DNA from: Roseomonas sp.
Lineage (GTDB): Bacteria; Pseudomonadota; Alphaproteobacteria; Acetobacterales; Acetobacteraceae
Direction: 5' to 3'
NCBI GenBank assembly: GCA_031180725.1
Contig: JAPSLO010000008.1
Coordinates: forward strand, 127,471-191,470
DNA length: 64,000 nucleotides
Position 1 is the first letter of the stretch, and each line of letters begins with the position of its first letter. A model generated the notes under the pieces. That model saw only the letters and a list, made by a program, of their open reading frames with translations, was not told where the DNA came from and did no database searches. Shown piece after piece: positions 1 through 64,000 of this stretch. The translations under genes were made by a program, and so were the position numbers.

Positions 1-3000
1 CCAGCATGCCGCCGAACACTGGCGTGCCCACTGCGCGGCGGGAGGCGCTGGCCGCGCCAGTGGCCACTACCAGCGGCACCAGGCCCAGGATGAAGGCCAC
101 CGAGGTCATCATCACCGCTCGGAAGCGCTGTCGCGCCCCCATGATCGCGGCGTCCCGGATGCCCATGCCCTCCTCGCGCCGCTCCTTGGCGAATTCCACG
201 ATCAGGATGCCGTTCTTCGCCGCCAGCGCGATCAGCACCACCAGGCCGATCTGCGCATAGACGTCGAGCGCCATCCCCGTGAACCAGATCGCCAGGAAGC
301 TGCCCAGCACGCCGACCGTGACGGACATCAGCACCGGCACCGGGATCACCCAGCTTTCGTACAGCGCCACCAGGAACAGGTAGGCGAAGAGCACGGCCAG
401 GGCGAGGATGATGCCGGTCTGGCCGCTGGCCAGCTTTTCCTGGAAGGCGGTGCCGGTCCATTCGAAGCTGTAGCCCTGCGGCAGGGTGCGCGCGGAGATC
501 TCTTCCATCGCCAGCAGCGAATCACCCGAGGAGACGCCAGGCGCCGCCGCGCCGCTGATCGAGACCGACCGCACGTTGTTGTAGCGGTTGATGGTCTGCG
601 GTCCCAGCACGATGCGCGCCGTGGCCAGCGAGCTGAGCGGCACCATTTCCCCGTTCGAATTGCGCACATGGATGCGCCAGAGGTCAGGGATGTCGTCGCG
701 GTCCGCCGCCTCACCCTGCAGATTCACCTGCCAGGACCGGCCATAGATGCTGAAGTCGTTGACATAGAAGCCGCCCAGCGTGGCTTGCAGCGCGGCAAAG
801 ATGTCGCTGATCCGCACCCCAAGGGACTGGGCCTTGTCGCGGTCCACATCCAGGAACAGGCTGGGCGTGTCGGCTGCGAAGGTGGAATAGACGCGCGTCA
901 GACGCGGATCCTGGTTGGCGGCAGCTACCAGACCCTGCATGGCGCTGGCCATCTCCTCCGGCGGGCGGCCTTCCAAGTTCTGCAACTGGTACTGGAAGCC
1001 CGAACCGGTGCCGAGGCCGATGATTGGCGGAATGTTGAAGGCGAAGCCGGCGGCGGTGCGGATCTGCTGCAGCCCGCCGAAGACGCGCCCGATCGCGGCA
1101 TAGACACTTTCGTTCGGCGCGGTGCGCTCCGCGAAGGGCTTCATGCGCACCACCAGGAAGGCGGCGTTGGACTGCGCGCCATTGTCCACCAGCGAGAAGC
1201 CGACGATGGACAGCACCTGCTCCACACCCGGGGTCGGGCGGATCAGCGCCTCGGCCTGCTCGACCACGGCGCGGGTACGGCCGAGGCTGGCGCCCTGCGG
1301 CAGTTGGAGCTGCACGAAGAAGGCACCCTGGTCCTCCTCTGGCAGGAAGCCCTGCGGCGTCTGGCGGGAAATGCCGTAGATCCCCACGCCAAGCCCGGCC
1401 GTGATCAGCAGCGAGATGATGGCGAGACGCACCAGCCGCGCCACCACCGCGCCATAGGCATCCCGCACCTTGTCGATGCCGCGCATGACCAGGCCCAGCG
1501 GCCCGCGCCGCGGCCCGTGATGCGGCCGCAGCACCAACGCGCAGAGCGCCGGCGAGAGCGTCAGCGCATTGATTGCCGAGATCACCATTGCCACGGAAAC
1601 GGTGACCGCGAACTGCGCGAAGAGCACGCCCGAGAGACCCGGGATGAAGCCCACCGGCACGAAGACCGAGAGCAGGACCAGCGTGATGGCGATGATCGGG
1701 CCGGTGATCTGGCCCATCGCCTTCTTGGTGGCCTCAGCGGGGGTCAGGTGGGGCTCCTCTTCCATCACCCGCTCGACATTCTCCACCACCACGATGGCAT
1801 CATCCACCACGATGCCGATGGCCAGCACCATGGCCAGCAGGTTCACCGTGTTGGCGCTGAAGCCCAGCAGCAGCAGCACCGCGAAAGTACCGATCAGGCT
1901 GACCGGCACCGCGATGGTCGGGATGATGGTGGCGCGCAGGCTGCCGAGGAACAGCAGCACCACGATCACCACCAGCACGAAGGCCTCGAGGAGGGTCTTG
2001 ATGACTTCGTGGATCGTGTCCTGGACGAAGGTGGAGGTGTCGTAGAGGGTCTGGTAGCTCATGCCCTCCGGGAAGGTGCGCGCCATCTCGTCCAGCGTGC
2101 GGGTCAGCGCGGCCGAGGCCTGCACGGCGTTCGCGCCAGGCGAGAGATAGGTACCGATAGTGATCACGGGCCGGCCGTCCAGCCGGCTCTCGGTGTCCAT
2201 CCGGGCGGCGCCGAGTTCAACCCGCGCCACGTCACGCACCCGCAGAAGCGAGCCCTGCGCATTGGCGCGGATGACGATGTCGCCGAACTCCTCGGGCGTG
2301 CTGAGGCGGCCCTTGGTCTGCAGGTTGATCTGATATTGCTGGTCGGAACTGATCGGCTGCGCACCGATGCGGCCCACCGCCGCCTGCACATTCTGCGCCT
2401 GGATCGCGGCGATGACGTCGGCGGGCGTCAGGTTCAGGCTGATCAGCCGGTCAGTCTCGAACCAGATGCGCATGGAATAGTCCATCGCGCCGAAGATGCT
2501 GGCCTGGCCGATGCCCGGCACGCGCGCCAGGCGGTCCAGGATGTTGATCGTCGCGTAGTTGGACAGGAAGAGCGGGTCGTGCTCCTCCTTCTCGGAGCGC
2601 AACGCAATGAACTGCAGCACGGCGGAGGATTGCTTGCGCACCGTCACGCCCGCGCGCTGGACTTCCTGCGGCAGACGCGCCAGTGCCGACTGCACGCGGT
2701 TGTTCACGTTCACCGTCGCGATGTCCGGGTTCGTGCCCAGGGCGAAGGAGACGGAGAGGTTGTAGGTGCCGTCATTGGCGCTGTTGGAAGACATGTAGAT
2801 CATGCCCTCCACGCCGTTTACGGCGCTTTCGATCACCTGCGCCACCGTCTGCTCCACGACGGAAGCGGAGGCGCCGGCGTAGGTGGTGCTGACGGAGACC
2901 TGAGGCGGCACGATGTTGGGAAACTGCGCCACGGGGATGCGCAGCATCGCCAGCCCGCCGGCCAGGGTCAGCAGGATGGAGATGACGATCGCTAACCTCG

Positions 3001-3028
3001 GGCGATCGACGAAGACGGAACTGATCAT
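1..3028 (-). CDS. RND efflux transporter permease subunit (AcrB/AcrD/AcrF family), 3' end runs off the window
   Basis: Manual translation from ATG 3028 gives [55 protein letters not shown], a typical AcrB-family N-terminus. A later TM segment ([20 protein letters not shown]) sits near 190-250. It is absent from the ORF track because its stop is outside the window. Confidence 0.95.
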
Positions 3029-3034
3029 CTGCCG

Positions 3035-4207
3035 TCAGCCTTGCGGGGCGCCCTGGGCGCCGGGGCGCACCGTCGGCGGCTGTACGGGGCCGGGCTGCAC
3101 GGGCTGGCCTGGACGCACGCGCTGGACGCCTTCGGCCACCACACGTTCACCCCCTTCCAGCCCGCCTTCGACCACCACCTGATCGGCGATGCTGCGGCCA
3201 AGCTGCACGCCACGGCGCTGGGCCCGGTTCTCGCCATCTACCACGAAGACATAGTTGCCTGCCTGGTCCTGAAGCACCGCCGCGCGCGGGATCACCACCG
3301 CCTGCACCGGCTCCGCCCCCTCGACGAAGACGGAGACGAACATGCCGTCGATCAGGGGGCGGTCGGCAGTCCCCATCCCGACTCCCTCAATCGGCGGATT
3401 GTCGATCACGGCGCGCACCAGCACAGTATCCGTGCTGCGGTCCACCTGCGGATCGATGAAGTCGATGCGCCCGGCCGCGCCATGCAACTGTCCGTTCGGC
3501 AGCCGCACCCGCACGCGCACGGCATCGGAACCGCCCCGCGACGCGTAGCGGTCGCGCAGCTCCGACCCGGTGCGCAGCGAGACAGGGAAGCTGACACGCA
3601 TTGGATCCTGGCTGACGATGGTGGCTAGGGGTTCGCTGTTGGGCCCGACGACCGAGCCCACTGAATAGGTTGCGCGGCCAATCTTGCCGGCGACGGGGGC
3701 GGTGATCTCCGTATAGCCGAGGTTGATCTGCGCCACGCGCAAGGCGGCCTGGGCGCCCAGCAGATTGGCCTGGGCGGTGCGCTGTTGGGCCGTCGCCTCG
3801 TCCACGCGCTGCTGCGTGCCGGCGGAGGATCGCATCAGCTCCCGCGCGCGATTCAGGTTGAGCGTGGCGTTGGTCAGCTCCGCCTCGGCAGAGGCCACCT
3901 GCGCCTGGGCGCGCGCCACCTCGGCCTCGAAGGGCGCGCGTTCCAGGCGGAACAGCGGCTGGTTCGCTGCCACTTCCTGCCCTTCGCGGAACAGACGCTC
4001 TTGCAGGAAACCGGTGACGCGGGCGCGTAGATCAACGCGATTGATCGCCTCGATCCGGCCCACGAATTCCGATGTTTCGGTGACCGAGCGGCGTTCGGCG
4101 GCGATGACGCCGACGGCGGGCGGGCCCTGCGGGCCGAATTGTGCCGCGGCGGGCAGGGCCACCAGGATGAGCGGCGTCGCCACGAGCAGCAGGCGGACGT
4201 AGCGCAT
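3035..4207 (-). CDS. RND efflux periplasmic adaptor (membrane fusion protein)
   Basis: ORF 3035..4255, likely start MRYVRLLL at 4207. Contains VDLRARVTGFL, a helical hairpin and LGYTEITAPVAGKIG, and lies directly upstream of the RND permease. Confidence 0.93.
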   Translation of the reverse strand: MRYVRLLLVATPLILVALPAAAQFGPQGPPAVGVIAAERRSVTETSEFVGRIEAINRVDLRARVTGFLQERLFREGQEVAANQPLFRLERAPFEAEVARAQAQVASAEAELTNATLNLNRARELMRSSAGTQQRVDEATAQQRTAQANLLGAQAALRVAQINLGYTEITAPVAGKIGRATYSVGSVVGPNSEPLATIVSQDPMRVSFPVSLRTGSELRDRYASRGGSDAVRVRVRLPNGQLHGAAGRIDFIDPQVDRSTDTVLVRAVIDNPPIEGVGMGTADRPLIDGMFVSVFVEGAEPVQAVVIPRAAVLQDQAGNYVFVVDGENRAQRRGVQLGRSIADQVVVEGGLEGGERVVAEGVQRVRPGQPVQPGPVQPPTVRPGAQGAPQG

Positions 4208-4315
4208 GATGTTGTTCCAGTGGTTCGCGACATGCCAAACGCGGCCGCATCCCACCGTGAAGGCAGGGATGCGGCCGGAGCTGCACGCGCCAGTTCGTGT
4301 CTTCCCAGCAGTCCT

Positions 4316-4912
4316 TCAGCCAGCCGCGCGGGCTGATTCGAAGGCCTCGATCTCAGGCAGTAGAGTGAATGTAAAGCCGATCTCGTCAAGCCCGCGCAAC
4401 AGGCAGTCGCGCGCGAAGGGCGGGATCGTGAAGGTGTGCGCGGTCCCGTCAGGCGTCGTCAGCGTCTGTGCCGCCAGATCCACCGTGACTTGCGCGCCAG
4501 GGTTGGCATGCAACGTGGTACGCAGCGCAGTGCATTCGGCTTCCGGCAGACGTACCGGCAGCAACCCGTTCTTCAGTGAATTGTTGAAGAAGATGTCACC
4601 GAAGCTGTCCGCGACAACGCATCGAAACCCCAGCGCCTGCAGCGCATAGACCGCCGCCTCGCGCGATGATCCCACGCCGAAGTTGCGCCCGGCCACCAGG
4701 ATGCCGGCGCGGTCGAAGGGCGGGCGGTTCAGGATGAAATCCTCGCGCACCATCCCTTCCGGCGTGAAGCGCAGGTCGTGGAAACCGTATTGCGCATAGC
4801 GCTCATCACGCGGCCGCCGCATGAAGCGCGCGGGCATGATCTGATCAGTGTCCACATTCGCCATCTCGAGCGGCGCGGCGATGGCGGTAAGACGGGTGAA
4901 GGGCTCAGGCAC
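4316..4912 (-). CDS. 3-isopropylmalate dehydratase small subunit-like protein (LeuD paralogue)
   Basis: NVDTDQIMP and GRNFGVGSSREAA motifs. GTG start at 4912, 4 nt after the LeuC-like stop. Confidence 0.88.
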   Translation of the reverse strand: MPEPFTRLTAIAAPLEMANVDTDQIMPARFMRRPRDERYAQYGFHDLRFTPEGMVREDFILNRPPFDRAGILVAGRNFGVGSSREAAVYALQALGFRCVVADSFGDIFFNNSLKNGLLPVRLPEAECTALRTTLHANPGAQVTVDLAAQTLTTPDGTAHTFTIPPFARDCLLRGLDEIGFTFTLLPEIEAFESARAAG

Positions 4913-4916
4913 GGTG

Positions 4917-6281
4917 TCAGACCTCCGCCGCCACCAGCCGCCCCGCAAGTGCCGAGGCCGCAGCGGAAGCGGGCGAAACCAGGTGCGTGCGCGCCCCGCG
5001 CCCCTGTCGCCCGCGGAAATTCCGGTTGGAGGTGGAGGCGCAACGCTCGCCTTCGCCGACGCTGTCGCCGTTCATGGAGACACATAGCGAGCAGCCGCTC
5101 TCCTCCCAGCTCGCCCCGGCCTCGGTGAAGATGCGGTCGAGCCCTTCCGCCTCCGCGGCGCGCTTCACGCTGGATGATCCAGGCGAGACCAGCATCGGCA
5201 CCGCGATGCGCTTGCCTTTCACCACGGCCGCGGCCTCGCGGAGATCCTCGATGCGGGAATTGGTGCAGGACCCCAGGAAGACGCGGTCCAGCCGCACATC
5301 CGCCAGGCGTTCGCCGCCCTTGAGGCCCATATAGTCCAGGCTCGCCGCCCAGGTGGCGCGACGCGCGGCATCCGGCGCCTCCTCCGGCTTCGGCACGTGG
5401 CCGTGCAGCGGCACGGCCTCCTCCGGGCTGGTGCCCCAGGTGGCCATGGGCGAAATGTGCGTGGCGTCCAGCGACACTTCCGTGTTGAAACGGGCATCGG
5501 GGTCGCTGTGCAGGTCGCTGATGTCCACGGGCTTGGCGAAGGGGCGGCCACGCAGCCATTCCATCGTCACCGCATCGGGCGCCACCATGCCGGTGCGCGC
5601 GCCGGCCTCGATCGCCATGTTGCACAGCGTCAGCCGACCTTCGACCGAAAGGCCACGCACCGCCTCGCCGGCGAATTCGATGGCACCGCCGAGCGCGCCG
5701 CCGGTGCCGATCCGCGCGATCAGCGCCAGCGCCATGTCCTTCGCCGTGGCGCCAGCCGGCAGGGTGCCGGCGAAGGTCACGCGGATCTGGCGCGGCATGG
5801 TCTGCCAGATGGTTTGGGTAGCGAAGACATGTGCCACTTCGCTGGCGCCGATGCCGAAGGCCAGCGCCCCCAGCGCGCCGTGAGAGGAGGTATGGCTATC
5901 GCCGCAGACCAGGATCATGCCCGGCAGGGTCAGGCCCAGTTCCGGACCGGCGACATGCACGATGCCCTGCAAGGGATCGGCCAGCTCGAAGGCGCGAATC
6001 CCGGCTTCCTTCGCATTGCGCTCGAAGGTCTCGATGATGCCGCGGATCTCGGGGTCGGCGATGGCGCCGGTCGAGCGGGCACGGGTCGGGGCGTAGTGGT
6101 CGCCGAAGCCGAAGGAAAGGTCCGGCCGGCGCACCTTCAGGCCGCGGGCGCGGAGCATGTTGAAGGCATGGAAGCTGCCCTCGTGGAAGTAGTGCCGGTC
6201 CACATAGAGCAGGCAGAGCCCGTCTTCCCGGCGATGGACGACATGCGCGTCCCAGATCTTGGTGAACAATGTCCTGGGCAT
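4917..6281 (-). CDS. 3-isopropylmalate dehydratase large subunit-like protein (aconitase family, LeuC paralogue)
   Basis: MPRTLFTKIWDAHVV start, CGDSHTSSHGA, and Fe-S cysteines in FLGSCTNSR and SGCSLCVSMN. Confidence 0.9.
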   Translation of the reverse strand: MPRTLFTKIWDAHVVHRREDGLCLLYVDRHYFHEGSFHAFNMLRARGLKVRRPDLSFGFGDHYAPTRARSTGAIADPEIRGIIETFERNAKEAGIRAFELADPLQGIVHVAGPELGLTLPGMILVCGDSHTSSHGALGALAFGIGASEVAHVFATQTIWQTMPRQIRVTFAGTLPAGATAKDMALALIARIGTGGALGGAIEFAGEAVRGLSVEGRLTLCNMAIEAGARTGMVAPDAVTMEWLRGRPFAKPVDISDLHSDPDARFNTEVSLDATHISPMATWGTSPEEAVPLHGHVPKPEEAPDAARRATWAASLDYMGLKGGERLADVRLDRVFLGSCTNSRIEDLREAAAVVKGKRIAVPMLVSPGSSSVKRAAEAEGLDRIFTEAGASWEESGCSLCVSMNGDSVGEGERCASTSNRNFRGRQGRGARTHLVSPASAAASALAGRLVAAEV

Positions 6282-6345
6282 GATCCCTGGAAGCTGCGTC
6301 CGCCATGGCTGGACCGCAAGGGGTGGGCGGGGGCAGGTTGCGCGC

Positions 6346-7233
6346 ATGTGGTTCGACCCGCCAAAGGCCGTCACGGCTAACCTGCTGTCCCGCCTGCCGG
6401 ATGCGCTGCGGCGGCCCCGCCCTTCGGCCTGGGCCGAGGCGAACCGGGACGGGGCGCCAGTGGACAGCTTCCTGGAAGGCCCCTGCTTCGACGGGGCGGG
6501 CAACCTGTTCTGCGTGGACGTCCCCCATGGCCGCGTCTTCCGTGTCTCCGGCAGCCATTGGGAGGTGGTGGCTGAATATGAGGGCTGGCCCAACGGCCTG
6601 GCCCGGCGCGGGGAGGAACTGATGGTTGCCGACCACCGCCATGGGTTGCTGGCGCTGGATCCGCGCGATGGCGCCATGGCCCCGTTGCTGGAAACGCTGC
6701 GCGGCGAGGCCTTCCGCGGACTGAACGACGTGATTCCGCACCCGGATGGCTCTCTGCTGTTCACCGACCAGGGCCAGACCGGCCTGCAGGACCCTTCTGG
6801 CCGGGTCTATCGGCTGCATGCGGACGGCCGGCTTGACCGGCTGATCGGCAACGGTCCCAGCCCGAACGGGCTCGCCCTGAACCGCGCGGCCAGCCACCTG
6901 CATGTGGCGATGACCCGAAGCTGTGAGGTGTGGCGCTTCGCCCTGCGGCCGGATGCGGTGGTGGGCCAGGCCAACCTGTTCTTCCGCGCCCCCGCCGGCA
7001 CATCCGGCCCGGACGGCTTGGCGATGGATGCGCATGACAGGCTTTTCGTCGCCAATCCCGGCCATGGCCAAGTCTGGGTGGTGGACCCGCACGGCGTCTG
7101 CACGCATCGTGTGGATTGCACCCCCTTCGGCCGCATGCCGACGAATCTGACGCTGGCGCCGGACGGCCAGACGCTGGTGATCACGGAAAGCCAGTCCGGC
7201 AGCCTCTTGGCCGCCGAGATCCCTGCCCCCTGA
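6346..7233 (+). CDS. SMP-30/gluconolactonase/LRE family protein
   Basis: FLEGP, WPNGL, LNDV, SPNGL and GPDGL beta-propeller motifs. ATG at 6346, divergent from the leuC-like gene. Confidence 0.9.
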   Translation: MWFDPPKAVTANLLSRLPDALRRPRPSAWAEANRDGAPVDSFLEGPCFDGAGNLFCVDVPHGRVFRVSGSHWEVVAEYEGWPNGLARRGEELMVADHRHGLLALDPRDGAMAPLLETLRGEAFRGLNDVIPHPDGSLLFTDQGQTGLQDPSGRVYRLHADGRLDRLIGNGPSPNGLALNRAASHLHVAMTRSCEVWRFALRPDAVVGQANLFFRAPAGTSGPDGLAMDAHDRLFVANPGHGQVWVVDPHGVCTHRVDCTPFGRMPTNLTLAPDGQTLVITESQSGSLLAAEIPAP

Positions 7234-7243
7234 CCTGTGGCGC

Positions 7244-7298
7244 TTGACGCGGTTCAGCCAGGCTCACATCTACATCCCGGCATTAGAACGTCGTTCTA
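7244..7298 (+). promoter_or_regulatory. sigma70-like -35 (TTGACG) and 15-bp palindrome TAGAAC-GTC-GTTCTA, candidate IclR operator
   Basis: TTGACG at 7244-7249 and a perfect dyad at 7284-7298, upstream of the IclR gene. Confidence 0.5.
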
Positions 7299-7344
7299 TG
7301 GAACAGAATGCCGCCTGGAGCGCTCACGAACTCGGTCCGGTCGG

Positions 7345-8055
7345 ATGACAGCCGCCCCCCTGCCCGGCCCTGAGGCCAACCCGCCCCCTCTGGCCCCGCA
7401 CGAGCAGGGCGTGGCCGCGGTGGATCGCGCCCTGTCTCTGCTGGCCGCCTTCCGGGACGGCGAGGCAGCACTCAGCTTGGCCGAGCTCGCCGCCCGGACG
7501 GGACTCTACAAGAGCACCATCCTCCGGCTCCTGGCGTCGCTGGAGCGACACCGCTGCGTGGAACGCCAGGCGGATGCGCGCTGGGCGCTGGGGCCGATGC
7601 TGTTCCGCTGGGGCAGCCTTTATGCCCGTGCCCGGCCGGTGGAGCGTCAGCTGCCCGCGGCGCTCCGCGCCTTGGCCGAGGCCAGCGGCGAGACGGCCAG
7701 CTTCTGGGTCCGCCATGGTGCGCACCGCCTCTGCCTGGCGCGCGTAAGGGCGCCGAACCCGATTCGGGACGACATGAACGAGGGCGATCTGCTGCCCCTG
7801 CCCGCCGGCGCCGGCGGCCGGGTGCTCGCCGCGCTGGACCCGCGCGCGCTCGGCACGATCGCCACCTTCGGGGAACGCAATCCGGAGACAGCGGCGGTGG
7901 CCGCTGCCGTCTTTGGCCCGGGTGGCGCGCTGGCCGGCGCCATCGGCATCTCCGGCCCGCGGGACCGCGTGGCAGCGCGCCAGGCGGCACACCGTGTCTC
8001 GGTAGCCACCGCTGCCATGGAACTCACCCGCCGCCTCGGCGGCGATCTGGGATGA
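7345..8055 (+). CDS. IclR family transcriptional regulator
   Basis: AVDRALSLL...LSLAELAARTGLYKSTILRLL HTH and a C-terminal AAAVFGPGGALAGAIGISGP effector domain. Confidence 0.93.
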   Translation: MTAAPLPGPEANPPPLAPHEQGVAAVDRALSLLAAFRDGEAALSLAELAARTGLYKSTILRLLASLERHRCVERQADARWALGPMLFRWGSLYARARPVERQLPAALRALAEASGETASFWVRHGAHRLCLARVRAPNPIRDDMNEGDLLPLPAGAGGRVLAALDPRALGTIATFGERNPETAAVAAAVFGPGGALAGAIGISGPRDRVAARQAAHRVSVATAAMELTRRLGGDLG

Positions 8056-8056
8056 C

Positions 8057-8986
8057 ATGCAGATGACACGCGACGTGACGGTCAGCGAGGTCGGCCCACG
8101 CGACGGGCTGCAGATGGTGCGGCATGTGGTGCCGACAGCGACCAAGCTGCGCTGGATCGCCGCGCTGCACGCCGCCGGCCTGCCAGAGATTGAGGTGGCC
8201 AGCTTCGTGCCGCCGAATCTGGTGCCGCAGATGGCCGATGCGGCAGAGGTGACGCGCTTCGCCACCACCCTGCCCGGTTTGCATGTCGCCGTGCTGGCCC
8301 CGAATCTGCGCGGCGCCGAAGCCGCAGTGGCCGCCGGCGCGCACAAGATCACCCTGACCCTTTCGGCCAGCGAAGCGCACAGCCGTGCCAATCTGCGCCG
8401 AAGCCGCGCGGAGCAGATGCAGGTGGCGAAGGACGCCGCCGCTTATGTACTGTCCTTGCCCGGCAAGCGCCCCAGTCTGGAAGCCGGCATCAGCACCGCC
8501 TTCGGCTGCTCCATCCAGGGCGAGGTGCCGGAAGCGGATGTGGTGCAGATGGCGGTGGCACTGGCCGAGGCTGGCTTCGATTCCATCGGCCTCTCCGATA
8601 CCAGCGGCTATGCCAATCCGCAGCAGGTCCGCCGCCTGCTGCGCGCCGTGCGGACCGAGATCGGCGCGCGCTGCGACAGCCTGCACCTGCACGACACCAT
8701 GGGTCTCGGCCTGGCGAACGTGACCGTAAGCGTGGAGGAGGGCATCCGGATCTTCGATTCCGCCCTGGCGGGCCTCGGCGGCTGCCCCTTCGCGCCCGGC
8801 GCTTCTGGCAACATCGTGACGGAGGACCTAGTCTTTCTGCTGGAATCGCTCGGGCTCCGCACCGGCGTTTCGCTGGAAGCGCTGATGGAGGCGCGGCGCA
8901 TCCTGGCCGAAGCGCTACCCGACGAACCGCTGCACGGCGCCTTCGCCCGCGCCGGCCGCCCGACCGGTTGGAAGGAAGCCGCATGA
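8057..8986 (+). CDS. HMG-CoA lyase family protein
   Basis: EVGPRDGLQ, LHLHDT and GLGGCPFAPGASGNI motifs. Confidence 0.92.
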   Translation: MQMTRDVTVSEVGPRDGLQMVRHVVPTATKLRWIAALHAAGLPEIEVASFVPPNLVPQMADAAEVTRFATTLPGLHVAVLAPNLRGAEAAVAAGAHKITLTLSASEAHSRANLRRSRAEQMQVAKDAAAYVLSLPGKRPSLEAGISTAFGCSIQGEVPEADVVQMAVALAEAGFDSIGLSDTSGYANPQQVRRLLRAVRTEIGARCDSLHLHDTMGLGLANVTVSVEEGIRIFDSALAGLGGCPFAPGASGNIVTEDLVFLLESLGLRTGVSLEALMEARRILAEALPDEPLHGAFARAGRPTGWKEAA

Positions 8987-10164
8987 CCTCCCCTACCCCG
9001 CTGAAGGGGCTCCACGTCGTCGAGTTCACGCACATGGTCATGGGTCCGACGGTCGGCATGGTGCTGGCCGATCTCGGCGCCGATGTGGTGAAGGTGGAAC
9101 CCGCACCGAAGGGCGACACCACGCGGCACCTTACCGGTTCCGGCACCGGCTTCTACGCCGCCTTCGGCCGCGGCCGCCGCAGCCTGGCCATCGACATGAA
9201 GACGCCCGAGGGCATGGCGCTTGTGCGCCGGCTGGTCGCGCGCGCCGATGTCCTGGTGGAGAATTTCCGGCCTGGCGCCATGGCCCGGCTCGGCCTCGGC
9301 TATGCGCAACTCAAGGAGACGCATCCGCGCCTGATCTATTGCTCCTGCAAAGGCTTCCTGCCCGGCCCCTATGAGCATCGCACCGCGCTAGACGAGGTCG
9401 TGCAGATGATGGGCGGCCTAGCCTATATGACCGGGCTGCAGGGCCGGCCACTGCGCGCGGGCTCCAGTGTCATCGACATCATGGGCGGGCTTTCGGCCGT
9501 CATCGGCATCCTCGCCGCGCTGCGCGAAAGGGAGAGCACCGGTGAGGGCGGCGAGGTCCAGGCCGGGTTGTTCGAGACGGTAGCGCTGCTGATGGCGCAG
9601 CACATGGCACAGACCGCCATCACCGGCACGGCGCCGCTGCCCATGTCGGTGCGCACCCCGGCTTGGCCGGTGTACGACATCTTCGACACCGCCGATGGCG
9701 GCCAGGTCTTCGTCGGCGTGGTCACCGACACCCAGTGGCCGGATTTCTGCCGCGCCTTCGGGCTGGAGGACCTGGCCGCCGACCCGTCACTCGCCACCAA
9801 GCAGCAGCGCGTGGCCGCGCGGGACCGCACCCTGCCCCGCATCGCCGCGGAACTGCGCCGCTGGACCAAGTCCGACCTGATGGCGAAATGCGAGGCGCTG
9901 GGCCTTCCCTTCGCGCCAATCGGCAAGCCGGCCGACCTGTTCGAGGATCCGCATCTGAAGGGCTCTGGTGGGCTGGTGCCGCTGACACTGCCGGATGGCA
10001 GCCGGGTGGAGCTGCCCGCCCTGCCCGTCTCGCTGGATGGTACCCGCCCCACCGGCGGCGATCTGCGTCCGCCTGGTGCGGATGGGGACAGCGTGGCCCG
10101 GGAACTGGGCTATGCGCCGGACGAGATCGCGGAGCTCCGCGCCCGCGGCATCCTCACAAGCTGA
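8983..10164 (+). CDS. CaiB/BaiF family III CoA-transferase
   Basis: PLKGLHVVEF, GADVVKVE, ADVLVENFRPG and ALDEVVQ motifs. ATGA overlap with the upstream lyase. Confidence 0.93.
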   Translation: MTSPTPLKGLHVVEFTHMVMGPTVGMVLADLGADVVKVEPAPKGDTTRHLTGSGTGFYAAFGRGRRSLAIDMKTPEGMALVRRLVARADVLVENFRPGAMARLGLGYAQLKETHPRLIYCSCKGFLPGPYEHRTALDEVVQMMGGLAYMTGLQGRPLRAGSSVIDIMGGLSAVIGILAALRERESTGEGGEVQAGLFETVALLMAQHMAQTAITGTAPLPMSVRTPAWPVYDIFDTADGGQVFVGVVTDTQWPDFCRAFGLEDLAADPSLATKQQRVAARDRTLPRIAAELRRWTKSDLMAKCEALGLPFAPIGKPADLFEDPHLKGSGGLVPLTLPDGSRVELPALPVSLDGTRPTGGDLRPPGADGDSVARELGYAPDEIAELRARGILTS

Positions 10165-10167
10165 TTC

Positions 10168-10995
10168 TCAGCCGGTGACGAAGATTGGCGCCGGGCTGTC
10201 GCGCAGCAGGCGATGCGTGGTGCTGCCCAGCAGCAACCGCGCCAGTCCGCCGCTGCCGAAAGCGCCCATGACCAGCAGCCGGATGCCCAGCCGCCTCGCC
10301 TCCTGCGGGATGGTTCCGGCCGCATCATCACCTACCAGGGGCAGCAGCGTCACCTCACGGCCGGGCAGCAGGGGGCGCGCCTGCTCGGCCAGGGCCTCCG
10401 CAGCCGCGTGCTCCTCGCCCAGGCTCACCACCATCACGGGCGCCTCCGGCGCCAAGCCAGACGCAGCGTAGAGTTCCACGGCATGGCGCGCCGGCGCGGT
10501 GCCGTCGAAGGCCACCAGCACCGGGCCCGACCGCGGCAGCGGGCCGGGCGGGATGACCAGGAGCGGCGCAGCGCGATCACGCAGCAGCGCCTCGATCACC
10601 GGGGCGACGCCGCCATCCGCGGCCTCGCCACCTGGCGTGGAATCACGGCCGATCACCACCAGGTCATGGGCTGCGCCGGCCTTCAGCAGCGCCGCCTCCG
10701 GCGCGTCCTCCAACTGCTTCACCTCCACGGAGAGCCCTTGCGCCGCGCTCTGGAAAGCATCCAGCGCGGCCTTCACATCGGCCTTCAGCCGCGCGCCCAG
10801 CGTCGCATCGCGATGCGCGCGGAAGGCATCGCCACCGAGCGGCACGGCCTCGTGCTCCGGCGCGTTGTGCGGACGGTCCAGCACCACCGCCGCCGTCAGC
10901 ACGGCGCCGCATTGCCGCGCCATCGCGGCCGCTTCCTGACCGGCGGCCATGGCACCGGGCGTCTCGTCCAGCAGCACGAGGATGCTTCGCAACAT
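10168..10995 (-). CDS. universal stress protein (tandem USP domains)
   Basis: RSILVLLD...DLVVIG and VLVAFDG...LLVMGAFG...LLLGSTT motifs. Confidence 0.9.
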   Translation of the reverse strand: MLRSILVLLDETPGAMAAGQEAAAMARQCGAVLTAAVVLDRPHNAPEHEAVPLGGDAFRAHRDATLGARLKADVKAALDAFQSAAQGLSVEVKQLEDAPEAALLKAGAAHDLVVIGRDSTPGGEAADGGVAPVIEALLRDRAAPLLVIPPGPLPRSGPVLVAFDGTAPARHAVELYAASGLAPEAPVMVVSLGEEHAAAEALAEQARPLLPGREVTLLPLVGDDAAGTIPQEARRLGIRLLVMGAFGSGGLARLLLGSTTHRLLRDSPAPIFVTG

Positions 10996-11034
10996 CGGGT
11001 CTCCATCTCCCCTGCCGTTCCGGACACTAACGCA

Positions 11035-12261
11035 TCATCCCGCGGCGCGTCGCGGCTGCATCAACAGGAACAGGGTGGTGCAGATCACCAGCCCCGCCGC
11101 AAAGGTCAGCAGCGCCGCCGGCACACCGCCCCAGGCCGCCGCCACGCCGGACGCCGCCTGCATTACCGCCGCGCCAAGGAAGAAGGAGAGATTCGCGGCT
11201 GAGAGCGCGCGCCCCGCTTCCTCCGGCGGCACGGCGGCGCGCACCAAGGTGAAGCCGATCACCTGGCAGGAAATGACGAGGCCGAAGGCCACCAGCAGCA
11301 CCAAGTCCCACGCCGCCGGCAGCATCGGCAGGCCGAGCGCCACGGACAACACACCACCCGGCCCACCCGCCACGATCAGCAGGATGAAGGCGGCGCAGAC
11401 ATAGTGGCTGCCCGCCATCAGCAGCCGGGCGCGGCCGGTGCGCCGCATCAGGATGCCCGCCACCGCCGGGCCGATGGTCAACGCCACCGCGCAGGCCAGC
11501 AGCAGATTGCCGGCTTCCACCCGCGGCAGGCCCTTCACCTCCATCAGCCAGGGTCCGCCCCACAAGCCACGCAGTCCCAGCACTGCCGCGAAGGAGGCGA
11601 AGACGAAGGCGACAACGCCGCGGATATGCGGCCGACCGATCATCGCCACGGTGGCCTTCACATCACCCCAAAGACTGCGCCGCGCCGGCTGCGCCGGTGG
11701 ATCATGTGGCACCAGCAGAGCAATGCCCGCGATGGCCAGCGCCGCCAGCCCGGCGCAGGCCAGGTAGCCGGCGCGCCAGCCGCTGGCCTCGATCAACAGA
11801 GCCAGCGGGCTTGCGGAGAGCAGCATGCCGCTATTGCCCACCGCCTGGACGATGCCGGACCACATGGCGAAGCGCTGCTGGCTCAGCACCCGGGCGGCAT
11901 AGGTGATGGGGCACATCAGCATGCCCGAACATCCCGCCCCTAGCACCACCTGCGCGACGAACATCATCCAGGGGCTAGTGGCCAGGGCGGCCAACACCGC
12001 GCCGCTGCCCGCGACCGTCAGCAGGCCGAGCGCCGTGCGCTGCACGCCGAGCCGGTCCAGCGCCACGCCCACCGGGATCATCACCGCCGCGAAGGCCGCC
12101 GGGAAGACGCCGGTGAGCTGCGCCAGCACCTCCGCGCTGATGCCGAGGTCGCGCGTCAGCACATCCACCGCTACCGCGGGGATGGTGCGCACTGCGTTGG
12201 AGAAGACATGGCCAAGACACAGCACGAGAATCGGGATGGCGAAGCCCTGGGCGGCCGTCAT
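11035..12261 (-). CDS. MFS transporter
   Basis: About 12 hydrophobic segments and motif A (GVALDRLGVQR). Confidence 0.88.
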   Translation of the reverse strand: MTAAQGFAIPILVLCLGHVFSNAVRTIPAVAVDVLTRDLGISAEVLAQLTGVFPAAFAAVMIPVGVALDRLGVQRTALGLLTVAGSGAVLAALATSPWMMFVAQVVLGAGCSGMLMCPITYAARVLSQQRFAMWSGIVQAVGNSGMLLSASPLALLIEASGWRAGYLACAGLAALAIAGIALLVPHDPPAQPARRSLWGDVKATVAMIGRPHIRGVVAFVFASFAAVLGLRGLWGGPWLMEVKGLPRVEAGNLLLACAVALTIGPAVAGILMRRTGRARLLMAGSHYVCAAFILLIVAGGPGGVLSVALGLPMLPAAWDLVLLVAFGLVISCQVIGFTLVRAAVPPEEAGRALSAANLSFFLGAAVMQAASGVAAAWGGVPAALLTFAAGLVICTTLFLLMQPRRAAG

Positions 12262-12321
12262 GCGATGTGTCTCGTTTCCCCCGCGCCCCCGCGCCGGCCG
12301 CGCGGGGCGATTACCGCCAGG

Positions 12322-13716
12322 CTAGTTCCGGAACATCTTGCCCGGATTCATGATGCCCTTCGGGTCCAGCGCGGCCTTCAGGCTGCGCATCACCGCCAGC
12401 GCTTCCACCCCGTGCTCGCGCTCCAGGAACTCGCGCTTGCCCAGCCCGATGCCATGCTCGCCCGAGCAGGTGCCGCCCAGCGACAGACCGCGGCTGACGA
12501 TGCGCCGGTCCATGTCCCAGGCGCGCTCCAGCCCCTGCGGGTCGTTCGGATCATATAGGACCATCTGGTGGAAATTGCCGTCGCCGACATGCCCGACAAT
12601 GCAGGTGGCGTGGCCGAGTTCCTTCGCTTCCTGCTTGGCCCCCACCAGGGCTTCCACCAGCCGGGAAATCGGCACGCAGACATCGGTGGTCAGTGCCTTC
12701 CAGCCCGGTTTGCTGGCAACACCCGCCCAGTAGCTGTCATGCCGCGCCTTCCACAGCTTGGCTCGCACCGCCGGGTCGCTCGCCCATTGGAAGCCGGTGC
12801 CGCCATTGGCCGCGGTGATCGCCTCCACCGCCTCGGCCTGTTCCTTCACCCCGGCTTCGCTGCCGTGGAATTCCAGGAACAACGTGGTCAGCGGCGCATA
12901 GCCTTCCAGCTTCGAATAGGCGATGGACGCCGCCATCATGTCGTCGTCCAGCAATTCGATCCGGGCCACGGGGATGCCGGTCTGCATCACCTCGATCGTG
13001 CTACGCACCGCGCCTTCCAGCGAGGCGAACTGCACGACGGCGGCGCTGGTGGCCTCCGGGATGCCGTGTAGGCGCAGGCGGATCTTCGTCACCACGCCCA
13101 GCGTGCCCTCGCTGCCCACGAAAAGCCGCGTCAGGTCGTAGCCATTGGCTGCCTTGCGCGTGCGGCCGCCGGTCTCAATCACGCGGCCATCGGCCAGCAC
13201 CACTTCCAGGCCCAGCACATTCTCCCGGATGGTGCCGTAGCGCACGGCGCAGGTGCCGGAGGCACGCGTAGCCACCATGCCGCCCAGCGTGCAGTGGCTG
13301 CCGGGATCCACGGGGAAGAACATGCCCTGGTCGCGCAGGTATTCGTTGAGCTGCTGGCGCGTGACGCCCGGCTCCACCAGGCAGTCCATGTCGTCGGCAT
13401 TCACCTCCAGGACCCCCGTCATACGGGACAGATCCAGGCTGATGCCGCCGCGCACCGGGTTCACATGGCCTTCCAGGCTGGTGCCGGCGCCGAAGGGCAC
13501 CACCGGCACCTCATGCTGGTGGCACAGCTTCACCAGGCGGCTGACTTCCTCCGTGGTCTCCACGAAGGCGACGGCATCCGGCAGGGTCGGGGTGGTGTTG
13601 TCCTCGCCCTTTGCATGCTGTTCCCGGATGGTGGCGTTGAGGCTGAGCCTGTCGCCCAGGAATTCGCGGGCGGCAGAGATCACCGCATCCACCGGGCGCG
13701 GGGAGATGGTGTTCAT
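12322..13716 (-). CDS. FAD-linked oxidase, D-lactate/glycolate dehydrogenase (GlcD/Dld) family
   Basis: PFGAGTSLEG, FFPVDPG, GSEGTLG, GHVGDGNFH, GEHGIG and MNPGK motifs. Start MNTISP at 13716. Confidence 0.92.
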   Translation of the reverse strand: MNTISPRPVDAVISAAREFLGDRLSLNATIREQHAKGEDNTTPTLPDAVAFVETTEEVSRLVKLCHQHEVPVVPFGAGTSLEGHVNPVRGGISLDLSRMTGVLEVNADDMDCLVEPGVTRQQLNEYLRDQGMFFPVDPGSHCTLGGMVATRASGTCAVRYGTIRENVLGLEVVLADGRVIETGGRTRKAANGYDLTRLFVGSEGTLGVVTKIRLRLHGIPEATSAAVVQFASLEGAVRSTIEVMQTGIPVARIELLDDDMMAASIAYSKLEGYAPLTTLFLEFHGSEAGVKEQAEAVEAITAANGGTGFQWASDPAVRAKLWKARHDSYWAGVASKPGWKALTTDVCVPISRLVEALVGAKQEAKELGHATCIVGHVGDGNFHQMVLYDPNDPQGLERAWDMDRRIVSRGLSLGGTCSGEHGIGLGKREFLEREHGVEALAVMRSLKAALDPKGIMNPGKMFRN

Positions 13717-14579
13717 GTCGGGTCTTCCTCCCGCGTGAGCGGGCATGTCAGGCAATGCGGTCCACCACCGCCGGCGGCGAAGAGGGAAAGATCGGGATCG
13801 AGCACGGAGAGCCCCTCGGCCCGCAGCGCCGCATTCAGCGCCGCGCTGCCGCGGGAGGAGATCACGCGCCCCTGGCCCAGCGCCAGGATGTTGCAGCCGA
13901 GCTGCATCGCCTCCCGGTAGGGCACCGGGATGGTACGGATGCCTCTCTCGCGCAACCAGGCCAGGAACCCCTCCTCCAGCACATCGGTACAAGCCACCGC
14001 CAGGCCGGGTGCGGCCATGCAGAACAGCACGTCCAGATGCAGGAAATGCTCGTCGAACGGCTCGATGCGGCATTCCCAGCCTTCCGCCTGCAGCCAGTCG
14101 GCGAACTGCGCCGCGCCTGCCTGGTCCGTACGGCCGCCGCTGGCCCCTACCACGGCCAGCCCCGGGCGGATCACATGGATGTCGCCCCCTTCCAGCGTGC
14201 CGGCACTGGATTTGCGCCAGAAGCCGCTGCCCTGGGCGGCGTGCCAATCCATGACGCCGGCATATTCACCGCGCCGCTGCGGCCGTTCCAGCTGGCAGAG
14301 CACCGGCCCCCAGGGGGTCACCACCACCTGGTCGCGGGTATAGGCCATGTAAGGCAGATGGGGCTCCGGCGGCAGGCGGTGCACGGTGCAGCCAGCCTGC
14401 TCCAGCGCCGCCACCAGCTCCGCATGCTGGGCCGCGAAGGCCGCGGCCGGCGGCAGCGCGGCGGCCGAGAGGGTGCGCCGCGCCACGGCGTTGGTCGGGA
14501 TCCAGTGGTAATGGGTCGGCGGGCAGACCAGGACCTCGCGCAGCAGGCCCGTCTCGCTCGCCACGGCAAAGCGCGGCAT
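13713..14579 (-). CDS. amidinotransferase / dimethylarginine dimethylaminohydrolase (pentein) family protein
   Basis: SETGLLREVLV, YTRD, LEGGD, HLD and GGPHCLT catalytic motifs. Its stop overlaps the downstream ATG. Confidence 0.88.
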   Translation of the reverse strand: MPRFAVASETGLLREVLVCPPTHYHWIPTNAVARRTLSAAALPPAAAFAAQHAELVAALEQAGCTVHRLPPEPHLPYMAYTRDQVVVTPWGPVLCQLERPQRRGEYAGVMDWHAAQGSGFWRKSSAGTLEGGDIHVIRPGLAVVGASGGRTDQAGAAQFADWLQAEGWECRIEPFDEHFLHLDVLFCMAAPGLAVACTDVLEEGFLAWLRERGIRTIPVPYREAMQLGCNILALGQGRVISSRGSAALNAALRAEGLSVLDPDLSLFAAGGGGPHCLTCPLTREEDPT

Positions 14580-14687
14580 GAGCGGCAAACTGCCTCCTGC
14601 CACGCGCTGCGGCAAGCAGGGCGCGTTGACGCCCCCGGGGCGCGGGCCTAGCGTCGTCTGACAACCGGAAGGGAAGGGAACGACGGC

Positions 14688-15443
14688 ATGGCCAATGGCG
14701 TGAAGGCAGCCTGGGCGGCGGGGCGGCCCGTGGTGAATGGGTGGCTGGCCATCCCCTCCGGTTTCAGCGCGGAAGTCATGGCCCAGGCCGGCTTCGACAG
14801 TCTGACGGTGGACATCCAGCACGGCGTGCAGGACTACCTCTCCATGATCGCCTGCTTCCAGGGCATGCAGCCGCATGGCGTGACCCCGATGGTCCGCGTC
14901 CCCTGGAACGAGCCAGGCATCATCGGCAAGGTGCTGGACGGCGGCGCAAAAGGCGTGATCTGCCCGATGGTGAACACCGAGGCCGAATGCCGCGCCCTGG
15001 TCGCGGCCTGCCGTTACCCGCCGAAGGGCACGCGCAGCTTCGGCCCTATCCGCTCCGGGATCTACGGCGCCGCGGCCGACACCAATGCGGCGAATGACGA
15101 TGTGCTCGTCATCCCGATGATCGAGACGAAGACAGCGTTGGACAACCTGGAAGCGATCGTCAGTGTGCCGGGCGTGGACGGCATCTATATCGGCCCGTCC
15201 GACCTCTCGCTCTCGCTGGGGATGGAACCGAAGCAGGACCGGCAGGAGCCGGAGTTCCTGAAGATCCTGGACCAGATCCGCACCACCGCGGCGAAACACG
15301 GTGTGAAGACCGGCATCCACACGATGACCGGCGCCTATTCCAAGCAGATGTTCGAGCGCGGCTTCAACCTGGCCACGATCATGAACGACAGCGGCCTGAT
15401 GCTGACCGCCGCCCGCGCCCAGGTGAGCGTGGCGAAGGGCTGA
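14688..15443 (+). CDS. HpcH/HpaI aldolase family protein
   Basis: GFDSLTVDIQHG, VRVPWNE, MIET and YIGPSDLSL motifs. Confidence 0.9.
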   Translation: MANGVKAAWAAGRPVVNGWLAIPSGFSAEVMAQAGFDSLTVDIQHGVQDYLSMIACFQGMQPHGVTPMVRVPWNEPGIIGKVLDGGAKGVICPMVNTEAECRALVAACRYPPKGTRSFGPIRSGIYGAAADTNAANDDVLVIPMIETKTALDNLEAIVSVPGVDGIYIGPSDLSLSLGMEPKQDRQEPEFLKILDQIRTTAAKHGVKTGIHTMTGAYSKQMFERGFNLATIMNDSGLMLTAARAQVSVAKG

Positions 15444-15446
15444 TGC

Positions 15447-15479
15447 GGCAGGGGGGCTTCGCCCCCCTGCCCCATTTTT
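15447..15479 (+). terminator. intrinsic terminator
   Basis: GGCAGGGGGG-CTTCG-CCCCCCTGCC hairpin followed by ATTTTT, between convergent genes. Confidence 0.7.
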
Positions 15480-17065
15480 CAGAAGGCCAGCGGTGTCGCC
15501 CGCACCACCAGCGGCAGCCCGCGCACCTTGGCCAGCACGTCATCCGGCAGCGGCGCATCCAGCGCCACCAGGCAGATCGCGTCCCCACCCGGCCTGTCAC
15601 GGCCCAGGTGGAAGGTCGCGATATTGATGCCGGCCTCCGCCAGCGTCATGCCGAAGCGGCCGATGAAGCCCGGCCTGTCCTGGTTGGTGACATAGAGCAT
15701 GTGCGGGGCGAACTCCGCCTCCACCGGGATGCCCTTGATCTCCACCAGGCGCGGCTTGCCGGTGCCGACCAGCGTACCGGCCACGCTGCGCGTCCAGGCG
15801 GCGGTGCGGATCGTCACGCGCAGCAGCGTGGCGTAATCACCGCTGCGGTCGAGGATCGTCTCGCCCACCTCGATGCCGCGCTCCTTGGCCAGGGCGGGCG
15901 CGTTCACCATGTTCACCGCGCCCATCATCGGCCCCAGCACACCGGCCAGCGCCGCGGCCGTCAGTGGCCGGCGGTTCAGCTCCGCGGCCGCGCCCTCGTA
16001 CTCCACGGCGATCGCCAGCACCTCGTCGCCGGCCGAGGCGGTGAGCTGCCCCGCCAGCGCACCGAGCAGCCGCGCCAGTTCCATATAGGGCTTCAGCCGC
16101 GGCGCTTCCTCCGCGGTCACGCTCGGCATGTTGATGGCGTTGGAGACGGCGCCGGTCAGCAGGAAATCACTCATCTGCTCGGCCACCTGCAGGGCGACAT
16201 TTTCCTGCGCCTCGGTCGTGGCGGCGCCGAGATGCGGGGTGCAGACCACATTCTCCAGCGTGAAGAGCGGGCTTTCCGTCGCGGGCTCCACCTCGAACAC
16301 GTCGAGCGCGGCGCCAGCGAGATGCCCGGTCTTCAGCGCCTCGTACAGCGCCCCCTCGTCGACCAGTCCGCCGCGAGCGCAGTTGATCAGACGCGCGCCC
16401 TTCTTCATGGCGAAGATGCGCTCGCGGTTCAGGATGTTCTTCGTCTGCTCGGTATAGGGTGCGTGCAAGGTGACGATGTCGGCGCGCGCGATCAGCGCAT
16501 CCAGCTCCGCCTTCTCCACGCCCAGCTCCACTGCGCGCTTCTCCGACAGGAAGGGATCATAGGCGATCACCTTCATGCGCAGCCCGTTGGCACGATCCGC
16601 GACGATTGAGCCGATATTGCCGCAGCCGACCAGGCCCAGCGTCTTGCCGGTCAGCTCCACGCCCATGAAGCGGTTCTTCTCCCACTTCCCCGCCTTGGTG
16701 CTGGCGGAGGCTTCGGGGATCTGCCGCGCCAGCGCGAACATCATGGCGATGGCATGCTCGGCGGTGGTGATGGCGTTGCCGAAAGGCGTGTTCATCACCA
16801 CCACGCCGCGCGCGGTGGCAGTGGTGACATCCACATTGTCCACGCCGATGCCGGCGCGCCCCACCACCTTCAGCCGTGGCGCGGCTTCCAGCAACTCGCG
16901 TGTCACTTTGGTGGCGCTGCGCACCGCCAGGCCATCATACTCGCCGATGATCGCACGGATTTCGGCGGGCTTCAGCCCTGGCTTGAAATCCACCTCGATG
17001 CCGCGGTCCCGGAATATCTGGACAGCGGCGGGCGAGAGCTTGTCGGAAATCAGGACCTTCGGCAT
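15479..17065 (-). CDS. serA: D-3-phosphoglycerate dehydrogenase
   Basis: GRAGIGVDNVD, GLVGCGNIG, NCARGG, TPHLGA and a C-terminal ACT domain (NQDRPGFIG). Confidence 0.96.
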   Translation of the reverse strand: MPKVLISDKLSPAAVQIFRDRGIEVDFKPGLKPAEIRAIIGEYDGLAVRSATKVTRELLEAAPRLKVVGRAGIGVDNVDVTTATARGVVVMNTPFGNAITTAEHAIAMMFALARQIPEASASTKAGKWEKNRFMGVELTGKTLGLVGCGNIGSIVADRANGLRMKVIAYDPFLSEKRAVELGVEKAELDALIARADIVTLHAPYTEQTKNILNRERIFAMKKGARLINCARGGLVDEGALYEALKTGHLAGAALDVFEVEPATESPLFTLENVVCTPHLGAATTEAQENVALQVAEQMSDFLLTGAVSNAINMPSVTAEEAPRLKPYMELARLLGALAGQLTASAGDEVLAIAVEYEGAAAELNRRPLTAAALAGVLGPMMGAVNMVNAPALAKERGIEVGETILDRSGDYATLLRVTIRTAAWTRSVAGTLVGTGKPRLVEIKGIPVEAEFAPHMLYVTNQDRPGFIGRFGMTLAEAGINIATFHLGRDRPGGDAICLVALDAPLPDDVLAKVRGLPLVVRATPLAF

Positions 17066-17068
17066 GGC

Positions 17069-18241
17069 TCAGGCCGCCTTCCTGCCGAACTCGGCCTCGA
17101 CCTGCGCATAGGCCCAGTCAATCCAGGGCAGCGCGGCCTTGATATCCGCCGTCTCCACTGTCGCGCCGCCCCAGATCCGCAGGCCCGGGGGGGCGTCGCG
17201 GTAGCTGGCCGCGTCGAGTGCCACGCCTTCCTTGTCCAGGATCCCGGCCAGCTTCTTCGCCGCCGCCGCCTGACCTTCCGCATCCAGCGCGGTGAACCAC
17301 GGTGCTACGATCTTCAGGCAGATGGAGGTGCAGGAGCGCGTGGCCGGCTCCTCCGCCAGGAAGGCAGCCCAGGGGGTGCGCGCGACCCATTCGGCGACCG
17401 CCGCCAGATTGGCCTCGGAGCGCGCGATCAGCCCCTTCAGCCCGCCCAGGGCTTCCGCCCAGCGAAGCCCATCCAGCGCATCCTCGACGCAGAGCATGGA
17501 CGGCGTGTTGATCGTCTCGCCCTTGAAGATGCCCTCGTTGAGCTTCCCGTCCTTGGTTATGCGGAAGATCTTCGGCATTGGCCAGGCGGGCTTATGGCTT
17601 TCCAGCCGCGCGACGGCGCGCGGGCTCAGCGCCAGCATCCCATGCGCCGCCTCGCCGCCCAGCACCTTCTGCCAGGACCAGGTCACGACATCCAGCTTGT
17701 CCCAGGGCAGATCCATCGCGAAGGCAGCGCTGGTGGCATCGCAGATCGCCAGTCCTTCGCGGTCCGCCTTGATGAAATCCGCATTCGGCAGGCGCACGCC
17801 ACTGGTGGTGCCATTCCAGACAAAGACCACGTCGCGCGCCGGATCCACCTGCGCCAGGTCCGGCAGCTTGCCGTAGCCGGCGGAGATCACCCGCGCATCG
17901 GCCAGCCGGAGCTGCTTGGTGATGTCGGTCGCCCAGTCCTTGGAGAAGCTCTCCCAGGCCAGGATGTCCACGCCCCGCGACCCGAGCAGCGACCACAACG
18001 CCATCTCCACCGCGCCGGTATCGGAAGCCGGAACGATGCCGAGCCGCCAGTCCTTCGGCATGCCGAGGATGGCCCTGGACCGCTCGATGACCTCGGCCAG
18101 CTTGGCCTTCGGGTCCTTGGCGCGATGGCTGCGGCCCAGCAGCGCGCCTTCCAGCGCCGCCACGGACCAGCCAGGGCGCTTGGCACAGGGACCGGAGGAG
18201 AAACGGGGATTCGACGGACGGATGTCCGGCTTCGCAACCAT
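17069..18241 (-). CDS. serC: phosphoserine aminotransferase
   Basis: [30 protein letters not shown] and SWQKVLGGE motifs. Directly upstream of serA. Confidence 0.95.
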
Positions 18242-18249
18242 GATGCGGC

Positions 18250-18291
18250 TCCCTTCCAGAAGCGGATGCGCCCCGGTGGGGGGGCGTGGCC
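18250..18291 (-). promoter_or_regulatory. candidate serC leader RNA (two hairpins)
   Basis: CGCCCC-CCCACC-GGGGCG hairpin followed by a small hairpin next to the GGGAG RBS. A TTGCCG-N17-TACCTC promoter spans 18328-18300. Position matches the known alphaproteobacterial serC leader motif. Confidence 0.5.
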
Positions 18292-18401
18292 CAGGGGGAG
18301 AGGTAGCGAGCCCGGGACGCCCCGGCAAGCGCCGCATGCGATCCCGACTCTTGCACAAGATTTGCTTATAATGCGGCCATCCGTCCTTCCGGAGCCTTTG
18401 G

Positions 18402-19370
18402 ATGCCCTTCCTGACCCGCCGTGCTGCCCTCGCCCTGCCCGGCCTGCTAGCCCTGCCGCACATCGCGCAGGCACAGTCGCGCACCATCACGCTGATCTGC
18501 CCCTTCGGCCCCGGCACCAATGTGGACACCATCGCCCGGCTGATCGCGCCGGAGATCTCCACGCGGCTGGACCGCCAACTGGTGGTGGAGAATGTCTCCG
18601 GCGCCGGCGGCACCATCGGTACCGAACGCGCCGCGCGCGCCGCGCCGGATGGCAACACCCTGCTGATCGGCGTGGAGAGCACGATCAACGTGGCGCAGTT
18701 CGTCACACCTTCCACCGTGCGCTATGACGGGCTGCGCGACTTCGCGCCGGTGCATATGCTGGCGACGCTGCCGCTGCTGCTGATCGGCAAGCTCGGCATG
18801 CCCGCGACCTTCACCGAGCTGGTCGCAGCCAGCAAGGCGAACGCCAATCCCTTCAACTTCGGCAGTTCCGGCACCGGCACCAGCCTGCACCTGTTCGGCG
18901 AATTGCTGGTGCAGCGCACCGGGCTTCGCATGGAACATGTGCCCTACCGCATGGGCGCACAGATGCTGACCGAGGTGATGAGCGGCCAGCTCGACCTGGC
19001 GGTCAGCACGCTCACCAGCTCCGGGCCCACAGTGAGGGAGGGCAAGGTGCTCGGCTATGGCGTCTCATCCACCGAGCGCCAGCCCCTTCTCCCGAATCTG
19101 CCGACCTTCATCGAGCAGACGCGGATGCCGGACCTGACCATGGAGGTCTGGCAGGCACTGTTCGCCCCGGCCCGCACCGATCCGGGTTTCGTGCAGCGCG
19201 TGGCCGCCGCCGCGGCCGAGGCGCTGGCCCAGCCCGCCCTGCAGCAGCGCATCCGCGACCTGGGCCAGACGCCCAGCACCATGGGCCCTGCCCCGCTCGC
19301 CGATTTCCTGCGGGCGGAAAGCGCGCGCTACGAGGCGCTGGTGAAGGCGGCGAACATCCAGCCGCAATAG
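18402..19370 (+). CDS. Bug/TctC tripartite tricarboxylate transporter substrate-binding protein
   Basis: Tat-like TRRAALAL signal and [26 protein letters not shown] and HVPYR motifs. Confidence 0.92.
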
Positions 19371-19453
19371 GATAGCGGCAGCCGGGCGTCCGCGCCCGGC
19401 GCCCATGGGCCGGGCAGGTGTCCGGCCCGTCCCCTGCCTGCTAAAGCTGGGCC

Positions 19454-21595
19454 ATGCAGGGCGACGAAACCCCGGAGCAGATCCTGGCCCGCGCCGATGC
19501 GCTGCGCGACGGCGGCAGCTGGGCCGCGGCCGAACCCTGGTATCGCGCCTATCTCTCACTCCGCCCCCGGCATTGGCAGATCCATGTCCAGCTCGGCCAC
19601 GCGGTGAAGGAGACGGGCGCCCCGGAAGCCGCGCTGGAGCACTACCGCCACGCCGCTGCCCTGGCACCGGAGGAGTGGGACCCGAAGCTGCAGGAAGGGC
19701 ACGCCTTGCGTCTGCTGGGCCGGGGACGCGAAGCGGCGGAAGCGATGCACCGCGCCTTCGAACTGGCCCCTGATATGCCCCTGCTGCGGCGGGAAGTGGC
19801 CCTGCTGCGCCACCGCCTGGCCCCGCCACCCGAAACCCCGGCCGAAGCCCTGCCGGAACCGCCACCCGGCCCGCCCGCGCAGTTGGCCTTCGACGTGACG
19901 GATCTGCTGGACTATCTGCGAGACGCCCGCACCCCCACCGGTATCCAGCGCGTACAGATGGGCATGCTGGGCGCTATCCTGGACCACCCTGCCCCTCCGG
20001 CGCCGGTGCTGCTGCTGGCTTATGATCCCTCCGCCTGGCGCTGGTGGCATGTGGAGGAGGAAGCCTTCCGCCGCGTGCTGGCGCTTTCCGTGGTCGGTGC
20101 CGATGCGGATGACCCCGCTTGGCGCGCGGCCACCACTCGGCTCTGCGATGCGGATGCCCGGCCGGATGCGCCGCTGTGCCCGGCCGCGACGCTGGCCTCG
20201 CTGGGCAATGCCTGGGGCGTACAGGACTACTTCCGTGGCCTTCGCATGCTGAGGCGACAGGTGCCGCTGCGCTACGCGGCCTTCGTGCATGACTGCGTGC
20301 CCCTGCTGATGCCGGAGCACTGCCTGGAGCTGACCGCGCGGCTCTATGCCCGCTGGTTCGCCGCGCTCGGTCTGCATGCGGACCAGGTCATGACCAATTC
20401 CCGCGCCACCGCCGCCGATGTGACGCGCTTTGCGCCCTCGGTCGGCCTGCGCGCGACGCCGGCCGTCATCCCGCTCGCTGCCGCGCCGCCACCGCCCCCC
20501 ACCCCTGCCTTGGCAGCGGCTGAGGCTTTGGATCTGGATGCGGCGGATGAGCCCTTCGTGCTCTTCGTCGCCACGCTGGAAAGCCGCAAGAACCACCTGA
20601 TGATCTTCCAGGCCTGGCTGGCGCTGCTGCGCCGCCTGCCCGAAGCGCGCGTGCCGCGGCTGCTCTGCGTCGGCCGGCCAGGCTGGCGGGCGGAGGCTGC
20701 ACTCGGCCTGCTGGAACGCTCGGCCATGCTGCGGCGGAAGGTGCGCGTGGTCTCCGGCGTCTCGGATCTGGCGCTGGCGGGGCTGACGCTGCGCTGCCTG
20801 TTCACCGTGTACAACTCCTTCCACGAAGGCTGGGGACTGCCGGTCAGCGAGAGCCTGGCCGCCGGCAAGCTCTGCGTCGTGCCGGCGCATAGCGGCTTGC
20901 TGGAAGCCGGCGCGCCGGGGGCGGTGTTCTTCCCGCCCGGCGACCTGCCCACGCTGGTGACGACGCTGACCGCGCTGATCACCGATCCCGCGCATCGCGC
21001 CACCCTGGAAGCCCGCATCGACCGTGCCGCCGCCAGCCGCCCATGGCACCTTGCCGCGGCAGATGTGCTGGCCCATCTCGCCGCCCCGCCGGAGAAGCCG
21101 CCACCGCGCCCACGCCTTGTGCTTGGCGCGCGACTCTCGCTCGCCGCTGCCCCGCCCCCGGCCGACCAGGACGCCGCCTGGGGCGAGGCGGTGCGCGAGG
21201 GGCTGGGCTGGTGGTGGCAGGAAGGCTGGGGCTGCTGGACGCGCGACGGTATCGCCACGCTGCAGCTACCGTTGCAGGTGCCGGCCGGAACGCAGCTGCG
21301 CGTGGTGCTGGAACTGCGCGGCCCGCCCGGGAGCCTTTCCCTGCGCCTGCGCACACGCGGCGCCGCGCCCGGTCCGTGGCAGAGACTACGCCTGGCCGAG
21401 GACGCGCAACCGCATGTGGTGCTGCAGGGCGAAGCCGGTCCGAATGGACTGGCAGTGGATCTCGACGCCGGCGATGGCGTCGCGCTGGGCGACCGCGCGA
21501 AACGGCGGGTGGGCGCCGGCGTAGCAGCGGTGACCGCCTTCGCGGAGGACGATCTGCCCGCTCGGCTTTCCGCTCTGGAACGCGCGCTGGGCTGA
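19454..21595 (+). CDS. TPR-containing GT-B (GT4-like) glycosyltransferase
   Basis: N-terminal TPRs (HVQLGHAVKETG), TGIQRV, FVATLESRKNH and SFHEGWGLPVSESLAAG, plus a Trp-rich C-terminal domain. Confidence 0.85.
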   Translation: MQGDETPEQILARADALRDGGSWAAAEPWYRAYLSLRPRHWQIHVQLGHAVKETGAPEAALEHYRHAAALAPEEWDPKLQEGHALRLLGRGREAAEAMHRAFELAPDMPLLRREVALLRHRLAPPPETPAEALPEPPPGPPAQLAFDVTDLLDYLRDARTPTGIQRVQMGMLGAILDHPAPPAPVLLLAYDPSAWRWWHVEEEAFRRVLALSVVGADADDPAWRAATTRLCDADARPDAPLCPAATLASLGNAWGVQDYFRGLRMLRRQVPLRYAAFVHDCVPLLMPEHCLELTARLYARWFAALGLHADQVMTNSRATAADVTRFAPSVGLRATPAVIPLAAAPPPPPTPALAAAEALDLDAADEPFVLFVATLESRKNHLMIFQAWLALLRRLPEARVPRLLCVGRPGWRAEAALGLLERSAMLRRKVRVVSGVSDLALAGLTLRCLFTVYNSFHEGWGLPVSESLAAGKLCVVPAHSGLLEAGAPGAVFFPPGDLPTLVTTLTALITDPAHRATLEARIDRAAASRPWHLAAADVLAHLAAPPEKPPPRPRLVLGARLSLAAAPPPADQDAAWGEAVREGLGWWWQEGWGCWTRDGIATLQLPLQVPAGTQLRVVLELRGPPGSLSLRLRTRGAAPGPWQRLRLAEDAQPHVVLQGEAGPNGLAVDLDAGDGVALGDRAKRRVGAGVAAVTAFAEDDLPARLSALERALG

Positions 21596-21663
21596 GGCGC
21601 CGGGCTGCATCGGCACCGCTAACGGTAGCGGCGGCCCCTTCCCTGGTTCTTATGGCGCCGCCA

Positions 21664-21689
21664 CGAACCGCGCCTGCCGCACGGGCGTT
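21664..21689 (+). promoter_or_regulatory. sigma-EcfG-like promoter CGAAC-N17-CGTT
   Basis: Matches the GGAAC-N16/17-CGTT general-stress consensus (4/5 at -35) and lies upstream of the DUF2267 gene. Confidence 0.6.
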
Positions 21690-21784
21690 CAGGATCCTTA
21701 TCCTGGCCGCAGACATGACGCGGACAGCATCGTTGTTGATCCGGCGGCCAGGACGGTCCTCATCGCGAGAGGAGGCAAGACGTC

Positions 21785-22261
21785 ATGGCTTCCAGCGGGC
21801 TCGATGTCTTCGACAAAACGCTGCAGACAACCAACATCTGGCTGGACGGGATCATGGCCGAACTGGGCTGTGACCGGCAGCAGGCCTGGCATGCGCTCGG
21901 CGCCGTGTTGCGCACGCTGCGCGACCGCGTGCCGCTCGAACTGGCGGCGCATCTCAGCGCGCAGCTCCCACTGATTCTGCGCGGCGCCTATTATGATCAA
22001 TGGCACCCGGCCGCGCAGCCGGAGCGGCACCGGACGCTTGATGAGTTCCTGGCCCGGATCGGCGCGGAGCTGCACGGCACAAGACCCGTCGATGTCGAGG
22101 CAGCGACACGCGCCGTGCTGCGCACGCTGTCGCGTCACGCCGATGCCGGCCAGATCCGGAAGGTGATGGATGCACTGCCCCGGGAGGTGCGCAGCTTCTG
22201 GCTCACCGCGCTTGCGGCGAATGATGCCGTCACGCCAGCCGATCGCCGGGCCGTTTCCTGA
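21785..22261 (+). CDS. DUF2267 domain-containing protein
   Basis: GLDVFDKTLQTTNIWL, AAHLSAQLPLILRGAYY and KVMDALP, with a GGAGG RBS. Confidence 0.88.
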   Translation: MASSGLDVFDKTLQTTNIWLDGIMAELGCDRQQAWHALGAVLRTLRDRVPLELAAHLSAQLPLILRGAYYDQWHPAAQPERHRTLDEFLARIGAELHGTRPVDVEAATRAVLRTLSRHADAGQIRKVMDALPREVRSFWLTALAANDAVTPADRRAVS

Positions 22262-22271
22262 GGAGGTTTCC

Positions 22272-22724
22272 ATGAAGGTCAGCGAGAAGATGACGCGCGT
22301 TGTCCGCATCGCCAGTCCCGACGACAGCATTCGCGAGGCCGCGCGCTGCATGGCCGAATGCGATTCCGGTGTGCTGCCGGTCGGCGAGAATGATCGCCTG
22401 GTCGGCATGGTGACCGACCGCGACATTGCCCTGCGCGCCGTCGCCGAGGGCAAGGGCCCCGACACGCGAGTGCGCGAGGTGATGACGCAGGATGTTCGCT
22501 ACTGCTTCGAGGATGAGGAGCTGGAACACGCCGCACGCATGATGAGCGAGCAGCAGGTCCGCCGCCTGCCGGTGATGAACCGCCAGAAGCGGCTGGTCGG
22601 CATCCTTTCGCTGGGAGACATGGCGATGGGTGAAGGTCCATTCCCGGCAGGCGAAGCGCTGGCCGGCGTCTCCCGCCCCGGCGGTGCGCATTCGCAGACC
22701 GGCGGCGCGCCCGCGGGGGCATAG
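22272..22724 (+). CDS. CBS domain-containing protein
   Basis: Tandem CBS pair (LVGMVTDRDI, VRRLPV...LVGILSLGD) with an AGGAGG RBS. Confidence 0.92.
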   Translation: MKVSEKMTRVVRIASPDDSIREAARCMAECDSGVLPVGENDRLVGMVTDRDIALRAVAEGKGPDTRVREVMTQDVRYCFEDEELEHAARMMSEQQVRRLPVMNRQKRLVGILSLGDMAMGEGPFPAGEALAGVSRPGGAHSQTGGAPAGA

Positions 22725-22995
22725 AGGCGCATAACCCCGGATTCACCGCCGGCCCCGAAGGCGCCGCGACCGCCTTGCCTGGGCGCCGGCTGTTGCTGAA
22801 GGAGGCCAGCCCCCTTGGTGCTGGCACGGTCGCGCAGTGGGGCGGCACTCCCCGCGGCGGAGGGGCACCCGCCGGCCCTGGGAGGATGCCCGCCGGGTGG
22901 GGAATGGGCGGAATCTCTCCACCCGGCGACATGGCCGGGCGCCGGCGCGCGACACCCCGCCTGTGCCGATAGCGCTGCTTCGGCGTTGTCGCGGC

Positions 22996-23808
22996 ATGGT
23001 CCGCGTCATGACATACAACGTGCACAGTTGCCGTGGGCGGGATGGGCTGGTTTCGCCGGAACGGATCGCCGCGGTGATCGCCGCCGCACGTCCTGACATC
23101 GTCGCCCTTCAGGAACTGGATGTCGGCCGCGCCCGGAGCGGTGGCCTCGACCAGGCCCAGCTCATCGCGCGCAGCCTCGGCATGGAATTCCACTTCCACC
23201 CTGCCCTGCGGGTGAAGGAGGAGCACTACGGCGATGCGATCCTGAGCCATCTGCCGCTCCGCCTGCTGCGCGCGGGACCACTGCCGGGCCTCGCCGGCCG
23301 GCCGCTTCTGGAGCCCCGGGGTGCGCTGCGCGTGACGGTGGAACTGCCGGGTGGCAGCGCCCTGCATGTGATCAACACGCATCTCGGCCTGCTGCCGGGC
23401 GAGCAGCTCGCGCAGGTGAAGGCGCTGCTGGGCGAGGATTGGGTGGAAGACCCGGCCCATCGCGATGCGCCGCTGGTCCTGCTGGGCGATTTCAACGCGG
23501 TGCCGCGCTCACGTCCCTATCGCCGGCTGGCGGCGCGGCTGCGTGACGCGCAATGCGCACTGCCCGGCCAGCGGCCCCGCCCCACCTTCCCGGCGCGCTG
23601 GCCATTGCTGCGGCTGGATCATGTCTTCCTCGGCCAGGGCGTCGAACTTCGCGCCATCGAGGTCCCACGCGGCGCGGCGGAGCGGATCGCCTCTGACCAT
23701 CTGCCGCTGGTCGCGGAGCTGGATATGGCGCGGCAGGAGATCAGTGGCGTCGCCAGGGCCGCCACGCATCCTCCGGCCCCTGTGGATCACCGAGTTGCCA
23801 GGCGCTGA
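22996..23808 (+). CDS. endonuclease/exonuclease/phosphatase family protein
   Basis: MTYNVH, DIVALQE, NTHL, LLGDFN, LDHVF and SDHLP motifs. The exact start is uncertain. Confidence 0.9.
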   Translation: MVRVMTYNVHSCRGRDGLVSPERIAAVIAAARPDIVALQELDVGRARSGGLDQAQLIARSLGMEFHFHPALRVKEEHYGDAILSHLPLRLLRAGPLPGLAGRPLLEPRGALRVTVELPGGSALHVINTHLGLLPGEQLAQVKALLGEDWVEDPAHRDAPLVLLGDFNAVPRSRPYRRLAARLRDAQCALPGQRPRPTFPARWPLLRLDHVFLGQGVELRAIEVPRGAAERIASDHLPLVAELDMARQEISGVARAATHPPAPVDHRVARR

Positions 23809-25183
23809 CGAGCCGCCCGAGCAAGCCAGGCGGCTCCGGAAGCAACGGCACCAGTCGCCGCTGATCGCCGCGCTGCGCGTCCAGCCTCTCGATGGCGCCG
23901 GCCAGGCTGCCGGCCGCCGCCGTGGCCTCACCCATGCGCGCGCCATCCACGCCCAGGAAATGGCCAATCAGCTTTTCGCGGAAGCGGCGGATCGCCGCCC
24001 CCGTCGGCGTATCCTCCGGCGCTTCCAACACCAGGTCGCATTCCGTGTCATAGCCGCCGGATCGGTTGTTCAGATTGGCCGAGCCGATGCGCAGGACGCG
24101 GTCGTCCATGATGCAGACCTTGGAATGCACGATGATGGTCCGCCCACCCCTGGTGCGCGGGGCATAGGCCGTGAAGCGGCCGTGCCGGTCCGCAGCACGG
24201 AGGCGCCTGATGAGCATGTCACGCGGCGCGTCCATCGTCATGCGATCGAAGTAGCTGGGGCTTTCGCCCGACACGACCAGCAGGACCTCCGGCCCGTCCG
24301 GCTCCGCCAGCCGCGCCGCGATCGCCTCGGCCAGGCGCGGCGAGGCGAAATACTGGTTCTCCAGATAAAGGAAGCGGCGCGCCGCGGCGATCATGGTCAG
24401 GTAAAGCGCCTCGGCCTCGCGCACCGCCGGCTGGCGGTACCAAGCCGGCTCGGTCCGCGCGATGCCGAGCACCGGCGCCCCTGTGAGATCGGGCAGGAGC
24501 CCCTGCGGCCAGGGATCGCCGCGCCCTGGCGCGCCGATGGGCACCGTCTCCCCGGTCGCGTGGCGCCAGCGCTCGCGCGCCAATTCGCCGAGCGCCCTGG
24601 CGGGGGCACCGTCCACCACCATCATCACCTCGTGCCTCGGCGCATGTTCGCGGCCCCAGGGCAGGCGCCGGCGCGCGTCATGGTCCGGGTGGCGCGGCGT
24701 GTCCCAGCGATTCACCGCGAAGTCGCCACCGCCACAGAAGGCGACCGCATCATCCACCACCAGCACCTTCTGGTGATGGCAGGCTCCGGCATGCGCGCGG
24801 TCCAGACGATAGCGCAACGGGCTGTCGCGAAACCAGCCACGGGCACGCCGCGGAAAGAAGTCGCGCCCGACCGCGAGCACCATGGGCATGTCCCAGATCA
24901 GCACGCGGATCTCCAGCCCTGGCCGCTGCACGGCAAGCCCGTTGAGCAGGGGACCGATTTCATCCGGGAACTCTCCTGCCGCCTCGCGCCCCGCATCGGG
25001 ACAGAGCCGCGTGCGCGGGTCGAAATCCCAGCCGAGCAGCAGGATGCTGCGCTCCGCCAGCAGCATCGCCGCCTTCGCGGCGGCGAAATAGGCGGCGGTA
25101 TCCACCAGGAAGGCGGCGCGCCCGACCGGTTCCACACGCCAGCATGTCTCACCAGGTTGAAGGAGGGGGGGTTGCGACGTCAC
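23741..25183 (-). CDS. phospholipase D / cardiolipin synthase-like protein
   Basis: Two HKD motifs (HQKVLVVD and HSKVCIMD) and GSANLN. Confidence 0.92.
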   Translation of the reverse strand: MTSQPPLLQPGETCWRVEPVGRAAFLVDTAAYFAAAKAAMLLAERSILLLGWDFDPRTRLCPDAGREAAGEFPDEIGPLLNGLAVQRPGLEIRVLIWDMPMVLAVGRDFFPRRARGWFRDSPLRYRLDRAHAGACHHQKVLVVDDAVAFCGGGDFAVNRWDTPRHPDHDARRRLPWGREHAPRHEVMMVVDGAPARALGELARERWRHATGETVPIGAPGRGDPWPQGLLPDLTGAPVLGIARTEPAWYRQPAVREAEALYLTMIAAARRFLYLENQYFASPRLAEAIAARLAEPDGPEVLLVVSGESPSYFDRMTMDAPRDMLIRRLRAADRHGRFTAYAPRTRGGRTIIVHSKVCIMDDRVLRIGSANLNNRSGGYDTECDLVLEAPEDTPTGAAIRRFREKLIGHFLGVDGARMGEATAAAGSLAGAIERLDAQRGDQRRLVPLLPEPPGLLGRLVSAWQLGDPQGPEDAWRPWRRH

Positions 25184-25908
25184 GCACCGCTCCTACGCCG
25201 GCGCCACCACATCCCCATCAGTGACAGCGCGGCCAGCCCGCAGAGCGGCAGCAGCACCGGCGCCGAGAGGACGATGGACAGATCGGGCCGCCCGCCGCGT
25301 GCGAAGACCTCCTCCAGCCCAGCGCCGATACTGGCGAAGATGGCGGTGCTGGGCAGGATGCCGAGGGCCGTCGCTAGCGCGAAGGCCGGGAAGGGCATGC
25401 GTACCAAGGCCGGTGCGATACTGCCCACAGTATAGGGCACGACCGGCAGCAGCCGCAGCGACAGCAGATACCAGAAGCCATCCCGCTCCAGCCCCGGCCG
25501 CAGCCGGTCCAGGAAGGGTCCAGCGCGCCGTTCCATCATCGGGCCCAGCGCCGTGCGCACAGCGAGGAAGAGAAGGCAGGCACCCGCCGTCGCCGCCGTC
25601 ACCGCCAGCAGGGCGCCGAGCCAGCGGCCGAACAACAGGCCACCGGCCGCCGTCATCACCGGACCCACGGGCACGGAAAGCGTCACCACGCCAAAATAGA
25701 CCGCGAGATAGGACGCTGCCGCCAGGACGGGTTTCGCCGCCACCAGGTCCCTCAGCGCACCATGGTACCGCGCCAGCGCTTCCATCGAGAGATAGCGGTG
25801 CAGGCCGAGCAACCAGGCGAGGCCGATGGCCGCCAGCAACGCCAGGATGGGCCAGAGCCGCATCCAGCCTGCCCGGTCCCGCTCCGTGCCATGCACCGAA
25901 TGTTGCAC
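25180..25908 (-). CDS. TVP38/TMEM64 (VTT/DedA) family membrane protein
   Basis: LSVPVG...GGLLFG, LRLLPVVP and FALATALGILP. The start is uncertain (25908, 25896 or 25863). Confidence 0.9.
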   Translation of the reverse strand: MQHSVHGTERDRAGWMRLWPILALLAAIGLAWLLGLHRYLSMEALARYHGALRDLVAAKPVLAAASYLAVYFGVVTLSVPVGPVMTAAGGLLFGRWLGALLAVTAATAGACLLFLAVRTALGPMMERRAGPFLDRLRPGLERDGFWYLLSLRLLPVVPYTVGSIAPALVRMPFPAFALATALGILPSTAIFASIGAGLEEVFARGGRPDLSIVLSAPVLLPLCGLAALSLMGMWWRRRRSGA

Positions 25909-25937
25909 TTACCTGCCAGCCCCGTGCCACAGGGGTG

Positions 25938-25965
25938 CGAACACGGACCACACGCAGCCGGTTCC
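25938..25965. promoter_or_regulatory. overlapping divergent sigma-EcfG-like promoters
   Basis: Plus strand CGAAC-N17-GGTT (25938-25963) and minus strand GGAAC-N17-TGTT (25965-25940). Confidence 0.6.
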
Positions 25966-26023
25966 GGCAGCGCTGATGCCCTGGGCCGCGCAACGGGGCG
26001 CGCCGTGGCGCATTCTTCCCGGG

Positions 26024-27670
26024 ATGGTTGACCGCCCGCCGCCCGCGCCCGCCGCCACAGGCCGACCGGACCCGGACGCCGATCCGGTCTGGTGGAAGCA
26101 CGGCGTGATCTACCAGATCTATCCGCGCTCCTTCATGGACAGCAATGCCGACGGAATCGGCGACCTGGAAGGCATCCGCCGCCGGCTGGATTACCTCCTC
26201 TGGCTTAGGGTGGAGGCGATCTGGATCTCGCCGATATACCCTTCGCCCATGGCCGATTTCGGCTATGATGTCGCGGACTACTGCGGCATCGCGCCGATCT
26301 TCGGAACGCTGGCGGAGTTCGACCGGCTGGTGGCGGAAGCCCATGCGCGCGGTCTGAAGGTCATCCTGGACTTCGTGCCCAATCACAGTTCCACCGCGCA
26401 TCCCTGGTTCCAGGAAAGCCGCGTCAGCCGGAACAGCCCGAAGCGGGACTGGTACATCTGGCGGGATCCGGCGCCGGATGGCGGCCCACCCAACAATTGG
26501 CTGGCGAATTTCGGCGGCAGCGCCTGGGAATACGATGCGGCAACGGGCCAGTACTACTACCACGCCTTCCTGCCCGAACAGCCGGACCTCAACTGGCGCA
26601 ATCCCGAAGTGCGACGCGCCATGCATGCTGCCATGCGCTTCTGGCTGGATCGTGGCGTGGACGGCTTCCGCGTGGACGTGATCTGGCACCTCATCAAGGA
26701 CGAGCAGTTCCGCGACAACCCGCCCAACCCCGCATGGCAGCCGCACCAGGCCAGCATCGACCGTCTGCTGCAGATCCATTCAGCCGACCAGCCGGAAGTT
26801 CATGACGTGGTGGCGGAGATGCGCAGCCTGATCGACGAGTATCCGGACCGCGTGCTGATCGGCGAGATCTATCTGCCGATGGAGCGCCTGGTGGCCTATT
26901 ACGGCCCCGACCTGCGCGGCGCGCATCTGCCCTTCAACTTCCAGCTCATCTTCGCCGCTTGGTCTGCGCCGCAGATCGCTCGCCTGGTCCAGGAATATGA
27001 AGCGGCCCTGCCGGAAGGCGGCTGGCCGAACTGGGTAATGGGCAATCACGACCAGAAGCGCATCGCCAGCCGCGTCGGCCCGGCGCAGGCGCGTGTCGCG
27101 GCCATGCTGCTGCTCACGCTGCGTGGCACGCCGACGCTCTACTATGGCGACGAGATCGGGATGGAGAATGTCGCCATCCCGCCCGACTGCGTGCAGGACC
27201 CGTGGGAGAAGAACGAGCCGGGGCTCGGCCTGGGCCGTGATCCCGCACGCACGCCCATGCAGTGGGATGCCTCGCCCGGCGCAGGCTTCACAACGGGCAC
27301 GCCCTGGCTTCCCCTTTCACCTGATCACCGCGAGCGCAATGTGGAGGCACTGGCGCGCGATCCGCGTTCCATCCTCACCCTCTACCGCCGGCTGATCGCG
27401 CTGCGCCGCGAGCAGCCTGCGCTGCACGCGGGCAGCTACCTTCCCGTGGCCGCGGAGGGCAATGTCCTCGCCTTCCTGCGTTGCGCCGGCGCGGCGAGGC
27501 TGCTGATCGCCCTGAATTTCGGCCAGGCGCCGCAATGCCTCGACCTTCGGCCGCATGGAATCGCGTCGGCGCGCATCCTGCTCTCCACGGCGCTGGATCG
27601 CGAGGGCGAGGCGCCGGGTCCGATGCTGCATCTCCGCCCCGCGGAGGGCGTGGCCGTCGCGCTGGAGTAG
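26024..27670 (+). CDS. GH13 alpha-glucosidase / oligo-1,6-glucosidase family
   Basis: WWKHGVIYQIYPRSF, DFVPNH, catalytic FRVDVI / IGEIY / NHDQ and RDPARTPMQW. Confidence 0.93.
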   Translation: MVDRPPPAPAATGRPDPDADPVWWKHGVIYQIYPRSFMDSNADGIGDLEGIRRRLDYLLWLRVEAIWISPIYPSPMADFGYDVADYCGIAPIFGTLAEFDRLVAEAHARGLKVILDFVPNHSSTAHPWFQESRVSRNSPKRDWYIWRDPAPDGGPPNNWLANFGGSAWEYDAATGQYYYHAFLPEQPDLNWRNPEVRRAMHAAMRFWLDRGVDGFRVDVIWHLIKDEQFRDNPPNPAWQPHQASIDRLLQIHSADQPEVHDVVAEMRSLIDEYPDRVLIGEIYLPMERLVAYYGPDLRGAHLPFNFQLIFAAWSAPQIARLVQEYEAALPEGGWPNWVMGNHDQKRIASRVGPAQARVAAMLLLTLRGTPTLYYGDEIGMENVAIPPDCVQDPWEKNEPGLGLGRDPARTPMQWDASPGAGFTTGTPWLPLSPDHRERNVEALARDPRSILTLYRRLIALRREQPALHAGSYLPVAAEGNVLAFLRCAGAARLLIALNFGQAPQCLDLRPHGIASARILLSTALDREGEAPGPMLHLRPAEGVAVALE

Positions 27671-27693
27671 ACGCGGACCGTCAGCCTTTGGCC

Positions 27694-29322
27694 TTAGCGC
27701 CGCTCGCAACCTTCGCGGAACCAGCGGAAGCCGTGGCCTTCCAGCCGCAGCGGCCGATCCGCGGTTTCCGGCGCGTCATCGGCCGCGTCCGTCAGCAGGC
27801 GGCGAAGCGGACCGGTTTCGGGTGGCAGGCGCAGTTCCGCCGGCGCATCGGCAAGGTTGTGCAGCGTCAGCACTGCCGCACCCTGCCATTCGGACCGCAG
27901 CGCCAGCACGGTGGGCGCGCCAACATCCAGCACCTTGCAGACGCCCCAGCCGATCTCCGGACAGGCGCGGCGGGTATCCACGACCCGGCGGCAATGTTCC
28001 AGCAGCGAGCCGTGGCGGTTCCGCTGCGCCGCCACATTCACGCGCTGGAAGCCAAACTGCGCATCACTGACGACGGGCCGCACCAGGCGCCCGGGCGGCG
28101 CGGTGGAGAAGCCGGCATTCGCCTCCTCGTTCCACTGCATCGGCGTTCGCACCGGCCAGCGCTCGGGCTGGGAGAGATCCTCGCCCATGCCGATCTCCTC
28201 GCCGTACCAGATCACCGGCGTGCCGGGCAGCGCGAACATCAGGCTCTGCGCCATGGCAATGCGCCGCGTATCGCCGCCGAGCATCGGCGCCAGCCTTCGA
28301 CGGATGCCGCGCCCGAACGCCTGCATCCGCGGCTCCGGCCCGAAGGCGGCAAAGACCTCCGCGCGTTCTGCCTCACCCAGGCGGCCGAGGTCGAGCTCGT
28401 CATGGTTGCGCAGGAAGGTGCCCCACTGGCCAATCAGCGGCAGCTTCGGCGACTGGCGCAGCACACGCTCCACCGGCTCCGCCTGGCCACGCGCCAGGGC
28501 CAGGAAGACATGCTGGTTCAGCATGAAGTTGAAGATCATCTGCAGCCGCTCGCCGCTGCCGAAATAGGCCTCGGCATCCTTCATCTCGATATTGGCTTCC
28601 GCCAGCAGCACCGATTCCGCCTCGCGCCAGCTCAGGAAGTTCCGCAGCTCGACCAGGTAGCGATAGGGGTCACGCAGGTCCTCAGGCGGTTTGACGCCGC
28701 GGTGTTCGATCAGGAAGGGCACGGCATCCAGGCGGAAGCCAGTGGCGCCCAGTTGCAGCCAGAAGCCCATGATGCGCTCGATCTCCTCGCGCACCTCGGG
28801 GTTGGTGATGTTCAGGTCGGGCTGGTGCTTGAAGAAGCGGTGCATGTACCAGGCGCCCGCCACCTCATCCCAGGTCCAGGTACTCTCCTGCACGCCGGGG
28901 AAGACCATGCCTTCATGCAGGTCCTTCGGCTGCTCCTTCGACCAGACATACCAGTCGCGGCGCGGCGAGCCGGGCTGACGCGCGTCCTGGAACCAGGGAT
29001 GGTCCACCGAAGTGTGGTTGACGACCAGGTCCAGGATGATACGCAGCCCCCGGTCGCGCGCCGCGCGAGTGAACTCCACGAAATCGCCCAGCGTGCCGAA
29101 GCGCGGATCCACGCCGTAGTAGTCGGTGATGTCATAGCCGTTGTCGCGGTTCGGCGAGGGATAGAAGGGCAGCAGCCACAGGCAGGTGGCGCCGAGGGCC
29201 TCGATATGGTCCAGCCGATGCGCCAGTCCGCGGAAATCGCCAATGCCGTCCCCGTTCGAGTCCATGAAGGTCTCGACGTCCAGGCAGTAGATGACCGCGT
29301 TCTTGTACCAGAGATCGATCAT
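27694..29322 (-). CDS. GH13 trehalose synthase (TreS)-like protein
   Basis: WYKNAVIY, DNGYDITDY, FRLDAVP, LLAEAN and FLRNHDELDL motifs. Confidence 0.88.
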   Translation of the reverse strand: MIDLWYKNAVIYCLDVETFMDSNGDGIGDFRGLAHRLDHIEALGATCLWLLPFYPSPNRDNGYDITDYYGVDPRFGTLGDFVEFTRAARDRGLRIILDLVVNHTSVDHPWFQDARQPGSPRRDWYVWSKEQPKDLHEGMVFPGVQESTWTWDEVAGAWYMHRFFKHQPDLNITNPEVREEIERIMGFWLQLGATGFRLDAVPFLIEHRGVKPPEDLRDPYRYLVELRNFLSWREAESVLLAEANIEMKDAEAYFGSGERLQMIFNFMLNQHVFLALARGQAEPVERVLRQSPKLPLIGQWGTFLRNHDELDLGRLGEAERAEVFAAFGPEPRMQAFGRGIRRRLAPMLGGDTRRIAMAQSLMFALPGTPVIWYGEEIGMGEDLSQPERWPVRTPMQWNEEANAGFSTAPPGRLVRPVVSDAQFGFQRVNVAAQRNRHGSLLEHCRRVVDTRRACPEIGWGVCKVLDVGAPTVLALRSEWQGAAVLTLHNLADAPAELRLPPETGPLRRLLTDAADDAPETADRPLRLEGHGFRWFREGCERR

Positions 29323-29348
29323 GCCGCGCGTCCCGGTATTCCGCGCCG

Positions 29349-29373
29349 AACGGGCGCCGACGCTCGCGGTTGC
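29349..29373 (-). promoter_or_regulatory. sigma-EcfG-like promoter GCAAC-N16-CGTT
   Basis: The -10 element ends about 27 nt upstream of the treS-like ATG. Confidence 0.6.
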
Positions 29374-29381
29374 AACGGGGT

Positions 29382-30401
29382 TCAGTGCCGCCGCAGCAGC
29401 CGGCGCGACAGGGCGATTACCGCCGGCACCGCGAGGGCCAACGCCGCCGCGCTGCGCAGCAGCGCAGGGTCCACTGCCGCCACGCGCGCCCGCGCCATGG
29501 CATCGAAGCGTCCATGGACGGCATGACCGCCATGAACGGGCGCGAAGAGGTTGTCCGGCCGCCCGGGCGTGACGGGCTCGGCCGCCATCTGCCCCTCATA
29601 GCCCTGCTTGGCCAGCAGATGGTCGACAAGCCCCGGCGCGAGCATGTCGGCCAGAATGGCGCGGAGGCTCGGCCCGCCCACCCAGAGCTCCCGCGGCGCG
29701 GTTTCCGCCGCCCGGCAAACCGCTTCAGCCACGGCTTCCGGCTGGTACACCGGCGGCACCGGCTGGGCACGGCGCGGCATGAGGCTGCGCGCCCAGTCAA
29801 ACTGCGGTGTGTTCACCGCGGGCAGTTGCACCATGGTGAGCCGAATGCGGCTGCCATCATGGCGCAATTCGCTACGCAGCGAATCCGTGAAGCCGCGGAT
29901 GGCGAACTTCGCGCCGCAGTAGGCGGATTGCAGCGGAATGGCGCGATAGGCCAGCGCCGAACCTACCTGGACGATGGTGCCCCTGTTCACCGGGCGCATG
30001 TGCCGCAGCGCCGCCATGGTGCCGTGGACATAGCCCAGATAGGTCACCTCGGTGACTCGGCGGAATTCCTCGGGCGTGATCTGTGCGAAAGGCGCGAAGA
30101 CCGTCACCATCGCGTTGTTCACCCAGAGGTCGATGCCGCCGAGTTCTGCCGCCAGCCGGTCCGCCGCCGCGAACAGTGCCTCCGGATCGGCGACATCGGC
30201 GGGTGCGGTGCGGACCTCGGGCGCGCCGGAGGCCTGGGCGTCATGGCCGGCGGCTGCTAGCGCCTCCGCATCCCGGGCGATCAGGCCCAGCCGCCAACCC
30301 CGGCGACCAAGCGCCGCCGCGATGGCGCGACCCATACCGGCCGAGGCGCCGGTCACCACGGCCGCCCGGCCCGGTTCCCTGCGCGGGACAGTCTCGCTCA
30401 T
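29382..30401 (-). CDS. SDR family oxidoreductase
   Basis: TGASAGMG, WVNNA and YCGAK motifs with a C-terminal hydrophobic tail. Start MSETVP at 30401. Confidence 0.92.
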   Translation of the reverse strand: MSETVPRREPGRAAVVTGASAGMGRAIAAALGRRGWRLGLIARDAEALAAAGHDAQASGAPEVRTAPADVADPEALFAAADRLAAELGGIDLWVNNAMVTVFAPFAQITPEEFRRVTEVTYLGYVHGTMAALRHMRPVNRGTIVQVGSALAYRAIPLQSAYCGAKFAIRGFTDSLRSELRHDGSRIRLTMVQLPAVNTPQFDWARSLMPRRAQPVPPVYQPEAVAEAVCRAAETAPRELWVGGPSLRAILADMLAPGLVDHLLAKQGYEGQMAAEPVTPGRPDNLFAPVHGGHAVHGRFDAMARARVAAVDPALLRSAAALALAVPAVIALSRRLLRRH

Positions 30402-30426
30402 CGCGTCTTTCCACACCTGTCCCGGA

Positions 30427-30451
30427 AACAGCCGGAACTGCAGGCGGTTCC
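30427..30451 (-). promoter_or_regulatory. sigma-EcfG-like promoter GGAAC-N16-TGTT
   Basis: Perfect -35, with the -10 ending about 26 nt upstream of the SDR ATG. Confidence 0.65.
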
Positions 30452-30531
30452 AACCCGGGCGCGCCGCATGCGACCGCCCCCCCTCTTCAGACCAAACCAA
30501 GCTGGCTGGTCCCGCTCCAAGCGCGATGGTA

Positions 30532-30552
30532 TAGTAACCGTCATGGTTACTA
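30532..30552. promoter_or_regulatory. palindrome TAGTAACC-GTCAT-GGTTACTA, candidate operator
   Basis: Perfect 8-bp inverted repeat overlapping a TATAGT -10-like hexamer (30530-30535). Confidence 0.45.
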
Positions 30553-30704
30553 CACGTCGCAATGGCCGCCGCTGCGGTCAGTCGGCCCGAAGCTGACCGC
30601 CGAAGATGGCGCATTCCAGCCGCAACGGCCCACCGTTGGCGCCGGCCACACCGGCCGGCAACCCGAGACTACGGAGACTGCCCGGAAGGTGGCCGGCTGC
30701 GGCT

Positions 30705-31067
30705 CTAGGCCGCCTGCCGGCAGATCCGGCCGAGCATGGATGTCAGCTCCGCCGGGTCATAGGGCTTGGCCAGCACCGGCGCGTTCTGATGCCCAACCGG
30801 CAGGCCGGAAGCGCCATAGCCCGTCGCGATTACATACGGGATGCCGCGTGCCGCCAACGCATCGGCAACCGGCGCCGAGGTTTCCCCGGCCAGGTTGAGG
30901 TCGAGCACCACGGCATCGGGCTTCTCCCGCGCGAGGAGCGCCATCGCTTCCTCCACCGTGGCAGCCGGTCCCACTACGCCGAAGCCCGCATCCAACAGCG
31001 CATCCTCGACGAGCATCGCAACCAGCGCCTCGTCCTCGACGACCAGGACCTTGCGCCCTTCAGTCAT
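30705..31067 (-). CDS. single-domain response regulator (receiver only)
   Basis: VLVVEDE, phospho-Asp in VVLDLNL, PYVIATGY and LAKPY. Confidence 0.93.
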   Translation of the reverse strand: MTEGRKVLVVEDEALVAMLVEDALLDAGFGVVGPAATVEEAMALLAREKPDAVVLDLNLAGETSAPVADALAARGIPYVIATGYGASGLPVGHQNAPVLAKPYDPAELTSMLGRICRQAA

Positions 31068-31516
31068 ATCGAACTCCCCTCGCCAGATTGCGAGGTCCCA
31101 GCAATAACCCGGGACCGTGTCTGCCACCGCTCACATTCTCGCGTGACAGCGCCTTTTCTTGCCTGTTTAGAAACCCAGGGTATTACCCCGGCCCGCCATC
31201 GGGGAGCCACCCAAGCCCGCGCGCGGCGGGGTCCGGCAGCCGTCATCACCCGCACCGGCGCCAAGCGATAGAACGCGCCCTCATAGGCCGCAAGGCGGGC
31301 AAAGGCGCCATCATCCAGGAAGGGCAGCAGAAACCCCGCAACCTCCCCGGTCGAAGCAACCAGGGTAGGATACGGCGTGCCCCGCAGCACAACCCGTGCA
31401 TGGCCCGGCAGGCGCGCCAGCGACGCCCGGCGCCAAGCCCGCTGCCCGGCGAAGCGGGCAAGGACCCGCCGGTCCAGCAATGTCCCGTAGAGGAAAAGCG
31501 GCCCGACTCGGGCCAT
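31064..31516 (-). CDS. gamma-glutamylcyclotransferase (AIG2-like) family protein
   Basis: LFLYGTLL, YPTL, GEVAG and LAAYEG motifs. The C-terminal ~30 aa look non-conserved. Confidence 0.8.
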   Translation of the reverse strand: MARVGPLFLYGTLLDRRVLARFAGQRAWRRASLARLPGHARVVLRGTPYPTLVASTGEVAGFLLPFLDDGAFARLAAYEGAFYRLAPVRVMTAAGPRRARAWVAPRWRAGVIPWVSKQARKGAVTRECERWQTRSRVIAGTSQSGEGSSI

Positions 31517-31582
31517 GGCGTTGGTCCCGGCAGCGCCTGGGAGAGCGCCCGTGGCCCCGAACAGGCGCCACGGGCGGCGGCT

Positions 31583-32995
31583 TCAGTGACCGGCGTTCTC
31601 GCCCGAGAAGTCGGGCGCCTTGAGCCCGGAGGCCTCGACCTGCCGGGCAATCTGCACCTTCAGCCGCTCCAGCCCCTCGGCATTCCGGGCCTCGGCACGA
31701 GCCACCAGCACCGCCTGGGTGTTGGAGGCACGCAACAGCCACCACCCATCCTCGGTCAGCACGCGCACGCCATCCACGTCCTGCACCTTGGCGCCTTCCT
31801 GGGCCAGGCGGGCCTTCACTTCCTGGATGACCTCGAACTTGCGCGTGTCGGGACAGTCGAAGCGCAGCTCCGGCGTGTTGATCACCTGCGGCAGCGCGGC
31901 GCGGATGGCGGAGAGCTTCTCCGGGCTGCGGGCGATGATGCCCAGCAGACGCACCGCGGAATAGGGCGCATCGTCGAAGCCGTACCACTTGTCGGCGAAG
32001 AAGATGTGGCCGGACATCTCGCCCGCCAGCGGGCTGCCGGTCTCGGCCATCTTCGCCTTGATCAGCGAGTGGCCGGTCTTCCACATCAACGGTGTGCCGC
32101 CGGCCTTCGCCACCTCGTCGAACAGCACCTGGCTGGCCTTCACATCGGCGATGATGGTGCCGCCCGGCTTCGCCTTCAGCACGTCGCGCGCCAGCACCAC
32201 CAGAAGCTGATCGCCGAACAGGATATGGCCTTCGTTGTCCACCACGCCGATGCGGTCGCCGTCGCCATCGAAGGCGATGCCGAGATCGGCCCCCTGCTGC
32301 GCCACCTCTGCGATGATCTGTTCCAGGTTCTTTGCCACCGTGGGGTCGGGGTGGTGCGCCGGGAAGGTGCCATCGATGGTGCCGTTGATGACATAATGCG
32401 TGCCGGGCAGCCTCGCGACGATCTTCTTGATGATCTCGGCCGAGCTGCCATTGCCCGGATCCCAAACCACCTTCAGGGCGCGGTCGCCGCCGTCCCAGTC
32501 CTGCAGGATGCGCGCCACATACTGGTCCGCCACATCCACTTCCCGGTCGGTGCCGGTCGCGGTGGGCACCACATCGCCCGCAGCCGCCATGCGGCCGATC
32601 TCCTGGATCTGCTTCCCGAAGAAGGGCTTCTTACCTAGCATCATCTTGAAGCCGTTGTAGCTCGGCGGGTTATGGCTGCCCGTCACCATCGCCGCGCCAT
32701 CGGCTTCCAGCGCATAGGCGGCATAGTAGAGCATCGGCGTCGGGCAGCAGCCGACGCGCAGCACTTCCAGCCCGCAGGCGCGCAGCCCGGCGACCAGTTG
32801 CGCCTCCAGCTCCGGCGAGGAAAGCCGGCCATCATAGCCCACCGCCACGCGCTTGCCACCGCCACGGCTGACGATGGAGCCGAAGCAGCGGCCGATCGCG
32901 AAGGCGTCCTCCGGCCGCAGCGTCTGGCCCACGATGCCGCGGATGTCGTATTCGCGCAGCGAAGTCGGGTCGAACTCGTGGTGGAAGGCGGTCAT
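31583..32995 (-). CDS. phosphomannomutase/phosphoglucomutase
   Basis: REYDIRG, TGSHNP, FDGDGDR, GEMSGH and RASNT motifs. Confidence 0.96.
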
Positions 32996-33021
32996 CGCTC
33001 TGTCTTCTCCCGGCTCGCGGA

Positions 33022-33891
33022 TCAGGCGTATTTCTTCAGGATCTTCTGCATTGCCGGCGCCATGTCCTCCCGTGCCAGGGCGAAGGCGACCTGGGCTTCC
33101 AGGTAGCCGGCCTTATCGCCGCAGTCGAAGCGGCGGCCCTCATAGCGCACGCCGTGGAAGGGCTGGCTGCCGATCAGCTTCGCCATGCTGTCCGTCAGTT
33201 GGATCTCGCCGCCCGCGCCCTTCTCCATCTTGGAAAGGTGGCCGATCACTTCCGGCATCAGCACATAACGGCCAATGACGGTCAGGTTGCTGGGCGCCTT
33301 CTCCGCCGGCGGCTTCTCCACCAGGCCGGTCACCTCCACCAGATTGCCCCTGGTGGCACCCGGCGCGATGACGCCGTAGCGGGAGACGTGCTCCATCGGC
33401 ACTTCCTCGATCGCCACCACATTGCCGCCGGTGGCTTCGTAGGCTTCCGCGAGCTGCTTCGTGCAGGACACCTCGCAGAGCATCAGGTCGTCCGGCAGCA
33501 GGATGGCGAAGGGGTCGTCGCCAATGAAGGCGCGCGCGCACCAGATGGCGTGGCCAAGGCCCAGCGGCACCTGCTGGCGGGTGGAGATGATGGAGCCCGG
33601 CGGCAGCGCCTGGGCCTGCAGCATCGCCAGTTCCTTCTGCTTGTTGCGCTCCACCAGCGTGCGTTCCAGCTCGTAGGCGACGTCGAACTGATCCACCAGC
33701 ATGGTCTTGCCGCGGCCGGTGACGAAGCAGAACTGCTCGATGCCGGCGGCGCGCGCTTCCTCCACCGCGTACTGGATCAACGGTTTGTCCACCACGGGCA
33801 ACATTTCCTTGGCGAGCTGCTTGGTGGCCGGCAGGAAGCGGGTGCCAAGGCCGGCAACGGGAAGCACGGCCTTGCGAAGCGGCTTGGGCAC
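33022..33891 (-). CDS. galU: UTP--glucose-1-phosphate uridylyltransferase
   Basis: [33 protein letters not shown] and DCG motifs. GTG start at 33891. Confidence 0.96.
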
Positions 33892-34029
33892 GAGCGATAG
33901 ACCCCTGAAGCTGTCGGTGGCGAAAGGAGTGCCACGGACCGGGTTTAGCGTCCACCGCCGGCCCGGTATCCCCCCCTGACGCTTCAACAATGGAGGACTT
34001 CGCGCCAAGGCCGGCATGTCATCGCTCTG

Positions 34030-34713
34030 TCATTCGCCCAGCAGCACGGCCCTCGCCTCGTTCAGCCGCGCGGCGAGCCAGTCCGTGCCGCCCTGGTCCG
34101 GATGCAGGGCACGCATCAGCCGGCGATGGGCGGCCCGGACTTCCGCCTCGCCTGCATCTTCGCGCAGGCCGAGCACGGCCAGCGCCTCGGCCCGGCTCAT
34201 CCGTCCGTCGCGAGAAGGTGGCGGCGAATGCGCACGCCAATCGGGATGGCTGCGGTCCAACCAGGCTTCCAGCAGGGGGACGGCGTCGGGATCCTGCGCG
34301 GCCAACTCGGTCAGCAGATCCACGAGTTGCGGCAGATCGAGATCTGCCAGATCCGTCCCTGCGAAGCGGCCGGCCTTCACGCGCCCGTGCATGGCGCCGC
34401 TGGCATGGTCCAGCCCCATTTCCAGAAGAGAGGTCTCGACCGCGCTCTGCTGGCCCGCGCCGGGGGCAGAGAAGCGCCGTGCGGCGCGCCGCCCCTGCAC
34501 CCAGCGCCAGATGGCGGGGCCGAACAGGACCAGGGCCCACAGCGCCTGCGCACCGCGGCCACTGGCCAGCAGCAGCCCCATCAACACCAGCCCCAGCAGC
34601 CCGCCGCCCCAGGCAAGGGCGCGCCTCACATCCGCAGGCCGCGCATCCGCGAAGAGCCGTAGCAACGCCAGCACCGCCACCAGCACGGCAAGACCGGCCA
34701 GCAGATAGCCCAT
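34030..34713 (-). CDS. membrane-anchored protein with C-terminal DnaJ (J) domain
   Basis: N-terminal TM segments and a C-terminal MSRAEALAVLGL...AHRRLMRALHPDQGG (HPD motif). Confidence 0.88.
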   Translation of the reverse strand: MGYLLAGLAVLVAVLALLRLFADARPADVRRALAWGGGLLGLVLMGLLLASGRGAQALWALVLFGPAIWRWVQGRRAARRFSAPGAGQQSAVETSLLEMGLDHASGAMHGRVKAGRFAGTDLADLDLPQLVDLLTELAAQDPDAVPLLEAWLDRSHPDWRAHSPPPSRDGRMSRAEALAVLGLREDAGEAEVRAAHRRLMRALHPDQGGTDWLAARLNEARAVLLGE

Positions 34714-34716
34714 GGC

Positions 34717-35421
34717 TCAGCCCCGGCGCGGCGCCGGCAACTGGCCGGCGATGTGCCGCGCGAACGGCGAGCCCAGGCGGGCCAGCGCCGGACGCCCGCC
34801 CGCCGCGAAGATCGCCACGGCCCGCAGCAGCTCCGCCAAGGCCTGGGCGCTGCCGACATCGAACGGCGCATGCGCGCCGCCCGAAAGCCGCGCCACTTCG
34901 CGGAAGGCGGCGCTGGCCAAGGAATTGTGACCCTCCTGGAAGCAGAAGACCGGCGTGCCGCGCAGGCCGAGTTCGCCGGCGGTGTGGCAGATCGGGTCCG
35001 GCTCCTCCTCGATTGCGTCGCCGATGAAGATCACCGCGTTCACCTTCTCGCGCTGCGTCTCGGCCAACGCGTGCCGCAGGGTGCGCAGGATCTGGGTATG
35101 ACCGCCGAGGCAGGTGACGCCGCTCATCCGGCGGGCGAGATCATCCGCGCTGGTCAGGAAGGGCGTGGCCGCGAATTCCCCGAAGCCACGGTAATAGACA
35201 AGGCTGACCGCGAGCCCACCCACATCGCGCACTGCCATGAACATCTCACCCTGCAACTGGCAGGCGCGGTCCCATGTCGGCTGGCGGGAGGCGGTGGCAT
35301 CGATGGCGAAGAGCAGCCGGCCGGGCCGGGCCGATGCCGGCCGCACGGCCGGCATCGCCGCCACCTTCTGCAGAAATGCGGCGACCGCGGCGTTGCCCCT
35401 GGGTCCGGGCGGCTTGCTCAT
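34717..35421 (-). CDS. VWA domain-containing protein
   Basis: LLFAIDATASRQPTW (MIDAS-like), GGHTQI, FIGDAIEE and FCFQEG. Confidence 0.85.
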   Translation of the reverse strand: MSKPPGPRGNAAVAAFLQKVAAMPAVRPASARPGRLLFAIDATASRQPTWDRACQLQGEMFMAVRDVGGLAVSLVYYRGFGEFAATPFLTSADDLARRMSGVTCLGGHTQILRTLRHALAETQREKVNAVIFIGDAIEEEPDPICHTAGELGLRGTPVFCFQEGHNSLASAAFREVARLSGGAHAPFDVGSAQALAELLRAVAIFAAGGRPALARLGSPFARHIAGQLPAPRRG

Positions 35422-35459
35422 ACCCCAGATGTGGCCCTCTACACCGTCCGTGCCAGCCC

Positions 35460-37736
<2,277 letters not shown>

Positions 37737-37820
37737 CCAAGGTGCTCCCCTTTCGGGGCACATCTTAGGCGAGAGTGGCCCGGGTGGCGACCATTGGGCC
37801 TACGAAGCGCTGTCGCGGTC

Positions 37821-40800
37821 TCACGCCGTCGAGGGCGGCTCCCACGGCATTTCGTAGCCGTACTCCAGACAATAGGCTTCCAGTCCCGCCAGCAAAGTGG
37901 GCTCCAGGCCCAGCCAGTCCTCGACTGCGAGATTCGGCTTGGAAACGCTGAAGCGACGCGCCCCCTCGGTCGAGTTGTAGCCCTTCACCCCTTCGGCGTT
38001 GGGCGCTCCAGCAAGATCAGACCGCCACCACTCGGCAAGCCATAGCCGGACCGGGCGCTCGGCATCCTCCACCCGGAAGACAGCATCCGGCGCCAGTCTC
38101 ATCGCCATGGTATGCCAGTGCAGGAACGAGGAGACGGCCCGCCCGATCGCCGTGCGGTGGCGTGCAATATCCTCACCAGTGGCGAGTAGGATATGCAGGC
38201 GGCGGAAATTGAACGACGGGACAATCCCATTCTCCAGCACGATAGAGGGGATCGCATCCCGCGGGTCACGCACATGCACCACTGTTTTTCTGAAGTCGGT
38301 GTTATAGCTGGCGTTATCGCCATAGGGCATGTGCAAGTCCGTGACGACATGCATCCAACTGGAGATGCCGTCGGCCAGCAGTTTCTCGTGCCCGACCTGC
38401 AATCCATAGGCGTTGAACAAGGTCGCCATGTATCCGGAGGCACAGCGGGGGTGGCCAACAACGCGCAGCATTCGGCGCTGGCGCGGGACGTCCGCCAGGG
38501 CTCGAACATCCTCCTCAGTCGCGATATTGCGCCGACCGTCGCCGCTGGAGCGCACCAGAGGCATGGATGCAGCTATAGGCTCAAGGCGCTGTGCGTCCTC
38601 CAGCCCATGGTCCTGGATCAGCGTGCAGCCCAGGGTGTATCGGCCGCCCCTTTCCAGGAGGTAGTCGCGAGTCTCAAAGCCCATCCAGTAATCGGCTACG
38701 CTTCCGATGTCGAGCCCGATCCCCCCACGCTCGCGGATCAAGTCACAATAGATTTTGCCCAGAAAGCCCGCCGCAACGAGATAAACTTCCCCTGGCTGCG
38801 GTGCCAGCGCATTGCAGATATCTTCATGGTGGTCCAGCAAGGTCCCTGGCGCAGCATCTTGTATGCCGCCCCCGAATAGAGGGGCATAACGCTGTTCCGG
38901 CGGCACCAGGATGGCTTGGCGTGTGGCTACACCGTGTTCCTTCCACAGGTACGGTGCGAGGTCATGACACGAGATCCAGGAGACTGACCGCACGACAGAA
39001 AGCACTTCGCCCCACAAATTCCACACGTGCAGGTCGTGATGGAAATGAGCAGAAGTGATGAGGCGCTCGCCCTCACGCAGGTGCTCCGCAGCATGACGCA
39101 GCACGCGCACAAGACCGCGGCCGGCAGTACGGACTTGGCTGCTGTTGGTCGATTGGCGGAAGAAGCGCCAGAGTGGAATAACTCCCACAACGTCCGCCCG
39201 CGCTACGGCCTTCCTGAAGCTAGCTTCGACTATGCCAGTTTGCGTAGCGTCTAGGCGCCGATCGCCCCACCAGGTGAACTGAATTGTTGCGCGGTCCAGA
39301 GCGACCTCTTCCGCTGATTCATCCGGCCGGGCCAGAAAGTGTCCCTCGCCATCACCCAGACGCAGCGCCGAGGTCGGTTGCCCCTCCCGGATACGCCTCA
39401 ACAGTACTGCAGCCAGATCCACGGCATCAGAGAAAAGATCCGCGGTGTGTAGCAGGACTGTTGGTGGTCCGCGGTCAATGCGGCGCAGGCAGTCCAAGCC
39501 CTCAGCGAGCCATGGCGCGGGATCGGAGCCGCTCGGCTCGATAACCTGCGCCTCCGCTTCTACGCAGCGCAGCGCCTCCGCCTCGATACGGCGCGCTGCC
39601 TCCGCACGGCTGGCGCGAAATACCGTGAAGGAGACTGGCCTGACCACCGCACTCTCGACCCGCTGTACCTCCAGCGAACGGGTGACGATCAACGCCAACT
39701 GCACCGCTGTGATGCCACGCACCGTCTTGATGGCCTTATGCGCTGCTTGCGCGGCATCGGCATCTAGAGAAACGCGCCGCAAGGAGGAAAGGAAGCGAGA
39801 CTTCTGCCTGCCGTCCGGCAGGGTCACGGCGTGGCGGAGCATGCTGGGCAATTCGGCCAAGTCCCAAGCCGAGGGCACAATGCCGAGCATGAAATTCACC
39901 GCGATTCGCGACGGTACTGTTGCCTGCAATGCTGCACGCGCCTCCGCCAGGCCCGGAGTATCGTTCAGCCGTCGCAGGACTGTGAAGAGCTGCTCCCAAA
40001 GTCTCTGGTTGGAGGGGAAGCTGACCAGAGAACGCCGGACGACCGCCACCGCGCGCCGACTCTCGCTCTGATCAGCAAGGATTCCACACACCTGTTCCGC
40101 AGCAGCCGCCGTCAGTGTCCGGCTCTCGATCTGCCGGAGTACGCCGGCCAGGGCCGTCCGGTTCAGCAAGCAGGCCCAGTGCGCCCGCAAGATGGCCGGG
40201 CCAAGCTTCAGGAGGTTGGCGGCACCTGCTGGTGTAGCTAGCCAGCACTCGACACGACGCAGCAAGCCTTCGAGCAGGTCACCGCGTCGTGTCGCGGCGG
40301 CAGCTCGCGCGAGTTGGCGCACAAACTCCGCTTCATCCAGAACGCCTTCCAATGCCTGCAGGTGATGCAGCCCCTCCTCTTCCGCCCCCCGGGCCTGCAG
40401 AAGATTGACACGTACGAGTTCCACCGCGGTCCGCAGGGAGGGTTCACCGCGGCCGACGGCCTCGGCCATCAGCCGCTCGCAGGATTGGAAGTCCCCGGTG
40501 GCGATCAAGCCCTGGGCGAGAGAAGAGAAGACGCCGGTTACCCCTTCGTTCCAGAGCTCGGTACGCAACGCTGTAGCGGCCGCATGATCGCCGACGCGGG
40601 CTAAGGCAGCAGCCTCCCGCCGACGCACCGGCGGCGCACTGGGATTGACTTCCCGCACCGCGCGTATCAGCCGCAGGGCCTCCTGCTCCAAGCCGAGCTC
40701 CAGACGCGCCACGGCGGCGGCCATGGCGGCAGGCACTGGAAGGTGGGACGGGCTTGAACAGCCCTGGGCACGCAGCAGTGCGTCCTCCAGACCCAGCATG

Positions 40801-41306
40801 CCGAGCCAGTTTTCGGTCACCTCGTACATGCGCTGCAGAGTCATGGGGTCAGTCGTGGGATCGGCCTCGGCCACCCGCACCTGCACCAAGGCAGCGTCAA
40901 CATCGGCGCGTTCCATCGCGGCCTCGACACTGTTGGCGCGCACCCGCAGGTTGAGGCTCGTAAGGCGATCCCAATTATCCGCGGAGTCCGGGTGATGTGT
41001 TCGGGCTTGCCGTAGCAAATCGGCGCCCATCTCCGCGTCACCTATGTCGTGGGCGGCGCGGATCGCCAAAGTGAAGATGTGGGGCGGCAGTGGTTTCCGA
41101 GCAAATTGTGGGGCACATGCGGCACGACGGAAGGCGTCCGCGACGGCGATGGCTTCGCCGGCCTGCAGCGCCTCTCGCATGAGGCGCGCCAACTCACCTG
41201 GGAAAATGCGTGGCCCGGAGACTGCGCCCTGTAGGGCTGAAATCAGACCGTTCCGAGAAGGATCTTGAGGCAAGACCAAACGAGGGCCCAATTCGTGTTG
41301 GTCCAT
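37821..41306 (-). CDS. large multidomain protein: TPR-like repeats + GT-D-fold-like domain + sulfotransferase-like domain
   Basis: Uninterrupted 1161-aa ORF with a helical repeat N-terminus. Central motifs are SALRLGDGEG and LVAAGFLGKIYC...GLDIGS. C-terminal motifs are VVGHPRCASG, VGHE...GISSW, VRDPRDAIPS and EYGY. Codon usage is visibly less GC3-biased than in neighbouring genes. Confidence 0.75.
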   Translation of the reverse strand: MDQHELGPRLVLPQDPSRNGLISALQGAVSGPRIFPGELARLMREALQAGEAIAVADAFRRAACAPQFARKPLPPHIFTLAIRAAHDIGDAEMGADLLRQARTHHPDSADNWDRLTSLNLRVRANSVEAAMERADVDAALVQVRVAEADPTTDPMTLQRMYEVTENWLGMLGLEDALLRAQGCSSPSHLPVPAAMAAAVARLELGLEQEALRLIRAVREVNPSAPPVRRREAAALARVGDHAAATALRTELWNEGVTGVFSSLAQGLIATGDFQSCERLMAEAVGRGEPSLRTAVELVRVNLLQARGAEEEGLHHLQALEGVLDEAEFVRQLARAAAATRRGDLLEGLLRRVECWLATPAGAANLLKLGPAILRAHWACLLNRTALAGVLRQIESRTLTAAAAEQVCGILADQSESRRAVAVVRRSLVSFPSNQRLWEQLFTVLRRLNDTPGLAEARAALQATVPSRIAVNFMLGIVPSAWDLAELPSMLRHAVTLPDGRQKSRFLSSLRRVSLDADAAQAAHKAIKTVRGITAVQLALIVTRSLEVQRVESAVVRPVSFTVFRASRAEAARRIEAEALRCVEAEAQVIEPSGSDPAPWLAEGLDCLRRIDRGPPTVLLHTADLFSDAVDLAAVLLRRIREGQPTSALRLGDGEGHFLARPDESAEEVALDRATIQFTWWGDRRLDATQTGIVEASFRKAVARADVVGVIPLWRFFRQSTNSSQVRTAGRGLVRVLRHAAEHLREGERLITSAHFHHDLHVWNLWGEVLSVVRSVSWISCHDLAPYLWKEHGVATRQAILVPPEQRYAPLFGGGIQDAAPGTLLDHHEDICNALAPQPGEVYLVAAGFLGKIYCDLIRERGGIGLDIGSVADYWMGFETRDYLLERGGRYTLGCTLIQDHGLEDAQRLEPIAASMPLVRSSGDGRRNIATEEDVRALADVPRQRRMLRVVGHPRCASGYMATLFNAYGLQVGHEKLLADGISSWMHVVTDLHMPYGDNASYNTDFRKTVVHVRDPRDAIPSIVLENGIVPSFNFRRLHILLATGEDIARHRTAIGRAVSSFLHWHTMAMRLAPDAVFRVEDAERPVRLWLAEWWRSDLAGAPNAEGVKGYNSTEGARRFSVSKPNLAVEDWLGLEPTLLAGLEAYCLEYGYEMPWEPPSTA

Positions 41307-41417
41307 GCCCTAACAAAATCCCCCTACACGACTGCTGCGGGACGGCAGCAGTCCTGTCCCAGGGACGTGCCGCGTCAGCGCTCAGCTGAGGTCTACCGAC
41401 GTCGGTTATCATGGACT

Positions 41418-41503
41418 TGGTGCGGTCGAGAAGATTCGAACTTCCACGGGGTTGCCCCCACCAGCACCTCAAGCTGGCGCGTCTACCATTCCGCCACGAC
41501 CGC
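41418..41503 (-). tRNA. tRNA-Leu(GAG)
   Basis: GCGGTCGTGGCGGAATGGTAGACGCGCCAGCTTGAGGTGCTGG...TTCGAATCTTCTCGACCGCACCA folds as a cloverleaf with a long variable arm, anticodon GAG and encoded CCA. Confidence 0.98.
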
Positions 41504-41522
41504 AGATCCAGTAGAGGGCGCG

Positions 41523-41551
41523 CCTATAACCCATGACCGACGCCCCGACAA
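41523..41551 (-). promoter_or_regulatory. sigma70 promoter of tRNA-Leu
   Basis: TTGTCG-N17-TATAGG followed by a GC-rich discriminator-like CGCGCCC. Confidence 0.65.
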
Positions 41552-42225
41552 CTCTGCCCCCGGCGCTTTCCGCCACTCCCTCCCCCGGCCCGCGATGGAT
41601 CGCGGCACCCGGATTGACCCCCTATGAGGAGGCGATCGCCGCAATGGAGGCGCGGGTGGCGGGCATCCGCGCGGGGACGGCGGAGGAGGCGGTCTGGCTG
41701 GTGGAGCACCCGCCGACCTACACCGCCGGGACCTCCGCCCGGCCGGAGGACCTGCTGGAGAAGCGCTTTCCCGCCGTCGCCGCGGGACGTGGCGGGCAAT
41801 GGACCTATCACGGGCCGGGCCAGCGGACGGCCTATGTGATGCTGGACCTGACCCGGCCGCACGGCACAGTGCGGGCGCGGGATGTGCGCGCCTATGTCCA
41901 TGGGCTGGAGGAGTGGCTGATCCGCGCGCTGGACCGCTTCAACATCAAGGGCGAGCGGCGCGAGGGCCGGGTGGGCATCTGGGTGGCCGACCGCGCCCGG
42001 GGCACGGAGGACAAGATCGGCGCCATCGGCGTGCGCGTGACCCGCTGGGTGAGCTGGCACGGGGTGGCGCTGAACGTGGACCCCGACCTGAGCCATTTCG
42101 GCGGCATCGTGCCCTGCGGCATCGCCCAGCATGGGGTGACCAGCCTTCAAAGGCTGGGCGTGCTGGCGACGATGGAGGAAGCCGACAGCGCGCTGATGGC
42201 CGCCTGGGCAGAGGTATTCGGCTGA
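41533..42225 (+). CDS. lipB: lipoyl(octanoyl) transferase
   Basis: [29 protein letters not shown] and HGVALN...IVPCGI motifs. Confidence 0.96.
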
Positions 42226-43015
42226 CAACCGCCGGCTGACGGGGTGGCGGATTCGGACAGATCCGTCCGCCTTCCCTGGGACAGGGGGGTGACAACTGCC
42301 GGCTGTGACCGCCCGACGAACTCGGACAAATTCGACCAGCCACCGGAAGGAAGGCAGTTGGCTGAGAAACCGCTTCCGAACGCAGGAGAGACGGAAGCTA
42401 CTCCGGCAACGTCTCGCCTGACCCGCCTGCGTGGGAGGGAAAGTCCCTCAGCTTGGTGAGCCCATCCTTGATTGGCAGTACCGCCTCCGCGTAGTGCAAG
42501 TGGACAGTGGGTTCGAAGGCGACGCCGGGAAGCACGGGAGGGCGCACATCGGTGAGGCCCATGGCGGGGTGGGCGGTCATGACGTGGCCGCCGCACCTCA
42601 TGCAGTGCTGTCGATCGCTCATCCCGGTTTTGTTGAACCGGCCGAGGGACTCTGCGCCCTTGGTGACCCTCACATCCTCAGTCCTCCATAGGAAAAAGGC
42701 GCTGAGCGGAGCCCCCGAGTAGTGGCGGCAGGATGCGCAGTGGCAGTAGCCAATCTCAAGAGGCGTACCTGTGGCCTCGATCTCAACCGCCCCGCAGAAA
42801 CAGGTGCCCCGATGCTTTTCCGTCATGCTGTCCTCCTCTTGCGTGTGGCCCTTGGATGGGCTGGCGTTGCGCGCCGCCTCATCATAGGCGGCAGCGGAGG
42901 AAATCGGTCACCGGACAGACATGAAAGCATCCCGCCACTCACCTTGGCAGCGGTCCGTCCGACACCGCTACGGAGTGGGAGGCGGTGACGAATTTGGACA
43001 AATCGGCACCGGAAG
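42223..43015 (+). repeat. degenerate direct repeats flanking the GFA gene
   Basis: TGACAACYGCCGGCTG at 42223 and 42290. GGCGGATTCGGACAGATCCGTCC (42246), GACGAACTCGGACAAATTCGACC (42315) and GACGAATTTGGACAAATCGGCACCGGAAG (42987) are related to each other. Confidence 0.5.
42398..42826 (-). CDS. GFA/CENP-V family protein
   Basis: GTCFCGAV, CHCASCR and HCMRCG zinc motifs, with a GAGGAGG RBS. Confidence 0.92.
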   Translation of the reverse strand: MTEKHRGTCFCGAVEIEATGTPLEIGYCHCASCRHYSGAPLSAFFLWRTEDVRVTKGAESLGRFNKTGMSDRQHCMRCGGHVMTAHPAMGLTDVRPPVLPGVAFEPTVHLHYAEAVLPIKDGLTKLRDFPSHAGGSGETLPE

Positions 43016-43229
43016 ACTGCCTACGCGGATGCGGCTATGAAAGAGCGCGCGGAAGGCAGGCCGGGGAGCACCTTCTTCCGACTTATTTCCTATCATATGC
43101 GGACGGAGCTGGGCCAGAGGCCATGTCCCTGGCCGTGCATCTATAACCGCACCACGCCCCGCGCCGCGCCTAGTGGCAAACCACCCCTCAGCCGGCTGCC
43201 ACCACGGTCAAGCTCCACGGCTAGGGCAG

Positions 43230-43619
43230 CTAGGGCGCCGAATGGCAGACGGCTTCCAGGTTGTAGCCGTCGGGATCGAGGATGAACGCGGCATAGTAGT
43301 TTGGATGGTAGCGAAGGCGCAGGCCAGGACGGCCGTTGTCCACCCCGCCCGCCTTCAATGCCGCCTCGAAGAAGGCGTCCACGGCCTCTCTGGTGGAGGC
43401 GCTGAAAGCGAAGTGCGCGAGTGGGGGCCGAGGAGTGCCCTGGGTGATCCAGAAGTCCCCACCAGGATCAAGTGACCTTCCCTCGCCGCCCGCCACGCCG
43501 AAGCCGACCGAGGCGGCACCGTCCTTCATGACGGCATAGCCCAGCGGTGCCAAGGCTGTCGCATAGAAGTCTCGACTGCGGGCGAGGTCCGAGACGGTGA
43601 TGCCGATGTGGTCCAGCAA
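43230..43619 (-). CDS. VOC/glyoxalase family protein
   Basis: LDHIGITVSDL, HFAF, DNGRPGLR and YYAAFILDPDGYNLEAV. TTG start at 43619 with a GGAG RBS. Confidence 0.92.
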   Translation of the reverse strand: MLDHIGITVSDLARSRDFYATALAPLGYAVMKDGAASVGFGVAGGEGRSLDPGGDFWITQGTPRPPLAHFAFSASTREAVDAFFEAALKAGGVDNGRPGLRLRYHPNYYAAFILDPDGYNLEAVCHSAP

Positions 43620-43717
43620 GCGTCGTTCTCCGTCGGGTTCCCTCCAGCCTGGGGCCCCGATGGAGGCTCTGCAAAGGGCGGAAGCCGGCCTCGGCTCCAC
43701 GTCCCCGCGCGCCCAGA

Positions 43718-44902
43718 TCATGCCGCCATGCTGTCCTTCGCGTCTTCGGCAATGAGACTGCCCCGGTAGAGAGCCGCAATCAGGTCGGATTGGGTGATGA
43801 TCCCGGACAGCCGCCGGTGGCTGTCCACGACCGGGACATGCCGCCGCCCCGCATCCGCCATCAACGGCACCAGTTCCGCAACGGGCATGGTCTCGTCCAC
43901 CGGGCGGACCGCGCGCTGCATGATCTGGCCGACCACTTCGGGCCTTTCCGCATGCATCGTCGTGACCCGGCGGATCGCGTGCCGGAACCGCGCCCCGAGC
44001 GTGTCATAGGCGTCGAGATCGGCGCTTCTCATGAAGTCCACGTCCGACACCATCCCGATCACGCGCCCAGCGGGATCCACGACGGGCATCGCCCGGATGT
44101 CGTGCCGGCGGAGGAGGAGCCAGGCCGCCGCGAGCGGCGTGCCGTATTGCACCTCGATCACGTCGCGCGACATGATCTCCGCACAGGTGATCTCCCCGAA
44201 GCGGCGCTGATAGGCGTGCATCTCCGCCTGCCGCAACAGGCTGTCGAGGTCATCGCGGCTGACGTCGAGCACCTCGCCGTGCCGCCGCAGAACCGCATCG
44301 AGATCCTCGGCTTGTACACCGAGCCGCCGTGTCGGATTGCGGTCCGCGGTGTGATGCGGATTGCCTTGGATCGCCTGCTGGCGATGCGGGTAGGAGCGGC
44401 GCGTCGCGTTGTTGAAGGCGATCGCTGCCAGCATGAGCAAGACCGAATTCAGCGCCACCGGCGCAAGAATGAAGTGATACCCGGCCGCTGTGACCGCCGG
44501 CCCGCCGAGAACCGCTGTCAGCGCGATCGCCCCGCCGGGCGGGTGAAGGCAGCGCAGGGCGAACATCGCGCCGATCGCAAGGGCCCCGGCAAGGGGGGCG
44601 GCCAGCATCGGGTCCGGGATCCACTGCGCGCAGGTCACGCCGATCAGGGCGGAGACGATGTTGCCGCCGAGGATCGACCAAGGCTGCGCCAGCGGGCTGG
44701 CCGGCACGGCAAAGAGCAGAACTGCGGAGGCGCCCAGCGGCGCGATCAGCATCGGGTGCGCCACCTCCGCGCCGGCCAGCCGGCTGCAGATCAGCCCGGT
44801 GAGCAGGAGGCCGACCAGGGCACCGCAACAGCCGCGCAGCCGCTCGACTGGACTGGCGTTCATCGGCGCCGGCAGGAAGGCCCGCAACCAGTCGCGGATC
44901 AT
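43718..44902 (-). CDS. HPP family membrane protein with C-terminal CBS pair
   Basis: APLGASAVLLF, SPLAQPW, CLHPPGGA and two CBS domains. Confidence 0.93.
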   Translation of the reverse strand: MIRDWLRAFLPAPMNASPVERLRGCCGALVGLLLTGLICSRLAGAEVAHPMLIAPLGASAVLLFAVPASPLAQPWSILGGNIVSALIGVTCAQWIPDPMLAAPLAGALAIGAMFALRCLHPPGGAIALTAVLGGPAVTAAGYHFILAPVALNSVLLMLAAIAFNNATRRSYPHRQQAIQGNPHHTADRNPTRRLGVQAEDLDAVLRRHGEVLDVSRDDLDSLLRQAEMHAYQRRFGEITCAEIMSRDVIEVQYGTPLAAAWLLLRRHDIRAMPVVDPAGRVIGMVSDVDFMRSADLDAYDTLGARFRHAIRRVTTMHAERPEVVGQIMQRAVRPVDETMPVAELVPLMADAGRRHVPVVDSHRRLSGIITQSDLIAALYRGSLIAEDAKDSMAA

Positions 44903-45393
44903 GCGGCCGCAGCCTCGCCCGCGCCCACTCCCCCGCGCTTCCGCCCGGGAAGGCCCGATCCGGGCCGACCCGCGATCATCCCTCGCTCCGGCCAGTTCAG
45001 CGGATCCATGCGCATCCAGCCGTTCAGCACGGCAGCGAGCGTCCGGCTTGATGGCGACTGACGCCGGCGAGTCTTCATCAGCGCGCAGCCCGCACCTTCC
45101 TCGGCTGCGTAGAAGCAGGTGACCAGGGCGATGCCCTCCTCAGTGAGGCACACCGCCTCGGTAGTTCCCGATTCCTAACGGTCTTCTGCCAGCCGAGCAG
45201 GCGCTGATGGCCTAAAAATTGTGCATATCTGCATCCCGTCGCATGCATCCAGGCCTGTGCTCGCGTGGCACGCGACCGCACCCTTTCCTCCCCCCGCGAG
45301 CGGGCGGAGGGAGAAAGGGCGGGAAGGGCATTCGGCGCCGCCTCCCCGCCGCCGAAGAGGGCAGAGGACATCGAGCACGGGACCGAGCCCGGC

Positions 45394-46548
45394 CTAGAAG
45401 ATGCCCTCCACGCTCATGCCCAGGGCCATCGCCCCGGCATAGCGGGCCTGCGGGCCGGACTGCAGCGGGTGGTAGCGCGCGCCCTGGACGTCGCGGAACA
45501 GGCGCTCCAGCCCCGCCCCGCGGCAGAAGGCCGCGCCGCCGCCAAGCTCCATCGCCAGTTCCACCGCGCGGATGGCATTCTCCGCCACCAGCGTGCGGCC
45601 CATCATTACCTCGTTGACGCTCTCGGCCGAAGGCGCATTGCGCTCGGCAGCGCGCAGCATCGCGTCATGCGCCAGTCGCGCGGCGCAGAGCGCCGTCTCC
45701 ATCCGTCCGGCGAGGTGCAACGTGTCCTCGCGCTCACCGCGCGGGCGCGCCAGGTTCAGCGCGATGTCGCGCGCCTGCTCCGCCACGCCCAGATAGGCGG
45801 CGTAGATCAGTGGAAAGGCAATGGTCGCGATGATCTGGAACAGCGGATGCCAGACCCCTGCCCTGCGCTTCAGCGCCACCGCGGCGTCGGGAATGAACAG
45901 CCCCTCGATCAGCACGTCATGCGAACCGGTGGCGCGCATGCCGAGCGCGCGCCAGTTGTCCAGCACGCGCACCTCCGGCACGCGCAGCGGGGCCGCGAAA
46001 TGGATGACGAAGTCGCCCTCCGGCTCCTTCACCACCGCGCCGGTCATCATCAGGTCGCCCGCCGGCGCGCCGGAGGAGAAGATCTTGCGCGCGGTGATGC
46101 GGTAGCCACCTTCCACGCGCACCGCCTCGCCCGAGCCGCCGATCCAGTCGGACCCGCCGCTGGAGAGCACGATGATGCGCTCCGCCGCGACACGCTTCAG
46201 CAGCGGCTCCACTGCCGCCAGCTTCTGGTGGCGCCAGCGCCAGGCCGGCACCGCGACCTGGTGCGTGTGCATCGAGAAGGCCAGCGCGGTGGCGCCGCAG
46301 CCCCGTGCCAGGATGCGGATCATTCCGGCGAGTTCCCGGATCTCCGCCCCGGCGCCGCCCAGCTCCGCCGGTACGCCCGCCTCCACCAGGCCGGCCGATT
46401 TCAGCAGAGCGTAATTCTCCGCCACGAAACGATCTTCCGCATCATGCACGGAGGCACGCTCGGCCAGGATGGGTGCCAGACGGGCAGCGCGTTCGGTGAC
46501 GGGTAGTTGGTCGAGCCCGGTGAGGTCGGGCAGGTGCGGCATGTCCAT
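45394..46548 (-). CDS. acyl-CoA dehydrogenase-fold flavoprotein
   Basis: VPAELGG, KIFSSG, GMRATGSHD and LERLFRD motifs. Confidence 0.88.
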   Translation of the reverse strand: MDMPHLPDLTGLDQLPVTERAARLAPILAERASVHDAEDRFVAENYALLKSAGLVEAGVPAELGGAGAEIRELAGMIRILARGCGATALAFSMHTHQVAVPAWRWRHQKLAAVEPLLKRVAAERIIVLSSGGSDWIGGSGEAVRVEGGYRITARKIFSSGAPAGDLMMTGAVVKEPEGDFVIHFAAPLRVPEVRVLDNWRALGMRATGSHDVLIEGLFIPDAAVALKRRAGVWHPLFQIIATIAFPLIYAAYLGVAEQARDIALNLARPRGEREDTLHLAGRMETALCAARLAHDAMLRAAERNAPSAESVNEVMMGRTLVAENAIRAVELAMELGGGAAFCRGAGLERLFRDVQGARYHPLQSGPQARYAGAMALGMSVEGIF

Positions 46549-46748
46549 GACGGTTTCTCCCTTCGCATGTGACCGGGAGAGATCACGCCATGCGGGGGTG
46601 CCGGGACTAGTTCAGGAAATGAAGTGCCCCCCCAGCCCTGGAAGGCACTAGACTGCAACGCCCCGCGGCGCCCGGGGCGAGAGATGGAAGAGCGCGAGGG
46701 TCAAAGGCAGTTCTGAACGACACATAAGCCCAGCATCGGGAGGCCGGG

Positions 46749-47441
46749 ATGGAAGACCGCGGAAGCTACGGGCAGTTCTGCCCGGTCGCCATGGCATCCG
46801 AGATCCTGTGCTCGCGCTGGACCGTGCTGGTGCTGCGCGAGATGCTGTGCGGATCCACGCGCTTCAACGACCTCCGCCGCGGCGTGCCCCGCATGTCGCC
46901 CGCCCTGCTGTCCAAGCGGCTGAAGGAGCTGGAGCGCGCCGGCGTGGTGGCGGCGCGGCCCAACGAGAGGGGCGTGGTGGAATACCACCTGACGCCGGCC
47001 GGAGAGGACCTGCGGCCGATCGTGCTGGGCATCGGCTTCTGGGGCCAGCGCTGGGTGGAAAGCCAGCTTTCCCTGAAGAACCTCGATCCGTCGCTGCTGA
47101 TGTGGGACATCCGGCGGAACGTGAACCCGAAGCCCTTCCCGCCCGGGCGGCGCACGATTCAGTTCCAATACCCCGAATTGCCGGAAAACCGCCGCAACTG
47201 GTGGCTGGTGGTGGAGAATGGTACGGTGGACCTCTGCGGCTTCGACCCGGGCTTCGAGGTGAACCTGACCATAACCGGATCGCTGCGCAGCATGACGGCG
47301 GTATGGATGGGGCTGGCGACGCTGGCGCAGGAAGTGGCCGCCGGCCGGCTGGAAGTGCTGGGCGAAGTGGCGTTGCAGCGCAGCGCCAATGAGTGGCTGG
47401 GGCTGAGTGTCTTCGCGCGGGAAACGCGGCGGGTGGCATGA
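46749..47441 (+). CDS. HxlR-family winged-helix regulator with C-terminal SCP2-like domain
   Basis: SYGQFCPVAMASEILCSRWTVL, RFNDLRRG, LSKRLKEL and YHLTPAG, plus C-terminal WWLVV...DPGFEV. Confidence 0.88.
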   Translation: MEDRGSYGQFCPVAMASEILCSRWTVLVLREMLCGSTRFNDLRRGVPRMSPALLSKRLKELERAGVVAARPNERGVVEYHLTPAGEDLRPIVLGIGFWGQRWVESQLSLKNLDPSLLMWDIRRNVNPKPFPPGRRTIQFQYPELPENRRNWWLVVENGTVDLCGFDPGFEVNLTITGSLRSMTAVWMGLATLAQEVAAGRLEVLGEVALQRSANEWLGLSVFARETRRVA

Positions 47442-47506
47442 CATCGCGGGAGGCGCTGCCTCCCGCACCCTCCGCCGGGGGCGGAGGCCGCCCCCGGACC
47501 CCGCCT

Positions 47507-48250
47507 TCAGTTGGCGCGCGCAAGGTCCATGGCGTCGGGCCCGGCGGGATAATGGAGCTGGGGCCTCTCATCCGTCGCGGCGTGCCAGACAGCCTCGGCG
47601 ACATCAGCCTCCGTGGTGCGGGCCGCTGGGCGGGTGAAGGCGGCCAGGACCGACTGCGCGAAATCCGCATAGGCCACCGGGACCAGCCCCTCCAGCCGAG
47701 GTCCGGAATTCCGGGCGAAGGCGGTATCGGGGCAATAGCCCGGCTGCACCAGCTTCACGCGCAGGCCGAAAGCCCGCAGCTCATGCGCAAGCGAGGCGGT
47801 GAAACCCTCGATCGCCGTCTTGCTTGCCGTATAGGCCGCGACCAGCGGCATCGGCGCCAGCACCACGCTGGAGGTCACGTTGACCACGACGCCGGACCGG
47901 CGGGCCCGAAAGCCCGGCAGCACCGCCTGGGTCACCGCCATGGTGCCGAAGGTGTTGGTCTCGAACACGTCGCGCACCGTGGCCATCGGCGTGGCCTCGA
48001 AGGCGCCGAACAGGCCGATGCCGGAATTGTTCACCAGCACGTCGAGAGGGCCAGCCGCTTCCACGGCGGCCGCGATGCTCTCTGGCCTGGTGACGTCGAG
48101 CGGCAGCAGGCGGATGCGGTCGGATGCCGGCAGGATGTCCGGCCGCGGACTGCGCATGGTGGCAATGACGCGCCAGCCCTCGGCATGGAAGCGGCAAGCG
48201 GCGGCCAGGCCATAACCGCTGGAGCAGCCGGTGATCAGGACGGTCTTCAC
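47507..48250 (-). CDS. SDR family oxidoreductase
   Basis: LITGCSSGYG, LVNNSG and YTASK. GTG start at 48250. Confidence 0.92.
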   Translation of the reverse strand: MKTVLITGCSSGYGLAAACRFHAEGWRVIATMRSPRPDILPASDRIRLLPLDVTRPESIAAAVEAAGPLDVLVNNSGIGLFGAFEATPMATVRDVFETNTFGTMAVTQAVLPGFRARRSGVVVNVTSSVVLAPMPLVAAYTASKTAIEGFTASLAHELRAFGLRVKLVQPGYCPDTAFARNSGPRLEGLVPVAYADFAQSVLAAFTRPAARTTEADVAEAVWHAATDERPQLHYPAGPDAMDLARAN

Positions 48251-48348
48251 GGCGATGTCCCTTCTTGATGTCGCGGCCATGGACATAGCCGGAGGAAGCC
48301 GGACTATCTTCGACGCGAAGTCCTGATCTCGTTGGCGAAAGTCCGGAA

Positions 48349-49266
48349 GTGAGCGATCCCCTCTCCGAGGTCATCGCGCTGCTGCGGCCGCGCACCGTCT
48401 TCTCCAAGGGGATCAGGGGGGCCGGGCGGTGGGGCGTGCGCTATGCCGCCTTCGGCCAGCCGAGCTTCGGCGGGGTGATCGAAGGGAGCTGCCGCCTGGC
48501 CGTGGATGGCGAGGCGCCCGTCACGCTGCAGGCCGGCGATTTCGTGCTGCTGCCGGCGACGCCGGCCTTCACCATCTCCGGCTTCGCGCCGATGGTGCCG
48601 AAGCTGATTGACCCGAAGGTGACGCCGGCGCCGACGGAGGAGGTGCGCCATGGCCGGCCGGATGGCCCGGCGGATGTGCGCTTGCTGGGCGGCTTCTTCG
48701 TTTTCGATTCGCCCGATGCCGCGCTGCTGGTCTCCCTGCTGCCGGCGATGATCCATCTGCGCGGCATCGAGCGGCTGGCCGTGCTGGTGCGCCTGGTTGG
48801 CGAGGAGGCAAGCGATCAGGCGGCGGGCCGCGACCTGGTGCTGGCGCGTCTGGTGGAGGTGCTGCTGATCGCCGCGCTTCGTGCAACGCAGGCGGAAGGC
48901 GCGCCGCCCGGGCTGCTGCGTGGCCTGGCGGATGCGCGCGTGGCGGCGGCGATCCGCTGCCTGCACGCCGGGCCGGAGCGGCCCTGGACGGTGGCAGAAC
49001 TGGCCGAGGCGGCGGGGATGTCGCGTTCGGCCTTCTTCGACCGCTTCACCCGCCTGGTCGGGCAGCGGCCGATGGAATACCTGCTTGCCTGGCGTATGGC
49101 GCTGGCGAAGGACCTGCTGCGCCGGCGCGAAGTGGCGCTGGACGAGGTGGCCCGGCGGGTCGGCTATGGCTCGGCCAGCACCTTCAGCACCGCCTTCAGC
49201 CGCCATGTGGGCCAGCTACCGGGGCGGTATGCGCGCCAAGCGGCCGGCCCGCCCGGGGCGGCGTGA
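48349..49266 (+). CDS. AraC family transcriptional regulator (cupin N-terminus)
   Basis: MSDPLSEVIALL start, WTVAELAEAAGMSRS and VGYGSASTFSTAF. Divergent from the SDR gene. Confidence 0.93.
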   Translation: MSDPLSEVIALLRPRTVFSKGIRGAGRWGVRYAAFGQPSFGGVIEGSCRLAVDGEAPVTLQAGDFVLLPATPAFTISGFAPMVPKLIDPKVTPAPTEEVRHGRPDGPADVRLLGGFFVFDSPDAALLVSLLPAMIHLRGIERLAVLVRLVGEEASDQAAGRDLVLARLVEVLLIAALRATQAEGAPPGLLRGLADARVAAAIRCLHAGPERPWTVAELAEAAGMSRSAFFDRFTRLVGQRPMEYLLAWRMALAKDLLRRREVALDEVARRVGYGSASTFSTAFSRHVGQLPGRYARQAAGPPGAA

Positions 49267-49282
49267 TCGCCGGGGTGGCCGG

Positions 49283-50248
49283 TCACTCGATCCGGGCGCC
49301 GGAGATGCGCACCACATCCCTGCCGCGTGACAGATCCTGCGCCAGGAAGTCGCGAAAGGCCTCCGGCCCCTTGCCGATGATGGTCGTGCCATCGGCGGTG
49401 ACCCGGGTGCGGAAGGCGGGGTCGGCGATGGCCTCCTGCAAGGCGGCGTCCAGCCGCCGCACGATCGGTGCCGGCAGATTCGCGGGCCCGGCCAGCCCCA
49501 TCCAGGAAAAGTAGTCGAAGCCCGGGATGGTCTCGGAAAGCGCCGGCACATCCGGCAATTGCGCCGCGCGCTGGGCGGAGGTGACCGCCAACGCCCGCAA
49601 CTGCCCGGCCCGCACCAGGGGCAGCGCGACCTGAAGCTGCGGCATGCCGAAGGTCACGGTGCCGGCACGTAGAGCATTGACGATCTCCGGCGCGCCGCGG
49701 AAGGGGATGTGCTCCGCCGCCGTGCCGGTGCTGGCCAGGAACAGCGCCACGGTGAGATGCGCGGCGCTGCCGAAGCCACCCGAGGCATAGGGTGTGCGCG
49801 GATCGGCGCGCAGCCTTTCGATCAGGCCGGCGACGTCGCGGATGGGGCTGTCCGCGCGCACCGCGACCACATTGGTCATGCCGAAGGCCAGCGTTACCGG
49901 CGTGAAGTCGGCGATCGGGTCGTAGTCCACGCGTCCATAGAGCGGCGGGTTCACCACCATCGAGCCGGTGGCCCAGAGCAGCGTGTAGCCATCCGGCGGC
50001 GCCTGCCGCGCGACATAGGTGAGGCCGATATTCCCGCCGGCGCCCGGCCGGTTCTCCACCACCACGGGCTGGCCGAGCCGACTGCCCAAGGCCTCTGACA
50101 CCTGGCGGGCGTTGATGTCGGGAGAGCTGCCGGGGATGAAGGGCACGATCAGGCGGATCGGCCGCGCCGGCCAGGTTTCCTCCGCCGCAGCTGGAGCCAC
50201 GATCGAGCCAGCCGCGAGGGCGGCAAGCTTTCGGCGCGTGATAAGCAT
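49283..50248 (-). CDS. Bug/TctC substrate-binding protein
   Basis: Tat-like TRRK signal and WPARPIRLIVPF, VVENRPGAGG and EHIPFRG motifs. Confidence 0.93.
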   Translation of the reverse strand: MLITRRKLAALAAGSIVAPAAAEETWPARPIRLIVPFIPGSSPDINARQVSEALGSRLGQPVVVENRPGAGGNIGLTYVARQAPPDGYTLLWATGSMVVNPPLYGRVDYDPIADFTPVTLAFGMTNVVAVRADSPIRDVAGLIERLRADPRTPYASGGFGSAAHLTVALFLASTGTAAEHIPFRGAPEIVNALRAGTVTFGMPQLQVALPLVRAGQLRALAVTSAQRAAQLPDVPALSETIPGFDYFSWMGLAGPANLPAPIVRRLDAALQEAIADPAFRTRVTADGTTIIGKGPEAFRDFLAQDLSRGRDVVRISGARIE

Positions 50249-50330
50249 GGACGTTCTCCCTGCGGCCAGCCTCGCGCCCGGCGATGCCGCATGCAAGGGA
50301 GAAGTCCTGTGCCGCGACGAGGCGGTGCCG

Positions 50331-50513
50331 CTACGGCCCGTCCTCTTCGATCTCCCAGCCCTTCTTCAGATATTTCTCCAGCATCTCCTCGTGCCGGTCG
50401 TCGGGGTAGCTTTCGATCAGCTCCTCCTCGCCGTCCATCACTTCGGTGCCGGTGCTGGTGGTGACGATCACCAGCGTGTCCATCTCGCCCTTCATCAGGA
50501 CGGTCTCGCGCAT
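50331..50513 (-). CDS. small acidic hypothetical protein (60 aa)
   Basis: Strong GC3 codon bias, GAGAGGG RBS, and lies downstream of the helicase. Confidence 0.75.
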   Translation of the reverse strand: MRETVLMKGEMDTLVIVTTSTGTEVMDGEEELIESYPDDRHEEMLEKYLKKGWEIEEDGP

Positions 50514-50571
50514 GGGGCCCTCTCAGCCGATGCCGGGATGTGGGGTGCGGGGGTGGAGCCCCCGCATAGCC

Positions 50572-52026
50572 TCACTGCCCGCGCCGCAGGAAGGCCGGCG
50601 CGGAACCGCCATCGCGGAAGTCGGCATCACGCCAGGACCGGTCCTTGCGCTCCGTCTGCTGCGGAACCTGGCTCGGGCGCCGCAGAGGGGCGTCGCCGCC
50701 GCGCGGCTTGGGTGGCGCGGGGTGGCGCTGCCCCTGGGCCTGGGCGGGGCGCTGGCTGTCGCGGCGCTGGCCGGGATGGTCGCCCTGCGGGCGGCGAGAC
50801 TGCTGGTGCCCGCGGCCGCGGCTGACGCCCGGGGCGGGCTTGATCGCATCCGGGCGGCCGCCGGCCGGGCCGAGCTTGCGGTGCATGGGCACGCTGACAT
50901 CCTGGCGGCGGTCCTCGCGCGGGATCTCCTGGCGGATCAGCTTCTCCACCTGCCAGAGCTTCTCCCGCTCCTCCGGCGCGCAGAAGGCGATGGCGATGCC
51001 GCTGGCGCCGGCGCGCGCGGTGCGGCCGATGCGGTGGACATAGGCCTCCGCCGTGTCCGGCATGTCGTGCTGGATCACATGCGTCACGCCCTCCACATCG
51101 ATGCCGCGGGCGGCGATGTCGGTGGCGACCAGCACGGGCGCCCTGCCATTTCGGAATTCCGCCAAAGCGCGCTCTCGCTGGCTCTGGCCCTTGTTGCCGT
51201 GGATCGCGTTGGCGGTGATGCCATCCGCCGCCAGGTTCTTCACCACCTTGTCCGCGCCATGCTTGGTGCGCGCGAAGACCAGCACGCGGCCGATGTCGGG
51301 CTGGCGCAGCAGCTCCGCGAGCAGGCCGCGCTTGCCGCCATTCTCGATGAAGATCAGGCGCTGTTCCACGCGCTCGGCCGTGGTGGCGACGGGCGTCACC
51401 TCGACGCGCAGAGGGTCCTTCAGGATCTCGTTGGAGAGGCGCGCCACCTCGGCCGGCATGGTGGCGGAGAAGAACATGGTCTGCCGCGGATGGGTCAGCA
51501 CCGGCAGAATGCGCCGGATGGCAGGCCAGAAGCCCTTGTCCAGCATCTGGTCGGCCTCATCCAGCACCAGCGCCTCCACGCGGTCGAGCCGCGCGGTGCC
51601 CTGGTTCAGATGGTCCTGCAGGCGGCCGGGTGTGGCCACCAGGATGTCAATGCCGCGCGAGAGCGCCTGACGCTGCGGGCCGAAGCCGACGCCGCCGAAG
51701 ATGACCGCGACGGACAGGCCGAGATGACGGCCATAGGCCCTCAGGCTGTCGGCAATCTGGCTGGCCAGTTCGCGGGTGGGGGAGAGTATCAGTGCGCGAC
51801 AGCCGTTGCGCGGCGGGCGGCCACCGGCCTGCGCCAGCCGGTGCAGCAGGGGCAGGCCGAAGGCGGCGGTCTTGCCGGTGCCAGTCTGGGCGATGCCCAG
51901 CAGGTCGCGGCCCGCCATGGCGCCCGGAATGGCGTCACGCTGGATGGGGGTGGGCGTGGCATAGCCTTCCTCGGCCAGCGCCTGAAGGATGCGCGTGTCG
52001 AGGCCGAGTTCAGTGAAAGTTGTCAT
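50572..52026 (-). CDS. DEAD-box RNA helicase (RhlE-like)
   Basis: Q motif (PTPIQ), AQTGTGKT, PTRELA, LDEAD, FSAT, ATDIAARGID and HRIGRTAR, with a basic disordered tail. Confidence 0.96.
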   Translation of the reverse strand: MTTFTELGLDTRILQALAEEGYATPTPIQRDAIPGAMAGRDLLGIAQTGTGKTAAFGLPLLHRLAQAGGRPPRNGCRALILSPTRELASQIADSLRAYGRHLGLSVAVIFGGVGFGPQRQALSRGIDILVATPGRLQDHLNQGTARLDRVEALVLDEADQMLDKGFWPAIRRILPVLTHPRQTMFFSATMPAEVARLSNEILKDPLRVEVTPVATTAERVEQRLIFIENGGKRGLLAELLRQPDIGRVLVFARTKHGADKVVKNLAADGITANAIHGNKGQSQRERALAEFRNGRAPVLVATDIAARGIDVEGVTHVIQHDMPDTAEAYVHRIGRTARAGASGIAIAFCAPEEREKLWQVEKLIRQEIPREDRRQDVSVPMHRKLGPAGGRPDAIKPAPGVSRGRGHQQSRRPQGDHPGQRRDSQRPAQAQGQRHPAPPKPRGGDAPLRRPSQVPQQTERKDRSWRDADFRDGGSAPAFLRRGQ

Positions 52027-52258
52027 CGAAATGGGTTCGAGTCCGCTCTTGCCGCCCCTGCGATGCACAGGGCGGTCGGGGTGCGGCGCGTCCCGCGTGG
52101 TGGGGACGATCCTGGAGTGTCGGAGCCGGCACCCGCGGCGGGTACCACAACACATGCGCCCTGGTCCGGACCGTGCGGCTTGAGGGGCCGGCACCTGGAT
52201 TCAGGCGGTCCGCTCACGCGGCCGGGCGCGGCGGGGGGTGAATCCCGCTGACAGGCGG

Positions 52259-52287
52259 GAGATAGGACAGCAGGGTTGACGGGACAA
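52259..52287 (-). promoter_or_regulatory. sigma70 promoter of the DEAD-box helicase
   Basis: TTGTCC-N17-TATCTC, which implies a 5' UTR of about 225 nt. Confidence 0.55.
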
Positions 52288-52355
52288 GCTTTATCTCGCC
52301 CTCGGGCGCCGCGTCCGCGACCTCGACGCCCTGAATACCCTTCGCCGGTGCGGCA

Positions 52356-52631
52356 TCACCCTGTCGGCCGGCGGTTGAATCCCGGCTCGGGCGGGTCCTC
52401 GGCCAGGGATTCGTCGATGCGGTCCACCCGCGCCATCGGCGGGCCACGGCGGCAGGCTGTCAGAAGCGCCTGCATGGCGCCCTCATCCCCCGCCACCAGG
52501 GCCTGCACGCTGCCATCGGGCCGGTTGCGCACCCAGCCATGCAGGCCGAGCCGCGCGGCCTCCTTCACCATCCAGTCGCGATAGCCCACACCCTGGACCC
52601 GGCCCTCAATGCGTAGCAGCCGGGCAGGCAT
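52356..52631 (-). CDS. acyP: acylphosphatase
   Basis: GRVQGVGYR and GWVRNRPDGSV signature. Confidence 0.95.
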   Translation of the reverse strand: MPARLLRIEGRVQGVGYRDWMVKEAARLGLHGWVRNRPDGSVQALVAGDEGAMQALLTACRRGPPMARVDRIDESLAEDPPEPGFNRRPTG

Positions 52632-52632
52632 C

Positions 52633-53340
52633 TCAGCCGCTCCTTGCCAGGGTGATCAGCCGGGCGGCGAGCGCGACATCGGCGGCTATGCGCGCGCGCC
52701 GCTCGGCGGTCTCGGCATCCAGGCCCCAGAATTCCTCCTGGAAGCGCTCATCCACCGTGGCGAGATCCTGCGCCTGGTCGGCATCCAGTCGGCCGGCGGC
52801 CAGGGCCAGGCCGAGCACCAGGGAACCCAGCGCCGGCACCGCGACACCGAGCGCCGCCAGCTCCAGCGGGGGGTGGGCGGCGACGGCGCGGCCGAGGGCA
52901 GCGAGCGCATCCGGGCTTTGGGCCACGGGCATCACGCCGGCGGTGGTCCGCAGCGGCGCATCCAGCGTCAGCGTGGCCCAGTCCAGGATGGGATCCCAGG
53001 CGGCCGCCTGGCGCTCGGCCAGGCGGCGATCCTCGGCGCGATAGCAGAGCAGGTCCGTCTCGCCATATTTCGCGATCGCCGCGACCGTGGGGGCGGGGTC
53101 GGGTGCGATGCGTTCGGCGGCGGTGCCGACCACGCGGGTGAGCGGCACCTGCTCATGCGTGAAATCGCCGCCCTTCGCGCCGCCGGCCTGCTGCCATTCG
53201 GCGGCGACCGCCTCCGCCAGGGCGCGGCTTTCCACAGAGAGCGGCGTGCCGCCCGGCAGGCGCACCGGGCGACCATCCAGCAGCACGGCGAAGCGGCCTT
53301 CGGCCTCGGCGGTCTCAGCCTTGTCCCAGAACCGCTTCAT
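52633..53340 (-). CDS. ATP12 family F1-ATPase assembly chaperone
   Basis: MKRFW, LLDGRPV, AVAAEW, TDLLCYRA and QEEFWG motifs. Confidence 0.92.
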   Translation of the reverse strand: MKRFWDKAETAEAEGRFAVLLDGRPVRLPGGTPLSVESRALAEAVAAEWQQAGGAKGGDFTHEQVPLTRVVGTAAERIAPDPAPTVAAIAKYGETDLLCYRAEDRRLAERQAAAWDPILDWATLTLDAPLRTTAGVMPVAQSPDALAALGRAVAAHPPLELAALGVAVPALGSLVLGLALAAGRLDADQAQDLATVDERFQEEFWGLDAETAERRARIAADVALAARLITLARSG

Positions 53341-53349
53341 GCCGGCGGA

Positions 53350-53889
53350 TCAGCGCGAGGCCGTGCGCTGCCGCGTGGTGGTGCGGCGGGCCGGCGGGGC
53401 GGGCGTTTCGGGACATTCGGACACGGCGACGGTGTTGAGCAGGTTGCGCTCCTTGCTCAGCTCCGCCAAGTCGCTCAGCGACTGCTTCTCCAGCGCGACG
53501 CGGAACAGGGGCGCGACCAGCGGGCAGTAGAGCGTGCCGTAGGCGCTGCCCTCGGCCGCCTGGGCCTGGGCCAGATTGGTGATGTAGCTGTCCAGCGCGC
53601 GGGTGTGGTTGCCGCCGGCGGTGCGGCGGAAGTAGCTGACCAGCGCGCCGGAGCTGGTCTGGAAGTCGCGCTGGAAGCGCTGCACGAAGGCGCGGTACTG
53701 GTCCTCCAGATTGCCGAAGCCGGCGACGTCGCGGCACTGCAGGGCGGCGACCTGCAGCTGGCTCTGGATCAGGCGGACATCAAAGCCGAGACGCTCATTC
53801 GGGCGGACGCAGCTCTGGGCGATGGCGGGCCCGCCCATCACGGCGGCAAGCCCCGCAAGCAGCAGGCGGAAACTGGTGGTGCGGCGCAT
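53350..53889 (-). CDS. exported hypothetical protein with four cysteines
   Basis: Signal peptide (MRRTTSFRLLLAGLAAVMGGPAIA), strong codon bias, GGGGAGAG RBS. Confidence 0.8.
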   Translation of the reverse strand: MRRTTSFRLLLAGLAAVMGGPAIAQSCVRPNERLGFDVRLIQSQLQVAALQCRDVAGFGNLEDQYRAFVQRFQRDFQTSSGALVSYFRRTAGGNHTRALDSYITNLAQAQAAEGSAYGTLYCPLVAPLFRVALEKQSLSDLAELSKERNLLNTVAVSECPETPAPPARRTTTRQRTASR

Positions 53890-54005
53890 AAGGCAGCTCT
53901 CCCCTGGGGCACGCCGATGCTGCCGCCGGCCCCGGCCGACGGCGACTCAGGGCCCCCCGGCCCCCTTTGACATGCCCGAACCTGCGCCCTCTACCGCAGC
54001 CTTGG

Positions 54006-54137
54006 CCGGCAGGCGAGGGCCTTGCGCATTACCTCGCGCTCTCGTTTCGCTCCGTTGCGCAAGTGCCTCATCCCTAACGAGTCATCTCTGGCGACTCGTT
54101 GGGGATCCGGGGGGTATTTCTTGCCCTCGGATGCCGG
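54006..54137 (+). ncRNA. candidate structured small RNA (four-way junction)
   Basis: A closing stem (54006-11/54132-37) encloses three hairpins, two of them with ~14-bp stems. G-U pairs work only on the plus strand. No ORF is present. Confidence 0.45.
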
Positions 54138-54173
54138 GCGGCCGCCTTCCGGGCCCCTCGGACGCCAGGCTGA

Positions 54174-54251
54174 TCAGAACACGCCGAACAGGTAGAGCAG
54201 GATGATGATCGGGATCGGGATCCCGATCAGCCAGAGCAGGATGCCGCGCAT
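54174..54251 (-). CDS. 25-aa hydrophobic membrane peptide MRGILLWLIGIPIPIIILLYLFGVF
   Basis: ATG at 54251, TGA at 54174, GGAGG RBS, and every internal codon ends in G or C. Below the ORF-track length cutoff. Confidence 0.85.
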   Translation of the reverse strand: MRGILLWLIGIPIPIIILLYLFGVF

Positions 54252-54286
54252 CAGATAGCGTCCTCCGCAGGGTGTTGCGGGGATGG

Positions 54287-54311
54287 AACGCGCGCTCAGG
54301 CGGCTCGTTTC
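54287..54311 (-). promoter_or_regulatory. sigma-EcfG-like promoter GAAAC-N16-CGTT
   Basis: Sits at the 3' end of the COQ9 gene, about 35 nt upstream of the peptide ATG. Confidence 0.55.
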
Positions 54312-54880
54312 GGCCTTCTGCCTTGCAGCCGCGCGAGGTCCCTGAGGCGCCGGTCGAGGAAGGCGCGGGTGGCGGGGAAGCCAGGCTCCGCTTCCTGCAG
54401 CCAGAAGAGCAGCGTGGCGCCATAGAGCCCGGCCAGGGTGGCGCGGCGCGTGTACCAGGAGAAATCGGCCGAGGTATCGCCCGCCGCCGCCCAGACGGCA
54501 TCCGCCGTGCGGCCGATGGAGCGCAGCGCTGAAGGAGTGTTCCAGGGAAGCGATTGCAGCGCCAGCCCGCGGCGCACTGCTTCCCTGTGCGGTTCGGCCG
54601 CCTCCAGCCGCAGGATGATGATGCGGCGGATGCGGTCCGGGATGCGGATGGAGAGGAGATCCTCGGCCCGCGCGGCCGCCTCCATCTCCCGGTCGGCCAG
54701 GTCGCTCCAGGCCTCGACCACCTCCAGGGGGCCGCGGGGGAAGAGCGAGGCCGCCTCGGCTGGATCCTGGCCGAGGTCACGGAGACCGGCCGCGAGGGCG
54801 GCCCGGGTCCAGCCCAGCCGCGGCACATGCGGCAGCGTGGCGCGGATCGCGGCATCCCGCGCCGGGCTGCGCTCGATCAT
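54296..54880 (-). CDS. COQ9 family protein (rpsU-divergent)
   Basis: LPHVPRLGWT, LFPRGP, WAAAGDTSADFSWYTRRATL and FLDRR motifs. Confidence 0.92.
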   Translation of the reverse strand: MIERSPARDAAIRATLPHVPRLGWTRAALAAGLRDLGQDPAEAASLFPRGPLEVVEAWSDLADREMEAAARAEDLLSIRIPDRIRRIIILRLEAAEPHREAVRRGLALQSLPWNTPSALRSIGRTADAVWAAAGDTSADFSWYTRRATLAGLYGATLLFWLQEAEPGFPATRAFLDRRLRDLARLQGRRPKRAA

Positions 54881-55401
54881 GGCACCGTGCCTTCGGCCGG
54901 CTTGGCCTGGGCGGCGGCGCGGGCCAGTTCCTCGGTGAAGCCCCAAAGGGAAAGGTCGGTCATCCGCATGGGATAGAGGATGCCGTCCAGATGGTCGGTC
55001 TCATGCTGGATCACCCGCGCGGCCAGGCCCGCTGCCTCGCCTTCCACCGGGCGGCCCTCGATGTCCTGGCCGCGGAAGCGGATACGGGCGGCGCGGGGGA
55101 CGCAGCCGCGCAGGCCGGGGATGGAGAGGCAGCCCTCCCAGCCCTGCTCCACCTCCTCGCCCACCGTCTCGATCTCCGGATTGATCAGGGCGATGATGTT
55201 CCCTGCCCCGCCGCGCCAGACGAAAAGCCGCAGCGGCACATGGACCTGCGGGGCGGCGAGTCCGAGTCCCTGGGCGTCCTCCATCGTCTCGGCCATGTCG
55301 GCAACCAGGCGGCGGACCTCCGGCGCGGTCGGGTCCGGCACCGGATCGGCCCGGCGCAGCAGGACGGGATGGCCCATGCGGGCGATCTTCAGGATGGCCA
55401 T
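54877..55401 (-). CDS. def: peptide deformylase
   Basis: GLGLAAPQ, EGCLS and QHETDH motifs. Confidence 0.96.
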   Translation of the reverse strand: MAILKIARMGHPVLLRRADPVPDPTAPEVRRLVADMAETMEDAQGLGLAAPQVHVPLRLFVWRGGAGNIIALINPEIETVGEEVEQGWEGCLSIPGLRGCVPRAARIRFRGQDIEGRPVEGEAAGLAARVIQHETDHLDGILYPMRMTDLSLWGFTEELARAAAQAKPAEGTVP

Positions 55402-55592
55402 GGCGAGGATCCCAGCGACAGGGAGAACGTAATGCGCCGTCGCGCGTTCGGAAGGTCTTCCTTTGGAGGCGCCGATCGTGTAAGCGGCCTTCGAAGGTTT
55501 TCGGGGGCACCTGGGGACAACCCGGGGGTGCCCCCGTTTTCGCCTTTTGCTAGAATGTTAACCACCAACCCAACCCCAGGAGGTTGAGCCGC

Positions 55593-55796
55593 GTGCAGGT
55601 CGTCGTCCGCGACAACAACATCGACCAGGCCCTGAAGGCGCTGAAGAAGAAGCTCCAGCGCGAGGGCGTGTTCCGTGAGATGAAGCTCCGCCGTCACTAC
55701 GAGAAGCCGTCCGAGCGCCGCGCCCGCGAGGCCGCCGAGGCCGTCCGTCGCGCCCGCAAGGTCGAGCGCAAGCGGCTGGAGCGCGAGGGCTTCTGA
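55593..55796 (+). CDS. rpsU: 30S ribosomal protein S21
   Basis: [25 protein letters not shown]...YEKPSE. GTG start with GGAGG 9 nt upstream. Confidence 0.97.
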
Positions 55797-56238
55797 GCCC
55801 GCCCGCCCGCCCGGACAGGCGGGCGTGGAGTTGATGCAGAACTGTTCTGCCGAAGCGGCGCGGAGGACACTCCGCGATCCGCTTTTCGGCGTTTCAGGGC
55901 GCGTGGCAGCGCCCGCCCGATATCGCTGGAACCGGGCGTCCGGCATTAAGGGCTGCTGATTCGAAAGCGGCCCATCGGGCGTTCAGCTTCCCCGGCGGGG
56001 CGGACGAAGCGACACTGGCCGCGGATGACACCATCCGTTGCCGGCTGGATTCTTTCCGCCGATCCGCGGCAGAATACCCGTCATGGCATCCAGCCACTGT
56101 ACCACCTGCATCGCGTTCCCGCGCCTCTGACGCGAGGAACTCAGGGCCGGCGAGCGCCGGATGCTTCCGCTCGCCCGGAATTCCATGCCTTGCAATGCGC
56201 CGCGCTCAACAGCGCGCGCCCCTGATGCGGTGAAGACC

Positions 56239-56871
56239 ATGGCCAATTTCTTCGAAAGCCCCTTCAAGGGCATTCCGCTGGATCAGCAAGTGCGCCACCC
56301 CAACATCATCGTCGGGCGCTACAGCTATTATTCCGGCTACTATCACGGCCACAGTTTCGACGATTGCGCCCGGTTCCTGCTGCCACACGAAGGCGCCGAC
56401 AGGCTGATCATCGGCAGCTTCTGCTCCATCGGCTCCGGCGCCGCCTTCATCATGGCTGGCAACCAGGGACATCGGAGCGAATGGATCAGCACCTTCCCCT
56501 TCTTCCACTATCCCTATGAGCCGCGCTTCGAGAATGCGGCGGACGGTTACCTGCCCGCCGGGGACACGGTGATCGGCCATGACGTCTGGATCGGCTCGGA
56601 GGCCATCATCATGCCGGGCGTGACGATCGGCCATGGCGCCATCATCGGCACAAGGGCGCTGGTGACCCGCGATGTCGAGCCTTACGCCGTCGTCGGCGGC
56701 AATCCCGCCCGGACCATCCGCAAGCGCTTTACCGAGAAGCAGATCGCCATGCTGCTGGAGATGGCGTGGTGGGACTGGAGCGACGAACAGATCCGAAGGG
56801 CCATGCCGCTGCTCACCAGCGGGGATGTCGAAGGGCTGTACAGGCACTGGCGGAATCAGCCGGCGGGCTAG
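56239..56871 (+). CDS. catB: type B chloramphenicol O-acetyltransferase (hexapeptide XAT family)
   Basis: [37 protein letters not shown] and [10 protein letters not shown], the CatB signature. Confidence 0.92.
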
Positions 56872-57133
56872 CGCACACATCTTCCGCGCCCGCCCTTTTC
56901 CAGGGGCGGGCTTCCGACCTTCCCGGTGGTCCGTGATGAGTCCTGACGCCAGGCGCAAGCGCGGCGCCGGCCTGGACCATGGTGCCATCCGCCATCGTTC
57001 ATGGGCCGCAGACGCGGAGCCGCAATGCGAGCTAGCCCCATGGCGGCATGGCTGCATCCAGCTTCCGGTGCCCTTTCTCGGACGGATCGCGCAACCACAT
57101 GGCCACGGAAGGATCTGGATAAAGGACGCGGCC

Positions 57134-57991
57134 ATGCCCATCACGCCGATCGTCGCCGTCGCCGGCCTGCCCGATGGACAATGCCCGGAAATCGGCCATG
57201 CCTTCCTCGCCGCTGGCTGGCGCGTGCGCGCCCTGCTGTCCCCGGGGAAGGCGGAAGGGAAGCTCCTCACCACCCTGCCGCCCGGCGTCACTGCCGCCAC
57301 GGCGTCAGAAGATGACATGGCCGCTCTGGTGCGCGCGCTGGAGGGCGTGGAGATTCTCGCCGCCAGCGCGCCGATGGCGCGCCGCCGCGGCCAGGCGGAA
57401 GCTTGGCTGGCGGCACTGCTAGGCGCGGCCGCCCAGGCAGGGGTGCGGCGCCTGGTGCTGAATCTGGGCATGCGCCCGCTGCCGGGCGTGGCGCATCCCG
57501 TCTTCGACTCATTGCGGCGGATGGAGACACTGGCTCTGGCCGGGCCGGTGCCTGCTTCCGTCTTGCGCCCCACTCCGATCCTGGAGGAGCTGCTGCCCGA
57601 TGGCCTGCCCGCGCCGGAGGCTGGGCTGCTCCCCTACCCCGCCCCGCCCGGCCAGCGCATCGCCTGGCTGACGCTGCGCACACTCGGCGAGGCGGCGGTG
57701 GAAGCGGCGACCCGGGCCGATGCGGTGGGCCGCGCCTTCGACATCGGCGGCGCCGAGCCGCTGGAAGGCGAGGCGCTGGCCGCGCGGATCGGCCAGGCGC
57801 TGGGTGTGAAGTTGCAGCTTGCCGAGGCCACCGCGCCCGGTGAAGCGCAGGCCGCGCTGTACCGCCTGCTGCCGAAGGCGCCGGCCGCGCTGGAAGACGG
57901 CGCCGGCAATGCAGCGCTGGCCATTGAGGCGGAAAGCCTGGCCGAGTGGCTGGCCCGGCAGCCGGCGCGCCGCATGACGCGCGTGGCCTGA
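57134..57991 (+). CDS. NmrA-like NAD(P)-binding atypical SDR
   Basis: GWRVRAL, GVRRLV, SVLRP and FDIGGAEPL, with an AAAGGA RBS. The glycine-rich loop is degenerate. Confidence 0.7.
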   Translation: MPITPIVAVAGLPDGQCPEIGHAFLAAGWRVRALLSPGKAEGKLLTTLPPGVTAATASEDDMAALVRALEGVEILAASAPMARRRGQAEAWLAALLGAAAQAGVRRLVLNLGMRPLPGVAHPVFDSLRRMETLALAGPVPASVLRPTPILEELLPDGLPAPEAGLLPYPAPPGQRIAWLTLRTLGEAAVEAATRADAVGRAFDIGGAEPLEGEALAARIGQALGVKLQLAEATAPGEAQAALYRLLPKAPAALEDGAGNAALAIEAESLAEWLARQPARRMTRVA

Positions 57992-58006
57992 CGACGCGCG
58001 CCCTTA

Positions 58007-58885
58007 TCAGTCAGCGACGGCCTCGGGCTGCGCCAGCAGCCAAGTGCGGAACGCCGCCATGGCCGGCGTCTCGGCCCGCGATTTCAGCCGCGTGAGCCAA
58101 TAGGCGCCGGTCTCCACCTCCGCCGCGAAGGGGCGCTGTAGGCGGCCGGCGCGCAGTTCGCGATCGAACATGCGCGCGGGCAGCAGTGCCACGCCCGCGC
58201 CCTGCATCGCCGCCTCTGCCATGGTCAGCGAGGAATCGAAGACGAAGCCGCGGATGTTCGGCGCTGCCAGATCGGACAGCGCGAACCAGCGCGGCCATTC
58301 ATCCATCCGGTAGGAGCGCAGCAGCGTCTCGCGCAGCAGATCGGCCGGCTGGCGGAGGCGGCGCGCGATGGCGGGCGCGCAGAGCGGGGCGAGCGGCGCG
58401 GTGAAGAGGCGCAGCGCCTCCGTGCCGTGCCAGGCGCCATCGCCGAAGCGTATGGCGAGGTCCAGCCCCTCGCCGGCCAGGTCCACGCGGTTGTTGTTGG
58501 TCATCAGCCGCAGATCCACGAAGGGATGCGCGGCGCGGAACTCGGCCAGGCGCGGCAGCAGCCAGCCGGTGACGAAGGTGCCGACGGCGCCGAGCATCAG
58601 CACCTCGCGCAGGCGCCCCCCCTCGAAGCGGTCGAGAGTGCTAGCGATGCGGCGGAAGGCGTCGGTCAGCACCGGCAGCAGCGCCTCGCCCTCGGCGGTC
58701 AGGGCCAGGCCGCGCGGCAGGCGGCGGAACAGGGGCACACCCAAGATTTCCTCCAGGGTCTTTACCTGCTGGCTGACCGCGGCCTGGGTGACGCGCAGCT
58801 CCAGCCCCGCCCTGGTGAAGCTGAGATTCCGTGCTGCGGCTTCGAAGGCGCGCAAGGCATTGAGCGGCAGGTTCGTCAGGGCCAT
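58007..58885 (-). CDS. ampR: LysR family regulator, AmpR/PenR type
   Basis: LPLNALRAFEAAARNLSFTRAGLELRVTQAAVSQQVK, GAVGTF, TNNNRVD, YRMDEW and YWLT. Divergent from the beta-lactamase. Confidence 0.92.
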   Translation of the reverse strand: MALTNLPLNALRAFEAAARNLSFTRAGLELRVTQAAVSQQVKTLEEILGVPLFRRLPRGLALTAEGEALLPVLTDAFRRIASTLDRFEGGRLREVLMLGAVGTFVTGWLLPRLAEFRAAHPFVDLRLMTNNNRVDLAGEGLDLAIRFGDGAWHGTEALRLFTAPLAPLCAPAIARRLRQPADLLRETLLRSYRMDEWPRWFALSDLAAPNIRGFVFDSSLTMAEAAMQGAGVALLPARMFDRELRAGRLQRPFAAEVETGAYWLTRLKSRAETPAMAAFRTWLLAQPEAVAD

Positions 58886-58910
58886 GCCGCATGCATAAGT
58901 TCTGTTTGGG

Positions 58911-58923
58911 TCTTCCGCAAAGA
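58911..58923. promoter_or_regulatory. LysR T-N11-A box TCTT-CCGCA-AAGA
   Basis: Dyad within the AT-richer ampR-bla intercistronic region. Confidence 0.55.
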
Positions 58924-58993
58924 ATGATCGTTTGTGCCGCACCCTTCCCCGGCCCCAATCAACCGCCCGCCGGACGAGCAAGGGGAAGACGGC

Positions 58994-59869
58994 ATGATCG
59001 GACGACGGGGCCTGATGGGCGCCGCGCTGCTGGCGGCGGGTGGAACAACCGGTGAGGCGCGGGCCATGGCTGGGCTGCCCGCCGCTTTCGCGCGGATCGA
59101 GGCGACGCGCGGTGGCCGGCTGGGCATCGCGGTGCTGGATACGGGAAGCGGCGCGCGCGTGGGACACCGGATGGAGGAGCGCTTCCCGCTGTGGAGCACC
59201 TTCAAGCTGCTCGCCTCCGCCGCCCTGCTGGCGCACGTGGATGCGGGGCGTGAGCGGCTGGACCGGCGCCTGCACTACAGGCGCGCGGATCTCGTCGCTC
59301 ATTCCCCGGTCACGTCCCGCCACCTGGAGAGTGGCCTGACGCTGGCCGAGCTCTGCGCCGCCATGATGATCACCGGCGACAACACCGCGGCCAACCTGGT
59401 GATGGCGCGGCTGGGTGGTCCTCAGGCGTTGACCTCCTGGCTGCGCGAGATCGGCGATCCTGTAACGCGCATGGACCGGTGGGAGCCGGATCTGGGCAGC
59501 ACGCTGCCGGTGGACCCGCGCGATACGACGACGCCAGTCGCAATGGCGACAACGGTAGCTGCCGTGACGCTGGGGACGGTGCTGGCGGCAGGGTCGAGGG
59601 CAATGCTGGTCGGCTGGCTGCGCGACTGCCGCACCGGCGACGCGCGGCTGCGCGCCGGCTTGCCCGATGGTTGGCGTGTCGGGAACCGAACCGGCTCGGG
59701 CACGCGAAATACCAGCAACGATGTCGGGCTGTTCTGGTCGCCAGGCGGCACGGCGCCGCTGGTGGTGACGGCCTATCTCACCGAAGGATCGCCGGATGCA
59801 GCGAAGCGCGACGCGGCGTTGGCCGATGTGGCGCGCGCCGTGGCGGCGGCCTGGAGCTCCGGCGGCTGA
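58994..59869 (+). CDS. class A beta-lactamase-like protein (paralogue 1, atypical motifs)
   Basis: Tat signal (GRRGL), then WSTFK, GDN, EPDLG and NRTG. Confidence 0.9.
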   Translation: MIGRRGLMGAALLAAGGTTGEARAMAGLPAAFARIEATRGGRLGIAVLDTGSGARVGHRMEERFPLWSTFKLLASAALLAHVDAGRERLDRRLHYRRADLVAHSPVTSRHLESGLTLAELCAAMMITGDNTAANLVMARLGGPQALTSWLREIGDPVTRMDRWEPDLGSTLPVDPRDTTTPVAMATTVAAVTLGTVLAAGSRAMLVGWLRDCRTGDARLRAGLPDGWRVGNRTGSGTRNTSNDVGLFWSPGGTAPLVVTAYLTEGSPDAAKRDAALADVARAVAAAWSSGG

Positions 59870-59946
59870 AGGCAGCGCCGCAGCCGGCCGGCCGCATGGC
59901 AGCGGCCGGCCGGACGACACCGCATGCAAGAAGAGAGGAGAGGACC

Positions 59947-60831
59947 ATGATAATTGGCCGACGGGGAGTTCTGTACGGTGCGACGGTGCTGGCCGGCGGA
60001 TGGGCCTGCGCGGCGCGTGCCCAAGGATTTGCGGGGCTGTCCGCCGCCTTCGCACGGATCGAGGCGGCGCGCGGCGGACGGCTGGGCGTGACGGTGATCG
60101 ACACGGGCAGTGGCCAGCGCGCGGGATACCGGGCGGAGGAACGCTTTCCGATCTGCAGCACCTTCAAGCTGCTGGCCGCCGCCGCCGTGCTGGCGCGGGC
60201 GGAAGCGGGGCGGGACAGCATGGACCGGCGGGTGCGCTACACGCGCGCCGACCTCGTGACCCATTCCCCCGTAACGGAGCGCCATTTGGACAGCGGCATG
60301 ACGCTGGAAGAACTCTGCGCCGCGACGATGATCACCAGCGACAACACTGCGGCCAACCTCATGCTGGCGGCGCTGGGCGGGCCGGAAGGCCTGACCGCCT
60401 GGCTGCGGGAGATCGGCGATCCCGTGACGCGGCTGGACCGCTGGGAAACGGCGCTGAACGAGGCGATCCCGGGCGACCCGCGCGACACCTCCACGCCGGC
60501 CGCGATGGCCGCGACCATCCAGGCGGTGACGCTGGGCGAGGTGCTGGGCGCCCGATCCCGGGCGATGCTGGTGCAATGGCTGCGCGACTGCATCACCGGC
60601 AATACGCGGCTGAGGGCGGGCCTGCCGGCCGGCTGGAGCTGCGGCGACAGGACCGGCACCGGCGCCCGCAACACCAGCAACGATGTCGGGCTGTTCTGGC
60701 CGCCCGGCGGCGCGGCGCCGCTGGTGGTGACTGCCTATCTCACCCAGGGATCGCCGGACGGAAAGGTGCGGGACGCGGCGCTGGCCGATGTGGCGCGGGC
60801 CGTTGTCGCGGCCTGGAGCACGGGCCGCTGA
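59947..60831 (+). CDS. class A beta-lactamase (paralogue 2, RTG type)
   Basis: Tat signal (GRRGV), then CSTFK, SDN, ETALN and DRTG, with a GAGGAGAGG RBS. Confidence 0.94.
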   Translation: MIIGRRGVLYGATVLAGGWACAARAQGFAGLSAAFARIEAARGGRLGVTVIDTGSGQRAGYRAEERFPICSTFKLLAAAAVLARAEAGRDSMDRRVRYTRADLVTHSPVTERHLDSGMTLEELCAATMITSDNTAANLMLAALGGPEGLTAWLREIGDPVTRLDRWETALNEAIPGDPRDTSTPAAMAATIQAVTLGEVLGARSRAMLVQWLRDCITGNTRLRAGLPAGWSCGDRTGTGARNTSNDVGLFWPPGGAAPLVVTAYLTQGSPDGKVRDAALADVARAVVAAWSTGR

Positions 60832-60839
60832 CATGCAAA

Positions 60840-60868
60840 GGGCCTTCCCGCTTCTGGCGGGAAGGCCC
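60840..60868. terminator. hairpin between convergent bla2 and pntB
   Basis: GGGCCTTCCCG-CTTCTGG-CGGGAAGGCCC inverted repeat. Confidence 0.6.
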
Positions 60869-60893
60869 CTTCCGACCGGCGATGTGGCGGGCG

Positions 60894-62303
60894 CTATCTC
60901 TGCAGCGCCTGCACGATCTCCTGCGTCACCTTCTTCGCGTCGCCGAACAGCATCATGGTGTTCGGGCGGAAGAACAACTCGTTCTCCACGCCGGCATAAC
61001 CGCTGGACATGCCGCGCTTGACGAAGAACACCGTCTTCGCGCGTTCCACATCCAGGATGGGCATGCCGTAAATCGGGCTGGAGCGGTCGGTCTTCGCCGC
61101 CGGGTTGGTCACGTCATTGGCGCCGATTACGTACGCCACGTCGGCCTCGGCGAATTCCGGGTTGATCTCCTCCAGCTCGAAGACCTCGTCATAGGGGACA
61201 TTGGCCTCGGCCAGCAGGACGTTCATGTGGCCGGGCATGCGGCCCGCAACGGGGTGGATGGCATATTTCACCTCCGCCCCTTCTTTCTTCAGCAGGTCCG
61301 CCATTTCCCGCAGCACCTGCTGGGCCTGGGCCACCGCCATGCCATAGCCGGGCACGACGATGATCTTCTGCGCGTTCTTCATCATGTAGGCCGCGTCTTC
61401 CGGGCTGCCGGCCTTCACCGGCGCGCGGTCCGCCGCGCCCGCCCCGCCGGCCGCGGCGCCGCCCGCATCGCCGCCGAAGCCGCCCAGCAGCACGTTGATA
61501 ATGCTGCGGTTCATGCCCTTGCACATGATGTAGGACAGGATGGCGCCGGAAGCGCCGACCAGCGCGCCGGTCACGATCAGCAGCAGGTTGCCGATGGTGA
61601 AGCCAATGCCCGCCGCCGCCCAGCCCGAGTAGCTGTTCAGCATGGAGACCACGACCGGCATGTCGGCGCCGCCGATCGGAATGATCAGCAGGAAGCCGAG
61701 CGCGAAGGAGAGCAGCGCGATCAGCCAGAACAGCACGCCGGAACCAGTGGCGACGAAGGCGATGATCAGCAGCAGCAGCAGCGCGCCGAGGGCCGCGTTC
61801 AGCATATGCTGGCCCTTGAAGATGATCGGCGCGCCGGACATGCGGCCGGCCAGCTTCAGGAAGGCGATGACCGAGCCCGAGAAGGTGATGGCGCCGATCG
61901 CCACACCCAGCGACATCTCGATCAGGCTCTGGGTGTGGATGTGCCCGGGCGTGCCGATGTTGAAGCTTTCCGGCGCATAGAAGGCCGCCGCCGCGACGAA
62001 CACCGCCGCCATGCCGACCAGGCTGTGGAAGGCGGCCACAAGCTGCGGCAGCGCCGTCATCTGGATGCGCTGCGCCACCACCGTGCCGACGGTGCCGCCG
62101 ATGGCCAGGCCCGCGATGACGATGGCGATGCCACCCAGGCCCATGCCCGGCTTCAGCAGCGTCGCCGCCACGGCGATGCCCATGCCGATCATGCCGTACA
62201 GGTTGCCGCGCCGGCTCGTCTCCGGGTGGGAGAGGCCGCGCAACGCCAGGATGAACAGGACCGAGGCGACCAGATAGGCCAGGGTCGAGAGGGTCTGCGC
62301 CAT
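60894..62303 (-). CDS. pntB: NAD(P) transhydrogenase subunit beta
   Basis: LPQLVAAFHSLVG, GGADMPVVVSMLNSYSGWA, PGYGMAVAQAQ, IHPVAGRMPGHMNVLLAE and GANDVTNP. Confidence 0.97.
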   Translation of the reverse strand: MAQTLSTLAYLVASVLFILALRGLSHPETSRRGNLYGMIGMGIAVAATLLKPGMGLGGIAIVIAGLAIGGTVGTVVAQRIQMTALPQLVAAFHSLVGMAAVFVAAAAFYAPESFNIGTPGHIHTQSLIEMSLGVAIGAITFSGSVIAFLKLAGRMSGAPIIFKGQHMLNAALGALLLLLIIAFVATGSGVLFWLIALLSFALGFLLIIPIGGADMPVVVSMLNSYSGWAAAGIGFTIGNLLLIVTGALVGASGAILSYIMCKGMNRSIINVLLGGFGGDAGGAAAGGAGAADRAPVKAGSPEDAAYMMKNAQKIIVVPGYGMAVAQAQQVLREMADLLKKEGAEVKYAIHPVAGRMPGHMNVLLAEANVPYDEVFELEEINPEFAEADVAYVIGANDVTNPAAKTDRSSPIYGMPILDVERAKTVFFVKRGMSSGYAGVENELFFRPNTMMLFGDAKKVTQEIVQALQR

Positions 62304-62308
62304 CTGCC

Positions 62309-62701
62309 TCAGCCCTTCTTCTTGAACATGGCGAGCATCCGGCGCGTCACCATGAAGCCGCCGAAGATGTTCACCGCGGCGAGCGTCACCGCCAGGAAGC
62401 CGAAGACCTTGGCGGCGATGCTGTCCGACAGGCCGGTGGCGAGGATCGCGCCCACCACGATCACCGAGGAGATGGCGTTGGTCACGCCCATCAGCGGCGA
62501 ATGCAGCGCAGGCGTGACGGACCACACCACGTAGTAGCCCACGAAGCAGGCCATCAGGAAAATGGTGAGCAGCAGCAGGAAGGGCTCGGCCGCCGCGGCG
62601 ACGGGGGCGGCCTGCTCGGCCAGGGCCCGGGCCTGCTGCGCGAGAAGCGCGGCACGGTCGGACAGTGCCGCCGCCTCGTTGGCGATCTGCGAAGGCGTCA
62701 T
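62309..62701 (-). CDS. pntAB: NAD(P) transhydrogenase subunit alpha part 2 (membrane)
   Basis: [18 protein letters not shown] and [13 protein letters not shown]. Confidence 0.95.
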
Positions 62702-62712
62702 GGCGAAGCTCC

Positions 62713-63843
62713 TCAGGCGGCAGCGAGGGAGGGATGGACCACGGCGCCGGCGCGGGTCAGCGCGACGCCCCTGACGATCTCGTCCTCCTCCTTCAGCGCG
62801 GGCTTCTTCGCTTCCTTGTCCCAGAAGGTGGTCAGGAAGGTCAGCAGGTTGCGCGCATAGAGGGCGGAGGCGGCGCCGGCGATGCGGCCGGGCCAGTTGG
62901 AATAGCCCAGGATCTTCACGCCATTTTCGGTCGTGACCGCCTCGCCGGGCTTCGTCAGCTCCACATTGCCGCCGGCATCGGCGGCGATGTCCACGATAAC
63001 GCTGCCGGGCTTCATACTGGCGACCATGGCGGCCGTCACCAGGGTGGGCGCCTTGCGGCCCTGCACCAGGGCGGTGGTCACCACGATGTCCTGCTTGGCG
63101 ATGTGGCCGGCCACCACTTCCGCCTGCCTGGCGTAGAACTCGGCAGAAAGCTGCCTGGCATAGCCGCCGGCGGTCTGGGCGGCCCTGCTCTCCTCGTCCT
63201 CATAGCCGACGAAGCTCGCGCCGAGGGACTTGATCTCCTCCTTCGCCGCCGGCCGGACATCGGTGGCGGAAACGCGGCCGCCGAGGCGGCGCGCCGTGGC
63301 GATGGCCTGCAGCCCGGCGACCCCCGCGCCCATGATGAAGACATTGGCAGCCGGGACGGTGCCGGCGGCAGTCATCAGCATGGGGAAGCCCCGGTCGAAG
63401 GCGGCCGCCGCCTCGATCACCGCGCGATAGCCCGCCAAATTCGCCTGGGAGGAGAGCACATCCATGGACTGGGCGCGGGTGATGCGCGGCAGAAGCTCCA
63501 TGGCGCAGGCCTCGATGCCGGCCTCGGCATAGGCGCGGGCCGCCGCAGCATCAGCCTGCAGCGTGCCGATCAGCAGGGCACCCCGCGGGATCAGGGCGAG
63601 TTCCGCCGCTTCCGGGGCGCGCACCGCCAACACGATGTTGGCACCAGAGAGTGTCCCGGCGGGGTCGGCCGCGATCTCGGCGCCGGCGTCCCGGAAGGCC
63701 TGGTCGGTGATGCCGGATGCCAAGCCCGCCCCGGTCTCCACCGCCACGGTGCAGCCGAGGACCTGAAGTTTCTTCACTGTCTCCGGCGTCGCGGCAACCC
63801 GCGTCTCCGCTGCGCGCCGCTCGCGCAGGACCGCAACACGCAT
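62713..63843 (-). CDS. pntAA: NAD(P) transhydrogenase subunit alpha part 1
   Basis: [38 protein letters not shown] and DIVVTTA. Start MRVAV at 63843. Confidence 0.96.
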
Positions 63844-64000
63844 GCAGAATCCCCCCGAAACAGGTTCAGGCCATGGTGCAGGCGGTATGACAACCTGGAC
63901 CAATCCTGGCAAGGCGAGGGGTGGCGCCATACGGCGGGCGGCGGCATCCTCGGGCCAAAGCGGGAGCAACGCTCATGCTGTTCAGGGACCTGCCAGACGG

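Follow-up and report, generated by a model that had tools for sequence, protein, structure and literature searches.

The window analysed is a 64,000-nucleotide stretch of a Roseomonas sp. contig (JAPSLO010000008.1, assembly GCA_031180725.1) from a soil-type bacterium assigned here to Falsiroseomonas, and all six open reading frames of the original prediction are present in it. On the minus strand lie leuC2 (4917–6281), encoding the 454-residue LeuC-like large subunit of a non-housekeeping LeuCD-type Fe-S hydro-lyase (PF00330), and leuD2 (4316–4912), encoding a LeuD-like small subunit of 198 residues (PF00694) from a GTG start which, read directly at the junction, is 4 bp past the LeuC stop. 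On the plus strand are genes for a 295-residue SMP-30/SGL (gluconolactonase/LRE-like) six-bladed propeller hydrolase (6346–7233; PF08450), an IclR-family regulator (7345–8055, in a frame open from 7237; PF09339 and PF01614), a 309-residue HMGL-family (DRE-TIM) acyl-CoA lyase (8057–8986; PF00682) and a 393-residue family III (CaiB/BaiF) CoA-transferase (8983–10164; PF02515). The tight packing that had been described was borne out by reading the sequence: the divergent region between leuC2 and the SGL gene is 64 bp long (6282–6345), a single base lies between the IclR stop codon TGA and the ATG of the lyase gene, and the lyase and transferase genes share GCATGACC ATGA at their junction. A simple scan of the divergent region found no sigma-70 consensus. 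In most congeners this region measures 48–85 bp and carries the conserved blocks GGAC(C/G)GCAAG and GGGCAGG(T/G)T.

Outside the six predicted genes, leuC2 and leuD2 are followed downstream, on their own strand, by an efflux pair. This consists of an RND membrane-fusion protein (MFP; 3035–4255, minus strand, likely ATG at 4207), assigned from the Pfam families of its homologs, and an RND inner-membrane pump (2–3028, minus strand), which has homologs with ACR_tran and runs off the start of the window. To the right, also on the minus strand, Pfam and NCBIfam matches identify a tandem-Usp protein, an MFS transporter and a GlcD-like FAD-linked 2-hydroxyacid oxidase (together 10168–14247).

A second LeuCD with altered substrate-contacting motifs

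The window's LeuCD is not the only one in the genome, a complete leuC-leuD-leuB set being present on contig C2. In the phylogeny that the original prediction had called for, LeuC2 falls outside the housekeeping clade, among the Acetobacteraceae second copies that form clade B of the tree, and the enzyme is thus a non-housekeeping paralog as proposed; neither leuA nor leuB adjoins it, again as noted originally. LeuC2 is 59% identical to the housekeeping LeuC on C2 and scores 485.8 bits against PF00330 and 580.6 against TIGR00170 (cut-off 560.25), compared with 800.6 for the housekeeping copy, while LeuD2 scores 184 bits against TIGR00171 (cut-off 116). The short length reported for LeuC2, 454 residues, was confirmed and results from three deletions of 1, 8 and 2 residues. 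Two motifs had been singled out as variant. GSCTNSR is not, since the housekeeping LeuC carries the identical motif, and GCSLCVSMN does differ from its housekeeping counterpart, though not at any cysteine. The motifs of LeuC2 that really vary are HEVTSPQAF, which has become HE-GSFHAF, and DHN, which has become DHY; in LeuD2, FMRRPRDERY takes the place of the specificity loop FLKTIxRTG. All three segments are invariant among the housekeeping copies. The Fe-S cysteine ligands and DSHT motif of LeuC2 are retained, as is GSSRE of LeuD2. Both non-housekeeping clades, clade B and a second termed clade A, share this pattern of intact Fe-S and catalytic residues with changed substrate-contacting motifs, and a common origin of the two was not rejected (AU p = 0.55).

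The lyase, the CoA-transferase and their neighbours

The lyase scores 158.7 bits against PF00682 and 294.6 bits against NF004283 (cut-off 246), and the five best-matching solved HMG-CoA lyases resemble it to about the same degree, at about 200–219 bits each. The R-D, E and HxH residues and the cysteine of GGCP are retained. Where the aligned solved enzymes have GLQNE(K) and SPKW, the lyase has GLQMV(R) and PPNL, the GLQNE signature being taken from two of them (human and B. subtilis); the change to GLQ[MS][VAI] recurs among most transferase-linked orthologs of the lyase. The CoA-transferase scores 373.4 bits against PF02515, and its catalytic aspartate aligns with that of solved relatives. It falls under every NCBIfam equivalog cut-off, the best match being succinate-glutarate CoA-transferase (263 bits against a cut-off of 750). 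As originally suggested, the pairing fits the precedent of (R)-citramalyl-CoA lyase and succinyl-CoA:(R)-citramalate CoA-transferase.

The SGL protein scores 122.8 bits against PF08450 and its nearest solved structures, DFPase, Drp35 and gluconolactonase, are distant (E about 1e-13 to 1e-10). Its gene is present at 23 of 25 genus loci and also adjoins the lyase-transferase pair at three loci elsewhere (L062, L068 and L050); family membership together with this recurrence weakly suggests a lactonase role. The best NCBIfam match of the IclR protein is BhcR, far under the cut-off of that model. The presence of the regulator and of a TctC binding protein varies among congeners, about half of which have the IclR gene, usually with a TctC gene before it, and IclR homologs stand beside the pair at L065, L068 and L050. 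The MFP gene is syntenic at all genus loci, and at L062 and L059 it adjoins SGL-HMGL-CoAT without LeuCD; the RND pump gene also shows synteny. In most congeners and at L062 the tandem-Usp, MFS and FAD-oxidase genes likewise come after the pair.

Distribution of the gene combination

Across 24 congeners the backbone RND-MFP-LeuD-LeuC, diverging from SGL and the CoA-transferase, is conserved, with the transferase present at 24 of 25 genus loci. Lyase orthologs were found in five of 29 genus genomes and not in the other 24, though LeuCD, SGL and the transferase are kept; in most congeners, then, a different enzyme would have to carry out the last step proposed. The claim that the six genes form one module does not hold at this level, nor at that of the family, where the pair mostly occurs without LeuCD. 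The lyase and transferase genes are adjacent at 25 of 37 loci across Acetobacteraceae genera; outside the genus the pair is an old, widespread two-gene unit, usually without a neighbouring LeuCD, and in the Acetobacteraceae sample it stands next to LeuCD only in the window's own genus and in one other (G003). Humitalea keeps LeuCD-MFP-RND divergent from SGL without the pair. L062 and Limobrevibacterium keep RND-MFP divergent from (SGL)-HMGL-CoAT without LeuCD, so that the adjacency seen here may partly be inherited synteny. The scarcity of lyase orthologs in the genus and the loci at which LeuCD or the pair stands without the other speak against the catabolic route proposed below; the ATGA coupling and frequent adjacency of the lyase and transferase genes speak for it.

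More distant genomes point the other way. At all nine clade-A LeuCD loci examined (two in G343 and one each in G157, G317, a gammaproteobacterial MAG, G769, G723, G611 and G673), which span several families and classes, an ortholog of the lyase and/or the transferase lies within 9 kb. These orthologs are 50–62% identical to the window's proteins and at some of the loci form a tight LeuC-LeuD-CoAT-HMGL operon. LeuC, LeuD, the transferase and the lyase are the only ones to recur among the clade-A loci, and a separate housekeeping leuC is present in all three genomes checked (G343, G157 and G317). In G003 the order is different, SGL-IclR being divergent from TctC-CoAT-HMGL-TctC-LeuC-LeuD, although the lyase there is from another HMGL subgroup and has REGFQ instead of RDGLQ, which weakens the parallel. 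G072 has a clade-B LeuCD with a C-C lyase of the ICL/PEP-mutase type after it, an arrangement that would be consistent with the same logic minus CoA. The part of the original prediction that linked LeuCD to the lyase and transferase is thus upheld by the recurrence of LeuCD-type genes beside this orthogroup in many lineages.

Proposed route, alternatives and known systems

In view of the nine clade-A loci and of G003, a functional link between LeuCD and the lyase-transferase pair is supported, and the combination recurring in distant bacteria probably cleaves maleate- or citraconate-type acids to acetyl-CoA and a keto acid. For the locus itself our reading is tentative and held with a little less than even confidence: it may be a gene neighbourhood for the catabolism of a dicarboxylic acid of the maleate or alkylmalate type, made up of two divergent units with separate histories. 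The route would run from an (alkyl)maleate or alkylmalate through an (R)-2-alkylmalate and its CoA ester to acetyl-CoA and a 2-oxoacid. LeuC2/LeuD2, an isopropylmalate-isomerase-type Fe-S hydro-lyase that would have given up its role in leucine synthesis, may form the (R)-2-substituted malate by hydrating or isomerising a cis-2-substituted butenedioate or 3-substituted malate, for example (R)-citramalate from citraconate or (R)-malate from maleate. The transferase would put CoA on the resulting acid, probably from succinyl-CoA, and the lyase would cleave the ester to acetyl-CoA and pyruvate (from citramalyl-CoA) or glyoxylate (from malyl-CoA). Citraconate/(R)-citramalate, the originally proposed pair, is one candidate among several, alongside maleate/(R)-malate, other 2-alkylmalates and carboxyalkyl-malates. 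Local regulation probably falls to the IclR protein, the SGL propeller may be an accessory hydrolase for a lactone, anhydride or ester precursor, and uptake could be through the products of the TctC, MFS or TRAP genes seen in relatives. What the analysis shows is the identity and paralogy of the genes, their conserved catalytic residues and altered specificity motifs, and the recurrence of the combination; in which direction the route runs, which substrates and CoA donor it uses and whether the units are co-regulated is inferred throughout. Aconitase-family enzymes yield 2-hydroxy acids with a carboxylate on the hydroxyl carbon, which fits cleavage of a 2-alkylmalyl-CoA and not of HMG-CoA.

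It is also conceivable, if rather unlikely, that the two units are neighbours by history and not partners, the pair being self-contained and making acetyl-CoA and a keto acid from a hydroxy-dicarboxylate taken up by the cell (3-hydroxy-3-methylglutarate, citramalate or malate, for example). LeuC2D2 would then go with the MFP-RND pump or other catabolic genes nearby, for instance as a maleate hydratase supplying (R)-malate to the GlcD-like oxidase. Such a history would account for the pair's standing without LeuCD in Roseococcus, where a TRAP transporter accompanies it, in Limobrevibacterium, in Acidiphilium and in a Rhodospirillaceae MAG, and likewise at almost all 37 loci of the Acetobacteraceae sample, for the Humitalea arrangement, for an Acetobacteraceae MAG in which LeuCD adjoins an Ald_Xan_dh gene, and for the RND-to-FAD-oxidase backbone that the window's locus has in common with loci without LeuCD; the score of the lyase, above the NCBIfam cut-off for the HMG-CoA lyase subfamily, also agrees with it. 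It does not readily explain the clade-A co-location across families and classes or the re-creation of the combination in a changed order in G003. HMG is moreover implausible as an aconitase-family product, and the GLQNE of the two aligned HMG-CoA lyases (human and B. subtilis) is replaced in the lyase orthogroup.

There is little chance that LeuC2D2 is instead a redundant isopropylmalate isomerase isozyme for leucine biosynthesis with unrelated neighbours. Although both subunits pass the TIGR00170 and TIGR00171 cut-offs and retain all catalytic and Fe-S residues, the genome has its complete leuC-leuD-leuB elsewhere, the paralog clade is apart from the housekeeping one, segments invariant in housekeeping copies are replaced, and LeuC2D2 is conserved with non-biosynthetic neighbours in 24 of 24 congeners. 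Very slight, too, is the probability we attach to an anabolic direction, a synthase-free, citramalate-type elongation of 2-oxoacids in which the lyase would condense acetyl-CoA with a 2-oxoacid, the transferase would free the acid while conserving the thioester, and LeuCD would isomerise it for a LeuB-type dehydrogenase. HMGL-type lyase and CoA-transferase reactions are reversible, but no LeuB-type dehydrogenase is present at the locus or among the annotated genes at the clade-A loci, the IclR, hydrolase, carboxylate-binding/transport and efflux neighbours are typical of catabolism, and the lyase was not found in most congeners.

Compared with known systems, the window's LeuCD shares with housekeeping LeuCD (EC 4.2.1.33/35) the bacterial-type subfamily, 55–59% identity, the Fe-S and catalytic residues and passage of the NCBIfam cut-offs, and differs in its separate clade, altered substrate-contact motifs, three deletions and lack of adjacent leuA/leuB. 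HbzIJ, the maleate hydratase of the gentisate pathway, is reportedly LeuCD-like, and DmdAB, the dimethylmaleate hydratase of nicotinate fermentation, belongs to the archaeal-type subfamily. By description, both resemble the proposed system in that a heterodimeric aconitase-family enzyme diverted from leucine synthesis hydrates a substituted maleate ahead of C-C cleavage, and DmdAB followed by the dimethylmalate lyase Dml parallels LeuCD and the ICL/PEP-mutase-type lyase in G072. The window's enzyme scores under the cut-off of the archaeal-type model TIGR02087, and unlike either system the window's route is proposed to cleave through a CoA ester. PMC12294151 cites a paper on the maleate hydratase. 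The window's lyase shares its fold family and catalytic residues with HMG-CoA lyase (EC 4.1.3.4; human 2CW6/3MP3, B. subtilis 1YDO, P. aeruginosa 2FTP), but it differs at the two motifs described above, has no leucine-catabolic genes beside it and is translationally coupled to a CoA-transferase. In Chloroflexus aurantiacus the genes for Ccl and Sct are reportedly adjacent, and the likeness here is one of family and reaction logic: an HMGL-family lyase gene beside a family III CoA-transferase gene, and a proposed passage from a free 2-hydroxy-dicarboxylate through its CoA ester to acetyl-CoA and a 2-oxoacid. Both activities, (R)-citramalyl-CoA lyase (Ccl; EC 4.1.3.46) and succinyl-CoA:(R)-citramalate CoA-transferase (Sct; EC 2.8.3.20), are listed (PMC8307300). 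The window's locus goes beyond such a pair, with a hydro-lyase of the LeuCD type, the SGL hydrolase and IclR regulator, and an efflux pump.

Gene layout of the window cluster

The six genes that the original prediction had joined in a citraconate/(R)-citramalate catabolic module are real, as judged by open reading frames, translations and domain matches. The window is C18:127471-191470 of a genome of 5.7 Mb and 69% G+C whose closest protein relatives bear the names Falsiroseomonas and Roseomonas (Acetobacteraceae). On the minus strand a LeuD-like gene (window 4316-4912) begins with a GTG codon 4 bp past the stop of a LeuC-like gene (4917-6281, 454 aa). On the plus strand there follow an SMP-30/gluconolactonase (SGL) propeller gene (6346-7233, PF08450), an IclR regulator gene (7345 or 7237-8055), an HMGL-like lyase gene (8057-8986; PF00682, NF004283) and a family III CoA-transferase (CoAT) gene (8983-10164, PF02515). 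Direct reading of the sequence confirmed the divergent gap of 64 bp, the 1-bp gap and the ATGA overlap, and annotation of the window and its flanks bore out the absence of leuA and leuB from the region. The minus-strand leuC-leuD unit is extended by genes for an RND membrane-fusion protein (MFP; 3035-4255, minus strand), separated from leuD by about 60-108 bp, and an RND pump (2-3028, minus strand). A scan for sigma-70 and terminator consensus sequences gave no promoters and two terminator-like sites, fewer than in shuffled sequence.

To the right of the cluster are genes for a tandem-Usp protein, an MFS transporter, a GlcD-like FAD oxidase and an HpaI-type aldolase, and to the left of the RND pump those for an FAD monooxygenase, a metallo-beta-lactamase-fold protein, an AraC regulator and an Ald_Xan_dh molybdoenzyme. 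The longest open reading frame of the GlcD-like FAD oxidase (12322-14247) encodes 641 aa with domains beginning at residue 223, and homologs have 459 aa; translation probably begins some 180 codons further in than the first start codon. The aldolase, a class II pyruvate aldolase of the HpaI/GarL type (14688-15443), is better conserved than any gene around it: the four genus loci that extend far enough to include it show 90-94% identity, against 51 to 89% for its neighbours. This HpcH-family gene was considered as a stand-in CoA-ester lyase in congeners that lack the HMGL gene and was rejected, being of the HpaI/GarL type and not CitE-like. The molybdoenzyme (about 772 aa; contig C18, 120125-122443; L060:10126-12444), beside which no small subunits were recognised among the adjacent genes, recurs at loci L017, L018 and L059. 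It stands directly after LeuD in an Acetobacteraceae MAG and after the RND pump in Humitalea and Limobrevibacterium.

A paralog of the leucine-pathway LeuCD

The window genes are not the sole leuCD of the genome, a possibility that would have sat badly with the original prediction: contig C2 (around 406-410 kb) holds a second leuC (59% identity with the window LeuC), with leuD and leuB next in line. Against TIGR00170 the window LeuC scores 580.6, a marginal pass at a cut-off of 560.25, compared with 800.6 for the housekeeping copy; the window LeuD scores 184.3 against TIGR00171, above the cut-off of 116.25. In a tree of 41 LeuC sequences (quick IQ-TREE run, SH-aLRT support only) the window copy groups apart from the housekeeping LeuC, in a clade with second copies from other Acetobacteraceae (clade B). 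Support was 99 for the housekeeping clade, 99 for clade B and 100 for clade A, a second non-housekeeping clade that is long-branched. Since an AU test with clades A and B held together did not reject a single origin (p = 0.55), the two may form one old non-housekeeping lineage, and a claim that they were independent recruitments was withdrawn.

In an alignment of 12 housekeeping and 26 paralog sequences the window LeuC retains GSCTNSR, GCSLCVSMN, DSHTSSHG and STSNRNFRGRQG, and the window LeuD retains GVGSSREAAV. The window proteins thus have the three 4Fe-4S cysteine ligands (GSCTN, CxxC), the catalytic DSHT and the LeuD GSSRE of a bacterial-type LeuCD, and the three cysteines, DSHT, STSNRNF and GSSRE are kept across all clades. 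GSCTNSR, which had been taken for a variant motif, is canonical; the LeuC is indeed short, owing to three deletions. HEVTSPQAF and DHN in LeuC and FLKTIxRTG in LeuD are invariant in the 12 housekeeping copies compared and are replaced in the window. The N-terminal LeuC segment reads HE-GSFHAF in clade B and HERTGSxAL in clade A, DHN becomes DHY and DHI, respectively, and the LeuD loop is F[ML][RK][RK]PR[DS]xxY in clade B (FMRRPRDERY in the window) and REMK[RK]VSKEG in clade A. The loop arginines (FMRR) were considered as a sign of a carboxylated substrate, after the YLRT of archaeal HacB, and this was discarded because housekeeping bacterial LeuD already has Lys/Gln there. Judged by its sequence, the window LeuCD is a paralog and not a leucine-pathway enzyme. 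Two more genes, archaeal-type and LeuC/HacA-like, with 32-36% identity to the window LeuC, are located on contig C34 (around 138.9-139.9 kb and 204.9-205.9 kb; L015 and L016), which with the window and C2 copies makes four LeuC-like genes in the genome.

Linkage of LeuCD to the lyase and CoA-transferase genes

The backbone RND-MFP-LeuD-LeuC / SGL ... CoAT, then Usp-MFS-FAD oxidase, is kept in order in 24 congeners. The interval between SGL and the transferase varies among them, containing nothing, TctC alone, TctC-IclR, TctC-IclR-HMGL or unrelated insertions, so that the six genes are not the fixed single module that had been proposed. Two genus genomes have HMGL-CoAT and are missing SGL. Of 29 genomes of the genus, just 5 gave a lyase ortholog (at least 76% identical); in the others only paralogs, about 45% identical, were seen. 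The lyase-transferase pair is missing from Humitalea, which has SGL / LeuC-LeuD-MFP-RND. Limobrevibacterium has RND-MFP / HMGL-CoAT, and in a metagenomic relative (L062), where no LeuCD is present, RND-MFP / SGL-HMGL-CoAT is followed by Usp ... MFS and FAD oxidase. In Roseococcus a TRAP transporter is followed by HMGL-CoAT-MFS, and in Acidiphilium and a Rhodospirillaceae MAG the pair stands by itself. SGL homologs are found beside the pair at L062, L068 and L050, and IclR homologs at L065, L068 and L050. Only in the Falsiroseomonas/Humitalea lineage does LeuCD stand between MFP and SGL. Among 121 Acetobacteraceae, one per genus and with adjacency counted by hand, 37 loci carry a transferase ortholog (at least 61% identical), and in 25 of them the lyase lies immediately upstream; the window's own genus aside, LeuCD adjoins the pair only in one genome, G003. 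The pair is therefore an old and widespread unit, mostly with no LeuCD beside it.

It may be, then, that the window genes are neighbours by history and not partners. The locus bears signs of inherited synteny, and these, together with a lyase ortholog that is not detectable in most congeners, are the main weakness of a catabolic reading. We regard neighbourhood by history as less likely than the catabolic reading, given what is seen in other lineages. In a class-level sample of 300 genomes, nine have lyase orthologs (54% identity or more), and LeuCD lies within 8 kb of the ortholog in G157, G317 and G343 (two replicons), each of which carries a separate housekeeping leuC; in G343 LeuC-LeuD-CoAT-HMGL form a tight operon. 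The LeuCD-lyase-transferase combination is found in a gammaproteobacterial MAG too. A search of 400 phylum genomes with clade-A LeuC gave four more loci, all with one or more lyase/transferase orthologs within 9 kb. At all nine clade-A LeuCD loci at least one of the two partners, lyase or transferase, has an ortholog nearby, and only LeuC, LeuD, transferase and lyase are consistently common to these loci. G003, where the LeuCD is of clade B, has SGL-IclR / TctC-CoAT-HMGL-TctC-LeuC-LeuD with a lyase of a different HMGL subgroup. A functional tie of LeuCD to the lyase-transferase genes is supported by these loci.

Other enzymes were observed near LeuCD modules. In G072 a clade-B LeuCD is part of a cluster (L051:6090-13686) of a GntR/UTRA regulator / LeuC-LeuD, an ICL/PEP-mutase-family lyase, hydantoinase B and hydantoinase A, an arrangement that suggests a ring being opened, the product hydrated and a C-C bond then cleaved without CoA. 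In G067, from another Acetobacteraceae genus, an itaconate/methylsuccinate-like cluster (L048:8749-15466) lies beside a clade-B LeuCD and contains an acyl-CoA dehydrogenase, MmgE/PrpD, an HMGL-type lyase, an alpha/beta hydrolase, a dehydratase-domain protein and a family III CoA-transferase; the HMGL-type lyase, 39% identical, stands where a CitE-type lyase is usual. Two tandem polysaccharide-deacetylase-like genes occur with the clade-A LeuCD-transferase-lyase module at three of nine loci (L072:2123-4020, L100:7465-9335 and L102:17519-19356), the family being assigned by a Pfam scan of L072:3046-4020 only and the others being its BLAST relatives. Three clade-A loci have an aldehyde dehydrogenase and three a glyoxalase/VOC-fold protein, and amide- or ring-hydrolase genes are seen near some of the modules.

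A candidate catabolic route and its relation to known systems

Enzymes of the aconitase family convert substituted maleates into 2- and 3-substituted malates and back, and the hydroxyl carbon of their hydroxy-acid products bears a carboxylate. Esterified with CoA at the distal carboxyl, a LeuCD-type product would be a fitting substrate for an HMGL-type lyase, giving acetyl-CoA and a 2-oxoacid, with IclR as the putative regulator and the SGL propeller as a possible accessory hydrolase. To our knowledge HMG is not plausible as a LeuCD product, so that the repeated association with LeuCD makes it less likely that this lyase orthogroup acts on HMG alone. A characterised precedent is provided by (R)-citramalyl-CoA lyase and succinyl-CoA:(R)-citramalate CoA-transferase (EC 4.1.3.46 and 2.8.3.20; PMC8307300). 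From mechanism, precedent and the LeuCD association we take this gene neighbourhood to serve the breakdown of citraconate/(R)-citramalate, maleate/(R)-malate or some related alkylmalate, a reading to which we would give slightly less than even credence. More tentatively, a LeuCD-type Fe-S hydro-lyase, a succinyl-CoA-dependent family III CoA-transferase and an HMGL-type lyase could make up a widespread, hitherto uncharacterised bacterial route from (alkyl)maleate/(R)-2-alkylmalate to acetyl-CoA and a 2-oxoacid, of which the Falsiroseomonas locus would be one mosaic instance with a propeller hydrolase and an RND pump. Such a route would take citraconate, or maleate freed by ring and imide breakdown, and would be an alternative to maleate isomerase and (S)-specific CitE-type lyases.

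Full-text literature searches found no described operon of such composition. What the present locus adds is a LeuB-less, mosaic Acetobacteraceae variant and the constant company that clade-A LeuCD keeps with lyase-transferase genes (lyase, transferase or both at 9/9 loci). The current annotations, namely leucine biosynthesis, HMG-CoA/ketone-body metabolism and a generic CaiB/BaiF transferase, are probably wrong for all three. If the module acts as the gene associations suggest, it would show by which genes bacteria can use citraconate, maleate and (R)-2-alkylmalates, a chemistry known for decades from enzyme work, and would account for a recurrent set of LeuCD paralogs by which reconstructions of pathways are misled. 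Its (R)-specific enzymes, hydratase, transferase and lyase, could then serve for making or resolving chiral hydroxy-acids.

The SGL protein matches PF08450 at 122.8 bits and has EGP, PNGL and PDGLAMD motifs in its translation; the nearest solved proteins, both phosphotriesterases and lactonases among them, are remote (E about 1e-13). The CoA-transferase matches PF02515 at 373.4 bits, and its catalytic Asp, in SSVIDIMGG, lines up with that of VAMTD(L/I) in SUGCT and in a formyl-CoA transferase. It falls under every NCBIfam equivalog cut-off and is closest to dicarboxylate transferases, and no NCBIfam model for (R)-citramalyl-CoA lyase or (R)-citramalate CoA-transferase was among the matches of the window proteins. 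The other HMGL-like genes of the genome are on contig C6 in a transferase-lyase pair, on C32 with an AMP-ligase neighbour and on C4 with an enoyl-CoA hydratase neighbour. In the C6 pair (301795-303908; L097:5796-7909) a family III CoA-transferase gene overlaps that of an HMGL-like lyase, 45% identical to the window lyase, in reversed order with the transferase first, so that the genome holds at least two such pairs. The C4 protein (426341-427270; L099:7042-7971) reads GTGGHP in place of the catalytic cysteine loop, GLGGCP, of HMG-CoA lyases, and the canonical GLQNE was seen in none of the four HMGL-like paralogs found in the genome.

The window lyase matches PF00682, scores 294.6 against NF004283 (cut-off 246) and is about equally similar to the solved HMG-CoA lyases (roughly 200-219 bits). 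On alignment to 2CW6 and 1YDO it retains the catalytic Arg-Asp, the Glu, the HxH metal ligands and the GGCP cysteine loop. It differs from HMG-CoA lyase (EC 4.1.3.4) in having GLQMV(R) in place of the GLQNE(K) signature, GLQ[MS][VAI] being found at this position in most members of the transferase-linked lyase orthogroup, and in its gene context, where the neighbours are IclR and the CoA-transferase and not leucine or ketone-body genes. With the Chloroflexus-type citramalate system it shares an HMGL-family lyase gene placed beside a family III CoA-transferase gene, here with the two overlapping by ATGA.

Follow-up and report, generated by a model that had tools for sequence, protein, structure and literature searches.

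A recently acquired Roseomonas gene that joins a TPR-like arm, a GT-D-like glycosyltransferase domain and a sulfotransferase-like domain

The gene under study is located on the minus strand of a 64,000-nucleotide stretch of Roseomonas sp. DNA (GCA_031180725.1 JAPSLO010000008.1:127471-191470), in the following called the window, to which all positions refer. According to a program translation, its reading frame spans positions 37821–41306 and encodes 1161 amino acids without a stop codon. The frame and the motif strings named in a preliminary description of the window were all recovered at the coordinates given there, namely SALRLGDGEG, ADVVGV, LVAAGFLGKIYC, GLDIGSVAD, VGHPRCASG, GHE...GISSW, VRDPRDAIPS and a terminal EYGY. 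Which start codon is used is uncertain: in another gene call, the identical protein (P0002) begins with M43 (41178–41180), corresponding to a product of 1119 aa. Since their residues are conserved across homologues, the motif strings are not a matter of chance. D652, R954, H973, E974, W984, R1013 and S1021 are invariant in 31 homologues and E654 is found in at least 90% of them; among 143 copies of the C-terminal domain, which we call X, R954, H973, E974, W984, R1013 and S1021 are each retained in 135 to 143. No transmembrane segment was found in the protein (maximum Kyte–Doolittle mean over 19 residues 1.39), which is predicted to be soluble and cytoplasmic. A reading as an anti-phage defence protein was dropped, since no defence-system model was matched in a PADLOC search of the protein.

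The fusion gene is flanked by maeB (35460–37736, minus strand), which codes for a malic enzyme with an attached PTA domain and probably has its true start at the methionine at 37734–37736, and by lipB (41533–42225, plus strand), a lipoyl(octanoyl) transferase gene that runs divergently from it. The segment 37737–41417 is without counterpart in congeners and represents a single-gene insertion into the divergent lipB–maeB intergenic region. The gene was found in none of 24 congeneric species genomes, its GC3 amounts to 0.71 in comparison to about 0.88 in the neighbouring genes, and no direct or inverted repeat of at least 8 nt was found at the insertion junctions. Judged from the sequence, it was recently acquired by horizontal transfer, alone and without a cluster. 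Genes for a PGM/PMM and a nucleotidyltransferase are located 4–6 kb off in the window; since both show native GC3, they are assigned to the DNA outside the insertion. Flagellar or nonulosonic-acid genes were found neither near the fusion gene nor in the homologous loci examined. With regard to PAPS synthesis, which the preliminary description had proposed to check, the genome encodes an APS kinase (PF01583, 234.5 bits) within a 666-aa frame, and it also carries two Sulfotransfer_3 genes.

About 600 aa at the N-terminus (39507–41306, minus strand) form a helical, TPR-like arm. In the family, 21 of 31 members give significant TPR matches (best 2.8e-16; TPR_14 in 21 and TPR_19 in 19 of the 31) and clear TPRs are present in most homologues, whereas the repeats of the Roseomonas protein itself are degenerate and its TPR_14/15 matches in the profile search remain sub-threshold (E 0.38–0.91).

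The middle domain (residues ~615–900; 38607–39464, minus strand) is GT-D-like with regard to both fold and motif. When isolated, it matches the GT-D-like family PF22882 with 30.7 bits at a cut-off of 27, in comparison to 26.0 bits, just under this gathering threshold, for the full-length protein; all 30 homologues searched match the same family (best E 5e-13). Foldseek analysis of its AF2 model (pLDDT 83.8) revealed 4phr, 4pfx and 5v4a on ranks 1–3 with probabilities of 0.97–1.0, although the scores are weak all the same (E about 1e-2, TM 0.35–0.47). These are DUF1792 GT-D structures, 4PFX and 4PHR being the dGT1 domain of Streptococcus parasanguinis and 5V4A that of S. sanguinis. The string SALRLGDGEG corresponds to residues 646–655 and contains the conserved D652-G-E654 (39345–39353, minus strand), a predicted Mn2+-binding motif; GT-D enzymes are characterised by a DxE that binds Mn2+ (PMC9804384). 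The GT-D family PF08759 was not matched in the Roseomonas protein, and NF040628 scored 12.6 bits at a cut-off of 75; the relative P0099 shows a PF08759 match of 27.8 bits over the C-terminal half of the corresponding domain. The GT-D assignment proposed before is thus borne out by profile, structure and motif, and a transferase activity may be expected from it.

Domain X (residues ~940–1155; 37842–38489, minus strand) is unannotated and gave no Pfam or NCBIfam family match. None of the curated sulfotransferase HMMs (PF00685, PF03567, PF13469, PF09037 and others) was significant on the Roseomonas protein, and PF13469 was touched in 3 of 30 homologues with a best E of 0.012. Since sequence searches against the PDB with the whole protein and with two domain profiles returned noise only, fold comparison was needed. 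With an AF2 model of pLDDT 91.4, the best 49 Foldseek matches in the PDB were all sulfotransferases (probability up to 0.97), with weak scores (E about 4e-3, TM 0.26–0.40). Profile–profile alignment with Sulfotransfer_3 by hhalign gave 94.9% in global and 88.3% in local mode, compared to 0.3–0.8% for controls; the local match spans only a 28-column PSB segment. The preliminary description had named profile and structure searches as the point at which its domain assignments could fail, and these searches recovered both the GT-D and the P-loop sulfotransferase-like fold.

The motifs of X support this picture. A 5'-PSB-type strand-loop-helix is formed around GHPRCASGY (38430–38456, minus strand), with strand 943–950, the loop GHPRCA and helix 957–966 in the AF2 model; R954 stands where a catalytic Lys or Arg is expected, is found in 139 of 143 X copies, and hhalign pairs its loop with the PRSGT loop of Sulfotransfer_3. 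The second motif, R1013-D-P-R-D1017-A-I-P-S1021 (38244–38270, minus strand), corresponds to the RxxxDxxxS of the 3'-PB strand-turn-helix as defined, together with the PSB, in the literature (PMC11625862). In the model, strand 1003–1012 is followed by R1013 and by helix 1015–1025 bearing S1021, and both residues (R in 141, S in 137 of 143 copies) fall on the PB of Sulfotransfer_3 in the global hhalign alignment. Between the two motifs lies the near-invariant pair H973-E974 (38385–38390, minus strand; H in 135, E in 141 of 143), which may contain the catalytic base. The PSB loop RCASG had been called divergent. This is correct for its Cys, unusual yet conserved in 111 of 143 X copies, and for the Ala in place of Gly; on the other hand, the loop is as long as the PRSGT loops of two family members, the active enzyme Stf0 likewise has an Arg/Ala PSB (PMC11625862), and RCGST occurs in a bona fide, significant Sulfotransfer_3 protein of the same genome. 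Overall, X is recognised by the signature HPRCG(S/T)xY, GHE, SW, EN and FRRxH, and about 20 of its polar residues are near-invariant across the 143 copies, which argues for catalysis. X is sulfotransferase-like at the level of fold and motif, from which a sulfotransferase activity is predicted.

The X family comprises about 2000 representatives at 50% identity from Alpha-, Beta- and Gammaproteobacteria, Cyanobacteria and Bacteroidota; homologues of the Roseomonas protein occur in cyanobacteria as well. For the metagenome scan, an alignment of nine sequences served as the query. Fusions of X with GT-D-like or GT25 glycosyltransferases occur in hundreds of lineages, and X directly follows such a domain in 121 of 170 classified X proteins. 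The GT25+X genes are located in polysaccharide loci with many canonical sulfotransferases. In 13 of 25 GT25+X loci a Sulfotransfer_2, Sulfotransfer_3-type or TPR-Sulfotransfer_3 protein is encoded within 10 kb, and three of these 13 also contain a sulfatase. One X locus is a Wzm/Wzt ABC-transporter cluster with GT2, GT4, methyltransferase and Sulfotransfer_2; other architectures fuse X to Stealth, adjoining a Wzy_C gene, or to the capsular NKWYS domain, and P0092 combines X and a canonical sulfotransferase in one protein. For the TPR-GT-D-X family, 18 homologous loci showed no recurring neighbour or substrate gene besides the gene itself. In Caenimonas the neighbour is a 2236-aa FG-GAP/RTX protein with 22% Ser+Thr; an adjacent giant adhesin was rejected as general substrate, since it is found only there and not systematically.

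The combination of a helical arm, a GT-D domain and a sulfotransferase-like X suggests a protein that probably adds a sugar to its target and afterwards sulfates this sugar. On this basis we propose a three-module enzyme, consisting of a TPR arm, a GT-D glycosyltransferase and a PAPS-sulfotransferase-type X, that arrived horizontally as a single gene and glycosylates before it sulfates; we give this reading an even chance. The TPR-type arm would dock the enzyme on its acceptor or on a partner, the target most likely being a protein by analogy with other soluble TPR-glycosyltransferases. The second module would act as a metal-dependent (DxE) Leloir glycosyltransferase that takes the sugar from a nucleotide-sugar donor and passes it to the acceptor, and X, as a diverged enzyme of the PAPS-dependent sulfotransferase superfamily, would sulfate the newly installed sugar or a neighbouring glycan. 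In such a reaction R954 in the PSB loop may stabilise the leaving 5'-phosphate, R1013 and S1021 may bind the 3'-phosphate, and H973 or E974 is the candidate base. PAPS would presumably be supplied by the CysN/C-type APS kinase of the genome.

With the same domains, the acceptor could also be a surface glycan, that is, an LPS, capsule or EPS intermediate at the cytoplasmic face, and the TPR arm could serve for scaffolding or oligomerisation instead of substrate recognition, comparable to multi-domain capsule polymerases. We regard this as possible but rather unlikely. The occurrence of X elsewhere in polysaccharide loci such as the Wzm/Wzt cluster, and not in protein-glycosylation loci, speaks for it, as do the Stealth and NKWYS fusions, the PGM/PMM and nucleotidyltransferase genes in the vicinity and the prominence of TPR domains in capsule-polymerising enzymes (PMC11666461). 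However, the PGM/PMM and nucleotidyltransferase genes are native and outside the insertion, the fusion gene came singly, and in the 18 loci TPR-GT-D-X genes stand without nearby polysaccharide export or assembly genes. Even less can be said for the gene as a decaying or silent passenger that is functionless in its host, a possibility we consider highly improbable: the atypical GC3, the absence from congeners and the degenerate repeats would fit, but the frame stays open over its 3.5 kb in a genome of 70% GC, every family-invariant residue is kept, and independent assembly of a public sequencing run yielded an identical protein.

A further question is whether X, despite its fold, is a PAPS sulfotransferase at all. 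It might be a kinase or phosphotransferase, another 3'-phospho-nucleotide transferase, or a non-catalytic nucleotide- or glycan-binding regulator of the adjacent glycosyltransferase. X often occurs beside canonical sulfotransferases in a protein or locus, where a second one looks redundant, and a function other than sulfation is therefore conceivable; the missing matches to curated HMMs, TM-scores of only 0.3–0.4 and the Cys and Ala of the PSB loop point in the same direction. Against this, the loop PR(C/S/T)G(S/T) is of PSB type and does not correspond to a Walker-A GxxxxGK(S/T), RxxxDxxxS is retained, the near-invariant polar residues favour an active enzyme, and neither an RCGST nor an Arg/Ala loop is foreign to sulfotransferases, as the Sulfotransfer_3 protein of the genome and Stf0 show. 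Several sulfotransferases are, moreover, typical of sulfated-glycan clusters, for example the synechan xss cluster (PMC8205485). We consider a different role of X unlikely.

The Roseomonas protein represents an uncharacterised architecture built from known kinds of domains; the preliminary description knew of no characterised protein of this type, and likewise none with a TPR-GT-D-sulfotransferase-like architecture was found in the literature. Its middle domain shares with DUF1792/dGT1 the fold, the DxE near the domain N-terminus and the placement in a soluble cytoplasmic enzyme fused to a second modifying domain. In contrast to dGT1, with a sequence identity of only 12–14%, it matches PF22882 and not PF08759, has a TPR arm and a sulfotransferase-like domain as fusion partners instead of a GT-A domain, and is encoded without an SRRP/aSec locus. 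Similar to the Sulfotransfer_3 type (NodH-like) and Stf0, X exhibits the PSB strand-loop-helix with Arg and the RxxxDxxxS PB, its profile–profile match linking it to the former and its Arg/Ala PSB to the latter; it differs in lying below every curated HMM threshold, in its compact size of about 215 aa with a signature of its own, and in being mostly fused behind a glycosyltransferase.

A working analogy for an arm that aims the glycosyltransferase is FlmG, a soluble TPR-glycosyltransferase that O-glycosylates flagellins in Caulobacter and binds its protein substrate by the TPR arm (PMC7591256). Here as there, an N-terminal TPR arm precedes a C-terminal glycosyltransferase, but the catalytic domain of FlmG is described as GT-B, a sulfotransferase module is missing and the context is flagellin glycosylation. 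Membership in the FlmG group was rejected on account of the GT-B description, the lack of a PF22882 match in the Caulobacter control genome and a literature without a link between FlmG and GT-D. In the sulfated exopolysaccharide pathway of synechan (xss) in Synechocystis, glycosyltransferases and PAPS sulfotransferases are separate proteins of a large cluster with export machinery (PMC8205485), unlike the one orphan fusion gene of Roseomonas.

Tentatively, the proposal may be extended to the whole family: X could represent a large unannotated family of sulfotransferases physically coupled to glycosyltransferases, with the TPR-GT-D-X proteins as self-sufficient 'glyco-sulfation' enzymes by which a protein target receives a sulfated sugar. 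Since such enzymes would not need local pathway genes, they could spread as single genes. Sulfation of bacterial glycans is generally regarded as rare, with the exception of cyanobacteria, rhizobial Nod factors and LPS, and mycobacterial sulfolipids. This view arises in part from a bias of sulfotransferase HMMs in favour of animal enzymes (PMC11625862). If the extended proposal is true, sulfated glycoconjugates are far more common in bacteria than present annotation implies, and the compact X, missed by Pfam and NCBIfam models, would offer a concrete handle for finding them. The self-contained one-gene form would be easily tested and might serve as a one-enzyme tool for glyco-sulfation.

Besides the fusions, stand-alone X proteins of up to 300 aa were observed, mostly on contigs of 1–2 kb. 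At least one of their clusters also has a 1124-aa member, and the short proteins may be fragments.

Translation of the minus strand at 37821–41306 gave 1161 open codons, and all peptide strings cited in the preliminary description were found. Their re-derived coordinates are 39345–39353 for DGE, 38430–38456 for GHPRCASGY, 38385–38390 for HE and 38244–38270 for RDPRDAIPS, all on the minus strand. The start codon is uncertain, because M43 is the first residue of an identical protein (1119 aa) called from an independent public assembly. The protein contains no hydrophobic segment (maximum 19-residue Kyte–Doolittle mean 1.39) and is accordingly soluble and cytoplasmic. Residues 600–1161, searched against 5.8 billion clustered proteins, returned 48 relatives, about 37 of which cover both C-terminal domains with 31–62% identity. 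Pfam matches of the N-terminal arm to TPR models are all sub-threshold; within the family TPR_14 is matched by 21 of 31 members and TPR_19 by 19 of 31, the best E-values being 1e-16 to 1e-18. Taken together, this suggests a TPR-type solenoid that is degenerate in this copy.

The GT-D fold proposed earlier for the middle region was recovered by profile and by structure. As an isolated domain (residues 615–925) it scores 30.7 bits with PF22882 "GT-D-like" (cut-off 27), a model matched by all 30 aligned relatives. With its AF2 model (pLDDT 83.8, pTM 0.86) the structure search placed the DUF1792 GT-D crystal structures 4phr, 4pfx and 5v4a on ranks 1–3 (probability 0.97–1.0), although these matches are weak by other scores (E ~1e-2, TM 0.35–0.47). 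The Mn2+-binding DxE motif that typifies GT-D enzymes (PMC9804384) is found as D652-G-E654, with D652 invariant and E654 retained in at least 90% of the homologues. The domain thus has the GT-D fold and metal site, and glycosyltransferase activity is probable. The strict DUF1792 models PF08759 and NF040628 were not matched by the target protein. In the relative P0099 the first half of the domain matches PF22882 and the second half PF08759, and this protein bridges the two families.

The C-terminal domain (domain X, residues ~940–1155) matched no Pfam, NCBIfam or PADLOC model, and its relatives are labelled "hypothetical protein" in the source databases. Its AF2 model is confident (pLDDT 91.4, pTM 0.90). 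PAPS sulfotransferases (SULTs, StaL, CurM-ST, TPST, NST) account for all of the best 49 PDB matches, which have probabilities up to 0.97 but E-values of 4e-3 or worse and TM of 0.26–0.40. Features of the superfamily are a 5'-phosphosulfate-binding (PSB) strand-loop-helix with Lys/Arg, a 3'-phosphate-binding (PB) strand-turn-helix with Ser (RxxxDxxxS) and a central sheet; Stf0, an active enzyme, carries Arg and Ala in its PSB (PMC11625862). The predicted secondary structure fits this description: GHPR954CA forms the loop between strand 943–950 and helix 957–966, and R1013-xxx-D1017-xxx-S1021 falls where strand 1003–1012 meets helix 1015–1025. Among 143 copies of the domain, with the signature G-H-P-R-[C/T/S]-G, R954 is retained in 139, H973 in 135, E974 in 141, R1013 in 141 and S1021 in 137; two family members have a canonical PRSGT or PRTGT loop. 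The catalytic base may be H973 or E974. The profile of these 143 sequences was compared by hhalign with a Sulfotransfer_3 profile of 13 sequences from fetched loci. In global alignment, which paired the two PSB and the two PB segments, the probability was 94.9% (E 1e-8); local alignment gave 88.3% (E 3e-6) and was limited to a 28-column PSB segment; controls against the GT-D alignment gave 0.3–0.8%. Structure matches, motif placement, conservation and profile comparison together support the sulfotransferase-like assignment made in the preliminary description; by fold and cofactor motifs, domain X is a divergent member of the superfamily.

When 1.84 billion representatives were searched with a domain X profile, 1997 proteins reached E ≤1e-3 and 208 reached E ≤1e-30. 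By architecture, 170 X-bearing proteins comprise GT-D-like+X (74), GT25+X (47), proteins of ≤300 aa (41, possibly fragments) and others (8). Giant multi-enzyme forms also occur (GT25+X+Sulfotransfer_3+GT2+GT4; Stealth+TPR+GT-D-like+X; X+NKWYS). Both catalytic folds are of known kinds; new are the unannotated sulfotransferase-like family, its near-constant coupling to glycosyltransferases, and the mobile single-gene form. A literature search found no paper on domain X and, in line with the preliminary description, no characterised TPR+GT-D+sulfotransferase protein.

For GT25+X proteins 80 metagenome loci were fetched, and neighbours were clustered for 25 (24 near-full-length matches and locus L131). 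Sulfotransfer_2 was found nearby in 6 of the 25, a Sulfotransfer_3-type neighbour in 7 (representative 24.3 bits, under the cut-off of 27), TPR+Sulfotransfer_3 in 4 and a sulfatase in 3; GT4 and a Wzt ABC-transporter ATPase also recur. Of the 25 loci, at least 13 have a canonical-type sulfotransferase within 10 kb, among them a complete Wzm/Wzt polysaccharide cluster. This co-location ties domain X to sulfation chemistry, and by gene context it therefore works in sulfated-glycan pathways. At three related loci (L154, L155, L160) sulfatase and Sulfotransfer_2 genes both adjoin the GT25+X gene, a hint that a sulfated glycan may be turned over or edited. The GT25 half of GT25+X proteins contains an invariant FPPCFRCGK..C cysteine cluster (C69, C72 and C77 within residues ~67–77 of the aligned protein P0077; alignments A4/A5), which may be a metal-binding insertion. 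At the P0092 locus (L133) a 2183-aa GT25+X+Sulfotransfer_3+GT2+GT4 protein is encoded near GT41 (OGT-like) and type IV pilin genes.

Domain X occurs once in the 5.69-Mb genome and was not found in 24 species of the same genus or 16 other genomes of the class. In at least ten congeners the flanking genes lipB and maeB lie side by side in divergent orientation; in five aligned base by base their spacer is ~50–200 bp and non-homologous. Homology to the congeners ends at 37736 and restarts at 41418, which indicates that ~3.7 kb containing the target gene alone are extra in this genome. GC3 of the gene is 0.709 vs 0.86–0.91 in six neighbouring genes, and GC content falls to 0.624 in the 38–40 kb bin. 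No terminal repeats were found at the junctions, and 18 loci with homologues share no other conserved gene nearby; several copies sit among transposases. The 84-bp spacer from the target stop to maeB (37737–37820) contains a GC-rich hairpin (minus strand, GTGCCCCGAAAGGGGAGCAC) without a T-run. The long maeB ORF (start 37763) overshoots, a start at 37734–37736 being indicated by congener homology and MDEDFRK. Downstream of maeB, 27694–34017 encodes an alpha-amylase-family enzyme, an SDR, a PGM/PMM and a nucleotidyltransferase with native codon usage; this sugar-metabolism run is outside the insertion.

PAPS synthesis, which had been proposed as a check, is represented by a 666-aa CysN/C-like frame that encodes an APS kinase. 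Together with two Pfam-significant Sulfotransfer_3 proteins of the same genome (G000:C9:175412-175954, L101; G000:C8:720428-721096, L098) this indicates that PAPS is available in the cell. The PSB loop of one of the two, GRCGST, is the R-C-G-S/T variant of the X consensus.

With regard to activities, donors, acceptor and reaction order, we infer that the TPR arm would dock the enzyme on its acceptor, the GT-D module would transfer a sugar with Mn2+ bound at DxE, and domain X would then move sulfate from PAPS onto that sugar or a neighbouring one. Domain X might have a role other than sulfation, since GT25+X loci often have a canonical sulfotransferase of their own; against this, clusters that make sulfated glycans normally contain several sulfotransferases (synechan, PMC8205485). 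A glycan as acceptor would match the contexts of the other X architectures, but we slightly favour a protein because of the soluble enzyme with its long TPR arm, the spread as an orphan gene and the precedent of FlmG, with a TPR arm and a protein acceptor (PMC7591256).

In Caenimonas aquaedulcis (L002, 13495–20205) a homologue adjoins a 2236-aa FG-GAP/HemolysinCabind (RTX-like) protein with 22% Ser+Thr and an ABC exporter nearby; this protein could be a substrate, and the arrangement was not seen at other homologue loci. One Caulobacteraceae MAG carries two paralogous TPR–GT-D–X genes (L011 and L012).
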